Of a stretch of DNA of 64,000 nucleotides, positions 1-64,000 are shown one piece after another. Each line of letters opens with the position of its first letter. Positions within the stretch are counted from its first letter, which is position 1. The notes under the pieces are model-generated. The model searched no databases, was not told where the DNA came from, and worked only from the letters and a program-made list of their open reading frames with translations. A program made the translations under genes and the position numbers. Source of the stretch: Rebecca billardiae RCC1528 (Eukaryota > Protista > Haptophyta). Location: contig OZ251244.1 of the NCBI GenBank assembly GCA_965240325.2, positions 620,001-684,000 of the forward strand. The letters are read 5' to 3'.

Positions 1-2647
1 CCACCGGTGGCGGGAAGCTGAGGCCCGCGTGTGGCGGGGGCTCAAAGGGCTGCCAGATCAGCTCCTCCGGTGAGCCTGGGCAGTAGTCTGCGAACGGCCT
101 CAGCATGGCTGCCACCGCCGCCGCGAGCGCCGGGTCGGACCCAGCCGCCTCGAGCTCCTGCGGCCTCAGACGAGCGCCGGGCTTGCCTGACTCTGCGAGC
201 ACTCGGCGGAGCTTGCCGTGTGCGTCGCAGAAGAAGCGAGCGATGCGCATGGCGACGTCCGCCTTGAGCGTCTTGCCTGCCCAGCCCTGCTCAGCGCGCG
301 GCCGAGTCACGCAAGGGTGTGCCCACGGAGGGGGGGGGGGAGGGACCGCGGTGCAGGCGTTACGAGCGGCCTCGCGCGCGCTGCTTGTGCGCGCCCGCGC
401 GCGCCCGCGCTCAGCACTGCCCCGAGTGAGCAGCCAGTGCCGCGCGCACCTGCTCAAACGGCAGCGCCGAGCCCTCAACCTCAGCATCCAGTGGCAGCAG
501 CAGCGTGGGCGCGCTGGCGGGGTAGCATGCCAGTCGGCGCAGCGCCACGGTCATGAGCAGCGGCGACGAGTGCAGCGTGTACGCGGGCGCGCCGGCCGGC
601 GCTAGACGCAGAAACGCCGCGGCCTCCCCACTGTCCTCGCGCCTCAGGTGCGGCAGCCGCAGCCGCGCGCCCGACGGGTTGAGCGGCGATCGGCCGGGCG
701 CGGCGGTCACGTTGCGCGACTGGAAGAACGGGAGCTGCACGAGCCTCACGTAACCGCCGGCGTAACCGCCTGCGTAACCGCCGAGCTGCCCCGCTGCCGG
801 CCCCCGCGCGTCGGGGAGGGCCGGTGCGCCCTCGTGCTCTGGAGCAGATCCCGCGGGTGCCGCCCGCCGCCCCTGCCTGCGCTCGACGACCTCCCAGCCG
901 AGCATGCGCAGCAGCGGCAGCAGCCAGGTCTCAGCCTGCCGCACGGTGGTGCCGGGAGTCGGCTTCGGCACGTGCGCCGCCATCAGGTGCCGCTCGGCGA
1001 AGCCGCACCACGCAGGGATCGAGAGGTTGAAGCCGCGGCGCACGCCCGCCTGCTCCCGGAAGCACGCCTGCGGGCTGGCGCGCTGCGCGAGCAGGCGCAG
1101 ATTGTACCCCTTCAGCCAATCGCCCCAGCCGGGCCCCGGGTCGTATCTCGCCGCGTCGAAAATCGGCCGCTCCCAGCCCTCGCGCTCGTGCCGGCTCGTC
1201 AGCCCCTCGACGCCGAGGTCGTAGAACGTGACGAGGTCGTTGTGCCGCACCGCGCCCCAGCCCTTGCGCGCCATCAGCGGCGGCAGCAGCCGGTCCGTCT
1301 CGAGGATCGAGGCGCCGGTCTTGGCGAACTCCCGGCGCAGGCTCATGAACAGCGTCGCGTTGTACATGACTGCACGCCCGTGCGCGCGGTACGCGCGCGG
1401 CACGCGGCGCGGCGTGAGTGAGGGGAGCGGGCGGCCGTGCGCCACGCGTGCTGCGTCTGCGCGGGCCAGCACGCACGCAGCGCGCACGCCGTGGGCGAGT
1501 CCAACACAGATCGCGCCCGCCCGCCGCGCCACACTGTGCACAGCAGTCGAGCCCGCGCCCAGCACCGCGCGCGCGCGCGGTGCGTGGGCACGCGCCACTC
1601 GCCGCAGCCCGACCGCTCGCCTCCACGCCGGCGCGCACGCACCGATGTGATCCTCCGTCCACGCGGACGCATCGACGAGCCAGGGCTCCCCGGGGCGCAG
1701 GAAGTCCGGGCGGAAGCCCTGGTCTGCATGCCGGCGCTTCCAGTTACCCACATCCACGCCGTGTAGCCAGCAGCCCTCGAGCGAGGTGGCGGACGGGAGG
1801 GTCTCCACGATCAGCTGGGCGCGGCGCAGGGGCGGCGTCGCGCGCGGCGCGGAGCGGTGGGTCGCGTGAGGTGCCCGCTCACCGGCCGACACGCCGCACC
1901 CCTGCGCGCTCGGCTGCGCGGCCCGGACACACAGGCGCACAGGGCACACACCTGGCTCATGAAGAAGAGGGGCCAGTGCGCGGGCCCAGGCTGGTGCCGG
2001 TCGAAGGTCTGCAGCACCACCTGGTCCGTCGACGTGTGCCACGACGTCATCTCGCGCGCCGTGAACCGCTCCGCGCGCGTGCCCAACGGCGACGCGCGCG
2101 CAAGCGCCTCAGAGCGGAACGCTTGCCACATGCGCACGGTCATCTCGGGGAAGGGGACGTGATGCGGGTGCCAGGTGGGTAGCGGCTGGATGTCGCAGTT
2201 GGCCGACTGCACCACCTCCGGCCACGGCCGGCCAGAGTCGCGCAGCACCCGCAGTGCCGCCATGCGCGCCACGTGCTCCGAGCCCAGCGCAGCGAGCTCG
2301 ACGAGGTGCGCGCCACGCGACGTCTCGGGCCGAGCGGCGCGCACGAGCTCGCGCAGCCGCCAGCGCTCGGCGAACTCGGGCTCGAAGACGAAGAACGTCT
2401 CCCAGCGCCGGTCGAGGAAGCGCTCGAACGAGTGGCAGCCCAGCAGGTACTCGCGGTGGCCGACGACGACTGCGATGGGCAGGCCCGCGCCCATCGGCCG
2501 CGCCGGTACGTTGGAGGTGATGGCGGCCACGCGCACGCCGGACGGCAGGTCGGGCACGGGGCGATCGTGGGGTAGCGAGAAGGCGAGCGCCGGCAGGAGT
2601 GCAGCCAGTGCGGGCGCGCGCCGCGCACGGCGGCGGTGCCCATCCAT
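1..2647 (-). CDS. Multi-exon, probably secreted/Golgi protein of unknown function; possible degenerate sulfotransferase-like C-terminal part; runs off the window start
   Basis: ATG at 2647 then hydrophobic signal-like ALAALLPALAFS. Inferred exons 2647-1952, 1814-1643, 1369-450 and 286-1 have GT..AG boundaries that keep one frame (joins ORFs 1811..2674 and 411..2042). HVPKPTPGTT loosely resembles the HxPKTxGT PAPS-binding motif. Confidence 0.65.
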
Positions 2648-2708
2648 GCTGGGTCCTGGCCCAGACGGCAGCAACGATCTCCACTCTCCAGATCGCCTCC
2701 CGGATTGT

Positions 2709-2886
2709 TCTTATTCTTAGTAAACTGTATGATGTACAGTTTACTAAGAATAAGAGACGCACACAGCTCAGGCAGGCAAGATTACTGTTTTGTGTGCGTC
2801 TCTTATTCTTAGTAAACTGTGCGATGGCGGGCGTCAATCTCGCCTGCCTGAGCTGTGTGCGTCTCTTATTCTTATAGTGAACTGTA
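2709..2886. mobile_element. Cluster of four copies of a Tc1/mariner-like terminal repeat (TA|CAGTTTACTAAGAATAAGAGACGCACACAGCTCAGGCAGGCGAGATTGACGCCCGC), including a mini-MITE at about 2737-2819
   Basis: Copies at 2709-2729 (+), 2735-2783 (-), 2791-2820 (+) and 2826-2886 (+). 2709-2729 and 2735-2755 form a perfect 21-bp inverted repeat with a 5-nt loop. The repeat ends in CTG|TA, like Tc1/pogo CAGT termini with a TA target. Confidence 0.7.
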
Positions 2887-3038
2887 CCGCAAATCTGATC
2901 ATGAATGCAAGTGGTCCGACGCTGGCGAGCGCGCAATCGCCGCCATTCGCGTTGTGGGTTGTACCAGACAGCGGCCAAACGGTGGGACGATACCATAGTC
3001 CATACTTCGCGGAGTCCTATACTCAGAATCATCGCGCG

Positions 3039-4799
3039 TCAAAATCCGTCCATCGGAGTCACGCACGGCCGCTTGGACGCGCGCTCGTCCGCAAAATCGA
3101 CGGCCAGCGCCTCCATCAACTCCAACGCCTCCGCGGGGTCGTCGCGCTTGAAAGCGGCCCAGCGCTCCTGCTGCACGACCGCCTTGATCTGCTCCTTCGC
3201 CAGCGCGCGCACGCCCTCCACCAGCCGAGCGCACGGTCCGCCCGCCGCCTTGGCGTGCCGCAGCATGTCGAGGCAGTTGTCCACGTCCAGAGCAGCCAGC
3301 AGCGCGTCCTCGCACCGACGCGCCACGCCCGCCAGCACGTTGGCCTCAGATGCGGCAGGCACATCAGCCGAGCTCGCAGCTGCTGGCGGCGTTGGCGGCT
3401 GCAGCTTGTTCGTCAGCCGCAGCAGCTCGAGCAGCAACGACGGCTCGGCCGGCAGCGGCGCCTCGCCCACCGAGTGCAGCTGGCGCAGCAGCGCCTCGTG
3501 AGCCGCCGAGGAGAAGGCGGGGTCGGCCCGGACCTCGCGCTGGCCGCCCTCCGCCAGCCCGCCGCCCAGCTGCGCCTCGTAGTACTCGGAGTGCCGCGCG
3601 AGCAGCAGCCGGCTCGCACCCAGCTCGGTGCCGTCCGCGCACTGCAGCACCACGTCGTGCTGCCGCGTGGGCTCGCCCACCGCATCGGCCAGTGAGCACA
3701 GCTTGGCATCCAGCCGCGAATGCGCACTGCGCAGCTCGGCCTCGCTGTCAGCGAGCTCTGCGTGCGACGTGCGTGCTGAGGCGAGCACACGGCGGCGCAC
3801 GTCGTCGTTGGCGTGGAGCAGCAGGGTTTCGAGCACATCTTGCGCGGGGAAGCGTGCGAAGCGTGCTGACTTCTTATTCTCGGGAGCGGGCGGAATGCGC
3901 ATCAGCGCGTCGACAAGGCCAGGCGTGCGCGCAACGGCTGCTCGATGATAATCGCTATGGAGGATGGTCTGCAGCACTGCACCAGCGTAGTACAACGTGC
4001 CGGGCCGCGTCTCCTGGCCAGAGCTCTCCCACGTGGCCAGCAAAAGCTGCACCACACGCTCGCAGAAGCCCGCAACCAGCAAGGCCTTGGGGCGAGTGTG
4101 ACGAATCTCGACAGCGACCGTGTGAATGGCCAGTGCTGCCCCATGCTGCACGCGCGCGTTGGCAGACCCCAGCAGCGGCACGAGCAGTGGGATGGCTTCG
4201 TGCAGGGCGCGGCCGTTCCGCAGAGGCTCCATGGCGGCGAAGAGGCCGATGGCGTGCGCTGCATCGCATTGCGCCATCTCGTCTGCAGAGCGCAGCAGCG
4301 GGATGAGCGGCGCCATGGTGACGCCCGCCGCAGCGATCTCCTCCACCTGCAGGTGGGCTCCGGCGGCCCAGCTGAGCTGATATGCTGCCCGGGCTCGCAC
4401 GCAATCCTCGGCCGAGCCCAGCAGCGATACCAGCGCCCGGATGAGGCCAGAGTCGTAGAGCGCATCGGACACATAACCAATCGGGTCCCGCTTGTGCAGA
4501 AAGAAGATGGCCGTCATGGCAGCCAGCTGCACCTCGGCGGTGTGCTCAGGCGCGAGGAGCTGAAGCAGCGCGGGCAAAGCCTGCGATTGGCCAAACGCCT
4601 CCACGACCACACCTCCATCGTCCTCATCGATGCAGAACGGGACGAGTGCCGCGATCCTCGCCTCGTTGTCCGGAGGCTGAGCGCGCAGCGCGGTGAGGAG
4701 GGTCTCCAGCGCCTCGGGCTTGAGCTCGGCGTGACGAACAAGCTTCGACGCGCGCGAGTGGGCCTCTGTGAGCAGGGTCACCGCCGCGCTGGGATGCAT
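3039..4799 (-). CDS. Armadillo-repeat + C-terminal BTB/POZ domain protein (ARIA/ABAP1-like architecture)
   Basis: Long ORF with repeated LxxLVxLLxS...AAxAL ARM units. BTB motif DVVLQCADGTELGASRLLLARHSEYY followed by BACK-like CEDALLAALDVDNCLDML. Start is at 4799 or the in-frame ATG at 4901. Confidence 0.85.
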   Translation of the reverse strand: MHPSAAVTLLTEAHSRASKLVRHAELKPEALETLLTALRAQPPDNEARIAALVPFCIDEDDGGVVVEAFGQSQALPALLQLLAPEHTAEVQLAAMTAIFFLHKRDPIGYVSDALYDSGLIRALVSLLGSAEDCVRARAAYQLSWAAGAHLQVEEIAAAGVTMAPLIPLLRSADEMAQCDAAHAIGLFAAMEPLRNGRALHEAIPLLVPLLGSANARVQHGAALAIHTVAVEIRHTRPKALLVAGFCERVVQLLLATWESSGQETRPGTLYYAGAVLQTILHSDYHRAAVARTPGLVDALMRIPPAPENKKSARFARFPAQDVLETLLLHANDDVRRRVLASARTSHAELADSEAELRSAHSRLDAKLCSLADAVGEPTRQHDVVLQCADGTELGASRLLLARHSEYYEAQLGGGLAEGGQREVRADPAFSSAAHEALLRQLHSVGEAPLPAEPSLLLELLRLTNKLQPPTPPAAASSADVPAASEANVLAGVARRCEDALLAALDVDNCLDMLRHAKAAGGPCARLVEGVRALAKEQIKAVVQQERWAAFKRDDPAEALELMEALAVDFADERASKRPCVTPMDGF

Positions 4800-4842
4800 C
4801 GAGCTGAGCGTGCGGCCGAGGACGGCGGGCGTACTGATGAGG

Positions 4843-5924
4843 CAAGGGAGGTCCGGGCCGGGAGCTCCCGGCTGCCCAGCGAGCGGCCAGCGCGACGTCA
4901 TCACTGCAAAGTTTTCCCTGATGAGCGCCGGGCGGCGGCACAACGGCGAGGGCGAGTACTCCGCTGGCGGGGCGCGCACGGGGCACAGCGCTGCGGGCGC
5001 GGATGTGCCCGCAGAGCCGGCGCGCGCGGACGGGCTGTTGCGGGAGAGCACTCGGCGCCCTCCTGCGCCGCGCGTCTTGCGCCACGCCTCTTTCGCCTCG
5101 GCTCAGGGCAGCGCGCACATGCGCGCCGCGTCAAGGCCAGCCTTGCCTGCGCCGCAGCCGACCGCGCGCGCGCCGTGCGCGGCGTGGTCGGGAAGGAACG
5201 GGCGCTGCCGCGGGGCGAGGTGGCGACACCATGCGCGCACGCCATGCCGCCCCGTGATGCCGCGAAAGGGCACGGCAATAGATCTGCACAGCTGTTGACG
5301 AGTGCTGATCACTTGCCGTGCCAAGCCACGGACCTGAGCTCGAAGAAGATGATGAAAGAGCATCGGCGCGAGGAAAGCGTCGCATCCAACACCTCTACTT
5401 GACCACACGGTGATGAATATCCATGTAAGAGTAGCCCGCGCGCCCGTCTGGCACTGTTCTGCGTCTCAATGATCGTCCCGACAAGGGTCTACCACATGCA
5501 AACGGACCGACGACACGCTCGTCAAGGCGTGGCGGGGCGGCATGGCGTGCGCGCATGGTGTCGCCAGGCAGCAGCGCTCGTTCCTTCCCGACCACGCCGC
5601 GCACGGCGCGCGCGCGGTCGGCTGCGGCGCAGGCAAGGCTGGCCTTGACGCGGCGCGCATGTGCGCGCTGCCCTGAGCCGAGGCGAAAGAGGCGTGGCGC
5701 AAGACGCGCGGCGCAGGAGGGCGCCGAGTGCTCTCCCGCAACAGCCCGTCCGCGCGCGCCGGCTCTGCGGGCACATCCGCGCCCGCAGCGCTGTGCCCCG
5801 TGCGCGCCCCGCCAGCGGAGTACTCGCCCTCGCCGCTGCCGCCGCCCGGCGCTCAGGGAAAACTTTGCAGTGACGTCGCGCTGGCCGCTCGCTGGTCAGG
5901 AGCTCCCGGCCCGGACCTCCCTTG
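4843..5924. repeat. Inverted repeat: arms 4843-5254 and 5533-5924, about 280-bp spacer
   Basis: Arms are near-identical reverse complements. The ORF track gives the same peptides on opposite strands (5003..5257 + vs 5522..5776 -; 3039..5051 - vs 5728..6078 +). Confidence 0.9.
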
Positions 5925-6558
5925 GATGAGGTCGCCTTCTCTCCGGCTCGCGGGCGGCGTCGCCCCGGCGCTGGCGAGCGGCGAGCCGGCGACGCTGATG
6001 AAGAAACAGAGTGCCCTTCCGCTTGGTCTCAGCCCGCTCTACAGTCGGGATGTGCTGGTGAAGTGGTCAGTAGCTTGATGAAGAATGTACACGCGGAGCG
6101 GCCGCCATGCACTACAATACTGCATGTACCGTACTTGTACTAATTCTATGATTTAAAGACACAGGCACGAGGGCGCAGCTCTCCTGATTCGTCTGTATAG
6201 TGGTACTGGTCGAAGCTTGCAGCAGTGGCAGTGGTGTGAGCACGTTGATGTTGGTCGCCATGGTGGATGTCGTTGTTGTCGTCGTCAACGTCGTCAGGCC
6301 CACCAGGAAGACAGGAAGTGCATGGGTACCAAATCAAAGGCGAGTGAGCATGTTGGCGTCGGCAAGGCCGTCCCCTACTTGGTCAGCAGCTGGTGGATGA
6401 TGTCGTCGCCTACTTGGTCAGTGGCTGGTCATGGTGGACGATGGTGTAGCCTGTTCTTGGTCAGCAGACAGCAGCTGGTCCGGATGATGTTGTGGCCGAA
6501 GTTAGTAGTAGTCGGACTCGCCGTCGGGGACTGGTTCCGGTACTTGTGGGGGACTGTG

Positions 6559-6606
6559 ATCTCGCCTGCCTGAGCTGTGTGCGTCTCTTATTCTTAGTAA
6601 ACTGTA
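6559..6606 (+). repeat. Copy of the TA|CAGTTTACTAAG terminal repeat
   Basis: atctcgcctgcctgagctgtgtgcgtctcttattcttagtaaactgta matches the 2826-2886 copy. Confidence 0.85.
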
Positions 6607-7234
6607 CCGGGCAACGGGCTCCTGTCCCAAGCCACAGACTGATGACAGAGCCTGCCAGGAAACGGCAACGCAGAGACGAGTACGGAGTAGCCCGTACCAC
6701 GCCGCCGACCGAGTGGCGGCCGTCATCACCGCGCGTTGCAGCTGCTTCGTGCGGCAACCAATCGATCATGATGCCATTTATTAACGTATGTCAGTGATGT
6801 CCGGTTAAATAGTGTTAGACAGAAACATATAATTAATGCGTGTTGAGTCTGTGTGCAGTGTGCCCAGATTGTGAGTTCTGCCCTGTTGCATGACTGTTCT
6901 GTGAGTGTGACTGTGTTCATTCAGTGACGCCACCGGCACCGGGCGTCGACCGCGTGACGACGCCCGATTATATTATTGCGTCGTGTACTATAATATAATA
7001 TTATAAAATATAAATCAGTATTCAGTAGTGCGCGGGCGGTAGTGATGCGCAACTATAACGCCACGGTAGCTAGGCCCGCAGGGCCGAGCAGGCGGCCCGG
7101 CCCGAGCGCGGATAACGTGATGGGCCCCAGGGCCAGGTGCATGGTCTCGGGTCGGCACGGTGCCCTCCCAGAGTCAGATCGAGTGGCGGCCTGCCCGAGT
7201 GTTCTGCTGCTCAGCCGCCCTCGGTAGACAGTCG

Positions 7235-8362
7235 TCAGCCGGGCGCATTCAGATGGCAATGCCAGTTGCCCTTCAACCACCACCAGTCCGGCGATGACTG
7301 AGCCGGAAGAGTTCCATTGGCCGATGGCGATTGCCTGGCCGCCGGGGTGTTCGTCCCGCTCCGAGCACTGTCACTGCGCGAGTCGCTCAACCAGGCGGCG
7401 GGGGCGGCAGCAGCAGGATCTGGCGCCGCGGCCGGCGCGATGAGTGACGTCGGCCGGAGGTCGGGGTCGTCGGACTCGCCACCCGTCGCCACAGCTCGGG
7501 CCGTGCTGCCGTTCGACTCGAGCGGCGGCGGCCGCTGGACGCCCTCGAGCAGGACCGCGCCCATCAGCTGCAGGTGCTCCTTCGAGAGTCCGTACGCAAG
7601 ATGGAGCCGACCGGTGCGCGTGACGTGGACGAGCTCGGGCCAGGGCCCGCCGCTCTCGATGCGCCTGGGTCGGGGGAAGATGAGGTACTCGCGGCGCAGC
7701 TCGCCCACGCGGCAGTGGCTCTTGTTCGAGCCCAGCTTCGAGACCCGCTTCAGCGCCACCTGATCGCGCGAGCCCCACTTGGTGTATGCGTGCTTGTCTC
7801 CAAGGAGCCGCAGCCGCCAGGCGTCCAGGCACGCCTCGGAGAGGTTGCGCCGGAGCAGGATGGCGCCGGTGTGCCACGGCTCCTTGGAGAACTGCCGGAC
7901 CATGAGCAGGTGCGGCTTCTCGCCCGGCTGCCCCTCCGCTGGCTGCCAGTCCAACCGGCGTCGCTCCTCGAGCAGCGGGTGCAATGGCGCGCCCACAAGG
8001 ATGTCGAGGTCGAGGTAGAGCACGTGGCGCACGCGCGGCGGGAGCAGCTCGAGGAGCCGCATCTTGTGCGTCTTGTAGTGCACGACGCGGTGCAGCGTGG
8101 GCGCCGAGGTCGACCGGTTCAGAGCCGTGATGACCACCGTGCCGTTTGGCGCGCACGCGGGCTGATCTGTCACGACAAAGATCTCGCCGCGCCAGCCGCC
8201 GGTCCGGCGCGCGCTGTCCACGGCGTACGCGAAGATGGACTCGCGCGCCGCCTTGCCCATGGCGATGTACGCCAGAGCGACGCCGTCCGGGGTGGCTCGG
8301 TCGAGCGCCGGTGAGGCCGCGGCGGACGCCAACGCGAGGAGTCTCGCGGCCGGCGCCACCAT
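7235..8362 (-). CDS. GT-A fold (DxD) glycosyltransferase-like protein, paralog 1 of 3
   Basis: Signal/anchor N-terminus. YLDLDIL DxD motif plus PWHTGAILLRR, RDQVAL, VHVT and C-terminal NWHC are all shared with the genes at 11935 and 19286. Confidence 0.75.
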   Translation of the reverse strand: MVAPAARLLALASAAASPALDRATPDGVALAYIAMGKAARESIFAYAVDSARRTGGWRGEIFVVTDQPACAPNGTVVITALNRSTSAPTLHRVVHYKTHKMRLLELLPPRVRHVLYLDLDILVGAPLHPLLEERRRLDWQPAEGQPGEKPHLLMVRQFSKEPWHTGAILLRRNLSEACLDAWRLRLLGDKHAYTKWGSRDQVALKRVSKLGSNKSHCRVGELRREYLIFPRPRRIESGGPWPELVHVTRTGRLHLAYGLSKEHLQLMGAVLLEGVQRPPPLESNGSTARAVATGGESDDPDLRPTSLIAPAAAPDPAAAAPAAWLSDSRSDSARSGTNTPAARQSPSANGTLPAQSSPDWWWLKGNWHCHLNAPG

Positions 8363-8457
8363 GTCGTGGATCACCGCAAACCAATTTCATTCCGGCCGGG
8401 GCCGCGAGCGACCGGACGACGCCCCTGGCCCCATCGCCACGTGACGAGGAGGGCACG

Positions 8458-9756
8458 ATGGAGTCGCCTGCCGCACCGGCCGCGGTGGCGGCCGCGGCGA
8501 CGGCCACGGCGGCGGCCTTAGCGCTGCGGCAGTACATGCGCGCGCTGCGCGCGCCGCGCGTGCTCCACGCGAACACGCGCCAGTCGAACCGTCTTCTTCT
8601 CGAGCTGCTCGAGCTGCTGCGCGAACACTGGCCGCACGCGCTCTGGGAGATGAGCGGCGAGATCTCGTCTGCGGCGATGCTCTTCCGGCTGCCGCCGATC
8701 AGGCACGGCGCGCGCGAGTCGGAGCTCGTCGGACTCCCCGACGGCGGCACTGTACGCCTCGACTGGGAGTATCCTCGCGAGGGGCACGCGGAGGCGCGCG
8801 GCATCGTGCTTCTCCTCCCCGGGTTGAATAATTCGTCCGCGTCGGCGTACATCCAGCACGCGATGGGCCACCTGTGCCGCGAGGGGTTCTCGGCGGTGTG
8901 CCTCGACTACAGAGGCGTGGGCGGCCTCCCGCTCACCTCGCCGCGCTTCGGCTGCGCCGACTCGTGGCGCGACCTCCCGACCGTGTGCGATGCGATCAGA
9001 CGGTTTGGCGGCCCGCATGCGCCGATCCTCGCGATCGGCTTCAGCATGGGCGGCTCGGTGCTCGCCAAGTACCTCTCGGCGAGCGGGAGCGCGTCGCAGA
9101 TCCGCGCGGGGGTCACCGTCTCCTCCCCCTTCGCGCTCACCGAGACCATGCGCTCGCTCGAGGCGGACGTGCACGCGCGCATGTTCAACCTGGGCCTGAC
9201 GCTGGTCGCGAAGCTCACCTTTGTCGGTCACACGGACTCCCGGCCACACCTGCACGGCATCGACTGGCGGGCGCTCGCGACGTGCACGACGCTGCGCGGG
9301 CTGGAGGAGGCGACGATCTGCCGGCTGCACGGCTACCCCACCGCCGAGGACTACTACGAGGCCAACCGGCCCGACTTCGGCGCCGTGCGCACGCCACTGC
9401 TGTGCCTGCACGCTGAGGACGACCCGGTGATCCGAGTGAAGGACCTGCCGCTCGGCGCGATGCGCGCCAACCCGCGCGTGATCGTCGCGATCACGCGGCA
9501 CGGGGGGCACCTGGGCTGGACGGGCGGGCCGCTCAGCGGCCCGTGGGCGCCCACCTGGTCGGATGTCGTGTGCGCCAAATTCCTCTCGCAGTTCGCCGCG
9601 GGCGGCGGTGGTGGCGGAGCGCAGGTGGGCGGGCGCGCGGTGCGCGAGGCGGCATCAGCGGCGGCGGCCGCAGCAGACAGCGGCGTGGCGTCGGTGGCAG
9701 CGGCGCCGCGAGGGGCGGCGATGCGACGACCGCCAGCCCCTCAGCCCCGCTTGTGA
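8458..9756 (+). CDS. Alpha/beta hydrolase, ABHD1/3 / YheT-like esterase
   Basis: DGGTVRLDW, LLLPGL..S...YI, DYRG, nucleophile GFSMGG, AEDDPVI (Asp) and HGGHLGW (His). Confidence 0.9.
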   Translation: MESPAAPAAVAAAATATAAALALRQYMRALRAPRVLHANTRQSNRLLLELLELLREHWPHALWEMSGEISSAAMLFRLPPIRHGARESELVGLPDGGTVRLDWEYPREGHAEARGIVLLLPGLNNSSASAYIQHAMGHLCREGFSAVCLDYRGVGGLPLTSPRFGCADSWRDLPTVCDAIRRFGGPHAPILAIGFSMGGSVLAKYLSASGSASQIRAGVTVSSPFALTETMRSLEADVHARMFNLGLTLVAKLTFVGHTDSRPHLHGIDWRALATCTTLRGLEEATICRLHGYPTAEDYYEANRPDFGAVRTPLLCLHAEDDPVIRVKDLPLGAMRANPRVIVAITRHGGHLGWTGGPLSGPWAPTWSDVVCAKFLSQFAAGGGGGGAQVGGRAVREAASAAAAAADSGVASVAAAPRGAAMRRPPAPQPRL

Positions 9757-10054
9757 GCGCGCCTCGCTCGCGGGAGCCATGCGGCCTCGTGGGCGCCGAC
9801 TCGAAATGCTACTCACATAGCCTGATGCTTGCTTCATCATGCTTTTTGTCGCCACATCAGTGCCGTGCTGCTGAGACGACGTAAATCGATCGTACCGCCC
9901 ATAGTACACCAAAGGAATGATGAAAGGGTATCACCAAGTATCACGATGACAAACTGTCAAATTGGGGATGGTCCGCCAAAGGAATCGCGACCGACGACGA
10001 CCGGTGCCGCACTGCCGCTGCGGTCAAGTGCCCAACCTCGCGCCACACCTCACA

Positions 10055-11638
10055 ATGCCGGCCACCGGCGGCGGCTGCTTGACGGGAGCCCGGGTGCTCC
10101 TGGTGCCGGGGACGGCCGGCCTCGTCTGGCTCGCGGTCGCCGCCGTGCGCCGAGTGCGCCAATGGCGCCGCCAGCTTGCGCAGGACGCGGCCGCGCTGAC
10201 CGCGGCCGCGCGCTCGCACGCGGGCGCCAACGGCCGCTGCATCGAGCTCAACAGCTTTGAGCAGGAGCGGACGCGCTTCATGCCACCGATCACGACTGCG
10301 AATCTGTACCGTGGCGCGTGCGACGACGCCGTCGTGGAAGAGCTCCGGCGGCGCGTCCACGCCGTCGTCCGCGCCAACCCGTGGCTCGCAGGCAGGGTCG
10401 CGCCCGCGCGCGCCGGCGGCCGCACAGAAGCGCTGCACTGCCCGGCGGCTGAGGATGTGGACGGCGCGGCGCTCGTCACGGTCGTGGAGGAGCCGCGCCT
10501 GCGGCTCGGCGGGATGGGCTACACCCAGCTGGCGGCGCTGCTCGCGCCTCACGCCCTCGACGGAGGCGCGACCGGCATCGGCCGCGGGCGGCTTTTCCAG
10601 GCCGTGCTCGTGAGCGGGCCACTGGCCGAGGGGGGGCAGGCAGAGGCGTGCTTTGCGCTGGTCATCTCGCTCTCGCACGTGGTCGCGGACGGCTGCACGT
10701 TCTACCGCATCTACCGCATGCTCGCTGGCACTGATCCCGTCGCGCCCCTCGACGCCACGCGCCGCGAGCCCGCAGAGCCGCCCGCGGGCGCGCGAGGGCG
10801 CGAGGCGTGGCGTCAGAGAGGCCCGCAGCCGAAAATGATCTATGAGCTGCTGAGCAGCCGCCCGCACTCGCCGCGCGTGTTCGGCGTGGACGCGGCGGCT
10901 GTGGCCGCGCGAAAGGCGGCGCACCTGCCCTCGCCGCGCGCGCCCTTCATCTCGACGCACGACGTGCTCACCGCGCACCTGCTGAGTGCCATGCGAGTGC
11001 ACGCGGGGTGGTTTGCTGTCGACACGCGCGGCCGCGCGCGCGGGATTCGCGCGGAGCTCGCGGGCAACTACGAGGAGCTGGTGCTGCTGCTCGACGACGA
11101 GCTGGCCGACCCCGGCGCCGTGCGATCCGTGCTGCGCACGTGGCGCCACCCGGCACACACCCGCCTGCCCGCGTGGCCGTGGTCCATGGCGTGCTCCGTC
11201 GGCCTCGTGTCCAGCTGGGTGTTCGGCTCAGTGAGTATGCTGCCGTGGGGCGCGGGCGCGGCGGTGGAGCAGGTGGCGCATCTGCCCATCTTCAGCGCCA
11301 TGGCGCCGGTCTTGCCCCGGATGGCGGTCATCTTCCAATTGCGCCCGGGCTCTCTCGCTGTCCTCTCCTTTACAGACACGGTCGCGCCGCCGGCTGCACC
11401 GCCCGCGAGCCGATACGAACGCAGCGATGGTGAAGAAGCTGGGCGCGGGCGCTGCGCGGCTCGGCAGGCTGCATCTGCCAGGCCAACATCCGGAGCGACG
11501 GCGGCGGCGGACGCCACATCGTCGCTGCCAGCACTGCGGTCTTCGGCGTCGACAGCATCGACGTCGATCCTCTTCTCTCTGCCCGACGAGATGTTGCTGG
11601 CGCAGCCTCCAGCGAGCAGTGTCACCAGCTTGCGATGA
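10055..11638 (+). CDS. CoA-dependent acyltransferase (CAT/BAHD/condensation-like fold, HxxxD)
   Basis: NPWLAGR, SLSHVVADGCTFYRIYRML (HxxxDG) and FISTHDVLTA motifs; hydrophobic N-terminal anchor. Confidence 0.75.
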   Translation: MPATGGGCLTGARVLLVPGTAGLVWLAVAAVRRVRQWRRQLAQDAAALTAAARSHAGANGRCIELNSFEQERTRFMPPITTANLYRGACDDAVVEELRRRVHAVVRANPWLAGRVAPARAGGRTEALHCPAAEDVDGAALVTVVEEPRLRLGGMGYTQLAALLAPHALDGGATGIGRGRLFQAVLVSGPLAEGGQAEACFALVISLSHVVADGCTFYRIYRMLAGTDPVAPLDATRREPAEPPAGARGREAWRQRGPQPKMIYELLSSRPHSPRVFGVDAAAVAARKAAHLPSPRAPFISTHDVLTAHLLSAMRVHAGWFAVDTRGRARGIRAELAGNYEELVLLLDDELADPGAVRSVLRTWRHPAHTRLPAWPWSMACSVGLVSSWVFGSVSMLPWGAGAAVEQVAHLPIFSAMAPVLPRMAVIFQLRPGSLAVLSFTDTVAPPAAPPASRYERSDGEEAGRGRCAARQAASARPTSGATAAADATSSLPALRSSASTASTSILFSLPDEMLLAQPPASSVTSLR

Positions 11639-11650
11639 TGACTTGGGCCG

Positions 11651-11692
11651 GGGCGTGACTCGCCTTGCCTGAGCCGTGTGCGCCTCTTATTC
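11651..11692 (+). repeat. Degenerate copy of the CAGTTTACTAAG terminal repeat just after the acyltransferase stop codon
   Basis: gggcgtgactcgccttgcctgagccgtgtgcgcctcttattc. Confidence 0.7.
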
Positions 11693-11934
11693 GATCTTGG
11701 CAACTACGAAAAATTGCGTCGCGGCCTCGCGGGTCGAATTCGCATGGCGGAGAACGAATGCCGACGCAATTCCGCGCGGCGGCTGATTGTTTCCGATGCC
11801 GCTTGTCCGTCGTCGCAAACGCATCCGAGGCGTGGGTTGCTCATCGTCCACGATGGCGGCGGCCCGTTGAACCGGCACAGGCCGCGACGCCCATCTTCAT
11901 CGTCGCTCAGTACATACCTCCTCGAAACGCGACG

Positions 11935-13224
11935 ATGGCCGCCACAGCGGTGACGCTGAGGCGCATGCTCTCGCGCGTGATGCGGGTGTCTCTGCTTGCC
12001 CTCGCCGCCATGCCCATCACCAAAGCGGCAGCGCACGGCAGCGACGCACTTCGACCTGCCCTCGACAACTCTGGCGGTCGCGATGCTGGTCGCGCCACGC
12101 CAGAGCAAGGCGCCACAAAGGAGGTGGCGCTCGCGTACATCGTCACGGGCGTGGCTGCGCGGCGCGCGCCCTTTGCACTCGCCGTCTGGACGGCGCGCGT
12201 GCACGGTGGCTGGGCCGGGCTGATCTACGTGGTGACGGACACGCCTGAGTGCGCGCCCAACGGCACGGTGGTGATCAGCACCCTCGGCGTGCCTCCGAGC
12301 CTGGCGAACCGCACGGGCGAGAGGCGCATCTTCGAGGTGCTGTACAAGCGGCACAAGATGCGGCTGCTCTCGCTGCTGCCACCCACCACGCCGTTCGTGC
12401 TCTACCTCGACAGCGACGTGCTGATCGCCGCCCCGCTGGCGCCGGCGCTCGAGTACCGGACCAGGCTGAGGCCACCTCCTCCGAAGGAGGACTCCAGTCC
12501 ATCGCAGGACCACTCCAGTCTGGTCATGTTCGCGCAGGGCGGGAACCCCTGGCACGGCGCGATCGTGCTCATGCGCCGCGGCGTCTCAGACACCTGCCTG
12601 GCCGCGTGGCACGACCAGCTCTGGGATGACGTTCTGAGCAATCGCAGCTTGCTCAAGGACCAGGTCCGGGACCAGCGCTCCCTTGAGAAGCTCGTCTATC
12701 CGGATTGGCACCTCAGCAGCCACAGGGCGGCCAGCTCGACGTGCAACCGGATCTCGCGCTTCAAGAAGCACCTGCTGGCCTTTCCCACCGCCGAGCTCGT
12801 GACGTCGCGCCATCGGTGGCCCATCTTTGTGCACGTGACGACCGGGCGGATGAAGCAAGGCAAGCACGGCATGACGGCTGAGATGCTGCAGCAGCTGGGA
12901 GAGCAGATTGGCGTGCACCGCGCGATCCGTGCCGGGCTCGGCGAGGACGGCGCTGCTCGCTGTGCCACGCCAGCCGCAGGAACTGCCGACGCTGCAGCCG
13001 AGCGCGATGAGGCCGATGATGAGGCTGCCTGCAGGCACGCAGGAAATGCCTACGGTGGCGCGGCCAACGACGCGGGCGCACGAGCAGTAGCGGCGGGCAG
13101 TCCGAGTGGCACGACCACGACGTCCTCGAGTACGGGCAATAACCTGCCGCTGCTGTGGACAAAGCAGCGCAATTGGCATTGCCCGCGAAGGGAGCGCACG
13201 GCGTCAGGTCGCGGCGCTGGCTGA
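11935..13224 (+). CDS. GT-A fold (DxD) glycosyltransferase-like protein, paralog 2 of 3
   Basis: YLDSDVL, PWHGAIVLMRR, RDQRSL, WPIFVHVTTGR and QRNWHCP; hydrophobic N-terminus. Confidence 0.75.
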   Translation: MAATAVTLRRMLSRVMRVSLLALAAMPITKAAAHGSDALRPALDNSGGRDAGRATPEQGATKEVALAYIVTGVAARRAPFALAVWTARVHGGWAGLIYVVTDTPECAPNGTVVISTLGVPPSLANRTGERRIFEVLYKRHKMRLLSLLPPTTPFVLYLDSDVLIAAPLAPALEYRTRLRPPPPKEDSSPSQDHSSLVMFAQGGNPWHGAIVLMRRGVSDTCLAAWHDQLWDDVLSNRSLLKDQVRDQRSLEKLVYPDWHLSSHRAASSTCNRISRFKKHLLAFPTAELVTSRHRWPIFVHVTTGRMKQGKHGMTAEMLQQLGEQIGVHRAIRAGLGEDGAARCATPAAGTADAAAERDEADDEAACRHAGNAYGGAANDAGARAVAAGSPSGTTTTSSSTGNNLPLLWTKQRNWHCPRRERTASGRGAG

Positions 13225-13379
13225 CAGAATTCTCACTCACATAAGTGAGTCTAACAATGTCAGTGAATGACACTCACACTGGCTACGCCCTAACTTAACT
13301 AACTACTCACTACTGCCTCAGTGAGTGCAGTCATCAGCATGTTATCACGAACCGGCCACTAATTACACTTACAGGGCCA

Positions 13380-14224
13380 CAGGGGTCTCAACAATTGAAC
13401 GTCGTCACAGTTCTGACTGAGCTGCACGCCACTGCTCACCCTGCCCCCCTGGGCTGATCCAGGCGGCCCCCACGGCCCGTGCACGACGCTTTTGACCCAG
13501 CGCGTCAGCCCCAGCGCGCGTGGGCTGGAGTTGGGCACACCAGCAGGTCACACGGCTGCAGGCGTACAGCCTGTCGCAGCTCGGGCCAGATCCTGACTGC
13601 CGCAGGCTTGTCGTCACTGGTCGCGGGCCGTGTGCCCACACAGATCAGGCCTAAATTGTGCTTGGCAGTGGATCTGGTACCCCCTAGGGAGGGCTGCATG
13701 CCACCTGGGGGGGAGCTCATGGGATGCAGCTGCTGTGGCACAGTGCCCAATCCCGCGCCCCCACCTGCGCAAGGACCTGTCGCGGGTCCGAGCTCCCCTG
13801 CACTGGGAGGCCAGCAGCAGCACCCGCTGACACACCCCGAGGGTGGCCAGCCACCCGACTTGAGGGGGCTGGAGTGGGGCTGGTGCAGCCAAGAGCTCTG
13901 CAGAGTGCAGCCTAGCTGCTGGTGGCTGGCCTGGCATGGATTTTCAAGCTGACCACCCACTGCTGCCTGCCGCACCCCTCGCTGCACCCACCTGGGCTGC
14001 TGCACATGCGCACTCTGACTCTGGATGGTACCACAGCCCAGCATGGAGAGCTGGCCAAGCAGCCACCCACTCGTCAGAATGCCCAGGGAGTGGGCTGTGC
14101 TAGACCACATCTAGCCAAGCAATCAAGTCACATTAGACATTAGTGCTCACATCACACATGCCTGTGCCCTGTCCAGTGGCACAATAAATAAACAGAGATA
14201 TACACCTAATTGTTGAGACCCCTG
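13380..14224. mobile_element. Non-autonomous Tc1/mariner-like MITE (about 845 bp), strongly CpG-depleted
   Basis: Perfect TIR CAGGGGTCTCAACAATT (13380-13396) / AATTGTTGAGACCCCTG (14208-14224), with TA on the right flank and CA on the left. A partial TIR copy recurs at 16627-16640. Confidence 0.75.
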
Positions 14225-14475
14225 TACTGTGTCCTTCTGTGGGCCCTGATGCTTCTGGGTGTGAGCAGGTTGCACCAACCCGCTCTTCAGCGTCTCGCGC
14301 ACCGAGGTGGTAGCATCCCCCTGCACCGGAAGTCCGGGGCGCCAGCCCCCGGATCCACAAGGGGGGGTCCGGGCGCTCGGGCCGCGCCGGCCCGACCCGG
14401 ACGCGACTCGGCGAGGGACGAATCTTTTTGGCCGGCATCGCAGACGGCGCGCGCTCCGTGACGGGTCACGAGAGC

Positions 14476-16468
14476 ATGGCGGAGGCTGAGCCACCGTCGC
14501 CGACGCGCGTGGAGCAGGGCGCGGACGGTGACCTGGACGTGAGCGAGCCGGACACGTCGCTCGCTGACGCGCGCACCGAGCAGCTGCGCGAGCGGCTCGA
14601 GCTCGCGCGCGCGCTTTTTCGGAGGCGACGGCTGCGCGCGCAGCTCCCGCTCGGCACGCTCGGCGTAACGCTCATCCTGTCTGTACTCCTGGTGGTGGCG
14701 TTGCGCTTAGAAGACTCGTCGCGCGCTCTCGACCATGTGCCACTCTCTCCCATCGTCATGCTCGGGTGGAGCGCTTTGCTGCTCGCGCTGCTGCCGACGG
14801 ATGCAATGGCGATCAACTTCGTCTCGGCTTGCAGTGGCTGCCTGGGGCTCGGGTACTTGGCCGTCCTTGTGATGCGTGTGCTGGGCATTCTAGCCGCGCT
14901 CGACGCGGCCGAGGGCGAGATGGCGTTGCCACGCGTGCGAGCTGCCGCGTACCTCGACGCCGTGCTGTTCTCGGCGCGCGTGCTCTTCCTGCTCGTAGCG
15001 GCTGTGCGTGGCCTCTGGGTGCCCGTGGCGGCCGCCCGCGGTTACAGCAGCCGTTGGCGCCTCGAGTGGATGTGGCGCTCGGTCGGTCAATTGCTCGCCG
15101 CCCGCTGCGTGCTCGACATTGTGGGGCATGCTGGACACCTCGCGATCAGCCAGCACATACACCCCATCGACGTGACCATGCGGATCGTGAGCCTGACCGG
15201 GTATGCCGTACTCGCGTTCGCGTTCCGCGCCGGCGTGCGCCGAAGCGTGCAGGCGTGGCTGCAGTCGCGCGGCGAGTTGGCCGAGTCCGCGGCAACGGTC
15301 GCTGCGCTCCTCGGGCACAGCTCGCCCGCAGACGCGCTCGCCCGAGCGCGCAAGCTCTTCTGCTGCACGGCGCCGGCCGCGCTCACCGCCGAGCTGCTCT
15401 CCGGGCACAGCGCAGAGCTGCTCGCACAGCACGGCGAGCGCTCGGACGCGGAGAGCCCAGCGCCGCATGGGAGGCACAGGAGCCGTGCGGCAGTGTCGCC
15501 CGTGCTCTCGGCGAGCGCGCTGCGCGCGCTCGAGTCGCACATGAACGCCACCGTCCCGTGCCGACTCGGCGAGTGCGATGCGTTCATCAGTCACAGGTGC
15601 GGCGCTGCCACCGCCACGCCGCCATCGCGCGCCTCACCGCGCCTCGCCGATCGCATCGCTCTTCCTCGGGCGTGCCCATCCCCCTCCCCCCCTTCGCGCG
15701 CGGCGAGCAGCTGGTGGGACAGCGCTCCTGCGCGCTTCCGCGCCTTGCAGACGTGGTCCGCCTCCTTCACTGCCGCGCACGGACGACCGCCTCGCATCTG
15801 GATTGACGCGCTGTGCATTGACCAGCGCTCGCCCGACATCGCACTGCCGTGCCTGCCCATCTTTGTGGCGAGCTGCAACCGCTTCGTGGCGCTTGTGGGG
15901 CGGCGATGGCCCTCGCGACTGTGGTGCCTGGTCGAGGTGCGCCCCTGTGCGCTTTCGCCGCCGCGGCCGCTCGCGATCTTGCCACGGCACTTGCACGTTG
16001 TGCCACGCGCACCGCTGGTGGGAGCGACGCGCGCGCCCGCCTGCCCGCCGCCCCGGCTCACGCTGCCCGCCCGCCGCGCTCATGCTGCCCGCACAGCTGA
16101 GTGTGTTCATCGCGATGGGCGGCGACCGACGCGACATCGACCTCGTCTTTCTCGACAGCGAGTGGGACGAACGCCACCTCAACGCCGAGGCACCTGCCGC
16201 TCTCGCCGCTCTGCAGGTCGTGCACGTGGCGAGTGCAGAGTGCGGCGCAGAGGGTGACCGCGCGCGGCTCATCTCGACGGTCGAGGCCGGCTTTGGCACG
16301 CTCGACGCTTTCGACGAGCAGATGCGCGCGCTGCTCATGGAGGCCGCGCGCGCCCGACAGGATGTCGCTGGCATCCTCAGAATTCCAGGGATGGGCTTTG
16401 CCGATGGCAGCATCCGCAGCAACGTACCCCCAAACCGTGCCGACCACTGTCCTGCGATGCCTCTATGA
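14476..16468 (+). CDS. Multi-pass membrane protein with C-terminal TIR/HET-like domain (3 exons)
   Basis: About 6 hydrophobic segments. Removing introns 15597-15710 and 15937-16096 gives DAFISHSWWD...RIWIDALCIDQ...LPCLPIFVASC...SRLWCLVELSVF. Confidence 0.8.
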
Positions 16469-16494
16469 GATTGAGGGTATATTACAGTCGTCGT

Positions 16495-16610
16495 AGAGAG
16501 AAAGAGAGAGAGAGAGAGAGCTCAGAGAGCAGAGAGAGAGAGATTGAGCACGAGAGAGTGACGAGGCACGAGCAGAGAAAGAGACTAGAGAGAGAGAGAG
16601 AGAGTGAGAG
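16495..16610. repeat. Imperfect (AG)n microsatellite
   Basis: Long agagag tract. Confidence 0.95.
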
Positions 16611-16650
16611 CCGCTACACGGTCCTCGTCTCAACAATTGATTACCCTATA

Positions 16651-18460
16651 TTATGGCCCGCGGTGCAGGGCGGAGCGCGCAGCGTGGAGCCCGCACCAGC
16701 GGGCCCGAACCACGTTTCAAAAAGATCTTTGATCAAGAAAAAGGGACGCGGGGGCCGATTTTTAGGGCTGGCGGAGACCGAGTTTCGAATTTTGAGACCC
16801 TCTCTACAGATGCATCACGGAGAAAAAAACCGCGCCCACGACATTCCCCTAATCAATCGTGGACGGCCGGGCGTGAGAGTTCACTTCTGTGTGAAGTAGG
16901 ACGGTTACAAGTCCAATACAAGCGTCAGCTTCTTTGAGGCTATTTTTGCACGTCCTTACGGGATCAGCGAAGTAACCAACCGCTATATATTGGCTTCGTC
17001 GGGGTCGTATTCACTAAATACTGGAGAACATTTGCACCGCGCTTCGTATTCATATGTATGGTTCACGCAGGCATAAAATCGCTTCGTCGGGGTCGTATCC
17101 ACTATACTGGAGAACATCATTTGCACCGCTTCGTTTTCATACATTGTAATGTATATGGTTCGTGGACTGCTACGGGGTCGAGCAGAATATCATCGATATT
17201 CATCAGGCGCACGTGTGCGTATTCATCATCAGCCTTCGGGAATTGGGGGTAGCTATTGGCCTTTTGCCCTCTGGCGAGCCAGTTGTGCGCACTTTGAGCA
17301 GGCCTTGAGCAGGCTCGAGGCCACTCTTTTGCGCTCACGTGGACATGATGCCGAGCACGTCAGCTGGCGACGCCGACGAGGACCGCGCTCGCCGCGTATT
17401 GAACGTGCTGCTCGAATCCGGGGCAGTGAAGAAGGTGGCTAAGAGCACGCTCCAGAGCATCGCTGCTGCCATCTCAGTCGTGAGGCACAAGCAGGACGTG
17501 CCCTCTGCGGCGGTGAAGTACAACGTGCCCAAATGGTCGATCTACAACTTCGTTCGCAAGGTCCGCACCGTGCTGGAGGACGAAGGCGCAATCGGCAGGG
17601 GGAGCGCGACGCGACTGATCACCGACTTCACCACGCGCCCCGCAGGCCAGCTCCCTCCCTCCTCCTCACCCGGCCCAACAGCTGGCAGCCGCTTTGCGGC
17701 ACTCGCCGCGCTCGACGGGGAAATGCCCGCTGCAGAGAAAGCTGACAGCCGCAGCGGGGGCGCCCGGCCGGCTCGCTCAGCCTGCTGGGCACGCTCAACC
17801 TAGGCGTCACGTGCTACCTCGGCTCGCTGCTGGCGGCGCTGCTCGCGTGCCCTTCCATCGTCTCGCTCGCCACATCTGCCGCGGCTGAGCAGTCCACCAA
17901 CCCCATCGTGTCCCGAGCATGCGCTCGCTGGCGCTCGCGCATGTCAACTGCGAGTGGCCCAGCGAGGTGGGGCCGACGCGTAGCTTGCTCGAGCCGCTCC
18001 ACGACGCGATCGCGGAGGTCTGTCGGTGGACAACGGCGTTTGGGCAGCAGCAGCAGGACGCGTGCGAGGTGCTGTACAAAATCATGGAGGCCCTGGCTGG
18101 CTGCGACGAGGCGTGCTCATACCTTGGCTTGCTCGAGTGCCTCGGTCAGCTGGCGAGCGAGCAGCCCTCGCAGCAGCAGCGCGTGCCGACGCCGACGATC
18201 TCGCAGCAGCAGCGCGTGCCGACGATCTCAGTCGGCCATGACTTCGACTGTACACAATCGGCGCCTCGCCGGCGGCTGCGATGGGCCCGCCCGGCCGCGC
18301 GGCGGGCGGCGGCGCGCCGCTGGAGTCTACTCGCTGCCGGGCTCGCGGCCGGGCGGGCCCACTCTCGATCGCGACGGAGGGTGCGACGGAGGGTGCACCG
18401 CCACCGCGGGCCCCGAACTACGTTCGTTCTACGGAAAAGGACCGCGGAACGCGGTCATAT
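16651..18460 (+). mobile_element. Helentron/Helitron2-like non-autonomous element, copy A
   Basis: 5' TTAT + sub-terminal IR GGCCCGCGGTG (16655-16665). 3' partner CACCGCGGGCC (18402-18412) followed 27 nt later by hairpin GACCGCG-GAA-CGCGGTC (18440-18456). Internal tandem repeat at about 16993-17130. The same ends occur at 52104-54512. Confidence 0.75.
17345..18120 (+). pseudogene. Frameshifted psq-like HTH + USP (peptidase C19) deubiquitinase fragment inside the Helentron-like element
   Basis: Frame 2: SAAVKYNVPKWSIYNFV (HTH). Frame 1 at 17788-17853: GTLNLGVTCYLGSLLAALLACP (USP Cys box). Frame 3 at about 18040-18095: FGQQQQDACEVLYKIMEAL (QQDAxE box). Confidence 0.7.
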
Positions 18461-19285
18461 ACTATACGGCTATATATATATATATATCATGGAGAGCACA
18501 CCTGCACATCACACTGTCAGACTGGGCACCAGTCCTCGAAGACACCGTTCCACAGGCCAGTCGCGGGTAAGTTTCCGCATCTACCCGCACGCCACCGGCG
18601 GAGGCACGATCTCACTACTATCTCGGCAGCCCCAAGCCCCGAGCCGGGTACTCCGGCCTCCGGGGCTGACCCATCATCCGTCATGTGAGCCCGTCCGCCT
18701 CGCCCCTTTGGGGCGGTCCTAGCCCCGCCTGGTCGCTTCCGGTGGACCTATCGCCCACACGCGCGGTAGGGAGCACCCACGCTTCTTCTTCAGTCTAACA
18801 CACTCACCTCCTGGCCGCCTAGGCTTGCAAGTGACGGGCACCCGTGCGGCCCCAGCACTCTCCATTCGGTCGAGCTGCACCCACTCACCACGTCCACTGA
18901 CCCTGGCACCCATCATGGCTTCAGCCGGGTGGGTGACAATTGGAGGACTCCTCTGGGCAGCACGTGAAGCCGGCCAGCTCGGACGTGACCGTGGCCGACA
19001 GGGCGGTGACAATTGACGAACTTCATCTGGTGCCACTGCGGTGTTTTGCTGCCGACCAGCTCAAGACCAAGTTCCACGCGGCTGAAGTTCCATACCCATT
19101 CTATGATTTATACCGGCTCAAGTTCCACGACACGATTTTGACGATGACCACGGATTGACGACGGGGCAAATCTGCTTTGTCCGTTTCCCCTCATTGATTT
19201 CTTTGGTCCGTTGTCGGACGAGAAGTTGACTTGCTCTTCACCGACCACGCCGGACGTGATGTGCCATTATTGCTCACCAGCAGCG

Positions 19286-20422
19286 ATGGCGGCCGCCGCC
19301 ACACGATGCGCGTGCTGGATCATGGTGCTGCGGTTATTACCCGTCGACGCATGGCGTGGGGATAGACACAACCTCTCTCAGCTTGACGAGTACATACTCT
19401 CGTTTGACCATGGTAACGCGATCGAGGAGGTGGCGCTCGCGTACATCGTCACGGGCGTGGCTGCGCGCCGCGCGCCGTTCCCCCTTGCGGCCTGGACGGC
19501 GCGCGTGCATGGTGGCTGGGCCGGGCTGATCTACGTGGTGACGGACACGCCTGAGTGCGCACCGAATGGCACGGTGGTGATCAGCACCCTCGGCGTGCCT
19601 CCAAGCATGGCGAACCGCACGGGCGAGAGGCGCATCTTCGAGGTGCTGTACAAGCGGCACAAGATGCTTCTGCTCTCGCTGCTGCCACCCACCACGCCGT
19701 TCGTGCTCTACCTCGACAGCGACGTGCTGATCGCCGCCCCGCTGGCGCCGGCGCTCGCCATGCGCCACTGGATGATGCGCCCAGCGCCCCCGGGCGCGAG
19801 CGCGCCGGAATCCGACGCGCCAACGCTCGTGATGTTCCACGTGGGCAGAGGCGCAGAGCCGTGGCACGGCGCGATCGTGCTCATGCGCCGCGGCGTCTCC
19901 GAGACCTGCCTCGCCGCGTGGCACGACCAGCTCTGGGATGAGCTGAACGACAAGAGGAGCATAAAGATCGAGCAGGTGCGCGACCAAAGGGCCCTCTCGA
20001 GGCTCGTCGGCCAGACGCACAAGAGGAGCGCCAGGGCGGACAACTCGACCTGCCGGCTCGAGGCGTTCAAAAGCCGCTGGCTCGAGTTCCCCAGCGGCAA
20101 ACGGGTCGCATCGGGCCATCCGTGGCCGATCTTCGTGCACGTAACGACGGGACGGATGAAGAAAGGACTCTATGGCATGACCGCGGCGATGCTGCAGCTA
20201 CTGGGAGAGCAGACTGGCGCCAATCGGCTGATCTCCTGGGCGCTTGGCAGCAATCTGCGCGATTCATCGTCTCACAACACATCAGCCGCATCGCCATCGG
20301 ATCAGCGCGGAAGCAGGGTCCGCAGCACGTCGAGCGCGGCCATTCCACAGTCACACACAGTGACGGGCACGCTGTGGACTCAGCAGCGCAACTGGCACTG
20401 CCCAAGCAATGCGACTGAGTGA
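19286..20422 (+). CDS. GT-A fold (DxD) glycosyltransferase-like protein, paralog 3 of 3
   Basis: Same motifs as paralogs 1 and 2; 19427-19757 is nearly identical to 12121-12451. Confidence 0.75.
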   Translation: MAAAATRCACWIMVLRLLPVDAWRGDRHNLSQLDEYILSFDHGNAIEEVALAYIVTGVAARRAPFPLAAWTARVHGGWAGLIYVVTDTPECAPNGTVVISTLGVPPSMANRTGERRIFEVLYKRHKMLLLSLLPPTTPFVLYLDSDVLIAAPLAPALAMRHWMMRPAPPGASAPESDAPTLVMFHVGRGAEPWHGAIVLMRRGVSETCLAAWHDQLWDELNDKRSIKIEQVRDQRALSRLVGQTHKRSARADNSTCRLEAFKSRWLEFPSGKRVASGHPWPIFVHVTTGRMKKGLYGMTAAMLQLLGEQTGANRLISWALGSNLRDSSSHNTSAASPSDQRGSRVRSTSSAAIPQSHTVTGTLWTQQRNWHCPSNATE

Positions 20423-20437
20423 TTCAGCGCAGCGGCT

Positions 20438-20510
20438 CGGGCGTCAATCTCGCCTGCCTGAGCTGTGTGCGTCTCTGCTTCTTAGTATATATATATATAT
20501 ATATATTATA
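20438..20510 (+). repeat. Copy of the CAGTTTACTAAG terminal repeat running into a (TA)n tract
   Basis: cgggcgtcaatctcgcctgcctgagctgtgtgcgtctctgcttcttagta followed by (ta)n. Confidence 0.85.
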
Positions 20511-20947
20511 ATACACTAACTGTATACGACGACGATTTTAATTATTATAAGATACTTCGGTTTATTCGTATCGATCACGACGATCCGGGATCGAGACGTA
20601 CTAATTCTATATGATTTTATACTAATTAATAATAGAGACACAGGCACGAGGGCGCGGCTGGCTCCTGATTCGGCGTCTGTCGAACTGAGTACTGAGTACT
20701 GATTGGAGACGGGGGATGTGAGCGCGTTGGCCGCGGGTGAGGTAGTCGTCGCGGATGCTGATCACACGGAGGCAGTAGGTGCCCAGGGATGCCGCTGTAG
20801 CCTATTTGCAGTCGTCGCCGGCCTTGGTCATCATGTAGTTGCACGCGTCGGCGACGTACTGCTGCATATTTTCGTCTCGGTTTTCTGAGTTCTGATGACG
20901 GCCATCTTTTTTGGGGGGAGTGGCGGCCGGTAAACTCCGCACCCAAG

Positions 20948-21670
20948 ATGTCGGCGGCTTCCGCTCGCGAGGCCGACGGCGCGCGAAATGGTGCGGACAA
21001 ACACGCAGCCGAAGCCAATGCACCCAAGGCGATCGGCCCAGCGCCTGCGCGCGACAGGTCAACGCTGGCCTCGTGCTTCATCTGCCTTGAGGGCGACGAG
21101 GAGTCGCAGCAGCCGCTGATCACGGGCATCTGTGCATGCAAGGAGCTGCACGTGCACGCGGACTGCCTGGAGTCCATGGTGAACACAGGGACGCGCGGCG
21201 CGCAGAAGCTGCAGGAACGCCTGCTCTGCCCCGTCTGTCGAGAGCCGTACAAAGTCGGCTTCCAGGCGAGAAGGGTCGAGACCGAGAGCCGCAACACGCG
21301 GCGTACGATGCTGCTCCGATTGGCACGCGCGACGCTCGCGATGTCGTGCGCAGTGCAATTCGCGGCGGTGTGCTACCTGGGCACCTTCGAACGGGGCGAC
21401 AGTCTGCGCATGAGCTGGGGCACTCTGGCGGCAGAGGCGGCGATACTGCTGTCCATTTGCATACAGGCATCCGCTGCGTACGCCTGTGGCTCCCGGCTCA
21501 CCGGCGCGGACGGGACTGATGGTGCCCGGCGCGCGATGGTGATCGTCTGGCCGCCTGGCCGTGGAGTAGACTCTGCAGGGATGCGGAGACCAAGCAGCGT
21601 TCGGACTTCGCGCGCACCGGCGACAGCAGCAGCAGCTTCGCCGGTCGCTGGGACGACAGCACCTGCCTGA
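20948..21670 (+). CDS. RINGv (C4HC3) MARCH-type membrane E3 ubiquitin ligase-like protein
   Basis: CFIC...CAC...HVHADCL...CPVC followed by two hydrophobic helices. Confidence 0.85.
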   Translation: MSAASAREADGARNGADKHAAEANAPKAIGPAPARDRSTLASCFICLEGDEESQQPLITGICACKELHVHADCLESMVNTGTRGAQKLQERLLCPVCREPYKVGFQARRVETESRNTRRTMLLRLARATLAMSCAVQFAAVCYLGTFERGDSLRMSWGTLAAEAAILLSICIQASAAYACGSRLTGADGTDGARRAMVIVWPPGRGVDSAGMRRPSSVRTSRAPATAAAASPVAGTTAPA

Positions 21671-21828
21671 TGACTCGACTCACGACAGTCACTCACACTG
21701 ACACGGTCCGCGGGCTGCCGGCGCATCAATCAGGCCAGACGCTGCAGTCTGAGACTGAGTCTGCTGAGACTGAGTGCTAGCTGATATATCGGCTCATCGG
21801 CCCGCGGGCGGATATATTATCACGAACA

Positions 21829-21851
21829 CATATATATATATATATATACTT

Positions 21852-21886
<35 letters not shown>
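21829..21886. repeat. (TA)n microsatellite
   Basis: Long tatata tract. Confidence 0.95.
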
Positions 21887-21890
<4 letters not shown>

Positions 21891-22873
21891 ATGATGTAGT
21901 AACAGTTTACTATGATTTAACGTGCACACTTCACTTGGTTAAGGCGTGATTAACGCCATCCAACACTGCACAAAGACACCGCCACAAAACAGACCGGCGC
22001 AGGCAGGTGAGGGGCGCGTTGCCGCACCTCATCGAGGCGGCCATTGCAGCAAGCGGCCGCCCCGCGCTCGGAGGCACGCGCTCGAGAGCGCGCTCTGACA
22101 CCACACGGGGAGGGTGCTGCACCTGGATGTTGTATCCCAGCCACCTCGAGAGTGCAGCCACGCCAAACACCTGCCTGCGCTGTGAGCGACGCCGCGTGAG
22201 TTATTCTATATATATTTACTGGCGGCTCTGTCTCCGACAGTCTCCGTGCTCGTCCGTCCGGACTCGTCCGTGTCACCTGCTCGTCGCTATTAATAGTATT
22301 ATTATTTCGCGTAGTCTCTCTCTATAGTTACGCGTCTCAGCGGCCGTACCGTACCCGCCCATAGCCCATAGGCGACTCAGCACGTAACACGTGCGGTATC
22401 GGGCCGACGGGCGGCTAAAGTCTATAGAGTATAGTCGTACGGTATAGCGGACCGGTAGTCTGGTAGGCTCACTGTCACTCATCACTGTGACGCCAAATCT
22501 CAGACTCTCCGAGCACGGTGATGCATGAAAATGTAGCAGCGTTAAGTTCACTGCGGGGCACATATCTGATATCACCTGAGGGCCAGGCCTTCTGTGTGAT
22601 AAGCTACCCCAGTCATGCCGCTTGATACACACCTTCCCCAACCGACAGTGGGGCTCTACATTCCCTACTACTCATCCGTCATCGGAACCGCGTAGTCCGT
22701 TACCGTACATCCTCATCCCGTCGGCGCGCTGTCGCATCGGCGCCCCGAGTCGGCGAGTTCGGACCGGACGACCACAGTGCGCTAACCGCCACCGAAAGTT
22801 GAATTGGCAGAATCGGCCGATTCCGCGATCAGGGACGTTTTCGCGGAGGCCGGCCGCCATCGCTGGCGCAGCC

Positions 22874-23590
22874 ATCCGCGCGCGAACACGCGCGCGCAGC
22901 GACGCCAGCCGCATGGCGTGCGCCAAGACGGGGGGCGGCTGAGTTCTGCATCGCCTACGCTCGTTCGGGCTCGCGGGTCATGCCTCCCATCGCGGCCGCC
23001 TCCGTCCGCCTTTGACCAGAGTGCGCGTGCAGGTGCGCCAGCAGTCTGCGACATTGCCTCCCGCGCGCCGCGCCACACCGCGGCTGACAGGGGGGTCTAG
23101 GAGGGAATCGCAGAAAGTTACGTGGCTGAAATTGTTCGGTGGACACGCATCATCAAAGGTAGCACAGCTGCGTTTCGCCGTTGACGAGCTGCACCCCCCC
23201 TCAATTCGCGGGCTCCCCGCGGACGCTTTGCGAGCAGGAACATCTGAAATCCGCACGCGAACATGCGCGCGCAGAGACGCCAGCCGCATGGCGTGCGCCA
23301 GAACAGGGGGCGGCTGAGTTCTGCATCACCTACGCTCGTTCGGGCTCGCGGGTCATGCCTCCCATCGCGGCCGCCTCCGTCCGCCTCTGACCGGAGTGCG
23401 CGTGCCGGGTGCTCGGCAGCCTGCGCCCGCACCTCGCGCGCGCCGCGCCACACGGCGGCTGACAGCGGGGTCTAGGAGGGAATCGCAGAAAGTTACGTGG
23501 CTGAAATTGTTCGGTGTACACGCATGACCAAGTGCATCACAGCTGCGTTCCACCATTCACGAGCTGCACCCCCTTCCATTTGCGGGCGCG
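22874..23590 (+). repeat. Tandem direct duplication, period 375 bp, about 2 copies
   Basis: atccgcg/acgcgaaca... starts at 22874 and 23249. The block ggtctaggagggaatcgcagaaagttacgtggctgaaattgttcggtg is present in both copies. Confidence 0.9.
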
Positions 23591-25558
23591 CCGCTGCCGC
23601 GCTCGCGCAGGCGCATGGGATGGCACGTGTTGGCTCGATCATCGGGATCAAGCGGGCTGCGCAGGCAGTGGGCTGGCGTACGAGCTCACTACACGCGCAG
23701 TGTCAGAATACGCTGCATCAGGTGTGCCCCGTCGGCTTTGCTGCTGAGCATACGGCACACGACGGGCACTCGAGCAGTGTGGCTGGCGATGAGCCCGAGC
23801 ATCCCAGCTGGCATGCGAGTGGCTTACTGGGCGCAGCTGATGCACGAACACCCTGCGTTGCACACCGAAGGTGCCAGAAGCACGCGTTCTTGCCATCCAG
23901 TCGTATCGTCCGGCCCCCATGCGCTCAAGACGGGGGAGGAGATCTGCACGCGTACGCGCGCGCTGCCGATTCCCGAGGAGCGCATCTGGGCGCTCGGGTT
24001 GCCTCCACAGGGGCACCTGAGCTTGACTCGAGGGCTGAGTGGAGCAGGCGCCGAAAGACGCACGACGAGTGGCCGGCGTGATTGTCTGGGGTCTCCTCGT
24101 GGCGCGCTTGCACGTTTTCGGCGCATCACCACTGTGCTGACTTTGCGGCGGCGCCCCGACCGCGCCCCGAGTGACCGTGTCATCGGCTGACCCGCTGACT
24201 GCACCAGTGCACCGTAGTCCCGGTACGTCCGTACCAGGCGCAGCTGAGACTCGCGCAGAGTAGCGCGGCGCCTATGGCTATAGCCCGGTCGTAGCTTGCG
24301 CGTATAGGAGTAGCAGTTGTCGTCATGCGACCTGCTCGCCTGCTGCGCTAATAAAATTTGATGACTGGCCGACCGCGGACCAAACCTGTGCACACGCAGC
24401 AGGATTCCACTTCCAGCGACGCGGGCAGCGTGCCCGCGCGTCGACCCGACGGCCAGCAGTCAGCTCGCGTCGCGTCGGCGGACGGCTGGCTGGCGGATGA
24501 GTCGGCAGGCTTGGGGAGCCCGCGGGCGCGGCACGCCACGCCGATTGCATGCTGCTGTAGTTGCGCATCGCCTCTTCGTAGACGCGCTGCCTCACTCTCA
24601 GCTGAGCTCGGGCCGCCGGGTGCGACGACGGCTGGCGGGAGCCGCTGACAGTGACGTCATCGGACGACCGACCGCGAACTCCGACCTGGCTGACGGCAGC
24701 GCGAGCAGCGCAGCACGGCGCGGCGCGATGCGATCTGCGGCGTGACGTGGCGGTGGGCCCGCGTGACACGCTGCCAGCGCCACTGGCGCGCGAGACCCCG
24801 CCCCGTCTCCGCAGCGCCGCGCTCACATGTGACCACGACCTGCACAACACGGGCCGTGGTCAGAAAGCCGTCGCGCGCGTGTTCATTTACGCGGCACCTT
24901 GGTGCTGAGCGCCAGCCGAGAGGTAGTGGCGACGACGACAGCCACTCCAGGTCGATGTGCACCTGCGTCTGTGCCCGGGTGCCGCTGGGATGCGATTGAG
25001 GATGAGATTGCGGCAGCATGCCCTGATATGAGCAGCGGTCAGTTTGGAGAGCGTGAGTCGTGCCAGCACACGAGAGTAGACGTGCACGTTTCGAGCAGCC
25101 GAGCTGGACCATGAAAGTCGGGAAACCAGCGCGCATGCCGCGCACCCGAAAGAGCCGACCATCTCCGCATGCTCAGAGCAGCCGGCGGCGCGCTCGCAGA
25201 GTCGCTTCGGAGTCGCTTTGCGGCCGTCTCGGCGCGTGTCATGTGGAGCTGCTCTCGAGGCGAAGGAGGAGGAAGGCGTTGATCAGCGCCGCTGAAGACT
25301 AGGACTAGGCTCTCTCGCGAGGTCCGCCGCGCGGTCTACGCCGCCGATCACGGCCTCTTGAGGACGGTCGGCCAGCGCGCGCGTCGGCAGCCATCGTGAC
25401 GCCTCTCATTCAACTTTCGGCCCGTGTTAGCGCACTGTGACGTTTTGTGGACGACGACGGTGGGGCGAGGACGACGGGCGCTGGCGCGCCGCGAGGCGGC
25501 CGCAGCCCTCATCCAGGCCTCGCAGGCGGACGGCTGCAGGGCAGTCACTACAAAAAAT

Positions 25559-26235
25559 CCCCGCCAGCGGAGCATCGGGCAAGACCCAGACCCTCCGCCG
25601 GCGGAGATTTTTGTGGCCACGAAAAATCCCCGCTGGCGGAGCATGGAATGCTCCGCTGGCGGAGCCTGGGCTTGCAGGATTGACACAACAAACTAGTTAC
25701 CAGAAGTCTGTCAACCACCGAACAGCAGTCACCTCCGCTGGTGGAGCTCGCTAATGAGCCATGCCTTTGTAAACTAATACACTCGGCACTTGAACTGAGC
25801 TCCGCTGGCGGAGCTTCGGGGGCGCCGAATGCCATTCTTGATTGACCCACCTGACTTGAACTGAGCTCCGCTGGCGGAGCGTTGGTGGTCAGCGCCGTGT
25901 GTCATATTGGAGAAATAATGCTAATAAGCCTTTCAACGCATTCATACTCTGCTGTGCCACACATTTTCAACCTCCGCTGGCGGAGCTCACTGGCCTATTC
26001 GACTTGAACTGAGCTCCACTGGTGGAGCCTCGGCTGCGCCGAATGTCCTTAATCGATGACCCACTCTCGACTTGAGCTGAGCTCCCCTGGCGGAGCTTTG
26101 GTGGCGCCGCATGCCATATTGGAGTAACGCGGAAGCGTCAACCGTAGTCATATCTATATTGAGACTCAACCTCCGCTGGCGGAGCTCGTGTACCTACTAG
26201 TATTCAACTTTAACTGAGCTCCGCTGGCGGAGCCT
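25559..26235. repeat. Array of palindromes (AG)CTCCGCTGGCGGAG(CT), left arm outer part, about 12 copies
   Basis: Direct reading; mirrored at about 34210-34910. Confidence 0.95.
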
Positions 26236-26252
26236 CAGCGGCTGTGTCGAAT

Positions 26253-28658
26253 AGACCCCTTCAGGGACGGTTACGGCAGCCATGCTGACCCAGACCAGCG
26301 CAGGTCGTCTCGGGGTACGCTGGTGGCGTCTGGATGCCCGGCGAGCACCTTGCTGCGGCGTCGACGTGCTAGCCGACGGGCGTTAAGGACTTGTTGAAGG
26401 ACTTGGCGCCCGTCTCGGAGGTGATCGGCGTTGATGACCTCGCTGGTAAGGTGTTCGCCGTCGACGCGAGCATCTGGATCCACCAGCTCGCCGCTGTCCG
26501 TGCTGATGTGCTCGAGGCGGGTGATTATCCAACGCGGCCTCTTCTTGTCGCGCGCGCGACGGCCCCATCACATGGGGCTGATTGCACAAGGTTGCCTGCG
26601 CGATAGTTTTGCGACCGCGTTAGACTCGGCTGCTCGGAGCGATGCTGCGAATACGTGTGCGCGCCTGTCAACAGCGGGGCAATCCTTCACCACGCGACCC
26701 TACTGGTTTCTGCGTGGGAACGATGGCGCAAGGGCAAGACCACGCCCACCAGTGACATCTGTAGCCTAGCGATCAGCCAGCTGTTCGGCGCGTGCCACGT
26801 GGCTGGCGCTGCTGCACCGCCAGCGGCGCGCGGGCTGCGCTGTCACCGCACGGCAGCAGCTGTGGCTGCGACACACCGGTCGAGCCGCGACACGGTGCCT
26901 GCTGGCCCATGGCTGCCCATGCGCGGATTCGTGCACAGCCACGACACGGTATGGCAGGGCCGCTTGATCTGCTCGCGCGAGAGCCTTTGGGTGCCAGCTA
27001 GCGGGGGCGCCGCACACGCGCCCGGTCGCGCTGCGCAGCAGACGGGTGCAGTGTTGCGGGTGCCGAGGGCTGCGCACGCATCGCACGCGTTGCTGTGCGC
27101 TGCTCGCGGGTGCTCGTGGGTGCTCGCTCAGGCGCGTGGACCGTCAGGCCACCCAGCGGCCGACGCGCCTCGTCCGCTGCCGCGAGCAGCCCCGCGCTGG
27201 CGACTGGCGATGCCCGTCTGCAGCAGGTTGGCGGTGCATCGGACGGCGCGCGCCCGGCGAGTGCCCTCAGCGGCATGCTGCTGGACGGTGCACGCCAGGG
27301 TTGGCCCCCACGCGAATATGAATCGCTCCTGGCAGGCTGGTAGCTTGTAGAGATGGACGACAAACTGCGCCGGGCGGGGCCGCGCTCGGCTCCTCGGCCG
27401 AGAATCACAGCGTGTCGCCGCACTGCATGTCTCTCACCGATCCGCACTGGATCACAGTGCACGGCCGCCCGCGGAGCGCCGCAGACAGCCCTTAGACTGG
27501 ATGCAGCGCGGCAGGTGTTTAACAAAACTGAGTAGAGAGCGCGGCAGCACCGCGCGCGCGCACGGTGCAAGCAGCACGCGTACTCGCCGGATGCCCTTAC
27601 CCCCACGTGCGCGTGCACGCCCGCAGTGCGGTCTCACTGAGTGACCTAATTCGCGCCGGAGTGTTTGGCTCCGCGTATACAATGAGCACTACGTAGTTCG
27701 GCTGGCACAGGGCAGGCAGCTCCGCTCACGCCTGACGGGCGGTGGTGCCGTGGCGCGGCGCGGCGTGGCTGAGATTTCGCTCAATGATAGGAGTAGGCAG
27801 CACGCTGATGCTGCGCCACCGCCGCAGCGGCGTGGAACCCCGCGGTATTACCCACACGAGTGTGCATATAAGCACTACATCACGGCCTGCACAGCAGCAG
27901 CGGTAGTGCACGACTCTAGCTGAAGCCGAGTGTGTCACACCGTCTGTCAAGACTGATGTGTGACGCGCACGACCCCTGAAGTGACGGCACTGACAGTGAC
28001 TGACGCACACACTACGACGATGAGTAGTAAAACAAATTCCGAGCCGCGCTTTCGCGGATGCACTGATGATGCTGAGTTGGTGCCACTGAGATCATGAAGC
28101 GCGAGGCCCCGAAGCATACCCGCACGAGTGCGCACGAGCTGGCCACGGCTCAGATTCGAGCTATCCGTTCGGCCGCACGCTCGCAACGGCAATGGCAGCG
28201 TGTGCGGCGGTATAGTGGCCCCAGTGCATGCTACTCGACGGCGCGTGGCGCGAGAGCGTTGCAACGTACCCGGCGCCACGCACCAGCCGAACTGCCCCCG
28301 CCCACGCACCCCGTCTCACACACCTCGCCCAACCTGACTCCAGTACGCGCCGTCACGGCCGAACCAAACGGCCGAGCAGCAACTACTGAGTGCAGCTGGT
28401 CGTGGGTGCGCGTGGTGGTCGAGACGAGCACACTCGAGCGGGATCAGCGGGCCGGCGGCAGCGCCAACAGTCGCACAAGCATCGACCTGTCCCACAGGGC
28501 AGGTCGCCCCCTCGTGGCTTCTGGCTCTGCGAGCTCGGCCGCCGCGCATGCTCACCCTCATTGAGGCCCCGAGACGCCCAGCGTACCCCGAGACGCTCCT
28601 CGAGACGGGCTGCGAACCGACATCAGCATGGCTGCCGTAACCGTCCCTGAAGGGGTCT
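26253..28658 (+). mobile_element. 2.4-kb DNA transposon with 36-bp perfect TIRs and AT target duplication (ISL2EU/PHIS-like), nested in the left arm of the foldback
   Basis: TIR AGACCCCTTCAGGGACGGTTACGGCAGCCATGCTGA at 26253-26288 and its reverse complement at 28623-28658. AT at 26251-26252 and 28659-28660. The empty site GTCGAATGTCC is preserved in the right arm (about 34196-34206, reverse). Confidence 0.9.
26376..26770 (+). pseudogene. Degenerate Exo1/XPG/FEN1 N-terminal nuclease fragment plus a SWIM-like remnant
   Basis: (ACG in place of ATG)GVKDLLKDLAP...VDDLAGKVFAVDASIWIHQ matches the XPG-N consensus MGIxGLLxxL...LxGKxxAIDASxWL. Downstream CEYVCAPVNSGAILHHATLL...TPTSDICS. Confidence 0.7.
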
Positions 28659-28689
28659 ATGTCCTTATCGATGGCCGACGTCTTGACTT

Positions 28690-29585
28690 GAGCTGAGCTC
28701 CGCTGGCGGAGCTTTGGTGGCGCCGCATGCCATTTATGGGAATAATGTGAAGCCGTTAACCATAATCATATCCATATTGACACTCAACCTCCGCTGGCGG
28801 AGCTCACGGACCTATTCGACTTGAGCTGAGCTCCGCTGGCGGAGCTTTGGTGGCGCCGCATATCATATTGGAGTAATGCGCGAAGCCGTCAACCGTAATC
28901 ATATCCATATTGATACTCAACCTCCGCTGGCGGTGCTCACGGACCTATTCGACTTGAACTGAGCTCCGCTGGCGGAGCCTCGGCTCCGCCGAATGTCCTT
29001 ATCGATGGCCCACGTCTTGACTTGAGCTGAGCTCCGCTGGCGGAGCTTTGGTGGCGCCGCATGTCATATTGTAGTAATGCAAAGCCGTTAACTACCGTAA
29101 TCATATCCATATTGACACTCAACCTCCGCTGGCGGAGCTCGCGGGCCTATTCAACTTGAACTGAGCTCCGCTGGCGGAGCCTCGGCTGCGCCGAATGTCC
29201 TTATCGATGGCCCACTTGACTTGAGCTGAGCTCCGCTGGCGGAGCTTTGGTGGCGCCGCATGTCATATTGGAGTAATGCAACGCCGTTAACTACCGTAAT
29301 CATATCCATATTGACACTCAACCTCCGCTGGCGGAGCTCGCGGGCCTATTCAACTTGAACTGAGCTCCGCTGGCGGAGCCTCGGCTGCGCCGAATGTCCT
29401 TATCGATGATGGCCCACGACTTGACTTGAGCTGAGCTCCGCTGGCGGAGCTTTGGTGGCGCCGAATGTCATATTGGAGTAATGCGAAGTCGTTAACCGTA
29501 ATACTATCCATATTGACACTCAACCTCCGCTGGCGGAGCTCACGGACGTATTCAACTTGAACTGAGCTCCGCTGGCGGAGCCTCT
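28690..29585. repeat. Palindrome array, left arm inner part, about 14 copies in a roughly 200-bp three-palindrome higher-order unit
   Basis: The three intervening sequences recur periodically. Confidence 0.95.
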
Positions 29586-30224
29586 GCTTGTGGTTTGCTG
29601 CAATTGGGGCTGGGCAGCCTGGGCTCAGCATGGGGCAGCTGTTCACAGCCCAGGCGGGGCGTCACCGCCTGTGAGCCGTCGGTGGGCAGGGCCGACGGCG
29701 TCGCAGAGCTCATGCGTGGGAGCAGCGCGTCGAGGAAGCGATCAAGGTCGAGAAGGAAGGGGCAAGCAGCAGGGGCTGCCTGTACGTTTGTACATGCCTC
29801 CACACCGGTGCACATCACCCTTGCTCACTGCAGTCGTGAACAGTGCTGCCACTCATCTCATCATCGCTCACCATGCAGTGACGGCCGAGCTGCGGCGAAC
29901 TCTCACAGGCACCGAACACGCATCGGCTGTGCCCGCTGGTGCTGGCATGCGCTGTCCTCTACTTGCTGTCGGACAGCAAGGAGACGGCACAGCCGCATCT
30001 GCGAGCGGGCGAGGTGATGCTGTCCAGTGTCCTCTGCTCAGCGAGGCTGAGAGGCTGAGCACGGATCACGGATAGTGAGCCCTGGTATCTCAACGCATCC
30101 AGGAGAGCAGTTGGTGCATGCCTGTGCTCAGACGTGCAGGACCAACCATCCGGTGCTGATTCAAGCACCCGCGCCAACAGCGGCGGCACTCAACTCCACG
30201 CTGCTGATGCGGCCGCACAGCTGC

Positions 30225-32640
30225 AGGGATGGTACCACGGCGGGCTGCGGCAGGCGCTGCAGCTGGCAGCTCGGTGGTGCGCGCCCGAGGGGCCTGGGCG
30301 CTGGGCGCAGCGAGCGCGGTGACGTTGCTCGCCTCGCCCAGCGCGCTGGAGCCGCTGCCACCGGGCGCTGCTGTGCCCGCGTCGAGCGTGGGCTGCCGCA
30401 GCTGCGCTCGACTCCGCGCCGAGTGCGGTGGCAGCAGGGATGTTGCCACGTCGGGCGGCGGCTATCACTTTGGCTGGCAGCTCGGTGGTGCCTGCCCGAG
30501 GGGCCTGGGCGGTGGACGCACCGAGCGCGGTGACGTTGCTCGCCTCGCCCAGCGCGCTGGAGCCGTTTGCCATCCGGCGCTGCGGTGTCCGCGCCCAGCC
30601 GGAGCAGCACGAGGTGCGCTCGACTCCGCACCCGTGCGGCGGCAGCAGCAGGGATTGTACCACGGCGAGCGGCGGCAGTCGCTGCAGCTGGTAGCTCGGC
30701 GGTGCCTGCCCAAGGGGCCTGGGCGACGGACGCGCCGAGCGAGCTGACGCCCCTCGCTTCCCCTATCACGCTCGAGCCGCTGCCATTTGATGCTGCTGAA
30801 CCGTTCGGGCAGCTGCGGACTGTGCGCTCGACTCCACGCCGCGTGCGGCCGCAGGCAGCAGCAGCAGCAGGCTGGTAATTAACAGCTGCTGCTCAGATCT
30901 CCGTGACTGCTCGGTTGCTGCGTATGAGCCAGGTGAGTGAGCCGCTGAGTCGCAGGGGCCGCGTGAATTGACTTGCGACCGCACGCCGGTATAGGCTTAA
31001 GACGGCGTACGTCCGAGTCCCGATCAGCAGCGCAGGAGTTTTGAGAACGCGGTGACGAGTCACACGCAGCTACTCTTATTATGATGGCGCTATACTTTTT
31101 TCTGTACGTAGTAGTAATAGGTTACGACTACGCTGCCGGCCTCGCCCTCAGCATTACATTGACGGCGTATGGTAGCGCAGGTCCGCCTGATGACCGTTTT
31201 ATTGCGCATCTTCATGATGATGATGACGATATGACGATAACGACTCCTCCGACTCCTGAGTCACATAAGTGTGACACCGCCACTGGATGACACTGGATGA
31301 CACGGGCTACTTACGTACTCAGCTCAGATCATGCGCGCCTGCTACTCGTAGTCGGGCTCCGGTCAGCGGGGAGCGCGCGGCGCATCATCATCATCAGTCG
31401 CTATCTGATGCATATCCGCGGCGCAGTGATGTCGTAGTACTGATGATGCGTGCGCTGAGATCTGGGCCGCGGCACTTCGGCGCGCCTTGCTCGGCCTCAC
31501 CGACGCCGGGCCGTACTTGTTCGCGCGCCCGGCGCCGGGCTAGCTCAAAGAGCTGACCGCAGCGGCCCCCGTGCCCCGGAAGGCCTGCGGCCCTCACAGG
31601 TCATTGGCAGGCAGCAGTGTCCGGGGCTGAGGCCTGCCGGGTTCTCCCCGATTCGAATTCACCAATGTGACCGATGGTACCGCCTGCTGCCGTCAGCCGG
31701 CGGAAGAAGTGTCACAACGGCTGCTGCTGGCCAGCATATCGGATGCGTGCATCGGCGTCACCGCATTGGGCGCGTCTGCCGCCCAGGCCCCTCGCGCGCA
31801 CACAACCGAGCTGATCGCTGCATCCACCTCCGCCGCCGCCAGTGGCGCCTTCCCTGCTGCTGCAGCCACACTCGGCGCGGAGTCGAGCGCAGCTGCTGCT
31901 GCCTAGGCCGGTCACGCCCCTCGGGCGCGCACCACCGAGCTGCCAGCTGCATCGACCGCCACCACCCGCCGAGGCATCATCCCTCCCACTGGCGCGGAGT
32001 CGAGCGCAGCTGCCAGCTGTGACAGCTAGCTGCCCCGGCGGGGCGCGGAGCCGCGGACACCGCAGCGCCGGATGGCAGCGGCTCCAGCGCGCTGGGCGAG
32101 GCGAGCAACGTCATCGCGCTCGGTGCGTCCACCGCCCAGGCCCCTCGGGCAGGCACCACCGAGCTGCCAGCCAAAGTGATAGCCGCCGCCCGCGTGGTAC
32201 CATCCCTGCTGCTGCCGCCGCACTCGGCGAGGAGTTGAGTGCAGCTGCGGCAGCCCAAGCTGGGCGCGGGCAGCGCAGCGCGCGATGGCAGCGGCTCCAG
32301 CGCGCTGGGCGAGGCGAGCAGCGTCACCGCGCTCGCTGTGCCCAGCGCCCAGGCCCCTCGGGCGCGCACCACCGAGCTGCCAGCCGCAGCGCCTGCCGCA
32401 GCCCGCGGTGGCACCAAGTCCCCGCTGCTGCCGCCGCACTCGGCGCGGAGTCGAGCGCAGCTGCTGCAGCCCAAGCTGGGCGCGGGCACAGCAGCGTCGG
32501 ATGACAGCGGCTCCAGCGCGCTGGGCGATGCGAGAGGCGTCATCGCGCTTGGTGCGCCCGGCGCCCAGGCCCCTCGGGCAGGCACCACCGAGCTGCCAGC
32601 TGCAGCGCCCGCCGTCGCCCGCCGTGGTACCATCCCTGCA
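30225..32640. repeat. Degenerate roughly 190-bp GC-rich tandem repeats flanking the foldback centre (30225-30860 and 31740-32640, opposite orientations)
   Basis: Repeated peptide-like unit SSALGEASNVTAL..AQAPRA.TTELPAA in several frames. Confidence 0.8.
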
Positions 32641-33279
32641 GCTGTGCGGCCGCATCAGCAGCGTGGAGTTGAGTGCCGCCGCTGTTGGCGCGGGTGCTTG
32701 AATCAGCACCGGATGGTTGGTCCTGCACGTCTGAGCACAGGCATGCACCAACTGCTCTCCTGGATGCGTTGAGATACCAGGGCTCACTATCCGTGATCCG
32801 TGCTCAGCCTCTCAGCCTCGCTGAGCAGAGGACACTGGACAGCATCACCTCGCCCGCTCGCAGATGCGGCTGTGCCGTCTCCTTGCTGTCCGACAGCAAG
32901 TAGAGGACAGCGCATGCCAGCACCAGCGGGCACAGCCGATGCGTGTTCGGTGCCTGTGAGAGTTCGCCGCAGCTCGGCCGTCACTGCATGGTGAGCGATG
33001 ATGAGATGAGTGGCAGCACTGTTCACGACTGCAGTGAGCAAGGGTGATGTGCACCGGTGTGGAGGCATGTACAAACGTACAGGCAGCCCCTGCTGCTTGC
33101 CCCTTCCTTCTCGACCTTGATCGCTTCCTCGACGCGCTGCTCCCACGCATGAGCTCTGCGACGCCGTCGGCCCTGCCCACCGACGGCTCACAGGCGGTGA
33201 CGCCCCGCCTGGGCTGTGAACAGCTGCCCCATGCTGAGCCCAGGCTGCCCAGCCCCAATTGCAGCAAACCACAAGCAGA

Positions 33280-34912
33280 GGCTCCGCCAGCGGAGCTCAG
33301 TTCAAGTTGAATACGTCCGTGAGCTCCGCCAGCGGAGGTTGAGTGTCAATATGGATAGTATTACGGTTAACGACTTCGCATTACTCCAATATGACATTCG
33401 GCGCCACCAAAGCTCCGCCAGCGGAGCTCAGCTCAAGTCAAGTCGTGGGCCATCATCGATAAGGACATTCGGCGCAGCCGAGGCTCCGCCAGCGGAGCTC
33501 AGTTCAAGTTGAATAGGCCCGCGAGCTCCGCCAGCGGAGGTTGAGTGTCAATATGGATATGATTACGGTAGTTAACGGCGTTGCATTACTCCAATATGAC
33601 ATGCGGCGCCACCAAAGCTCCGCCAGCGGAGCTCAGCTCAAGTCAAGTGGGCCATCGATAAGGACATTCGGCGCAGCCGAGGCTCCGCCAGCGGAGCTCA
33701 GTTCAAGTTGAATAGGCCCGCGAGCTCCGCCAGCGGAGGTTGAGTGTCAATATGGATATGATTACGGTAGTTAACGGCTTTGCATTACTACAATATGACA
33801 TGCGGCGCCACCAAAGCTCCGCCAGCGGAGCTCAGCTCAAGTCAAGACGTGGGCCATCGATAAGGACATTCGGCGGAGCCGAGGCTCCGCCAGCGGAGCT
33901 CAGTTCAAGTCGAATAGGTCCGTGAGCTCCGCCAGCGGAGGTTGAGTATCAATATGGATATGATTACGGTTGACGGCTTCGCATTACTCCAATATGATAT
34001 GCGGCGCCACCAAAGCTCCGCCAGCGGAGCTCAGCTCAAGTCGAATAGGTCCGTGAGCTCCGCCAGCGGAGGTTGAGTGTCAATATGGATATGATTATGG
34101 TTAACGGCTTCACATCATTCCCATAAATGGCATGCGGCGCCACCAAAGCTCCGCCAGCGGAGCTCAGCTCAAGTCAAGACGTCGGCCATCGATAAGGACA
34201 TTCGACACAGCCGAGGCTCCGCCAGCGGAGCTCAGTTAAAGTTGAATACTAGTAGGTACACGAGCTCCGCCAGCGGAGGTTGAGTCTCAATATAGATATG
34301 ACTACGGTTGACGCTTCCGCGTTACTCCAATATGGCATGCGGCGCCACCAAAGCTCCGCCACTCAGCCAGGGGAGCTCAGCTCAAGTCGAGAGTGGGTCA
34401 TCGATTAAGGACATTCGGCGCAGCCGAGGCTCCACCAGTGGAGCTCAGTTCAAGTCGAATAGGCCAGTGAGCTCCGCCAGCGGAGGTTGAATGTGTGGCA
34501 CAGCAGAGTATGAATGCGTTGAAAGGCTTAGCATTATTTCTCCGATATGACACACGGCGCTGACCACCGACGCTCCGCCAGCGGAGCTCAGTTCAAGTCA
34601 GGTGGGTCATCATTCATCAAGAATGGCATTCGGCGCCCCCGAAGCTCCGCCAGCGGAGCTCAGTTCAAGTGCCGAGTGTATTAGTTTACAAAAGGCATGG
34701 CTCATTAGCGAGCTCCGCCAGCGGAGGTGACTGCTGTTCGGTGGTTGACAGACTTCTGACCATAACTAGTACGTTTGTTGTGTCATTCCTGCAAGCCCAG
34801 GCTCCGCCAGCGGAGCATTCCATGCTCCGCCAGCGGGGATTTTTCGTGGCCACAAAAATCTCCGCCGGCGGAGGGTCTGGGCCCCTTGCCCGGATGCTCC
34901 GCTGGCGGAGAC
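33280..34912. repeat. Palindrome array, right arm, about 26 copies of CTCCGCCAGCGGAG
   Basis: Reverse complement of the two left-arm arrays joined together. Confidence 0.95.
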
Positions 34913-34932
34913 TTTTTGTAGTGACTCTTCTG

Positions 34933-35065
34933 CTGAACGAATGTTTCCGGCGGCGCTACCATCGGCGACGGCTTCATGGGCGGTGACCGTTGCGCGGGCG
35001 TCAATGGCTCAATCCGCTCGCCTGCCTGAGCTGTGTGCGTCTCTTATTCTTATTAGTAAACTGTA
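34933..35065 (+). mobile_element. Right end of a Tc1/mariner-like element split by the foldback insertion
   Basis: Ends in ...ctcttattcttattagtaaactg|ta. 25440-25536 joined to 34933-35005 matches the uninterrupted reverse copy at about 40486-40640. Confidence 0.75.
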
Positions 35066-35082
35066 CCGCCTGGTAAGCTAGT

Positions 35083-38000
35083 TCAGGCGGATGACGCTGG
35101 CGGGGCGTCGTGACGCGCTTGCACCAACGACTGCATCACACCGGATTCATCATTGCCCGCCTCCACCTCGTCCGCGGGACCCTCCGACGCGGGATTGATG
35201 GAGACGACGGACGACGACGCGATGCCTCCTGAGGAAGTACGCTGCTTGTCGGTGGCGCCCTCGTCGGTCAGGTCCGTGGCCTCCAAGGCGCCCTTGTCCT
35301 TGCCGTTCGTGCCGATGTCAAACGGGACGACGGTGGCGGAGGAGCGCCCGGCGCCCTGCTCGCGACCCGTCGAGTCGACCGAGCTGCGCCCGGCCTCGCC
35401 CGCGGCGCCCGCCGCCGCCGAGGCGCGGGCGGGCCTCGGCAGGCCGAGCAGCAGGCTGGCGCGGCGCGAGATCGAGCCTTGCGCCTCCGACAGCGGGCGC
35501 ACGAACTTGTTGACGGCGCTCATGCGCCGGCGCAGCCGCAGCGAGTGCATCGAGTGCTCGAGCTCCTCGTGCGTCACGCCCAGCTCCTCCTCGAGCGCGA
35601 GGTAGCGCTCGCCGTCCGTCGAGTTGTGGAACTCCGGCGTGCTAGCGCCCATCACAAACATGAGCGCGAGGGCGTCGTTGACGGTGTTGTGCGTGTCGTC
35701 GTCGTCGATCGAGGCGGTCACCTTGCGCGTGAGCACGCGCGGCGAGACGACGCGCAGGACCGCCGCGACGCCCTCCACCAGCTCGAACGAGAGGTTGACC
35801 TGCTTGAGCGACTTGGGCAGCTTCTCGTGCACGCCATGCAGATTGAACATCGAGATGGCGTACATGAGGACGCCATACCCGACGTGCGAGAGAGCGAGCA
35901 GTAGGACCGAGCCGACGCAGAGGTACATCGCCACGTCGAAGATGCCGCGCATGCTGCTCGGGCAGCGGCGGCCGGCGCGCGGCCGCGGGGCGGCGCGGGG
36001 TGCGGGCGCGAGCGCACGTCAGCCAGCGCGCGCGGACACCGCGGCCGCGCCGTCGGCGCTGGGCGCGCGGCGACCGGCGCGCCGCGCGCATGGCATGGGC
36101 GCGCGCCCTCGCAGGCTCGCACATTGGGTCCAAGCCGCTGGCGTCCGTGTAGACCATGCCGCCGACCGAGAGCACGACGATGAACATCGTGAGCAGGTAC
36201 ACGTTGAGCGAGTTGACGAGCGAGTGCTTGTACGGCCGGAACGAGGTCTGCAGCCGGAGGGCGGCGAGGATGATTACCGTCGTGAGGACCATGGTGATTG
36301 CGGGGCCGTACCCCTGCGCAAAGTTGAGCGTCACCGCCACGAGGAGCTTGCGCTGCGCGACGCCGGGGGGAAGGGGCGGCGCGGGAGGCGGCGCGCCGTC
36401 GCGCGGCGGTGGGCAACCGGCGACGGTCAGTACGAGGGCGTGCTCCGCAGCAGCCGCGTGCGCCGGGCCGGGCGGGTCGTCCGCTCCGCCTGCCACGTGC
36501 GGCCCACGCTGGCGCGCGCGGGCGCCGCACGGTGCGTGCGCGCCGCGCGCGCACACCGTCAGGTCGACGAGCTCCCAGAAGAAGTAGCGCTTCTTGTACG
36601 AGTCGCGCACCGCCGACGTGCACGACTTGATCGCGTGTGCGTCGTGCGTGCGGCCGAACCAGTACGCGCAGCCCAGCGTGGCTGGATAGCCGACCACGTA
36701 CAGAACGACCATCGTCACGGCCGCGGGGTAGATCTCGGCGTAGTACCGCTCCGACGAGCAGTCGAGCGACGGGTTGCTCGGCATCGTGAACGTGCCGTCC
36801 GGCTGCGCCGCGCACGAGAACGCCTCGAGCGTATGCCGCGCGGACGAGACATAGAGCAGCGTGGCGGCGAGCACGGTCGCGTTGATCGACTTGCAGGCGG
36901 CGCGCTCGAGCGCCTCGCGCTTCTCGTACCACGCGTTGGTCCACGTGCGGTACAGCGCGTACGGCCACTTGACGAGCAGCGTGAGCGCCGCGTAGCCCGT
37001 CGGGAAGATGAGCGGGAACAGCGCGGCCACGCGCCACTTGGCCGCCTTGTCCATCGGGTACTGGCACTCGAGGGAGAAGACAGACACGTCGATGTTGATG
37101 AACGAGAGGTACTCCATGATCTCCGCGAGCAGCGGCGGCCACTCGATGTTGACCGCGAGCATGAGGTTGAGCGTCTGCAGGAAGAAGACGATCTGTCGGT
37201 CGCGGGGCGCGCGCGCGGATCGATCGAGGCGGACGGGCGGAGGAGGGGCAGGCGGACGCAGCCGGCCGCGCGCGTGATGTTAGAGTGTTGCGGCGGGTCG
37301 GTGGGCCGCGCGCGGCGCGGCCGGGCGCGTGCGCGGCCGGGCGCGCGCCGCGGCCCCGCCAGCCGAACGGCGCGCACCACGCCAATCTCGGCGGCGACGG
37401 ACGTGCTCGAGGTGACGAGCGCGGTCTCGCGCTCGTCCTTCTCGTTCGGGTTGGCGAGGATGTGCAGCACGGCCATCACGATGATCACGATTGCGATCGC
37501 GCCCGCCGCGACCGAGCGGTTGCCGCCCGCGCACTCGAGGCACGAGTAATGCAGGCTGTAGTAGCCGCTCGCGCAGAGCGCGCACACGTCGCCGGTGTAG
37601 CCCCGGCCGCATGCCTCCACCTCGCCGCCGGGGCACGCCAGCGCCGAGAGGCAGCGCAGGAACGAGTAGGGCTCCTCGCGGCGCGCGTAGAAGCCCGCGG
37701 CCGGAACCGGCTCGATGCGGACCGAGTCTCCCGTGCCCTTGCACACGCCGCCCTCGGGGCAGGCGAGGCACTCCTCCCCGAGGTCCCTCCCAGCGGGCGC
37801 GTAGAAGCCCTCGACGCACGCGCAGTCCGTCTTGTTGTCCGCGCCGCGCAGCGTGTAGAACGGGATCGCCGAGTCGCCCGTCGACTGGAGGTAGGCGGAG
37901 TGCTCCGTGCACGTGCGGCACTCGGTCTGCGCCTCCTTGTCCTGATACTCGTCCGAGTTGCAGTCGATACTGAGGCGGGCCGGGGTGCAATCCCAAACAG

Positions 38001-39906
38001 CGCGGGGACGTCAACGAACGGCGGGAGGCGGCGGCGCGGCGGCAGGGCGCGCACATCGTCAGCGGTGTGCATCAAAAAAACGACCGCGGCGCGAGCGCGC
38101 GCTCAGCGCGCCGCACGGCCCTCGCGCGCGAGCGCGCACCACTGCGTGCGCTCGAACGCGTAGGTGCCGGGCGGGCAGGGCTCGCAATCCTCCATGCCGT
38201 CGGAGGGCGCGACGTAGCCATCAGCGCACGGCACGCAGTCGAGGCCGTCCAGCTCCGTGCCCTTCTGGCACACGTACGCGGTGCCGTCCTTTGGCCTCGA
38301 CGCCGTGCCGCCGTTGAACTTGAAGCGGTCGGCGCTCGCGGAGCTCATCGTCCACGCGCCGAACTGGAAGGCGCCGACGCGCTCCGAGACGGCGAGCGCG
38401 CCGCCCGAGACGCGGAAGTTGCGCATGGAGAAGCGCGCCGTCGCGATCGTGCGCGTGCCCTCCGCCGTCAGCGTCACGAGGCCCGACGCGCCCCTGAACT
38501 GCGCCGAGGTGATCCCCGCAAGAAGCGCCGGCGCGCTCGGCGCGTTGGGAGCGGCCGTGGCGCACGCGCCCAGCCCGAGCATCGCGATCGCGTCGTACGC
38601 GAAGGCGGCGGAGGGGTCGAACGGGTCGGCGCGGTCCCAGCCGAGCGCAGCCGGCGTGAGCGGCCGGCCGCCCGTGAAGTACGTCGAGATCGACGGCGCG
38701 AACTCGTCCCAGCTCGCCGCGCGCAGCTCCGCATCCAACGCCTGCCACTGAGTCTCGCTCGGGTCGGCGCCGACGTGCTGCACCTGCGCCGCGCCGTCGA
38801 GCAGCGTGAGGGACGGGTCGTCGGCCGGCAGGGCGTACGGGTCGAACTCGTCGCTGATGATGTAGTGGTAAGTCGGGCCGACCATCCCGTACTTGCGCAG
38901 CGCGGCGGCGACGGCTGGGAGGACGACGGAGTCGACCACGAGCACAATGATCCGCGGCGGCGTGCCGCTGGTCGGCTCGGCGAGCTTGGCCACGGCGGGG
39001 TCGATGGTGTCGTGGTTGCTCTCGATGTAGTCAGCTGAGACCGTCTCGATGCTCGGCGACATCGTCGTCGCGACGCCCACCAGGCCCTGCGCGTAGATCG
39101 AGCCGTACGGCCCGTTGTCGTGCAGGATGCCGATGCGGCGCCAGCCGTTGAGCGCCACCCACTGCAACATCGCGTAGTTCACACTCACGTCGGACGGCAG
39201 CGTCTGTGCGGCGAGGGGTCGGCGGGGGACGGGGGGGGGGGGGCGCGCGGCAGCGTGAGCAGGCGGGACACTCCCGCGAGATGTCGCGCGCGAGGATCGC
39301 TGGCTCCCCGCATGCCGAGGACACCGCAGCCGACAGGTGCGGCCCGGCGAGCCGAGCGCGCGGCGGAGCAGCGCCGCGCCACGCGGTCTGGGGCGCGCGG
39401 GTGGCAGGGTGGCGCGCTCGGGGGCGCAAGAACGCAGCGCGGCGGGGGCGCACCCGGGTGAACAGTGGGAAGAGACTTGCGCTGTCCATCGCCGGCGAGG
39501 CCGACGCGAACGAGACCATCGGCCGGCCAAAGAGCCCGGACAAGAGGGCGAGGGGCACCGTGCACAGGTTGCCACCCGTGCCCATCACCGCGTTCCAGCC
39601 CGAGAAGCCGGCGAGGAAGGCCTGGGTCGCGTACGCGCACTGCCCGTCGGGGAAGTCGAAGGCCGAGATGTTGATCCGCGCGTTGCACCCGCCGAGCCCG
39701 GCGAAGTTGGGCACGAACCGCGCGTCGCGCTCGTTGAAGTGCTTGGCGGCGAGCAGCGCGGCCGCGACCGCCTGGCCCTTCTTCGCCGGGGCGAGCGGCG
39801 TGACGAGGCCGAGCTCAAGGGCGCGCGTTCCGAAGGGCAGCGCCAGCGTGACGAGGAGCAGCAGGCGCGCGGCGGTGCGCGAGGCGGCGGCGAGCGGCGG
39901 CTGCAT
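35083..39906 (-). CDS. 6-exon receptor-like protein: signal peptide, Venus-flytrap (ANF_receptor / class C GPCR-type) domain, Cys-rich repeats, multi-TM region
   Basis: Inferred exons 39906-39454, 39203-38140, 37969-37378, 37192-36557, 36352-36123 and 35953-35083, all GT..AG and frame-consistent. VSFASASPAMD..LFPLFTRTLPSD, GWRRIGIL and AAFAYDAI (VFT). CxxCxxGxY repeats. FFLQ..IEWP, YFFWELVDLTRKLL and RPYK in the TM part. Confidence 0.85.
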
Positions 39907-40354
39907 GGTCGGCGTCAGCCCGGGCACCCAGGAGCTGAGCACGGGGCGTGCGCGGGCTCGGGTTGTCGTTGCGTTTCGCGCCCGGGGCCGGGAGCGCGCC
40001 TCGCGGTCGCAAGCGCGAACCGCCGCTAAAAGGGCGCACGTGGCCCGAGAAGGAAACCGGGAGGAAAACTGACGATACCCAAGTCGGTGTCGATTGTATA
40101 AGACCAAGTAGGTAATGAACACCAGGCACTACATGAATCGAATCTTCGGCTTCTTCATTGCGAGGCGAATTCGTGCCGCGACCGTTTTTTTGGCGCGCCC
40201 AGAAGGCCAGAAATAGACGACGCGCATATTGTACAGCTGGGCGAGATTCTTATCTGACACCGCCGCCGGTACAGGACTGATCATAAACTACCTGTGGTGA
40301 TAGTTGTTAACTGAGTGTTGAGAATGTCTGGACGAAGCACTCTGGACTCTGGTA

Positions 40355-40640
40355 CGTCTCTTATTCTTAGTAAACTGTAACCGTAAAACTGTATCTATGA
40401 TAGATTCAGGCTGGGACCAGGTGCAGTTTGTCATCAATCCGGTCAGCTGGCGCAGGCAGGCGAGATGGGCAGATTTAGATTGCTGATTGACGCCCGCCAA
40501 GGCGCCAACTGTTCATCACAAGCCGGTAGCGCCGTCGGAAGATTCATTCAGCCGCCCGCCTGCGAGGCCTGGATGAGCTGCGGCCGCCTCGCGGCGCGCC
40601 AGCGTCCGTCGTCATCGCCCCACGTCGTCCACAAAACGTC
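40355..40640. mobile_element. Remnants of the CAGTTTACTAAG-terminated element (40355-40379 +; 40451-40640 -)
   Basis: Terminal repeat fragments plus internal sequence homologous to 25440-25536 and 34933-35005. Confidence 0.7.
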
Positions 40641-41054
40641 GTCGTCCGACTCTCCGACTGGGCGCCAATGCGACAGCAACAGTAATTCCCATCACAAGGG
40701 AAGCTCAGTGGCGGGCGTGAATCTGAATGCCCGTCTCACCGCGATCCAAGGCGCGTGTGGCACGTCTGGGACCGGGGGGCGTTGCACTCGCCGGTCGGCG
40801 TTGCCGTACGAGCGCGTGGGCATGAGTGACAGTTTCCTTTCCGACTTTCGACCACTCTCACGTCCACGTCCACGTCCTCGTGCGACCGGCCCGCGCGCCA
40901 GCGCGCGTGAGGCTGCACATGCGGGAAGAAAGGGCAAGTAAGGACCAGGATCACCGTTCTGACGGCCATGCTGGCCTCTTCGGCATGCATTGCGATGGCA
41001 CATGCCCTGTCATTGCTCCATCTGACCCTACCAGCCGTGGGTCTGACGAGCAAG

Positions 41055-41155
41055 GTTGGTTGGCTGCGCGGTAGTCGTGCGACCGCCGTCCGACACGGCT
41101 GCCGTGCAGATACGTTTGGCGTGTGCGCGCCTGTCAACAGCGGGGCGATCATCGA
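41055..41155 (+). repeat. Degenerate fragment related to the interior of the AT-TSD element (26590-26690)
   Basis: Shared gtgtgcgcgcctgtcaacagcggggc(g/a)atc and upstream ctgcgcg.tagt..tgcgaccgc. Confidence 0.7.
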
Positions 41156-42749
41156 CTGTCATGGCTAGCGAGGTGATCAGGGCTGGCGACAACCTTCTCT
41201 CGTACCACCTCGTACCACGTCACGCGATTTGGCGCCCTCGCCACCGCTCAACTTTGGCCGTACAGGGGCATGGATGTGCTGCACTACTACCTGGTCAGCT
41301 GCACCGCCAACTTAGTGGGCACCAGCCAGGTGCCATCTGGCTGTACCGCAGTATCATCTGTGACGCGGCACGCACGCGCGCTCGGTCGGAAGTGATTCAC
41401 AGTGATTACGACAGTACAGTGATGATTGACGATGAGGGATAATCGATCGCCAACTGGCAATCCCGCGGCTCGGTGGCCCGGACCCGGCGCCGCAGCCGCA
41501 TTCCGCTACGGCTACAGCCGCCGACTCGGACACGGTGCCGCCCGTACCGCCGCGGCACCGCGGGGGCGCCGCGGCCCGCGGTCGCCTGCGGGGCCGCCGG
41601 ACCGACTCCCGACTATGAGGCACTCTGAGAGCGCCTTGTCGCGGTGCCCACAGACAGCAGCGTCAGCACGATGACCGGATCGGACGATGCCGGCGTTCCC
41701 AAGTGCCGCGGCGCGCGGGCGTGACTGAGCCCCAGTCCGTGGCCGTGCTGGCATGCCTTAGGTCTAGGAATAACGGTAAAGCAGCGCAGCCCCCAAGAAT
41801 CCAGAGACTAGTCACTAGTGAGAGGGCTGCTGCCGTACGATAAATAAATGACCGTGGCGGTGCACTGTATTATACTCGCCGCCGCCTCAGTCGGCAGCGG
41901 CGTTCAAAATTGGCATATATATATCATTACTGTGGATACGGACGCGGACTCACAGCAAGTGGGCTACTAGTGGCGGCTGGTAATATATAGCACGGACTCC
42001 GGGCCAGCAGTTTCCATTGATGCCCGAGTAGAGTTATACCGCAGTGACCCTGCAGCCCTGCCTTGGCCGTTGGCCGGCGGAGAGTACGGAATTGGACCCG
42101 CCGTTGCCAGGCTGTTGGACCACTTTCAGATGCCGAGTATACTGCTGCGCTAGTATATATAGCTATAAGTCGGCCCGACTCGCCGCCCGCGCCCGGCCCG
42201 GCGCGGACCGCTCGGCGCGGCTCGGGCCTCGCGGCCCGCGCGGTCGGCGGTGCGGCCGCGCGGTCACGCCGCGCGGTCCCGGAGTCACTAGTCAGGACCG
42301 ACCGCTAGGTCTGGACGCAGGGCTGTCGATTTGATCATGACGAGTGATCATCCGCGGGCACACGGCCGCGGCAGCCCGCGGTGCGGCTGCTGAGTTTGAC
42401 AGCTCAGTGACGGATTGACGAGGGCCGGACTGGCCGCACGCGGCGGCGCGAACCGGACCCGAAACGCACTGGGGCACCGCGCCGACCGCGGAGCGCCCGG
42501 GCGGTCCGCCGCGCCAATGTGCCCGGTCACAGTCACGCTGATGATCGGTCACATCTGTTCGCGCGATCAGCCGTCCGGCAGACCGGCTGCCACTCGCCGC
42601 GTGCAGCGCGGCGGCACGGTAGCGCGCAGGCCAGCTCGGGCGCAGCCGGCATGAGCTGCGGCGGTATGATGCGACACGGGTGTGCACACGGGACGGCGGC
42701 GGCGTGCGGGTCGGCGTGCGGGCGTGGCGGTGCGGTGCGGCCCGCTCGC

Positions 42750-45030
42750 TCACTCTCGCGCGGGCTGGGCCGCCTTGGGCAGCGTCGGCTCCGTGTCGTC
42801 CGCGACCACGTCGAGGCCGAACGCCCTTTTGATCGAGTTGGGCGTGTGCGCCGCGTTGTACATGTCCCGGTCGCGGAACGAGCAGATGAAGATCGATTCG
42901 ATGATCACCTCGTACACGGCGGCGAAGATGCGCGTGATGAAGAAGGAGAAGATGATCGTGACCAGCGCCGCGTACATCGGGTTGGGCTGGTTCCACGCGT
43001 CCACCCAGTAGTAGCAGATGATGCCGGCGATGAAGGGCACCGTCACAGACTGGAGGATCTTGAGCACAGACTGGACGAGGTGGTTCACGTACACCTGCCG
43101 GGGGCGCGCGCGCGCGACGCGCGGCGACGGGCGGTGCCGGGCGCGCGGGGCTCAGCTGACGCGCGCGCCGCGCACGCTCGCGCGGCCCGACCCGAGGGCG
43201 CGCGCCGCGCGCCGCGCGCGCCGCGCCGCGGCCGCGCACCTGTCCGGGGTATTTCATGATGATGAGGAACGTGTTGCGCGCGGCGTTGCAGAAGGACATG
43301 CCCTCGATGGCCGTGTAGATGTAGCTGTAGCCGGTGATGAACTTGAGGCAGTTCTCCAGGCACCACATGCAGCACTTGACGCACTTGAGCACGAGCTTGG
43401 CGAAGATGTTCGAGTCCTGGAGGTCCTTGGTGCGCTGGTCGATGTACTCGAGGATGATGCGCAGCGTCTGACTGATGGCGATCAGCAGCGAGCCAAACGC
43501 GACGGTGCCGAGGTGGTAGATGAGGGTCGTCTTCAGCGCGGTCGCGGTGGGGAAGCGCGACTGCTCCGTGGGCGAGTCGCGGAAGAAGAACCACTGCGAG
43601 ACCGCGCCGGCGATCGTCACCATCACCACGCCGATGATGAACGAGAAGGACCAGAGCGTCCCAAACGTGTGGTAGGCGAGCAGGAAGTTGCGCGTGTTGG
43701 TGTCGTCGTTGGCGATCACGTCGGCGATGCCGTTCTCCGCGGACCTGAGCTGCGCCTGGAAGGCGGCGTAGTCGCCCGCCTTCGATGTCGCGATGTACGC
43801 GCCGATGTACGTCCAGTACAGGAAGATGAGCACCGCGCCGATCGTCGCGCCGAACGGCACGACCATGATGGACGGCAGCTCGCCGACCACGACCGACGAC
43901 TCCTGCACGATCGCGATGCACGTCTCGATAGCCTTGCCGAGCGTGCACATCGAGATGATGAAGGCGATGAGGATGCCGAGCGAGACGAAGAAGCCCGCGC
44001 GGAAGACGTCGAGGTTCTCCACCGTCACGCCCGAGTACGAGAACGACTTCTCCTGCGCCTCCGTGCAGTTGTACACGTGGTCGTTGCCCGTGATGAAGCA
44101 CGAGTATGTGAACGAGATGGCCACCATCGCAAAGAGCACGATGAACATGAGCGCGATCATCGTGTACACGACGACGCGCGCGGCGAAACGGAGGGAGAAG
44201 ACCCACGCGTAGCACAGCCCGAACGTCACGATCAGCGCGCACACCGCGATCTGCAGCCGCGACTCGTTCATCGTCTCGACGAACGAGATGAAGGAGCCTA
44301 GCGTGCCGGTCACGTAGTCGCGCACGATCGACTGGCGGAGCGAGAAGAAGGTGGTGGTGCCCGAGACGTCCTTGGCGATCTCGCACTGGTCTAGGATCTT
44401 CTTGGGCAGCGTCGCGTTCATCTGCCACGACTTCTTGTCGCCCGAGTCCTCCAGATCGCAGCGCACGCCCACCTCGTCGCAGTCGGGCTCGAAGCAGTAC
44501 GTCGTGGTCGCGAGCCTCTCGTTCGCGTACGGCCAGCAGCGGTTGAGCAGCGAGACCTCGGGGAGCACCGTGGTCCACACCTTCTGCCGGTCGACCTGCG
44601 GCCGGCCCTCCCACAGGTAGTTGTGGATGCTCACCGGGTCCACGATGCCGTCCTCGTTGACGGCGACGTCCTCCTCCGAGACACACCGGCGGACGCAGAG
44701 GCCGTACAGCTGCACGAGCCACGGCTTGCGCTGGCGGATGAACTCGTTCTGCTCGAAGAGGTCGAGGTCGAGGCGCGGGTAGATCGTCTTCGGCCGGTCA
44801 GCGAAGTCGCCCACGCCGCACCGGTTGCCCCTATAGTCCGCGCCATACTTGATCGCGTTGAGGTCGCCATTCGCAATCCCGAGCCCGGCGATCACCCACA
44901 TGCCAACCCAGAAGCCCATGAAGAGTATCAGGCAGAGCAGATCGGTGCACACGCGCTCGTTTGCCGGACGCGGGCCCGGCTTACCCGACCGAGGCTCGGG
45001 CTCTTTCGAGAAGCCATCGCAGATCGCCAT
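42750..45030 (-). CDS. Choline transporter-like protein (CTL/SLC44 family), 2 exons
   Basis: RVCTDLLCLILF, YGADYRGNRCG, YHLGTVAFGSLLIAI, CCMWCLENCLKFI and AIEGMSFCNAARN motifs; intron 43239-43095. Confidence 0.93.
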
Positions 45031-45978
45031 CTTGCAGCGCTGGGGTGGGGGCACTGCGTGCTTTCAGCCACCCTGCCGACTTTGCGGCGCCCGGTACGCT
45101 CGCTACAGCGGAGAGTTCGGGGCGACGCGCACCCCAGTGCTCATTGGCTCATTTTGATCGGGGGTGCTCCTAATTCCAAACTTATTGTGCGGTTGCGCGT
45201 CATCCCGCAGCTACTCACCGGACGGGTACGTGCTCAAAAAGTCGGCACGCGCTCACAAAGTCTCCGCGGCAGTTGGCGGGCGATTTCAGGCAGGACCCAG
45301 TCCTGCACGCCGCCACGCCCCACGCGGCGTCATGGCCGCCACGCGCCCCATACTAGGGCACACCCCTCGCCGCGCGCGCTCCAGCTTGATCGCCAGGCGA
45401 CATGCACGCACATACGCAGGAGCACACGCGAGAGCGCGCGTGGGCAACTGCGTGCTGCATGCGCAGCCACGTGTGGCCGTGTTGCAGGGCGGCGGGCGGG
45501 CGCGGGCTACGCGGGTGACGCCTCCGGCCTTGCGCGTCCGGGTGGCTTGCCCCTGTGTGCTTGGCTGGCGCTCTGGAACAGGCGCCATTGCAGTGCTCGA
45601 ACGAGAAGTGACGGAACGGGTGTAGTTGGGTTGTCGTCAGCCCGTCGTCGGAGCCGACACTTAGCCGGATACAAGTGACTCTCAGCCTTGCGTTCCGCGT
45701 TGTCGAGCAGCGTGCATACTGATAGTGATAACAGACCCCCAGCATTCCTTAGAGGCTCAAGTCAGAGGCTTCGGCCTCCTAGCTCGGTAATACTCGTAGT
45801 ACCATCGGCGCAGGCGAAGGTGCGGTGTCTGCGCGTCTGGGCCTGGCTTGGCCTGGCCCTGTATCCTGGCTTCCCGCTCACTCTGACACTCAGTATCCGG
45901 TAGCTGGTAAGGAGTCTGCGAAGGCTGCCTGGCTGGCCTCTCCGGAAAGTTCGGTCGCACGAGTTAGACGGATTCATC

Positions 45979-48216
45979 ATGGCTGCCACCCTGCGTCGCG
46001 CGGTGCTGTACTGCGTGGTGGCGGCGACTGTGGTGGCGACAGCGTCGCCCAACGCGAGCAGAAGGCGTGGCGGCAAGCATGGTGCGCCCGTAGCGAAACC
46101 CCCGCGCAACGTGCGCAAGGCTCTCCGCTTCACGGACCCGTGGGGGCTTGGGCAGATGACGTGGATCAAAAGTCCACGTCAGTGGCGCCCCGAGTGCGCG
46201 AGCGAGATCAAGGCGGGCGTAGCGGAGCTCGGCTTCGAGGCGATTCGCTCCACGCCCATCATCATCATGGGCATGCCTGGCTCCGGCACGCGTGGCCCCG
46301 CCTTCACGCTCGGCAGCCTCGGCATGCTGATCGACGGATCGGGCGAGATGCTCGACTCACGCATCGGTCTTCAGGGCGTCGTACGGCGCCTGGAAATGCT
46401 CTACGCTGTGCATGGGACGCACACGTTCGGCCGCATCAGCGGCGCGGACGCGCGGAGCGTGGTCAACGGCGAGCCCACGCCGCCCGATTCGCCGCTCGCC
46501 AAGTGGTCGCACAAGTCGCGCTGGGCGCTCGGCGAGGTGCTGAGGCAGCTGAACACGTCGATCGACTGCCAGTTCGGCTGCCCGCCGCCATGCGCCAACC
46601 ACTCAGAGTTCGCGCGGCAGTGCTCGGCGCTCTTCGGCCCGCAGGGCCACACGTTCTGCAGCCCCACGTTCGCCAGCGGCCGCGGCACGTGCAGCCACGC
46701 CCTCTCCGTGCCGAAGCGCATCGCGTGCTTCCCGCTGCGCGCGTGGGGGTACAAAGTTCCGGATGCGCTGGTGGAAGTCTCGCTGCTGCGCGCGCTGCTG
46801 CCGCGGGCGGTGTTCGTGCTCGTGGTGCGCGACGGGCGCGACCTCACGGCGAACAAGCACGCGCAGCAGTGGTGGCGCTCGCGCGTCAGGCTCGTGCTGC
46901 CCGCCACAGTCAACATCCCGCCGCCGCCGCCGCGCGCCGAGGTCGAGCGCGTTGCACGCCTGTGCAACGTGACGGCACCGCCCGACGCGCGGCGCAACGC
47001 GGTGCGGCCCCGTGGCGCGCCCGGCGGGGCGGCGGCGTCGCGTAGCGTCGTGCTGGAGTGCTCGCAGCGCAACGGCAGCCACGCGCTCAGGCCGATCTTC
47101 GGCAAGATCACGCCCGAGCAAAAGCGCGTCTGCACGCTGTGGTCCTGGGCTGAGCTCACAATGGGCGCGCACGCCGACATCCGCGCTACCGGCGCCACAG
47201 CGTTCATCTGGCGCATCGAGGACATGCTGACTGCGGACGGGCGCGCGCAGCTCGGCGAGCGGCTGTCGAGCTTCCTCTGGTCGGCGCCTGGCGTCGCGCA
47301 GTTCGCGCACCTGGGGCGCGGGCAGCCGGCCGCGGCGGGCGGAGCGGCCAACGCCAGCCAGCCCGCTGCTGCCCAGCCAACCAGCCGGCTGCGCGCGGTC
47401 GACCCTGAGAGCGCGCTGCGGCCTGAGCGTGTGCGTGCGGTGCTGGACGAGGTGGCCTCGCAGGCGCACGGCTCGCACACCGATCCCATGACGCTCCAGT
47501 GCCGGCTTGGCGTCTCGGCGGCGTGCATGCACATGAGGCTCGTGGCGACGAACCGCACATACGCCGCACAGATCGTTTCGTCGCGGTACGGCAAGTGGCG
47601 CACCGACCCGCTGTGCGCGACCACTCTGGCGACACTGCCGCGACACAACCCGCGCATCTACCTGCGCGTCGCCGCCGCGCTGCAGATGCATGGGTACGAC
47701 CCCGCCATGGCGTGCCTGCCCCCCAAGACTCCGGCGGCGGGCGGGGTCGCTGTCGGCAGCGCCGCCGCCGCGCGCGCTGCTGCGGCTGCACCGGGCGTCT
47801 GGCGCCAGCGCCTCGCGGGTGTGCAGCCCAGACCAGTCGGCGAGCTCGCCGGCCGCAGCGGGCGGGGCGCGCGCCCCCGCCACCCGAAGCCGCCTCTGCA
47901 GCAGCACGCGAGGCGGCCTCCGGCGAAGGCGCAGCCCAGCACGGCCGAGCACGTGCGACACGCGCCGATCCGCGGCGGCGCCGTCTCCACCTCCACCTCC
48001 GGCTCGGACCTGGCAGCTCCAACGCCCGTCACGGTGCCAGGCGAGCCCACGCCCACGGGTGGCATCAGGAACACGGACTCCGAGCTCGGCGCCGACGGTG
48101 CAGCAGCGGCTGCGGCAGCGTCGCCGTCGGCGGATGATGATGATGATCATCATCACACTTCTGATGATGCCGACATCAGCAGCAATGGCATGGCTGTGCG
48201 GCGGCGATGGCGATGA
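45979..48216 (+). CDS. Sulfotransferase-family protein with N-terminal signal/anchor and low-complexity tail
   Basis: IIIMGMPGSGT (5'-PSB), WGYKVP, FVLVVRDGRD (3'-PB) and RIED motifs. Confidence 0.8.
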   Translation: MAATLRRAVLYCVVAATVVATASPNASRRRGGKHGAPVAKPPRNVRKALRFTDPWGLGQMTWIKSPRQWRPECASEIKAGVAELGFEAIRSTPIIIMGMPGSGTRGPAFTLGSLGMLIDGSGEMLDSRIGLQGVVRRLEMLYAVHGTHTFGRISGADARSVVNGEPTPPDSPLAKWSHKSRWALGEVLRQLNTSIDCQFGCPPPCANHSEFARQCSALFGPQGHTFCSPTFASGRGTCSHALSVPKRIACFPLRAWGYKVPDALVEVSLLRALLPRAVFVLVVRDGRDLTANKHAQQWWRSRVRLVLPATVNIPPPPPRAEVERVARLCNVTAPPDARRNAVRPRGAPGGAAASRSVVLECSQRNGSHALRPIFGKITPEQKRVCTLWSWAELTMGAHADIRATGATAFIWRIEDMLTADGRAQLGERLSSFLWSAPGVAQFAHLGRGQPAAAGGAANASQPAAAQPTSRLRAVDPESALRPERVRAVLDEVASQAHGSHTDPMTLQCRLGVSAACMHMRLVATNRTYAAQIVSSRYGKWRTDPLCATTLATLPRHNPRIYLRVAAALQMHGYDPAMACLPPKTPAAGGVAVGSAAAARAAAAAPGVWRQRLAGVQPRPVGELAGRSGRGARPRHPKPPLQQHARRPPAKAQPSTAEHVRHAPIRGGAVSTSTSGSDLAAPTPVTVPGEPTPTGGIRNTDSELGADGAAAAAAASPSADDDDDHHHTSDDADISSNGMAVRRRWR

Positions 48217-48424
48217 GTGATGACGGATTCGCGACTGCAATACTGTTGACACCTTGATCACCGCGCGCCCTTGCCTTTCAAGTGATGAACCAGTGAGCCG
48301 ATGAGTGTCCACTGTGAACAACTGCTGTGATGATGAACAGCCAATGACGGGCGGGCGGCCGGCGCGCGGGCTCATCGGGCTGGCGGGCTATTCGTCGGTC
48401 GCAAACCGCCCCAAATCGCCGGCG

Positions 48425-50161
48425 ATGTTGGACCGCGTCGGGCGCGCGTCCGTCGCCCCCAACGTCGCTGTCGTCTTCATTGTGGCTCTCCTCGCCCTCG
48501 CCGTTGTCCTGGCAGTAGCATCCAAGGCGCTCCTCCCCTTCAGCGCGCGGAGCTGGCTGCGCGCCCCGCTCGCAAAGCCGCTCGCCGGCGCCGCGACGAC
48601 GCCGTGGTGGCATCCGCTCCGTGCTACCTCCAACCTCCTCGTGGCGACGCGCGCGGAGTACGGCTTCTGGCTGCTCTACGCCGGTGGCATTGTCGCGTAC
48701 ATCGCGTTTCGCATCGGCACGGCCGCGCCGAGCTCGCTCGCGCAAGCGGCGCGGCTGGCGCTCGGCGGCGCCGCTGCCATCCAAGTCGTGTTTCTGGCAC
48801 TTGCGGGGCTGCACCATGGGCCCCTGTCGCGCCTCGGCGTGATGTCGTTCGAGCGCAGCGTGCGGCACCACCGCGCGCAGGGCTACCTCTTCGGCATGAC
48901 CGCGTCCATGCACGTGCTCACGCACATCGGCACGCTTGGCCCGGCGGTACTAGTGCAGGTGGCGCCAACGGGTGACGACAGGCTTGTGGTGCCGGTCCTC
49001 GGGCTCGCGATGTACGGCGTGGTCGCCGTGCTGCTCGGCCTGGCGTTCCTGCCAATCGTGCGGCGGTACCACTACGAGGGCTTCTTCAAGGTCCACGTGC
49101 TGCTCTCCAAGACGGTGATGGTGCTGATCCCGCTGCACGCGCCGTCGACGCTGCCGCTGTTCATTGTCTACGCGCTCATCACGCTCGTCTCGTGGGGGCT
49201 GCGGCTCTTCGGCCCGCGCGTGCGGCGGTACGTGGCGGGCGAGGCGACGGTGCGCACGGACGGCACGCACGTGCTCCTCGAGCTGCCCGCGCCCGCCCCG
49301 GCCTCGCGCCACCCGCTCGCCACACGCGGCCCCGGCGATTGGGCGTTCGTGCACGTCCCTCAGATTTCGTGGGAAACTCGCGCCCCGCTCTCGCTCGCGT
49401 GTGCGCCCGCGTCGGCGCGGCTTCGCTTCCTCGTCAAGGACATGGGCACGGCGAACGCGAAGCCGCACTTCTCGCACGACCTCCTCGCCATCGTACAGGG
49501 CGCCGTCGGCCCCGCGCCGGCGTCCGAGAGCGGCGGCGCCAACCGCGCGCATGCGCCGTCGCCCGCGGTCGTCGCGCCTTCGCTTTCACTCTCCGTGCGC
49601 GGACCGTATGGCCGGCTCAGCCTGGAGCTGGCGGAGTACGGCGCGGTGCTGCTCGTCGCGGGCGGCGTGGGCATCACGCCGCTCATCTCCGTGCTCATCC
49701 ACTGCCTCGCCGCCGAGCCGTCCAAGCTGCCGCGCCTGCGCGCCCTCCGCCTCGTGTGGATCGTCCGCGAGCCCGCCACCCTCCAATGGCTGCCGGTGCT
49801 GCTGGAGGACACGCGGGCGGACACGGGCGCGCCTCTCGTGCCGCCCGCGGTCGCGCGAGCCCTGGTGGCGGGCCAGGAGGTGGAGGTGCGCGAGGGCGTG
49901 CGCGTGCGCGCGCAGCTCTTCGCCACCCGCGGCACCGGCCGCGCCGACCCCGCTGTCCCCACGCACGTCGCCGGCCGCTCGGCGGCCGCCGCCGCCCTGG
50001 ACGAAGAGATGACCGCGGCGGTGCGCGACGCGGCCGCGGCGGACGACACGAACGCGCGCGCCGCCGTGCTCGTGTGCGGCCCGGAGGCGCTCGTGGCGGA
50101 CGTGACCTCGCTGTCGAAGACATACGGCTGCGACCTTCACCAGGAGTCCTTCTTGTTCTGA
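48425..50161 (+). CDS. Ferric reductase / NADPH oxidase-family flavocytochrome
   Basis: TM domain with heme His pairs (HHR..HVLTH; YEGFFKVH..LH), then GPYG, LVAGGVGITP, LVWIVRE, VCGP and C-terminal ESF. Start could be 48344. Confidence 0.9.
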   Translation: MLDRVGRASVAPNVAVVFIVALLALAVVLAVASKALLPFSARSWLRAPLAKPLAGAATTPWWHPLRATSNLLVATRAEYGFWLLYAGGIVAYIAFRIGTAAPSSLAQAARLALGGAAAIQVVFLALAGLHHGPLSRLGVMSFERSVRHHRAQGYLFGMTASMHVLTHIGTLGPAVLVQVAPTGDDRLVVPVLGLAMYGVVAVLLGLAFLPIVRRYHYEGFFKVHVLLSKTVMVLIPLHAPSTLPLFIVYALITLVSWGLRLFGPRVRRYVAGEATVRTDGTHVLLELPAPAPASRHPLATRGPGDWAFVHVPQISWETRAPLSLACAPASARLRFLVKDMGTANAKPHFSHDLLAIVQGAVGPAPASESGGANRAHAPSPAVVAPSLSLSVRGPYGRLSLELAEYGAVLLVAGGVGITPLISVLIHCLAAEPSKLPRLRALRLVWIVREPATLQWLPVLLEDTRADTGAPLVPPAVARALVAGQEVEVREGVRVRAQLFATRGTGRADPAVPTHVAGRSAAAAALDEEMTAAVRDAAAADDTNARAAVLVCGPEALVADVTSLSKTYGCDLHQESFLF

Positions 50162-51123
50162 TGCGTGCTCATCCGATCGCGCTGAATCTGAACGTCCTGA
50201 ATCGTCGTTGGAAGCCGCATATATGGGTCCACAGACCACAGCATGCCGAGCGTCATCCTGCTTACCGCTATTGGCGCTAAGCTACACTACGCCTACGGTC
50301 TACGACATCATGCCCATGGTCCGTCACCCTCCGACGGCGTCCGCGACCGCGACTTCGCCGGCTTAAGTGTCAGTTAACAGTTTCTGAAGCGTTTGTCGTG
50401 CACTCAGTCTCACTCGTCACTGCTGCATCATCAGTAATAATAAGTAATAATAATAATTCAGTCGTACAGTAACTGAAGCTCAAGCATGTCTCAGACATCA
50501 CTCACTGTTATTGAATCATATTGTCAAGTTCGGACGACGGTAGTTCGGTAGTACAGGCGGTATTACTGTAGCGAACTGTTATATTTATTTATTAGTATAT
50601 ATTATAAATATTTAGAATTAGATCGACGATGACTGTCGTCGTCGTATCTAGCAGCCTTTAGTATCATAATAATATATATTATAACGACGTGGCGGCATGC
50701 AACGGGCAGGCGTCAGAGTCAGCAAGCTGTAGCAGCAGATCGAGCAGCAGCTACTAGTACTGAGCTAGACAAACACCGGCCAGGAAGCCCAGGATCAGCG
50801 CTCCTCACTCTCATTTACATAGCTATATTAGTGTGATGACCCTATATTCGGATATTTGTCATCAGCTATAGATGTCTATCGATGAGCCGATGCATGACGC
50901 GCGCGCATGTGCAGCAGGCACGGAGGCACCTGCCGTCCGACGACGGCGGGCACCCCGCACCACCGGGGTTGCCGCGGTGCCGCCCAAGCCAAAGCGCGAA
51001 ACGTGGCCATTGGCCGAGCTGGAGAGCAGCCCAGCACATCGGTCGCGGCTTGGCGCCGTTAAAAATGCATCGCGGAAGAAGTCCGGAAACGCGAGGCGAA
51101 CCGAGGCCAGCCCGACGAAAACG

Positions 51124-51511
51124 ATGGCGGGGGTGAGTTGCGATCTCCCGACCGGCGGCTTGTGCCCGCTGTCTGGCGGCTCACAAGCGACCCCTTCACC
51201 CCGTCCGCGCGCACGCGTGCCGCGCAGACCACCCGATTCTGGTCTTACATGACTGCAGTAGGCGTCACGTACTTCTGCTTCTACAACTTTGAGCACTATC
51301 TTGAGTGGTGCGGCAGGAAGCACGTGGAGTGGGTGCGTGCGGCGCGCGTGGGGCACCCGCGCGACGCGCCACGCTCGGGGCCCTCGTGCTGACACCCGTG
51401 TGTGCGCGCGTGCGTACGTCTACCCCTCGACACCGCGACGCCGCGCAGCGCGAGCAGGCCGATCGCAAGAGGCGCGCACTGGATCGTGCCAACAATTTGA
51501 TGAAGGACTGA
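51124..51511 (+). CDS. 58-aa single-TM microprotein, 3 exons (51124-51132, 51228-51332, 51449-51511)
   Basis: Donors GTGAGT (51133) and GTGCGT (51333) with CGCAG acceptors give MAGTTRFWSYMTAVGVTYFCFYNFEHYLEWCGRKHVEWREQADRKRRALDRANNLMKD*. Confidence 0.7.
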
Positions 51512-52103
51512 ACAGGAGCCAACGTTGCTGCGGCCGCCTGAGCCGCCTGTGCCGCCTTGAGCGGTGCGCACTGGACCGGCGAAGTGTTCGCGATCGCTCT
51601 GCGCTGCCGGCCCATCATGAGTGCAGCGCACGGCAGCCGGCGCGCCAAAGCCAAGCACGCGACACGGCCACTTTGAGCCAAGTTTGAGCACGGTGCAGGC
51701 AGCAGTCTCGCTGCTGTGACGGCTACTCAGCAACGGCGCAGCCAACAGCCTCTGGGCCGTGCCCATGGACGGGCGCTTCTATCCGCCTGGAAGGGGCCGC
51801 TCTGGCCCCTCCGCTACGTCCGGCGGCCGAGCAGGGCGCGCCGTCGACGCGGTGCCGTCCGATCAATAATGGCTGATGGTCCGCGCCGTACCGGCGCCAC
51901 CGCGCCGGTCAAACCCTGGCCGGGGTCTATTCATATAATAAGGGCCAGACGAGACTCTGATGAGAGTGAGGCGCTGCTGCCAATGTCGTCAGTCGTGCGC
52001 CTCCAGTTGCCACTGATGGTCGTATGGAACTACTGTCGTCCGAGTGCGCCACTGAAATGACTCGGACTGCTGAGAGTCATTATGACACCGATCACTCTCG
52101 CAG

Positions 52104-54512
52104 AATAATGACCGCGTTCCGCGGTCCTTCCGTAGAACCAACGCAGTTAGAGGCCCGCGGTGCACCCTCCGTCGGCCGTCGGCTGTCACTGTCAGTCTGA
52201 CATGTGTAACAGTTCGCCTGAGGACTGTCGCCGCGCGGGCCGCGCGCGGGGAAGCGGCCGCTGGGGCGGCGCGCGCGCGCAGGGCGAGAGGCGCCGCGCG
52301 GCGCGGGCCGGCGCGTGCGCGCGTGCGGGCGCACCTGCTTGAGGTGCTCGCGCTGCGCCATGCGCTCGACGACGGGCCGCTGGTCGCTCAGCCGGCGCGC
52401 CTCGTGCCGGCAGAGCGAGAGCGCGCGCCACTCGGCTGCCCCGGCCTGCCGCTGCGCAGCCGCGCACCGAGACCGAGCGAGCGGAGCTCGGGGTGGAACG
52501 AGGCGAGCGGCGCGTCGCGCCTGCCGCGGCGCGTGCGCGCCTGCTCCACCGCGCCGCCGTGCTCGCCCGCCGCCTCCTCCGCCGCGTCGGCGGCCTCGAA
52601 GACGGCGGCGGCCAGCCAACGGCAGGCTCGGAGCCTGTGCGCGCTCCTGAACCGGCGCCGATCGCCTCGACGGCCGTCTACTCCGCACAGCTGGCTGCTC
52701 GAGCTGCTGCACGGGGCGTCGCGACGAGGGCGCCGCGCGCGCCCAGCGCGTCCGTCGCCGCGTCGCGCAGCGCGTCGCGCTCGGCGTCGCGCTTCGCCAG
52801 CTCGGCGCACAGCGCCTCCGCGCGCACGTGCTGGCATGCACGGCCTGTCTGTCAGTGTCTGTGTGCCTGTGACGCCGCCCATCTGCGCGCGCAGCTCGGC
52901 TGCAGCTCGGCTGCAGCTCGACGGCGGACTCGTCGCGGCTGGCGGCGAGGGTGCGCAACGCGTCGACGGCCGAGGCCTGCAGCCCGGTGATCGCCGCGTC
53001 GACGCGCGCGGCGCATTCCCAGCGCAGCTCCTCGCGCTACGTGGCCGCCGCTTGCGTGCAGCAGTGTCTTGCGAGCGTTCGGGACTGGCTGGCTGCTCGT
53101 CCTCACGCTGCTGCACCTCAGCGCCGCCGTCGACCGAGTTGAGGAGGAGCTCGCGCTCGGCGTCGAGGAGCGAGCTCGCGTGCTCGAGCTCGCCCTTCAG
53201 CTGCGCGAACTCCGGGCGCATCCGGCTCATCTCCGCTGCGTGCTCGGCGCGCTCACTCATCCTCGAAGCGTCCGAGCGACAAGCTCGTGAGCGTGCTCCG
53301 GACTCGGCTCGCCCTTGCGCGCTCCTCCTCGAGCGACGAACACGCCCGCGGGCAGGCTGTTGCCCGCCGCCTCCGCCGCGATCTCGCCGCCCCCGCCGCC
53401 GCGATCTCGTCGCGCATGCTTTGCAGCGGGGCGCTGTGGGCGCGCCGTCGGCACGGCCTGGCGACGGACCGGACCGAGCGAGACGCGCGCGACGCCTCGG
53501 GGAGAGCCGGAGCGGAGCGCGAGGGCGAGAGCAGAGCGCGAGGGGGAGACCAGCGGCCGGCCGGCTCCCGCCACCGCGCGCGCACCGCGGCGTACGCGGC
53601 GCCGACACGCACGTCCCCGGTCAGGGCGCCGCAGCGACGAAGCGAACGCGAACGAGCGAGCGAGCAGCTCGAGAGTCGAGGGCCGTCCGTGCTCGGTCGA
53701 ATAAGTGAGCGTAGGGCGCGCGCCTGGCGGCTCCCAGTATCCAACTTATTGCGAATAGGTAGCAAAACTTGATCACTTCCAAGTGCCCGTGTATGGCCTA
53801 TGTTTCCAGCACCAAGTGATGCATCGGTAAATAACAGCGCGCCGCGCGCGCACGCAGTACGCCGACATGCAGTAGTTGAGGAGGACCCTGACCATGCACA
53901 TCAACATGCACTTTCAAAAGGTTGCGCTTAGGCCCGGTTTGTAGGCGGGTAACTTGTTACGTTTTAACAAGCCGCCATAGGCGCCATTCAAAGAATCTCG
54001 TTTAACATTAGTGCACAGGCGGTTCATCCATCGAGGCAGGCGGGTAATGTGGTTGAACAAGCGCTATTCAAAAGAATCTCTTTTAATATTATAGGGCGGT
54101 TCATCCATCGAGACAGGCGGGTAGGTGTTTAAACAAAGCGCTATTCAGAAGCATCTGGCCTCATAGCTGTTTTCGACCCAAAACAATCAAACGTCGCTCG
54201 GCAAACTCGTACTCCAGCATACAAGAATGACAAAAATACTCACTTGTTTCACCCCCGGGGTATCTGATCCCACGTCCGTCCATCGACTTATGCGGAATGG
54301 CGTGGGCGCGCTTATTTCGTCAAGCGCGTAGTTGCTAATGCAGAGCACTATGGGCCAACGTACCCCTCGAAAAAGCGAAAACTCACCCTCCAACACCCCT
54401 CAAAATCGTCCCCCGTCCCCTTTTCTTTGATCAAAAGATCTTTTTGACAACGTAGTGAGGGCCCCCGGCGGGGCTCCACGCTAAGCGCTCCGCCCTACAC
54501 CGCGGGCCATAA
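52104..54512 (-). mobile_element. Helentron/Helitron2-like non-autonomous element, copy B
   Basis: Same roughly 110-bp 5' end (54400-54512) and 3' sub-terminal IR + hairpin (52152-52164; 52110-52126) as 16651-18460. Internal tandem repeats at about 53940-54155. Confidence 0.75.
52330..53290 (-). pseudogene. Frameshifted coiled-coil gene fragment carried inside Helentron-like copy B
   Basis: Coding-like stretches in shifting frames (SRMSERAEHAAEMSRMRPEFAQLKGELEHASSLLDAERE; AAVFEAADAAEEAAGEH; VVERMAQREHLKQ followed by a GTGCGC donor). Confidence 0.45.
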
Positions 54513-54943
54513 CAGATCATCGTATACGTATTATCATCGCGCGTCGTCGTAGTATTCATCGTCACAGTGGTCCGTGACGGTGCCGGCGCCGCCCCGCGAG
54601 CCGCAGGCGCCGCAGCTGCGGCCGCTCAGCAGTCAGCTGCATGACTGGCGGCGGCGCTCATCACAGCGGCCCCGCGGCGGCGCGGCCCGCGGCCGCGGCG
54701 GCGGCGGCCGAGGTGATGCATTATTATCATCAGTCACTGTCGTCAGCGTAAGAGGGCGGCTGCCCGGTCGGCTGCGCCGCGGCCGCGGGCCGGGCCCTGA
54801 CGCTGCGCCAGGCCGAGTAACTAGGCCGTTGGCACAGTAAGTCGCGTCGTAATAATTGCCCACGACGTAAACGTTACTACGGTACAGAGTCCCTGGCTGC
54901 GGGCGCGGCTGCGATCGTGCACAGTAAGCTATCTGCACGGCTG

Positions 54944-57900
54944 CTACTGCTCCGCCTTCGCGGCGCGCAGCAGGTTGAGTGGCGGGGCGCTCTTGCCCAT
55001 CTTGCTTGGGCGCCGCCTTGGCACGCCGCTCACATCGACCATCGGCAGCGGCGCGCCGGCGCCGGAGGCCGAGCCCTGCGCGGTCAACGCAGGCGGCTCA
55101 GCCGGCCCAGACTGCGCCGCCGCCGCGCCACCATCGCCCTGCGCGCCGACTGCGCTAGGAGTGCCGTCGGCGTGTGCTGCAGGCCGTGCCTCCTGGGCGT
55201 GCCCCGGGCCTCGCGCGCGCGGCGGCGATGCCCGCGCGCCGCGCGGGCCTGGTGCGCCCAGAGGCGCCGCCGCCATCGCTGGCCTCGCCGCAGCCGAGCT
55301 CAGCTTGGCCCCGGCCGCTCGGAAGGCCGGGGGCGGCGCCGCGGCGGCGCCGACGGCGCGCGGCTTGCCCAGGCGGCTCCGCGGCGCGGGGCCCGGCTTG
55401 AGCCCGCCGGGGCGCGCGACCAGCGCCGATGGGTCCTTGGTGCCCGGGCTGCTGCCGTGCGCGGCGTGCGCTCCCTCGCCGCCGCCGCCGAGCTCGCCGG
55501 AGGCGTCGCCGACCGCCGTCGCCTCCGTGCCGTCGTCGTCGCCCTCCCCGCCCTCCCGAAGCACCGCGCTCCCGCCGGCAAACCGCAGCGCAGCCTCTGC
55601 CTCCGCGCGCCGCGCGCGCATATTCTCGAGCTGCGCCCTCTCGGCCTGCACGGCCACGCGCCGGCCCTGCAGCTCCGCCGTCGCGCGCTCGAGCCGGCGC
55701 TGCCGCCGCGGCAGCTCGTCGAGAAGCAGCGCGCCGGCCGCGCCGCCGGCCTCGCCCGCGGCCGCCACCTGCGTGCCGTGCTCGTGTGCCGGAGGCGAGC
55801 CGCCGCCTGTCGGCTGGTGTGGCGCGGACGCGACCGCGTGCCCGATCTCAGGGCTGATGCTCTTGAGCGTGGTGGCGAGCCTGCCGAGCAGCCGCTGCCG
55901 TAGTGCGAGCTCCGAGCGCGCCGCCGCCACCGCGCCGTGCGCCGACGACGTCTCTTCCTCCGCCATCGCGCACAGCCGGCCCAGCCTCCCGACCTCGGTG
56001 AGCTCCTTGCGCGCATCCGACGTCGCGTCGTGCGCCTCGCGATCTTTCTTGTTGGCCGCGAGGCTGAGCTTCGTCTCGAGCTTCTTCACCGTGCGCTCGA
56101 GGTTGCGCCGCTCGTGCTCGAGCCCGTCGAGGCTCGAGCGGAGCGCCGCGACGTTCTGCTGCCGTGCCACGATCGCCGCCGGGTCTGAGAGCCCGCCAAG
56201 CGTTCCCTCCAACCGCTCCTTGCGCCGGCGCGCGCCGAGAAGCGCGCGCTGCATCTTGTCGACCTCCTCGCGAGACATTGTGGACTTCTGGCGCGAGGCC
56301 TCCTGCCGCTGCTCCGCGACGGCGGCCTCGAGCCCGCGCACCTCACGCCGCAGCGCCGCCGTCGCGCCGCCCTCCTCCGCGCCCACCGCGCCCTCGCGCT
56401 CGCGCTGCGCCGCGAGCAGCATGCGCACAGCCTCGCGCGCAGCGCGCCGCTCCTCCGCGCGCGCGCGCGTGTCCGCGAGGTCCCACCGCGCCGCGGTGAC
56501 GCGCGCGCGCAGCTGCGCGAGCTCGGCGGGCGACGGGCCGTGGCTCCTGCGCAGCTCGCCAAGCGCGCCGCTCAGCGCGACCATCGTCGGCGCCACCGCC
56601 CTCAGGCCGAACTTGTCGACCCCGACCGCGGGTGCGGGCGCACCCCCAGCCCCTGTGGTAGCGCCCGCCGCGCCGCCCCCGGGCCGCACGGCGGCGGCCG
56701 CAGCGACTCGGTCGAGCCGCCCGCCGCCGGCGTCGTCGACGGCCAGCTCGTTCTCGTCAATCACCGCGTCGTCCGCCTCCGCGCCGCGCGCGCCGCCGCG
56801 CCGCCGCGCGCCTCCGCGCTTCCCGCCGCCGCCGCGCGAGTGCTCGAGCTGCGTCGGCTCAGGCGCCACGCACACCGCGCGACTGATGGCGGATGCGGTG
56901 CGGAGCGCGCGCTGGCCCGCGGGCAGCTTCGGGTCGATGCCCGCGAGCGCGTCCGCCGCGGCCACCTCGTCGACGAACGCGACATACCGCCGCGCAGGCT
57001 CGCCCGCCCGGCCGCCGCCGCCGCCGCGCCGCTGCGACGACGCCTGCCGATGAGCTGCCATCCCCACCAGCGCGGCGCGCGCGAGCGCCTCGCCGCCGCC
57101 GTCGGCGCCGGCCCGCTCGTCCGCGGCGGCGCCGACGGTCTCGAGCACGCGCACGAGGCGCAGCGCGCGCGCGGCCTGCGCCGTGCGCACCGCGCCCTGC
57201 AGCCGCCGCGCCGCCGCCTCGGACACGCCCGAAGCGCCCGTGCGCATTTTCATGCGAAGCCGCAGCGCGCCGCGCGCTCGAGCCTGCTTGGCGCGCGCTG
57301 CGCGCTGGATAGCCAAGATCTGCGCCTCGTGCGCGCGCATCTCGGCCATGCGCCGCGCGAGCGCGCGCTCGCGGTACCGGCGCTGCACGACGCGCGCCGC
57401 CTTCGCCTGCCGCAGCTTCTGAGCGCGCTGCTCGAGCACGCGCTGCTCCTGCTCGTCGCGCTTCGCAAGCTTCTTGGAGCGCTTGCGGGGGATCACGCGG
57501 TCGACGAGCGAGACGCGCGAGTTGATCGCGTTCACGTGGCGCAGCGCGGTGGCGGCGTACTCGATGACGCGCTCGTCCGACGAGGTGTCGAGCACGCGCT
57601 GCAGCTCGTTCTCCACGCCGCTCTTGCGCAGCCGCTTCGCCACGCCCACCTGCGGGCAGCACGCGCGAGCGCGCACGCACGGCGCGTGCGAGTGAGTGCG
57701 TGCGCGGCGCGGCGCTCGCACGCGGCGCTGCCGCGCTCGGCCGCGCGCGGCTCACGCCACGCGCGCACGCGTCGCCCTCCGCCGGCATCACGCGCACGCG
57801 CGCGCCAGACCCACGCCGACCCAACACCATTCGCCGCGCCCGCGCGCGCGCTGCGCTCACGTGGTTGGACAGGTTGCGCACCCCGGCGATGGCGTAGAGG

Positions 57901-58397
57901 CCTGCCATCTCGTCGCTCATCGCGTCTGGCGAGCGGATGGCGTCGACGAAGACGTCGACGGCGCCGGCATCGACGAGCTGCTTGTGCCCGTTGAGGCAGG
58001 CGATGTTCGTCAGCGCCGAGACCGCGAGCACCAGCGTACGGCTCGAGTAGGGCTCGTTTCTCTTCCGGTGGACCTTGATCACGCGCACGAGCAGAGTGGC
58101 CACCTTCTCGGCCGCGCACAGCTCGCGCGCGCGGACGATGTTGCTCTCGCCGCTCACCTTCGCGAGGATGAAGGAGAGCTCGTACACGGGCTTCCGGTTG
58201 TGCACAGTGCCTGGCGGTGCGTCCAGCTGCGACGCGATCCCGCGCGCAAATCTCGGGATCTCGCCGAGTGAAGACTCGACGCGCTTCGCATCTTCGGCGC
58301 TCAGCGCGGTGGAGGCGTGCTCGCGCGCGCCATTGAGGAGGCCCATGAGCATGCTGGCCTGCGCCAGGTGCTCGGCCTCGCCCGACGCGCCCTCCAT
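54944..58397 (-). CDS. ARM-like repeats + IQ motifs + coiled-coil protein, 2 exons (58397-57861, 57649-54944)
   Basis: AVSALTNIA..LVDAGAVDVFV..AIAGVRNLS and YAATALRH (ARM-like). AARVVQRRYR, ILAIQRAAR and AARRLQGAVR (IQ-like). Long heptad region. Confidence 0.8.
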
Positions 58398-58546
58398 GTG
58401 GCCCGCCCGTCGGATGCTCTCCCTGGTCCCCGGGGCGGCCTGCACGCACCGGCCTTGTAATACCCGCCCATCAACACCTGTACTCGTAACGGAATTTGGA
58501 CAGTACCCCCATACTGTACAGTATTGTACAGGGGCACTACTGTACG

Positions 58547-59110
58547 ATGGCAGCAACAACCTTCGTGCGTGTCGCCGACGCGCACGAGCTCGCCCGGCCG
58601 GGCTCACGCAAACACGTTGAGGTGCGCGAGCGCTTCGTCTCGCTCATCCGAGGGCGCGACGGCGTGCTCCACTGCCTCGACGCCGTGTGCTACCACGCGG
58701 GCGGCCCACTGACCGTTGGCGACATCGAGGAGGTGAACGGCTCGGAGTGCGTCAAGTGCCCGTGGCACGACTACCCCGTGCGGCTCGCCGATGGGGGCAA
58801 GCCGTACAAGCCGATGGACTTCGAGGGGGGCAAACTCGTGCCCAAGGGCTGGGCCGTCAGCGAGCGCCGACAGCGCGTGCACGAGGTCGCTGAGCGCCCA
58901 GACGGCTTGTACGTGCGGCTGACGTCCGAGGTGCGCGTGGACCGGCACGCCGAGGACGCCGAGTTCGAGAGCGACAAGTGGGCGTACAACGAGTCGGCGG
59001 CGGCCAACGTCTTTCGCCACGGCGTGCGCCAGGCGGGCGCGGCCGGCTCGGACGGCAAGCTGGTGCGCATGCGCAACGATCGCGGAGCAGGCAGCAGCAG
59101 ATCGGACTGA
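58547..59110 (+). CDS. Rieske [2Fe-2S] domain protein (RFESD-like)
   Basis: DAVCYHAGGPL..GDIEE...CVKCPWH (CxH / CxxH ligands). Confidence 0.9.
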   Translation: MAATTFVRVADAHELARPGSRKHVEVRERFVSLIRGRDGVLHCLDAVCYHAGGPLTVGDIEEVNGSECVKCPWHDYPVRLADGGKPYKPMDFEGGKLVPKGWAVSERRQRVHEVAERPDGLYVRLTSEVRVDRHAEDAEFESDKWAYNESAAANVFRHGVRQAGAAGSDGKLVRMRNDRGAGSSRSD

Positions 59111-60389
59111 TGTAGTGATGATGACGGCGCTACCAAGCAGTAATACTAACTACTAACTAATACTACGCGGCTGCTACTCTCACTCTGTCTCTGCCGTCTG
59201 CGCCTAGCTCAAGCGCTGCTAGCAGAATAAACGACGAGCAGAATAACTATATATGGCGGGCCGTAGGTCCGCCCCTTGTAGTGCCCGGGAAAAAGATAAG
59301 AATAAGAAAAAGAAATCAAGAAAATCGCGCCTCGCAAAGAAAAGAACTACCGGGCGGGCGCCCTCGCAGCTCCCACTGGGGACGCTCGGCCGAAAAGACA
59401 GTACCGGGTGGCGCGGAGCGCGTGGGCCGCGCGCGCCAAATCCAACGCTGGCGCGGACATCGTGCGATGATTCCCGAGACGGGTTTTCGCCCGATTCGCG
59501 ATTGCTGCCCTCGTCGTCTCGCGTGCAGGTCAAACGAGGGCTAAAGTCGACGCGTTTGGAGCGGTACGCTCGGCGCGTCGACACGATCGTGCGACCTGGG
59601 GCGGTCCTCGCCCGACTTGCACATCGAGCGCTGGCACGGGCCATAGCATCAAGCGCTGCGCACGACAACCACCTCGCGTGATCCACCGCCGCGCGTCGGG
59701 CTCGGTGCGGAAAGGCCCTCATCACGAGGTGTCTCGCGGGCGGGAAGCGCCATCGCACGCGACGCAAGATTTGGCGCGGCCTTGAACTCGATCGCCGGAA
59801 TCCGCGCGCCGGACTGTCTGTCGCGGTCCCTCAGCCGAAGCCCACGTCCGGCCTGCATGGCGTCGACGGTGACCAATGCGACGGAAGCGCAGCGCCAACG
59901 GCGTACGACGCGCAGCGGACGCACCTCCCGGGTCTGTCGCCGTGGCAGCAACCGCGTCTTCGCGAGTTGGCGACCCTCGCCGCAGCGCGACACAGACAAG
60001 CCCGTGATGCCATCCGCAGAGAGATGAATCGTCGAGCATTAAATATCGACGCGCCATCCTCGTCCATGGCGCAGGCGCTGCGGGACGAGGCGGACGTCGT
60101 CACGCCGGTGACGGATGCGCTGCGATTCGTGTGCCTGTTTGAGCAGCTCGTGCCCACTCTCAATCGCGAGTGGCACACGCTGTCGCTGTGCGCGCGCGCG
60201 CGCACAACTAACAGCTCCTCGTGCCGCCAAACACGCGGGCGCCAGACCTGTCGAAGAGGCGAAGAGCGACGACCGCGTGAACGTCAACGCGCTCGTGCTC
60301 AGCGTGGTGACCGTGTACGATGTCAACGCGACCTGCGCCGAGCCCATCATGCCCGGAGCGGACATCGGCAAGCGTCCTCGCGACGACCG

Positions 60390-60640
60390 CTCTCGGCTGG
60401 CGGCAGGAGGACATGCACACGATCTACTCTGGCGGCTTCGTCGGCGGCGAGGCGCTCGATTACGCCATCGCGGTCGAGATGCGGCACATACAGCGCGTAG
60501 CCGCGCTCGCGCGGAGCAACGGGCTACCCGCCCCGCCCCGCGTGCTGCACATTCCCTCGTGGGTGTGGGCCTCGCTGATGCGCGCGAACGCGTACCGCAC
60601 GTTAGGGAGAACTAGTCACAGGTGTCACTGGTCCGACTGT
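60390..60640 (+). pseudogene. Possible Ulp1-like (peptidase C48) fragment within a degenerate transposon-like region (about 59250-62500)
   Basis: EDMHTIYSGGFVGGEALDYAI...RVLHIPSWVWASLM resembles the Ulp1 N-terminal DLxxLxxxxWLNDxVI...HxFxSFFYxxL pattern; surrounding frames are broken. Confidence 0.35.
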
Positions 60641-62502
60641 CCGTCACCCACGGCCACGTGCGAATGCTGTGGAAATACGCGAAACCGCAGAGGAAACATT
60701 GCGACAGCACTGGCACGGCCCGCCGACCCCCCCCGCCCGCCAGGGCACAGCTTGTGGACCGTCGGGGTGATGTGTGAGCAGGATGCTGGCACGCCCTGTC
60801 GCCTGCAACCGTCGACGGCCGTCCTCCACCTGCACCTCGCAGCCTGCACCTCGCGACGGTGCGGCCGATGACCGATCTGTAACGCTCGACGATTGATCCG
60901 ACGGCTCGACGAGTGATCGAGTGATCCGCACGACGGGCGTCGCCTGCAACTGATCACGGCCGCTCTCGCCTGCCCGGTGCTCAGGATGCGCACGCTTGAT
61001 GCGTGTCCTGCGCGGTTGTCACCTGCCCCGGCGGTTGCAACTCTCTACATCTCTCCGGAAGGAGTGGCGCGCCGGTCCACGTTGCGGCGGCGTTGCTCGA
61101 CTGGATCTAGCTGCGCACCGGGCCTCGCCTGCAACTGTTTTGATGCGTGCCGTGTCACCTGCGCGGCCTGGCACCTGGCTGCCTGCCCCTGCTGCTGCAA
61201 CTCTCGGCGGCGGCGCGCAGATCAGTGTTGCTCGACTGGATCTGCGCCCCGGGCCTCGACCTGCAGCTGTTTATTATTTTTTACGGCCGTCCACCAGCCC
61301 TACACGGTCCGAGGCTCACAGTAGACAGTCGGGGCGCGCGCTTGATGCGTGCCCTGCGCAGTTGTCAACGCACGGGCTCAGGCTGCACCCGCCCCAGCGT
61401 CCGCAGCACTCAGCGGGACCGTGGCACCGCAGCTGCCTTGACGACGAATGACGACCAGCTGTCTTGACGCCGGCTGCCAGCTGACCAGTAACCAATCTCA
61501 GGACTACGGTTCGTTTTAAATAGTCCCGCTCATCACATGTTTAAGCCGCCTGCTCCCGACATTGTTCGCCATATCAGCGCAGCAAAGCAGCGGCGCGCCA
61601 CCATACTAGGGGCGTACTTGGCCCACTCCACTGCCGTGCACATGAGGTGCGCCCGGACCCAATTGCTCGAGTCCTCGCAAATAGGCGTGGCTGTGCATCC
61701 TGGGTTGACGTTTGGTACCCGGCGGCCGGCGAGCCCGACTGGCGGCGAGCAGACCTGCCTGCGTGCCGCCGGCTGTCGGCAGCCTCCGGCCGCTGAGCCG
61801 CGCGCCGCGCGGTGCGTGTGCGACGTAGCTCCGCCCACGCCACGCATGCACCCTCGCGCCGCGCCGCCAGCTTGGCGCTGCCGTCAGCCAGAGCCGATCG
61901 AGTGCATTCCCGAGCCTGCTCTGAGAGCATCAATATGGGCTGCGCGTGGCTGCGCGTGCACTTTCGTCGCCTAATTTTGCCAGCGTCGAGTTGGCGCGTG
62001 GCACGCCCACCGTAGCAGTACGACTGCCGAATGCACAAAAGCCGGGGGTCAGCTGAATTAATGCAGCTCACACGACCGCGCTCCACGCCGAAAACCAGCC
62101 CGTAGCTGCCCGCCGGCTGGCTCGTGCATGCGCACCGACTGCCGGGCGCATCGACACCGTGGCGCACAGAGCGCGGGTGCCGCGGCCGGGTGGGTATGTA
62201 CTGACGCGGCTGGGCCTGATGGTGCATGCGCGGGCGGATGGGCTCTGCCCGGGTCGGCGCGTAGCGGGCGTGCGGGCTGAGACAAAGTCGTGCCGGCTGC
62301 AGCCGGCAACTAAATTTGTGGGTCCCTTTAATAAACAAGTCCTGGTCACAGGCACGTGCGCACGGGCCAAGCGGGCCGTGCACGGGCGTCGTCTGCGGCG
62401 AGTGCCGAGTCTGCAGCGCTGTCCGCACCGCTATAATACGCGAACGTCTGAAGGTGGTCGTGAAGCTGCGCCAGCATGTATGCAGCGGCGGCTGCAACTC
62501 AC

Positions 62503-62573
62503 TCTCTAGTAAACTGTAAGAATAACTGAATACGGGACGCCCGCAGCTCAAGGCGGGCGAGATTGACGCCCGC
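62503..62573. repeat. Two degenerate fragments of the CAGTTTACTAAG terminal repeat just upstream of the fucosyltransferase ATG
   Basis: ctagtaaactgta (+) and cagctcaaggcgggcgagattgacgcccgc (-). Confidence 0.7.
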
Positions 62574-62586
62574 AGAACTGTTCAGC

Positions 62587-63999
62587 ATGGTGGCAAAGTC
62601 CATCCCGATCGCGCGCCGCTGCTCATCACTTGTCTACTACTACGCACTCGTCGCGCTCGCCCTCGCGCGTCGCAACGATGGGATCGTTTTCCCCACGTTT
62701 GCAGCTGATGCAGCCGTCCATGCGCTCGTAGTCGATCCGCCGCGCGTGAGCGAGCGCGGCCTGCGCGCCATCGCAAGGCACGCCACCGCGCTGCGCAGTG
62801 TCATGCGCGAGCGCGAGCGCTGGCGGAGCGACACTGTGACGGTTGCAGCCGAGCATGCGCCGCTGCATGGGGTGTTCAACCCGCAGGGCAACGAGACCGA
62901 GCTCAGAGTCGAGTGCGACATGGGCTGCGTGTGGATGCGCCGCGTTGGCTCTGACACCGGAGCCAACGGAGCCAACGCGACGGCCTTCTCCCTCGACAAG
63001 CCGTACAAGCCGGGCAAGCTCGAGCTCGTTCGGCGAAGCGCCCAGCGCGTGATCGTCACGACCATGGAGAACCGCGCCGGGCATGCGGAGACGAGGACGC
63101 TCGCGCAGCAAGGCCGCCTGGGCGAGCGCGTCTTCGCGCCGCGCGACATCCTCGTCTCACATGAGCTGGACGCGACGGTGCCGATCGTCAATTACATGGG
63201 CTCGCTGCTGAGCCAGTTGCGGGACCTGGCGCAGCAGCAGCCGTTACCGGGCGCCGAGGCCGGGGCTCAGCCGACGGAGCGGCCGGGGGCGCGGGCGCCT
63301 CTCGGCGTGAGCGGCCTGCCGCTCGAGGACCCGCAGCGCAAGCGGCGCGACGCCGCCGTCGCCGCGTTCATCTCCAACTGCAACCCGGCCGGCAGCGTGC
63401 CCGGCGCGGGTCGACTCGACGTGCTGCGCGCGCTGGGCTCTCACGGCGTGCCCGTGCACCAGTACGGCCGGTGCGAGCACACCCAGGGCCTCGCCGCGGC
63501 CGACAGGCGAGCGCACCGCCGCTCGACCGTCCGCTGGAGCGGCAAGGCGCTCCGCGCAGCCGACTACCGCTTCTTTGCCGCGCTCGAGAATTCGCAGACG
63601 CTCGACTACGTCACAGAGAAGGTGTTCGATGCGCTCACGTTGGGCGCGGTGCCGCTGTACCTCGGTGCACCCAACGTGCACGACCTGCTGCCGTGCGAGC
63701 CGCCGGAGCGCTGCGTGATCGAAGTCAGCCGCTTCGTCGACGGCAACGGCGGCTTCGACGCGCCCCAGCTGGCAGCGCACCTGCAGCACCTCGCGGCCAA
63801 CGACACAGCGTACCTCGAGTACCACAGCTGGCGCGCCAAGCCGCTCCCGCAGCGCGTGCTCGACCTGGTCGAGATCCACCGCCACAAGGTAGGATGCCGC
63901 GTATGCCACTGCATCGCAGGCCGACTGCCTGGCTGTGATGGCCAGACCACAACCCCGGTCGGGAAGGTTGTGGGTGTCATCACGAGTTGGACTCGGTGA
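62587..63999 (+). CDS. Alpha-1,3/4-fucosyltransferase (GT10 family)
   Basis: AAFISNC and YRFFAALENSQTLDYVTEKVFDALTLGAVPLYLGAPN (GT10 signature); N-terminal anchor; TGA at 63997-63999. Confidence 0.92.
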   Translation: MVAKSIPIARRCSSLVYYYALVALALARRNDGIVFPTFAADAAVHALVVDPPRVSERGLRAIARHATALRSVMRERERWRSDTVTVAAEHAPLHGVFNPQGNETELRVECDMGCVWMRRVGSDTGANGANATAFSLDKPYKPGKLELVRRSAQRVIVTTMENRAGHAETRTLAQQGRLGERVFAPRDILVSHELDATVPIVNYMGSLLSQLRDLAQQQPLPGAEAGAQPTERPGARAPLGVSGLPLEDPQRKRRDAAVAAFISNCNPAGSVPGAGRLDVLRALGSHGVPVHQYGRCEHTQGLAAADRRAHRRSTVRWSGKALRAADYRFFAALENSQTLDYVTEKVFDALTLGAVPLYLGAPNVHDLLPCEPPERCVIEVSRFVDGNGGFDAPQLAAHLQHLAANDTAYLEYHSWRAKPLPQRVLDLVEIHRHKVGCRVCHCIAGRLPGCDGQTTTPVGKVVGVITSWTR

Positions 64000-64000
64000 C

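Follow-up and report, generated by a model that had tools for sequence, protein, structure and literature searches.

A probable Helitron2-like element of Rebecca billardiae with a broken cargo frame for a helical domain joined to a USP fragment

Transposons are known to take up pieces of genes, as in the capture of gene fragments by maize-type Helitrons, and to carry proteases, such as OTU in Helentrons and Ulp1 in MULEs. For elements of the HLE2 group, the HELIANO survey of 2024 reports the Pfam family UCH (PF00443) in autonomous members, lists it among the domains that are nearly exclusive to the group and enriched in its subgroups c and d, which come mostly from lungfish and newt genomes, and describes it as encoded apart from RepHel (PMC11417382). 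Insertion of HLE2 is stated to occur between T and T (PMC11417382), and Replitrons are characterized by short direct terminal repeats (PMC10288648). The presence of a USP-type domain in Helitron-like elements has thus already been described; an earlier note on the DNA investigated here, which was not aware of a helix-turn-helix (HTH) and USP combination as standard cargo, is corrected in this respect by the recurrence of UCH as an extra domain of HLE2 (PMC11417382). The element described in this study shares with these systems a Pfam family tied to HLE2-type elements. In contrast to the UCH of the autonomous members in the survey, its domain is cut to the first 40% and fused to an N-terminal helical module, and it resides in 1.8-kb algal elements devoid of RepHel. 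These are the features that are particular to the present case, and a limited literature search returned no paper on a truncated UCH fused to a helical module in short algal elements of this kind.

The window, a stretch of 64,000 nucleotides from R. billardiae RCC1528 (GCA_965240325.2 OZ251244.1:620001-684000), contains at 16654-18457 what is most probably a young, non-autonomous copy of a Helitron2/HLE2-like element, whose cargo ORF for a helical domain and a USP fragment is dead in this copy. This 1.8-kb repeat encloses the region 17345-18120, for which the earlier note had proposed a mobile element, and it occurs in at least 40 copies in the 72-Mb genome of 41 contigs. A search of the genome with 17330-18240 led to 40 scored matches among 121 first-look candidates, with at least 16 of the scored matches showing 97-100% identity and a second group about 90%; a diverged copy is located at C23:1566168-1567028. 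The limits of the element were obtained by BLAST comparison of the window with 10 other loci of 20 kb, which placed them at 16650-18461, and were narrowed by alignment of the termini to a 5' end reading TGGCCCGCGGTGC at 16654 and a 3' end reading GACCGCGGAACGCGGTCA at 18457. Among all element ends present in the compared loci, each of the 24 5' ends is preceded by A (13 of them by the pair TA) and each of the 27 3' ends is followed by T (19 of them by the pair TA), and no target-site duplication was found in the flanks of these ends. The window copy itself is flanked by A at 16653 and T at 18458, within TA-rich sequence. The proposed mobility is thus borne out by the copy number, the defined ends, the A and T flanks and the lack of a duplication. 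The features of the element are compiled in Table 1.

Table 1. Features of the element, with positions counted from the first letter of the window
Feature	Position	Strand	Basis
Complete ~1.8-kb non-autonomous element, probably Helitron2-like, subfamily A	16654..18457	+	BLAST against 10 loci, terminus alignments
Left terminal sequence, starts TGGCCCGCGGTGC	16654..16850	+	Genome search, ssDNA fold
Variable internal region, two ~70-nt direct repeats	16985..17141	+	Self-matches, element positions 336-405 versus 424-492
Start codon and predicted N-terminal helical domain, ~80 aa, plausibly a tri-helical HTH	17345..17581	+	AlphaFold2
Low-complexity Pro/Ser/Ala linker, holds first frameshift	17582..17781	+	20-copy alignment
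N-terminal USP/C19 (Pfam UCH) fragment	17782..18100	+	Pfam UCH positions 2-104 of 254, PDB profile matches
Cys box	17788-17844	+	Cys codon 17812-17814
QQD box	18045-18074	+	Within USP fragment
Gln-rich low-complexity continuation of the frame, without domain match	18101..18281	+	Translation, domain search
Right terminal sequence	18282..18457	+	Fold, genome search

Both termini are structured. The first ~50 nt of the element form a long hairpin in a fold of the single-stranded DNA (-23.5 kcal/mol, z -3.5). In the right terminal sequence, positions 18282-18361 constitute a palindrome with 30-nt arms, and a terminal hairpin with a stem of 7 bp and a GAA loop (GACCGCG-GAA-CGCGGTC) occupies 18440-18456, after which only the A at 18457 remains. 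The two ends are related by an inverted repeat, with TGGCC-CGCGGT on the 5' side facing TGACC(GCGTTC)CGCGGT as reverse complement of the 3' side. The repeat is short and asymmetric, its 3' copy containing a loop of 6 additional nucleotides. A genome search with the first 150 nt returned 1080 first-look candidates, the 40 scored ones being 99-100% identical, and a search with the last 162 nt returned 1071. With about 1070-1080 candidates each, the termini thus serve a far larger population of elements than the carriers of the USP piece, which was found at about 35 loci of the genome. The left terminal sequence is common to many other element families, and the internal region at 16985-17141 differs among subfamilies.

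The described properties are those of non-autonomous Helitron2/HLE2 elements, with respect to multiple copies, insertion without target duplication at a dinucleotide in a specific orientation, short and asymmetric inverted termini, a 3' stem-loop, short copies without transposase and swappable cargo (PMC11417382). The target differs from the T and T of HLE2 in being A and T, usually between TA and TA. This difference from the published target (PMC11417382) and the short asymmetric inverted repeat speak against the assignment. Two other classes were considered and rejected: the canonical Helitrons (HLE1), which carry 5' TC and 3' CTRR, whereas the ends found here are TGGCCC... and ...GGTCA and thus of a TGG...CA type, and the Replitrons, as the termini are inverted and not direct. 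The element would thus be of rolling-circle type, with its 5' TGGCCC within a hairpin and its 3' end marked by the GAA-loop hairpin and the subsequent A, and would enter TA-rich sequences at an A|T junction without duplicating the target. As the 1.8-kb element contains no transposase gene, its movement must depend on a transposase supplied in trans, presumably from a giant RepHel element elsewhere in the genome. RepHel ORFs were located at C23:65118, C33:783174, C39:342498, C7:282420 and C13:616682, and five Helitron_like_N loci are found in the genome, three of which contain PIF1 in the same frame of 2606-3640 aa. A linkage to RepHel, which had been suggested as a check, was not found for this non-autonomous element of 1.8 kb.

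The sole gene of the element would be its cargo ORF, in which, as read from intact sister copies, a helical domain of about 80 aa, possibly of HTH type, is connected by a Pro/Ser linker to the N-terminal ~105 residues of a USP domain. In the window copy, the three recognizable pieces of this ORF, the N-terminal part labelled as psq, the Cys box and the QQD box of the USP, occupy three different frames within 17345-18120. The frame at 17339, with its ATG at 17345, translates as ...AAVKYNVPKWSIYNFVRKVR... and in a fuller read as MMPSTSAGDADEDRARRVLNVLLESGAVKKVAKSTLQSIAAAISVVRHKQDVPSAAVKYNVPKWSIYNFVRKVR, which is followed by the Pro/Ser linker and a stop at 17803. The frame at 17782 reads LLGTLNLGVTCYLGSLLAALL, also given as LLGTLNLGVTCYLGSLLAALLACPSIV, and the frame at 17919 reads ...FGQQQQDACEVLYKIMEAL, also given as ...AIAEVCRWTTAFGQQQQDACEVLYKIMEAL, with the QQD box at 18045-18074. 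The Cys box GTLNLGVTCYLGS at 17788-17826 contains the catalytic cysteine (codon 17812-17814) and aligns with the Cys box of USP30. All three motifs named in the earlier note, including the intact cysteine, are thus present in their three frames, and the two frameshifts that it held responsible for hiding the gene from the ORF track correspond to two 2-nt insertions, which were mapped in an alignment of 20 copies against intact frames. The first, TG at 17743-17744, occurs in the window copy alone; the second, CG at 17914-17915, is found in 16 of the 16 copies of subfamily A that were examined and is absent in subfamily B. Introns in place of frameshifts are ruled out, since the subfamily-B copies and one copy of subfamily A (L005) read through and the differences are insertions of 2 nt. 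In L005 the frame is restored by a compensating 2-nt deletion 83 nt downstream. The window copy is a pseudogene with a broken frame, its ORF being dead through one subfamily-wide and one private insertion. We have left its three pieces unjoined and have instead based the analysis of the protein on sister copies that are naturally intact.

Such copies, which the earlier note had proposed to search for, exist in both subfamilies, with a single open frame of 411-529 aa spanning all three motifs in L005 of subfamily A and in L017, L018 and L019 of subfamily B. About 10 copies of the older subfamily retain an open frame, an observation that counts against the preferred reading of a dead cargo. The sister copies match Pfam UCH with 27.7, 25.1 and 24.2 bits, which is above the cut-off of 23.9 bits, whereas the Cys-box piece of the window copy (E 2.6e-4, 21.1 bits) stays below it. 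In the sister copies the match is confined to positions 2-104 of the 254 positions of the profile. The same segment matches PDB profiles of USP30 and USP14 (E 4e-5) and also of USP1. It shares with USP30 and USP14 (MEROPS C19) a Cys box of the form G-x-x-N-x-G-x-T-C-Y and a QQDA-x-E box in canonical spacing, whereas fingers, palm and the His and Asp boxes are missing and the similarity is weak (25-28 bits). The element reads GVTCYLGS where USPs have GNTCYMNS, with the Asn residues on either side of the Cys box substituted.

The truncation of the USP is a property of the family. Past ...EALAGCDEACS the frame turns into a Gln-rich sequence of low complexity and subsequently enters the palindrome at 18282-18361 and the terminal hairpin. 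The intact frame reads through the right terminus without encountering a stop before the flank, and the last ~75 'residues' are thus a translation of the right terminal sequence. No His box, palm or fingers are present in the window copy or in the intact sisters. A six-frame scan of the genome with UCH, which detected the N-terminal segment in the element copies, revealed no C-terminal half beside any of them, whereas the host USP genes showed both halves of UCH in the same scan, and the remaining frames of the element yielded no domain. Since the part with the catalytic His and Asp is absent, canonical deubiquitinase activity is excluded for the ORF product, whose sequence covers no more than the initial ~105 residues of the USP domain. 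Of the USP-family deubiquitinase proposed in the earlier note there thus remains a segment derived from USP/C19 with its Cys box, covering positions 2-104 of 254 and lacking the His box, for which relatives had been suggested as a source and which was found neither in the intact sisters nor beside any copy.

The function that the earlier note had assigned to this protein was that of a DNA-targeted active USP, which would strip ubiquitin from chromatin and thereby counter the silencing of the element. The retention of the cysteine in its box and of the QQD box, the confident prediction of a helical domain at the N-terminus with a potential for DNA binding and the recurrence of OTU, Ulp1 and UCH proteases in Helitron-like elements would all be in line with such a role. 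It is nevertheless largely refuted and in our view barely credible, as the match ends at position 104 of the profile in every copy and at position 102 in an environmental relative described below, a His box is missing in any frame of the element and beside any copy, all that follows the fragment is about 350 nt of structured terminal DNA, AlphaFold2 assigns a confidence below 50 to the USP part, and the most successful subfamily has spread with its frame already broken. An anti-silencing activity on histones thus has no basis in a USP part that is devoid of His box, palm and fingers.

Predictions are more favourable for the N-terminal domain. In an AlphaFold2 model obtained from a five-sequence alignment, residues 11-82 are modelled with pLDDT values of 77-87, as opposed to values below 50 for the USP part, and form helices at 8-24, 33-48, 52-59 and 63-79; the model from a single sequence is poor. 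The last three helices, together with a motif AA-x-x-Y-x-V-P/S-x-x-x-I, are compatible with a tri-helical HTH and provide the likeness to HTH_psq, CENP-B-N and transposase HTH domains, none of which reaches significance. HTH_psq (PF05225) matches the N-terminus of subfamily A with E 0.14 and 12.4 bits, below the cut-off of 20.4 bits, and matches neither the N-terminus of subfamily B nor the environmental relative. Structure-based searches with the AlphaFold2 model returned nothing significant in Foldseek, where the best rows were sigma region 4, KorA and TFIIB at E ~1. In a VIA fold search, cyclin repeats of TFIIB (Z 7.1) and TrpR-like proteins (Z 5.7) were in the noise range for helical bundles. 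In the ESM Atlas all rows were at chance level (at or below 0.82), including HTH_psq, HTH_23/28 and CENP-B_N at 0.76-0.78. An HTH-type fold of the N-terminal domain is thus plausible from the model. The psq-like HTH of the earlier note is sustained as a confidently predicted helical domain, plausibly an HTH, and fails in its assignment to HTH_psq; in the combined profile search that it had suggested, UCH exceeds the cut-off in the sisters (at 21.1 bits in the window copy) and HTH_psq stays below it.

Both parts of the ORF are distributed more widely in the genome than the 1.8-kb family. The N-terminal module yields 93 matches, which fall into at least eight multi-copy groups with 43-100% amino acid identity, many of which keep open frames of 184-437 aa. 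Beyond the loci with the USP piece, shorter pieces containing only the Cys box (residues 1-48, 12-58 and 1-58 of the USP piece) occur at about 21 further loci in other multi-copy families with 69-76% identity, and the extent of the USP fragment varies among multi-copy families (residues 1-48, 12-58 and 1-117). The best match to the USP piece outside of elements shows 29% identity (E 0.09) and thus indicates no recent host donor. A donor gene in the host was also rejected on the basis of genome searches with the USP piece, the environmental relative and the N-terminal piece, which all returned element copies only. The recent acquisition of one or more 5' exons from an HTH-USP gene of the host, as in classic Helitron captures, would agree with the known uptake of host fragments by Helitron-like elements and with the presence of only a fragment of the domain. 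It is very improbable in light of the described lack of a similar locus outside of elements, the restriction of matches of the environmental relative to element copies, the multi-copy nature of all matches to the N-terminal module and the age of the layout, which is common to another organism at 26% identity. The element thus resembles the maize-type captures, the OTU-bearing Helentrons and the Ulp1-bearing MULEs in being a transposon with part of a host-type protease gene, whereas it differs from the maize-type captures in that its donor is undetectable in the genome and the layout of the fragment is old and diversified among subfamilies.

The fragment might instead be the front part of an accessory HTH-USP gene of an autonomous HLE2 that was lost or has not been sampled, with the 1.8-kb elements being derivatives of an internal deletion in which both termini and the initial part of the gene were retained. 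This scenario would account for a frame that enters the right terminal sequence directly and without a stop of its own, and it would fit the recurrence of UCH as a separate ORF of autonomous HLE2 elements (PMC11417382). It also draws on copies of a long form, located at C12:1938312-1940531, C16:986325-988542, C7:298387-300598 and C12:1466425-1468644, which part from the window copy after 18112, exactly at the end of the USP homology, and contain about 1.1 kb more before reaching the same 3' end. We consider it possible but rather doubtful, as the C-terminal half of UCH is detected neither in the long forms nor near any RepHel, the N-terminal module finds no match at the RepHel loci and the environmental relative appears to end at the same point. 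The six-frame scan revealed no UCH at the RepHel loci of this genome, and a UCH-bearing autonomous Helitron was rejected as no Helitron_like_N or PIF1 locus was located near a UCH match.

The history of subfamily A is informative in respect to the role of its ORF. The copies of the subfamily have a mean pairwise identity of 98.7% and share the CG insertion in all 16 examined cases, which implies that they were amplified after the ORF had been broken. Since the subfamily spread with a broken frame, the ORF was dispensable for its spread, both in cis and in trans, which has nevertheless led to 16 or more copies that are 97-100% identical. The divergence from subfamily B is unevenly distributed, with 0.267 differences per site between the two consensus sequences in the N-terminal module (codons 6-100) and 0.009-0.027 over the linker and everything downstream of it. 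Another family with an open frame of 193 aa and at least 10 copies, one of them at C17:961076-962400, matches the window exclusively over 17330-17705, at 98-99% identity. Subfamily A thus looks like a recombinant, in which a 5' part of the type found with the 193-aa ORF was joined within the shared linker to a 3' part of the B type. Its putative mosaic structure, with a 27% difference in DNA from the sister subfamily in the N-terminal module and 1-2% from the linker on, is by analogy of the cargo-swapping kind seen in Helitron-like elements, and would provide a clean case of mosaic cargo exchange between subfamilies.

For relatives beyond this genome, 1.84 billion representative proteins were searched exhaustively by HMMER and yielded a single match (P0001, E 1.8e-8), a protein of 286 aa from JGI metagenomes that is found on four contigs of no more than 1753 bp each and that has a variant of 290 aa in Logan (P0002). 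It is collinear with the ORF of the element in its N-terminal module, linker, Cys box GLWNVGNTCFLN and QQQ box, with 26% identity and a pairwise E of 1e-16. It matches Pfam UCH with 37.6 bits, above the cut-off, at profile positions 1-102 only, and searched against the genome of the window it finds copies of the element and nothing else. The size of the contigs is near the length of the element, and we would guess that the protein derives from a similar short repeat. Scans of metagenomes with the five-sequence alignment returned no relatives, those with P0001 only generic matches to the Cys box, and a scan of viral contigs was equally negative. The layout of the protein hints at a conserved element-borne product, and the co-occurrence of both modules argues for past selection on the ORF at the level of the protein and against a mere junk cargo. 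It is the one observation that favours conservation of the two-module layout at this level, and its persistence at 26% identity stands against the preferred reading.

These relatives bear on a view in which the intact ORF encodes a functional small protein with a helical DNA-binding domain and a dead USP 'thumb' that serves the element, for example by attaching to the terminal hairpins and attracting the RepHel transposase, or through contact with a partner of the ubiquitin pathway. Selection would in that case act on the master copies of the family, and the window copy would be one of its dead members. We regard this as unlikely. The collinearity of P0001 and P0002 over both modules would support it, as would the occurrence of the N-terminal module in at least eight diverged subfamilies with many open frames. 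Across the 27% divergence between the consensus sequences of A and B, no stop is seen in the N-terminal module of either lineage, whereas 67% of neutral simulations acquired one, and YN00 provides an omega of 0.31. NG86 and LWL85, however, return values of 0.79-0.81 for the same comparison, and the amino acid identity of 54 in 95 residues is close to the neutral expectation of 48.5 +/- 3.2 (p ~0.06), so that the evidence for constraint on the N-terminal module from these sequences is weak at best. Further points against a functional protein are the amplification of subfamily A while broken, the scattering of USP pieces of varied extent over families, the origin of the final ~75 residues by translation of a DNA palindrome and the possibility that P0001 ends at the edge of one of its short contigs. 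Substitutions private to single copies are synonymous in 38% of cases in the ORF compared to 43% in the tail and thus show no coding signature, which is expected after insertion and uninformative with respect to master copies.

If the intact ORF were functional, short rolling-circle elements would encode a DNA-binding accessory protein that is in part a protease remnant, which would be unusual. A more far-reaching version, in which the helical module and the USP thumb constitute a conserved, element-borne and DNA-tethered 'pseudo-USP' that aids short Helitron-like elements in at least two marine protists, appears to us distinctly improbable. Such a protein might recruit the transposase to the terminal hairpins or bind a factor of the ubiquitin pathway or of chromatin, and elements classified as non-autonomous would then carry an accessory factor of their own instead of being passive deletion derivatives.

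For annotation, the young HLE2-like copy favoured here defines a high-copy Helitron-like family in a GC-rich alga, in which the apparent deubiquitinase is truncated and, at this locus, broken, and its recognition guards against naming about 35-55 loci as USP genes. In other copies, the sequence corresponding to ~17145-17169 is a site of nested insertions, as found in the split copies L024_L034 and L026_L036.

Private indels were counted in an alignment of the ORF region of 20 copies of the USP-bearing element (loci L001-L020). Those confined to a single copy display a strong insertion bias, with 36 insertions as opposed to about 5 deletions. Half are exact tandem duplications of the adjoining 1-15 nt, and several others are imperfect copies of adjacent sequence. 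The insertion bias and the duplicated neighbouring sequence together suggest a duplication- or template-driven mutation process operating in the genome (G000).

Two of the ten examined copies are interrupted, by inserts of 2.6 kb and 8.4 kb, one of which opens with the 5' end of another element in reverse orientation. Both breakpoints map to almost the same AT-rich position inside the element (...GTAATGTATATGG...), so nested insertions apparently favour this AT patch of the element as a target. At a further locus, L014, two elements are arranged head-to-head, and no more than 3 nt separate their opposed TGGCCC 5' ends (CCA-TAA/TTA-TGG).

Within the window, the USP-bearing element is preceded by a (GA)n microsatellite and followed by a (TA)n run, and its neighbours are a multi-TM TIR/HET-like ORF on one side and a 403-aa ORF on the other. 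A second element of about 2.4 kb has ends of the same kind (5' TGGCCCGCGGTG at 54509, 3' ...CGCGGAACGCGGTCA at 52109). Its interior differs from that of the USP-bearing family, and parts of it match other loci with 85-93% identity.

A further multi-copy family, whose open frames span 281-359 aa, is found at no fewer than 12 loci of G000. It carries just a Cys-box piece of about 47 aa, with 74-76% identity to the USP fragment of the element, and shows no match to the N-terminal module. Finally, two partial UCH matches with equal scores (63 bits, profile 7-141) are found 12 kb apart on contig C10, with no RepHel or PIF1 hits near either; one falls within a 2081-aa open frame, and the pair may constitute a duplicated host gene.

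Coordinates of the described features in the window, at copy loci and in G000
Feature	Location	Position
(GA)n microsatellite	window	16495-16610
(TA)n run	window	18471-18487
TIR/HET-like ORF	window	14428-16257
403-aa ORF	window	19211-20422
Second element	window, minus strand	52109-54509
Split copy	L024_L034	7115/9710 (window ~17145-17169)
Split copy	L026_L036	1072/9459 (window ~17145-17169)
Head-to-head pair	L014	~3198-3202
Cys-box family	C1	1508640, 4393502
Cys-box family	C3	2633587, 25227
Cys-box family	C5	2229240
Cys-box family	C8	469062, 673369
Cys-box family	C10	2447488
Cys-box family	C12	862176, 2322329
Cys-box family	C16	1412136
Cys-box family	C39	519014
Partial UCH matches	C10	395038-395592, 407179-407733

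Follow-up and report, generated by a model that had tools for sequence, protein, structure and literature searches.

A recent, mobile foldback family with palindrome arrays in the haptophyte Rebecca billardiae, and its candidate hAT-like driver

Foldback elements are a cause of inversions and other rearrangements in fly genomes, but the working of their long repetitive arms and the identity of the enzymes that mobilize them remain unsettled. Drosophila Foldback (FB), which makes 9-bp duplications, and Tetris both have long inverted arms of tandem repeats and little or no coding capacity. The arm repeats of Tetris are also found in free satellite arrays (PMC4079207). In Galileo, a member of the P superfamily in Drosophila, the arms are long and internally repetitive, and insertion leaves duplications of 7 bp (sometimes 8 bp); its gene-less two-arm copies reach up to 9 kb, and one copy of 9,021 bp has arms of 4.2 and 4.7 kb with tandem repeats (PMC4168063). 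THAP sites lie within its arm repeats (PMC3688188), which is a precedent for transposase-binding sites in repeat arms. The haptophyte Tisochrysis lutea carries Shanks (hATv in Repbase), which is 6.8 kb long, has two ORFs, and duplicates 7 bp of target; its 26-bp TIRs start with TAGGGCGGTCAAAC and are not identical to each other. The non-autonomous forms derived from Shanks are deletion copies of 0.5-3 kb (PMC10138859).

We analyzed a 64,000-nt stretch of contig OZ251244.1 from Rebecca billardiae RCC1528 (the window). Its 9.4-kb span 25537-34932 was found to be a single element, comprising mirror arms of approximately 4 kb, a non-coding spacer of 1.27 kb between them, and a 2.4-kb transposon nested in the left arm (Table 1). 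This span is, with high confidence, a mobile, gene-less foldback DNA transposon and not a CACTA element. Our preferred reading, to which we assign a probability of roughly 0.55, is that the foldback is young and non-autonomous and is mobilized in trans, with a hAT-like transposase of the Shanks/hATv type as the likeliest driver.

Table 1. Features of the foldback element and its flanking duplications (positions in the window)
Feature	Position	Strand	Basis
Left CTG target duplication (3 bp)	25534..25536	.	Empty vs occupied site comparison
5' tip, CAGGGCAGT then CACTACAAAAAA; element start is CAG	25537..25557	+	Same sequence in 13 copies whose flanks are unrelated
Left arm outer palindrome array, 12 palindromes, including the end-specific zone of ~250 bp	25558..26252	+	
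Nested unrelated transposon of 2,406 bp with inverted ends of ~35 bp	26253..28658	.	Empty site in right arm
Inner array of the left arm with 14 palindromes in 200-bp units (42+68+91 bp)	28659..29599	+	
Left arm non-repetitive inner segment	29600..30218	+	100% identical to mirror 32644-33262
Left 211-bp tandem array, 2.7 copies	30219..30785	+	Related to a 214-bp satellite elsewhere in the genome
Central spacer, non-coding, specific to the foldback family	30786..32051	+	Comparison of 13 copies and sister family
Right 216-bp tandem array, 2.8 copies	32052..32644	-	Tandem repeats and five inverted pairs
Right arm non-repetitive inner segment	32644..33262	-	Mirror of 29600..30218
Right arm palindrome array, 26 palindromes	33274..34911	-	
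3' tip, inward CAGAAGAGT then CACTACAAAAAG; element end is CTG	34912..34932	-	In all 13 copies
Right CTG target duplication (3 bp)	34933..34935	.	Empty vs occupied site comparison

The longest gap-free inverted pair joins 28880-30437 to 32425-33982 (1,558 nt, 99% identity), which covers and extends the mirrored segments 28937-30322 and 32540-33925 pointed out in an earlier note on this DNA. The next pair outward (28659-28880 and 33980-34201) is 100% identical, and the outer arms pair as well (e.g., 25585-25693 and 34773-34881). An AT duplication (26251-26252 and 28659-28660) brackets the nested transposon, whose empty site reads GTCGAATGTCCTT in the right arm and which is absent from the canonical copies of 6,981 bp. 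Other loci share the inner 214-bp repeat, a satellite. The earlier note had regarded the binding arrays that form the arms as exceptionally large; large arms have a precedent in Galileo, with its arms of 4.2 and 4.7 kb (PMC4168063).

Thirteen full copies were identified in the genome on nine contigs, sharing this architecture and having different flanks and duplications of their own. Seven of them are 6,981 bp long; on comparisons covering approximately 1.9 kb from each end and one full canonical copy, these are mutually 0-0.3% apart and differ from the window copy by 0.5-0.8%. In the canonical copy, the arms occupy positions 7-2861 and 4121-6981 and enclose a spacer of 1.26 kb. A sister family of approximately 9 kb is also present and was sampled from one complete and two truncated loci. 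The central spacer is 97-98% identical among the 13 copies and approximately 90% identical in three sister copies. The "long" copy on contig C17 carries a 4.4-kb insert with a short-chain dehydrogenase gene and no transposase.

The foldback family is thus mobile and recent. The element has long inverted arms with tandem repeats inside them and a short non-coding center, its copies are dispersed, and the family makes target duplications, in agreement with the foldback-type mobile element that had been proposed. Long inverted repeats are easily misassembled, and a mirror structure could in principle be of this origin or reflect a single, local inverted duplication rather than a transposon. As the 13 full copies lie at separate loci with their own flanks, an artefact is excluded; the arms of the window copy, moreover, differ by the nested insertion, and the chance that either explanation holds is negligible.

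The element boundaries were set by comparing occupied and empty sites. In eight copies of the host repeat that lack the element, the sequence is GGACGGCTGAACG; the occupied site reads GGACGGCTG, the element, and CTGAACG. Thus, the CAG...CTG boundary and the CTG duplication described earlier are correct for the window copy; as a rule for the family, the 3-bp duplication does not stand, the family duplication being 7 bp. Of the 12 readable end pairs, seven have perfect 7-bp duplications, as does the C6 copy of the sister family, giving a total of eight among 14 end pairs; the exceptions include the window copy (3 bp), one copy with 6 bp, and two copies with none. All 13 copies end in CAG...CTG, and the 3' tip has one changed base in its final three positions in three of them.

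These termini bear on the CACTA-related origin that had been suggested and on the reading as a CACTA/EnSpm-type element, in which the true ends would lie at CACTA and the duplications would be 3 bp long. The word CACTACAAAAA was confirmed 9 bp inside each end of the element, 3 bp are duplicated at the window copy alone, and CACTA/EnSpm elements typically carry arrays of subterminal repeats. In contrast, every copy includes the 9 bp that lie beyond CACTA, the junction shown by the empty site is CAG/CTG and not the CACTA...TAGTG of CACTA/EnSpm termini, the family duplicates 7 bp rather than the 3 (2-3) bp of CACTA elements, and an older relic on C17 lacks the CACTA word, reading CAAAACAAG at that place. 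A CACTA/EnSpm-type element is, therefore, very improbable, and the family should be annotated as a foldback with 7-bp duplications, not as CACTA.

The palindromes that fill the arms are 14-18 bp long, with the core CTCCGC-YR-GCGGAG. Allowing up to two mismatches, 26 were counted in each arm, in line with the earlier figure of about 26, and the spacing first given as roughly 42/67/92 bp in a three-part unit of approximately 200 bp was measured as 42/68/91 bp, with tandem units of 199-202 bp at 28818-29588 and 33274-34042. All 43 occurrences of CTCCGC..GCGGAG in the window fall inside 25537-34932, and the genome-wide palindrome count was 759, compared with 21 for the reversed control. The description of the arrays as CRISPR-looking reflects a visual resemblance only, as the stretches between palindromes belong to three conserved repeat classes (42, 68, and 91 bp) in a eukaryotic host; a CRISPR array was rejected because unique spacers are lacking and the neighboring genes are eukaryotic. 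A metagenome scan with the two-palindrome pattern retrieved 11 contigs with no further similarity to the element, and a scan with the tip pattern retrieved none.

Between sub-families, the palindromes diverged by 4.8% and the spacers between them by 19.5% (p = 2e-9), with a slight bias toward apparent conservation because the palindromes served to define the repeat segments. The regular spacing implies that few palindromes were lost. By this measure, conservation is about fourfold stronger in the palindromes than in the stretches that separate them, and the palindromes behave like constrained cis sites. A host or element function unrelated to docking (as a source of hairpin RNA or small RNAs), or a satellite expanding by unequal exchange, could also account for such arrays. 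Transcription across both arms would yield an RNA able to form dsRNA of several kilobases; the segments of approximately 67 and 91 bp are paralogous, which shows array growth by duplication; and the inner 214-bp repeat, as noted above, occurs as a satellite. However, a fourfold better conservation of the palindrome relative to its surroundings would not be kept across sub-families by a neutral satellite, and the folding of one 203-nt unit is just modestly better than that of shuffled sequences (z = -2.3), so that we consider these explanations improbable.

The inner 619-bp segment differs by 0-0.5% between the arms of one copy and by 1.7-4.3% between lineages, and the arms of the window copy are mirror-perfect beyond position 720. 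The terminal 250 bp are the exception: here, the arms differ by nine mismatches and five indels in both the window and the canonical copies, with similar counts in the longer copies. The two tips differ in every copy (CAGGGCAGT vs CAGAAGAGT), each of the 13 full copies bears one 5'-type and one 3'-type end, and the orientation of the spacer relative to the two tips is constant in 13 of 13 copies. These comparisons indicate concerted evolution of the paired arms within each copy, except at the tips. The arms had been thought to be kept alike by recent origin or conversion, and both youth and concerted evolution are supported.

The element encodes no recognizable protein: its 10 interior ORFs matched no Pfam family, and the central spacer matched no Rfam family. 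No autonomous copy with the same ends was found in the genome, as all 35 matches to AGTCACTACAAAAA are foldback ends, and none of the copies sharing these ends has a coding region.

The ends of hAT elements follow YARNG, and the CAGGG tip of the foldback looks hAT-like. Compared by eye on short words, the 5' tip CAGGGCAGTCA agrees with the Shanks TIR TAGGGCGGTCAAAC at 9 of 11 bases, the 3' tip at just 6 of 11, and the tip of the older relic, CAGGGCAGTCAAA, at 11 of 13; matches of this length are too short to establish homology. The word GCCACGAAAA lies approximately 80-110 bp from the end in both Shanks and the foldback, and in the window, this 10-mer occurs solely at the two ends of the element. 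The two systems share 7-bp duplications, two non-identical ends, and recently active families, and their similar tips give the consensus YAGGGCRGTCA. They differ in that the foldback has no such ORFs, arms of 3-4 kb, and 52 palindromes. The Shanks TIR is absent from the genome, where its lone match is a chance one beside a Myb gene, and the search with the hAT dimerization domain (PF05699) gave one weak, broken match. The 7-bp duplications and the similar tip suggest a hAT-like transposase of the haptophyte Shanks/hATv group as the driver, a proposal to which we give about even odds.

Alternatively, the same foldback may be moved by a transposase of the P superfamily (THAP9/P-type), making it a true analogue of Galileo. 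The two share the foldback architecture, arms lengthened by tandem repeats, 7-bp duplications, and transposons nested in the arms; for the arm repeats of Galileo, multiple sites of transposase binding have been proposed (PMC4168063, PMC3688188). A search of the genome with PF21787 gave a sole match (32 bits), an intact P-type ORF of 1,317 codons at C21:1532842-1536795, whose motifs PHLIKKLRN and LEHHFGQVR align with P transposase and whose language-model neighbors are P/THAP9 clusters. However, this ORF is single copy, no palindrome array, foldback tip, or TIR+TSD pair was found in the surrounding 10 kb, and genome searches with PF12017 and PF21789 gave no further match. The foldback also differs from Galileo in its host kingdom, in its hAT-like tip, which resembles that of Shanks, and in its reiterated site, a perfect palindrome rather than a short asymmetric THAP site; it has no known coding copy, and no sequence link to a P-type element was found. 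A P-type driver is, therefore, rather unlikely. FB and Tetris share the long inverted arms of tandem repeats and the scarce coding capacity, and the occurrence of arm repeats as free satellite is common to Tetris and this element; their sequences and hosts are unrelated to those described here.

In the proposed mechanism, a transposase would act in trans, cutting at the CAG tips and making 7-bp staggered cuts in the target. The 26 palindromes of each arm would be reiterated putative docking sites, each composed of two inverted GCGGAG half-sites and thus probably bound by a dimer. Such sites may give the enzyme its specificity and help the ends to pair, as has been proposed for the THAP sites in Galileo arms. 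Gene conversion between the arms, or template switching during repair, could keep the arms alike.

To our knowledge, no foldback derivative of the hATv lineage has been described. We tentatively suggest, as a possibility with odds somewhat below even, that the family is a still active foldback derivative of this haptophyte-restricted lineage, with arms made of palindromic docking sites maintained by selection for a dimeric DNA-binding domain, and with tips that selection keeps different as the remainder of each arm is homogenized. The family offers clean material, with seven copies less than 0.3% apart, a sister family showing which bases are constrained, fixed different tips, and concerted arms. 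The hATv/Shanks lineage is known to move in Tisochrysis cultures; if the driver belongs to it, experiments could test the docking-site hypothesis. If the family is derived from hATv and active, and the docking-array reading is true, what reiterated sites do when a foldback transposes would be directly testable in an alga.

The foldback element at 25537-34932 is real and correctly located, and its observation in the earlier note was right, while the classification proposed there was partly wrong. A gap-free inverted pair was identified at 28880-30437 and 32425-33982 (1,558 nt, 99%), and the repeat search continued it outward to 28659-28880 and 33980-34201 (100%), with more inverted pairs reaching out to 25585-25693 and 34773-34881. 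Tandem Repeats Finder returned units of 199-202 bp at 28818-29588 and 33274-34042 and units of 211-216 bp at 30219-30785 and 32052-32644. The palindrome core CTCCGC..GCGGAG was found 43 times in the 64-kb window, never outside the element. When up to two mismatches were allowed, each arm carried exactly 26 palindromes, matching the approximately 26 hairpins first counted; their starts are 42, 68, and 91 bp apart. Exact palindromes numbered 759 genome-wide, compared with 21 for the reversed control. No Pfam family was retrieved in 10 interior ORFs of the element and no Rfam family in its region; its long ORFs are those expected by chance in a sequence of 65% G+C. The transposon nested in the left arm has inverted ends of approximately 35 bp starting AGACCCCTTCAGGG, and an XPG/Exo1-like N-terminal motif is readable inside it around 26420-26490.

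Features of the foldback element in the window
Feature	Position	Remark
5' tip	25537	
Left palindrome array, outer part	25558-26252	
Nested unrelated 2,406-bp transposon	26253-28658	AT duplication on both sides; the right arm is the empty site
Left palindrome array, continued	28659-29599	
Non-repetitive segment of the left arm	29600-30218	
211-bp tandem array	up to 30785	
1.27-kb spacer	30786-32051	
Mirror image of the left-side parts	after the spacer, out to 34932	

Using the first 424 bp as the query, 13 full copies were found on nine contigs of the organism's own 72-Mb assembly, each with one end of the 5' type and one of the 3' type; this rules out an assembly artefact and identifies a transposon family. 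Seven copies share a length of 6,981 bp; in this canonical form, a spacer of 1.26 kb separates arms at 7-2861 and 4121-6981, and the window copy is the same form plus the nested insertion. When approximately 1.9 kb at each end was compared, the seven differed by 0-0.3% from one another and the window copy by 0.5-0.8% from them, which suggests a very recent burst. A sister family (approximately 9 kb, identity of 85-90%, four-part repeat unit) is present on contigs C21, C5/C6, and C12. The sister copy on the 22.7-kb contig C6 (C6:971-9953, L032) is the reverse complement of that on C5 (C5:1580715-1589694, L033), with a difference of 0.00% in the segment compared; C6 probably represents a haplotig or a redundant contig.

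Several relatives and relics were also observed. Two old foldback fragments at C17:639938-645999 (L036:3939-10000) correspond to canonical positions 1-320 and 1480-2855, and a gene for a short-chain dehydrogenase (L036:4882-5922) lies in the 4.4 kb between them, an arrangement that might reflect either gene capture or rearrangement at a foldback. A 214-bp satellite approximately 80% identical to the inner tandem repeat forms long arrays at C19:192324-197317 and C16:1183832-1189667, and because each array consists of two blocks in opposite orientation, it suggests other foldback families built on this satellite. The same 14-nt palindrome occurs 5-7 times in the metagenome contigs Ga0315298_1014421 (L069) and Ga0265297_10212568 (L071), which have 46-68% G+C and, apart from the palindrome, no similarity to the element.

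The shared sequence of every copy opens with CAGGGCAGT at one end and, read inward, with CAGAAGAGT at the opposite end; CACTACAAAAA follows the tips, 9 bp inside the ends. Among the 12 pairs with readable flanks, perfect 7-bp target duplications were found in seven, 6 of 7 bases in one, 6 bp in one, a 7-bp duplication beside a 4-bp terminal deletion in one, and no duplication in two; one further flank reads N. The C6 sister copy has a perfect duplication of 7 bp. An 8.9-kb copy (C5:791052-799970, L010/L026) has mutually inverted flanks (GCTCGGAAGTCC vs GGACTTCTCCGAGC) and no target duplication; it may sit at a rearrangement or within a further palindromic structure.

The window copy, inserted within a dispersed repeat, is the exception in its duplication. 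Eight empty copies of the host repeat read GGACGGCTGAACG, and the occupied site reads GGACGGCTG, the element, and CTGAACG. This alignment bears out, for the window copy, the earlier boundary at CAG...CTG with a CTG duplication, and it establishes the 9 bp external to CACTA as part of the element. We infer that the 3-bp duplication arose by atypical integration, through either a reduced stagger or aberrant repair of the gap; trimming of a 7-bp duplication to 3 bp by a deletion that spared the element is unlikely. The host repeat (25137-25536 and 34933-35075; more than 40 copies) is itself cut at 25440, left of the foldback, by another repeat ending CACTGTG that is 99-100% identical at approximately 20 loci; the surroundings are a nest of young transposons.

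The relationship to CACTA elements suggested in the earlier note failed on both the termini and the length of the duplication. Moreover, the tip of the older C17 relic (92% identity over 305 bp) reads CAGGGCAGTCAAAACAAGAAATCC, and thus the CACTA word is unconserved even within the family; a CACTA element was rejected on these three grounds. The likeness of the arrays to CRISPR is superficial, as the stretches between palindromes fall into three conserved classes, of which those of 67 and 91 bp are paralogues of each other. The genes adjoining the element are eukaryotic, such as those for a choline-transporter-like protein and a ferric reductase.

No coding capacity was found in copies with foldback ends, and all 35 genome matches of the tip word were foldback ends. 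Target duplications of 7 bp are associated with P-type or a few rarer groups of transposon superfamilies. The genome has an intact P/THAP9-type ORF of 1,317 codons (C21:1532842-1536795, L057:4343-8296, minus strand) with a PF21787 match of 32 bits, motifs (PHLIKKLRN and LEHHFGQVR) that align with the Drosophila P transposase, and language-model neighbours exclusively in P/THAP9 clusters. However, it is a single copy, and the 10 kb surrounding it contains no palindrome array, foldback tip, or TIR and TSD pair; the ORF may represent either a solitary autonomous element or a gene that has been domesticated, and a P-type transposase is the less likely driver of the foldback. We favour a hATv-like driver (probability of about 0.5). 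Shanks of Tisochrysis lutea, whose family Repbase places in hATv, a small hAT-like group known from haptophytes alone, spans 6,768 bp and has two ORFs, 7-bp duplications, and a pair of non-identical 26-bp TIRs starting TAGGGCGGTCAAAC (PMC10138859). The foldback 5' tip CAGGGCAGTCA matches the Shanks TIR start at 9 of 11 bases, with transitions at the other two, and the C17 relic tip at 11 of 13, whereas the 3' tip matches at just 6 of 11. Shanks and the foldback also share GCCACGAAAA approximately 80-110 bp from the end, which within the 64-kb window occurs solely at the two foldback ends. The Shanks TIR itself is absent from this genome, and therefore any local hATv-like driver has diverged ends.

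Between the canonical and sister families, with the palindromes serving as anchors for the segments, divergence was 4.8% of sites for the 18-base palindromes, compared with 19.5% for the DNA separating them (Mann-Whitney p = 2e-9). This contrast is not an ascertainment effect, because the 42/67/65/92 spacing is unbroken, and almost no palindrome has decayed beyond recognition. The same nine mismatches and five indels distinguish the terminal 250 bp of the two arms in the window copy and in all seven canonical copies, with similar counts in the other five; deeper in, the inter-arm difference is 0-1%. The tip triplets at positions 4-6, GGC vs AAG, were present in every copy with ends read, including the sister family. 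For the 619-bp non-repetitive segment, the difference between the arms of one copy was 0.00% in the window copy, 0.16% in the canonical form, and 0.33-0.50% in sister copies, and that between same-side arms across lineages was 1.7-4.3%; the two arms thus evolve in concert, as independent evolution would predict the reverse. Symmetry is greatest in the window copy, which has two mismatches in approximately 1,165 bp, equal unit numbers between arms, and 'left-arm' alleles at five diagnostic sites of its right arm; it lacks the 197-bp indel between the arms of canonical copies. With respect to the two tips, the spacer points the same way in all 13 copies; between the sister copies on C21 and C5/C6 it is flipped, and thus inter-arm recombination occurs. 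The palindrome conservation, tip asymmetry, arm concert, and spacer orientation look like functional cis features.

Searches of the literature (full-text and related) found no foldback transposon in haptophytes. The family is new, and the kind of element is already known. The closest case in working mode is Galileo of Drosophila, a foldback of the P superfamily that makes 7-bp duplications and has arms extended by tandem repeats (PMC4168063); proposed THAP-domain binding sites recur within these arm repeats (PMC3688188). As a gene-less Galileo copy of 9,021 bp has arms of 4.2 and 4.7 kb (PMC4168063), the arms described here are not exceptionally large, contrary to what had been supposed. Particular to this family are a reiterated site in the form of a perfect palindrome of 14-18 bp whose constraint is measurable, a fixed asymmetry of the tips, and a possible link to a hAT-like lineage found only in haptophytes.
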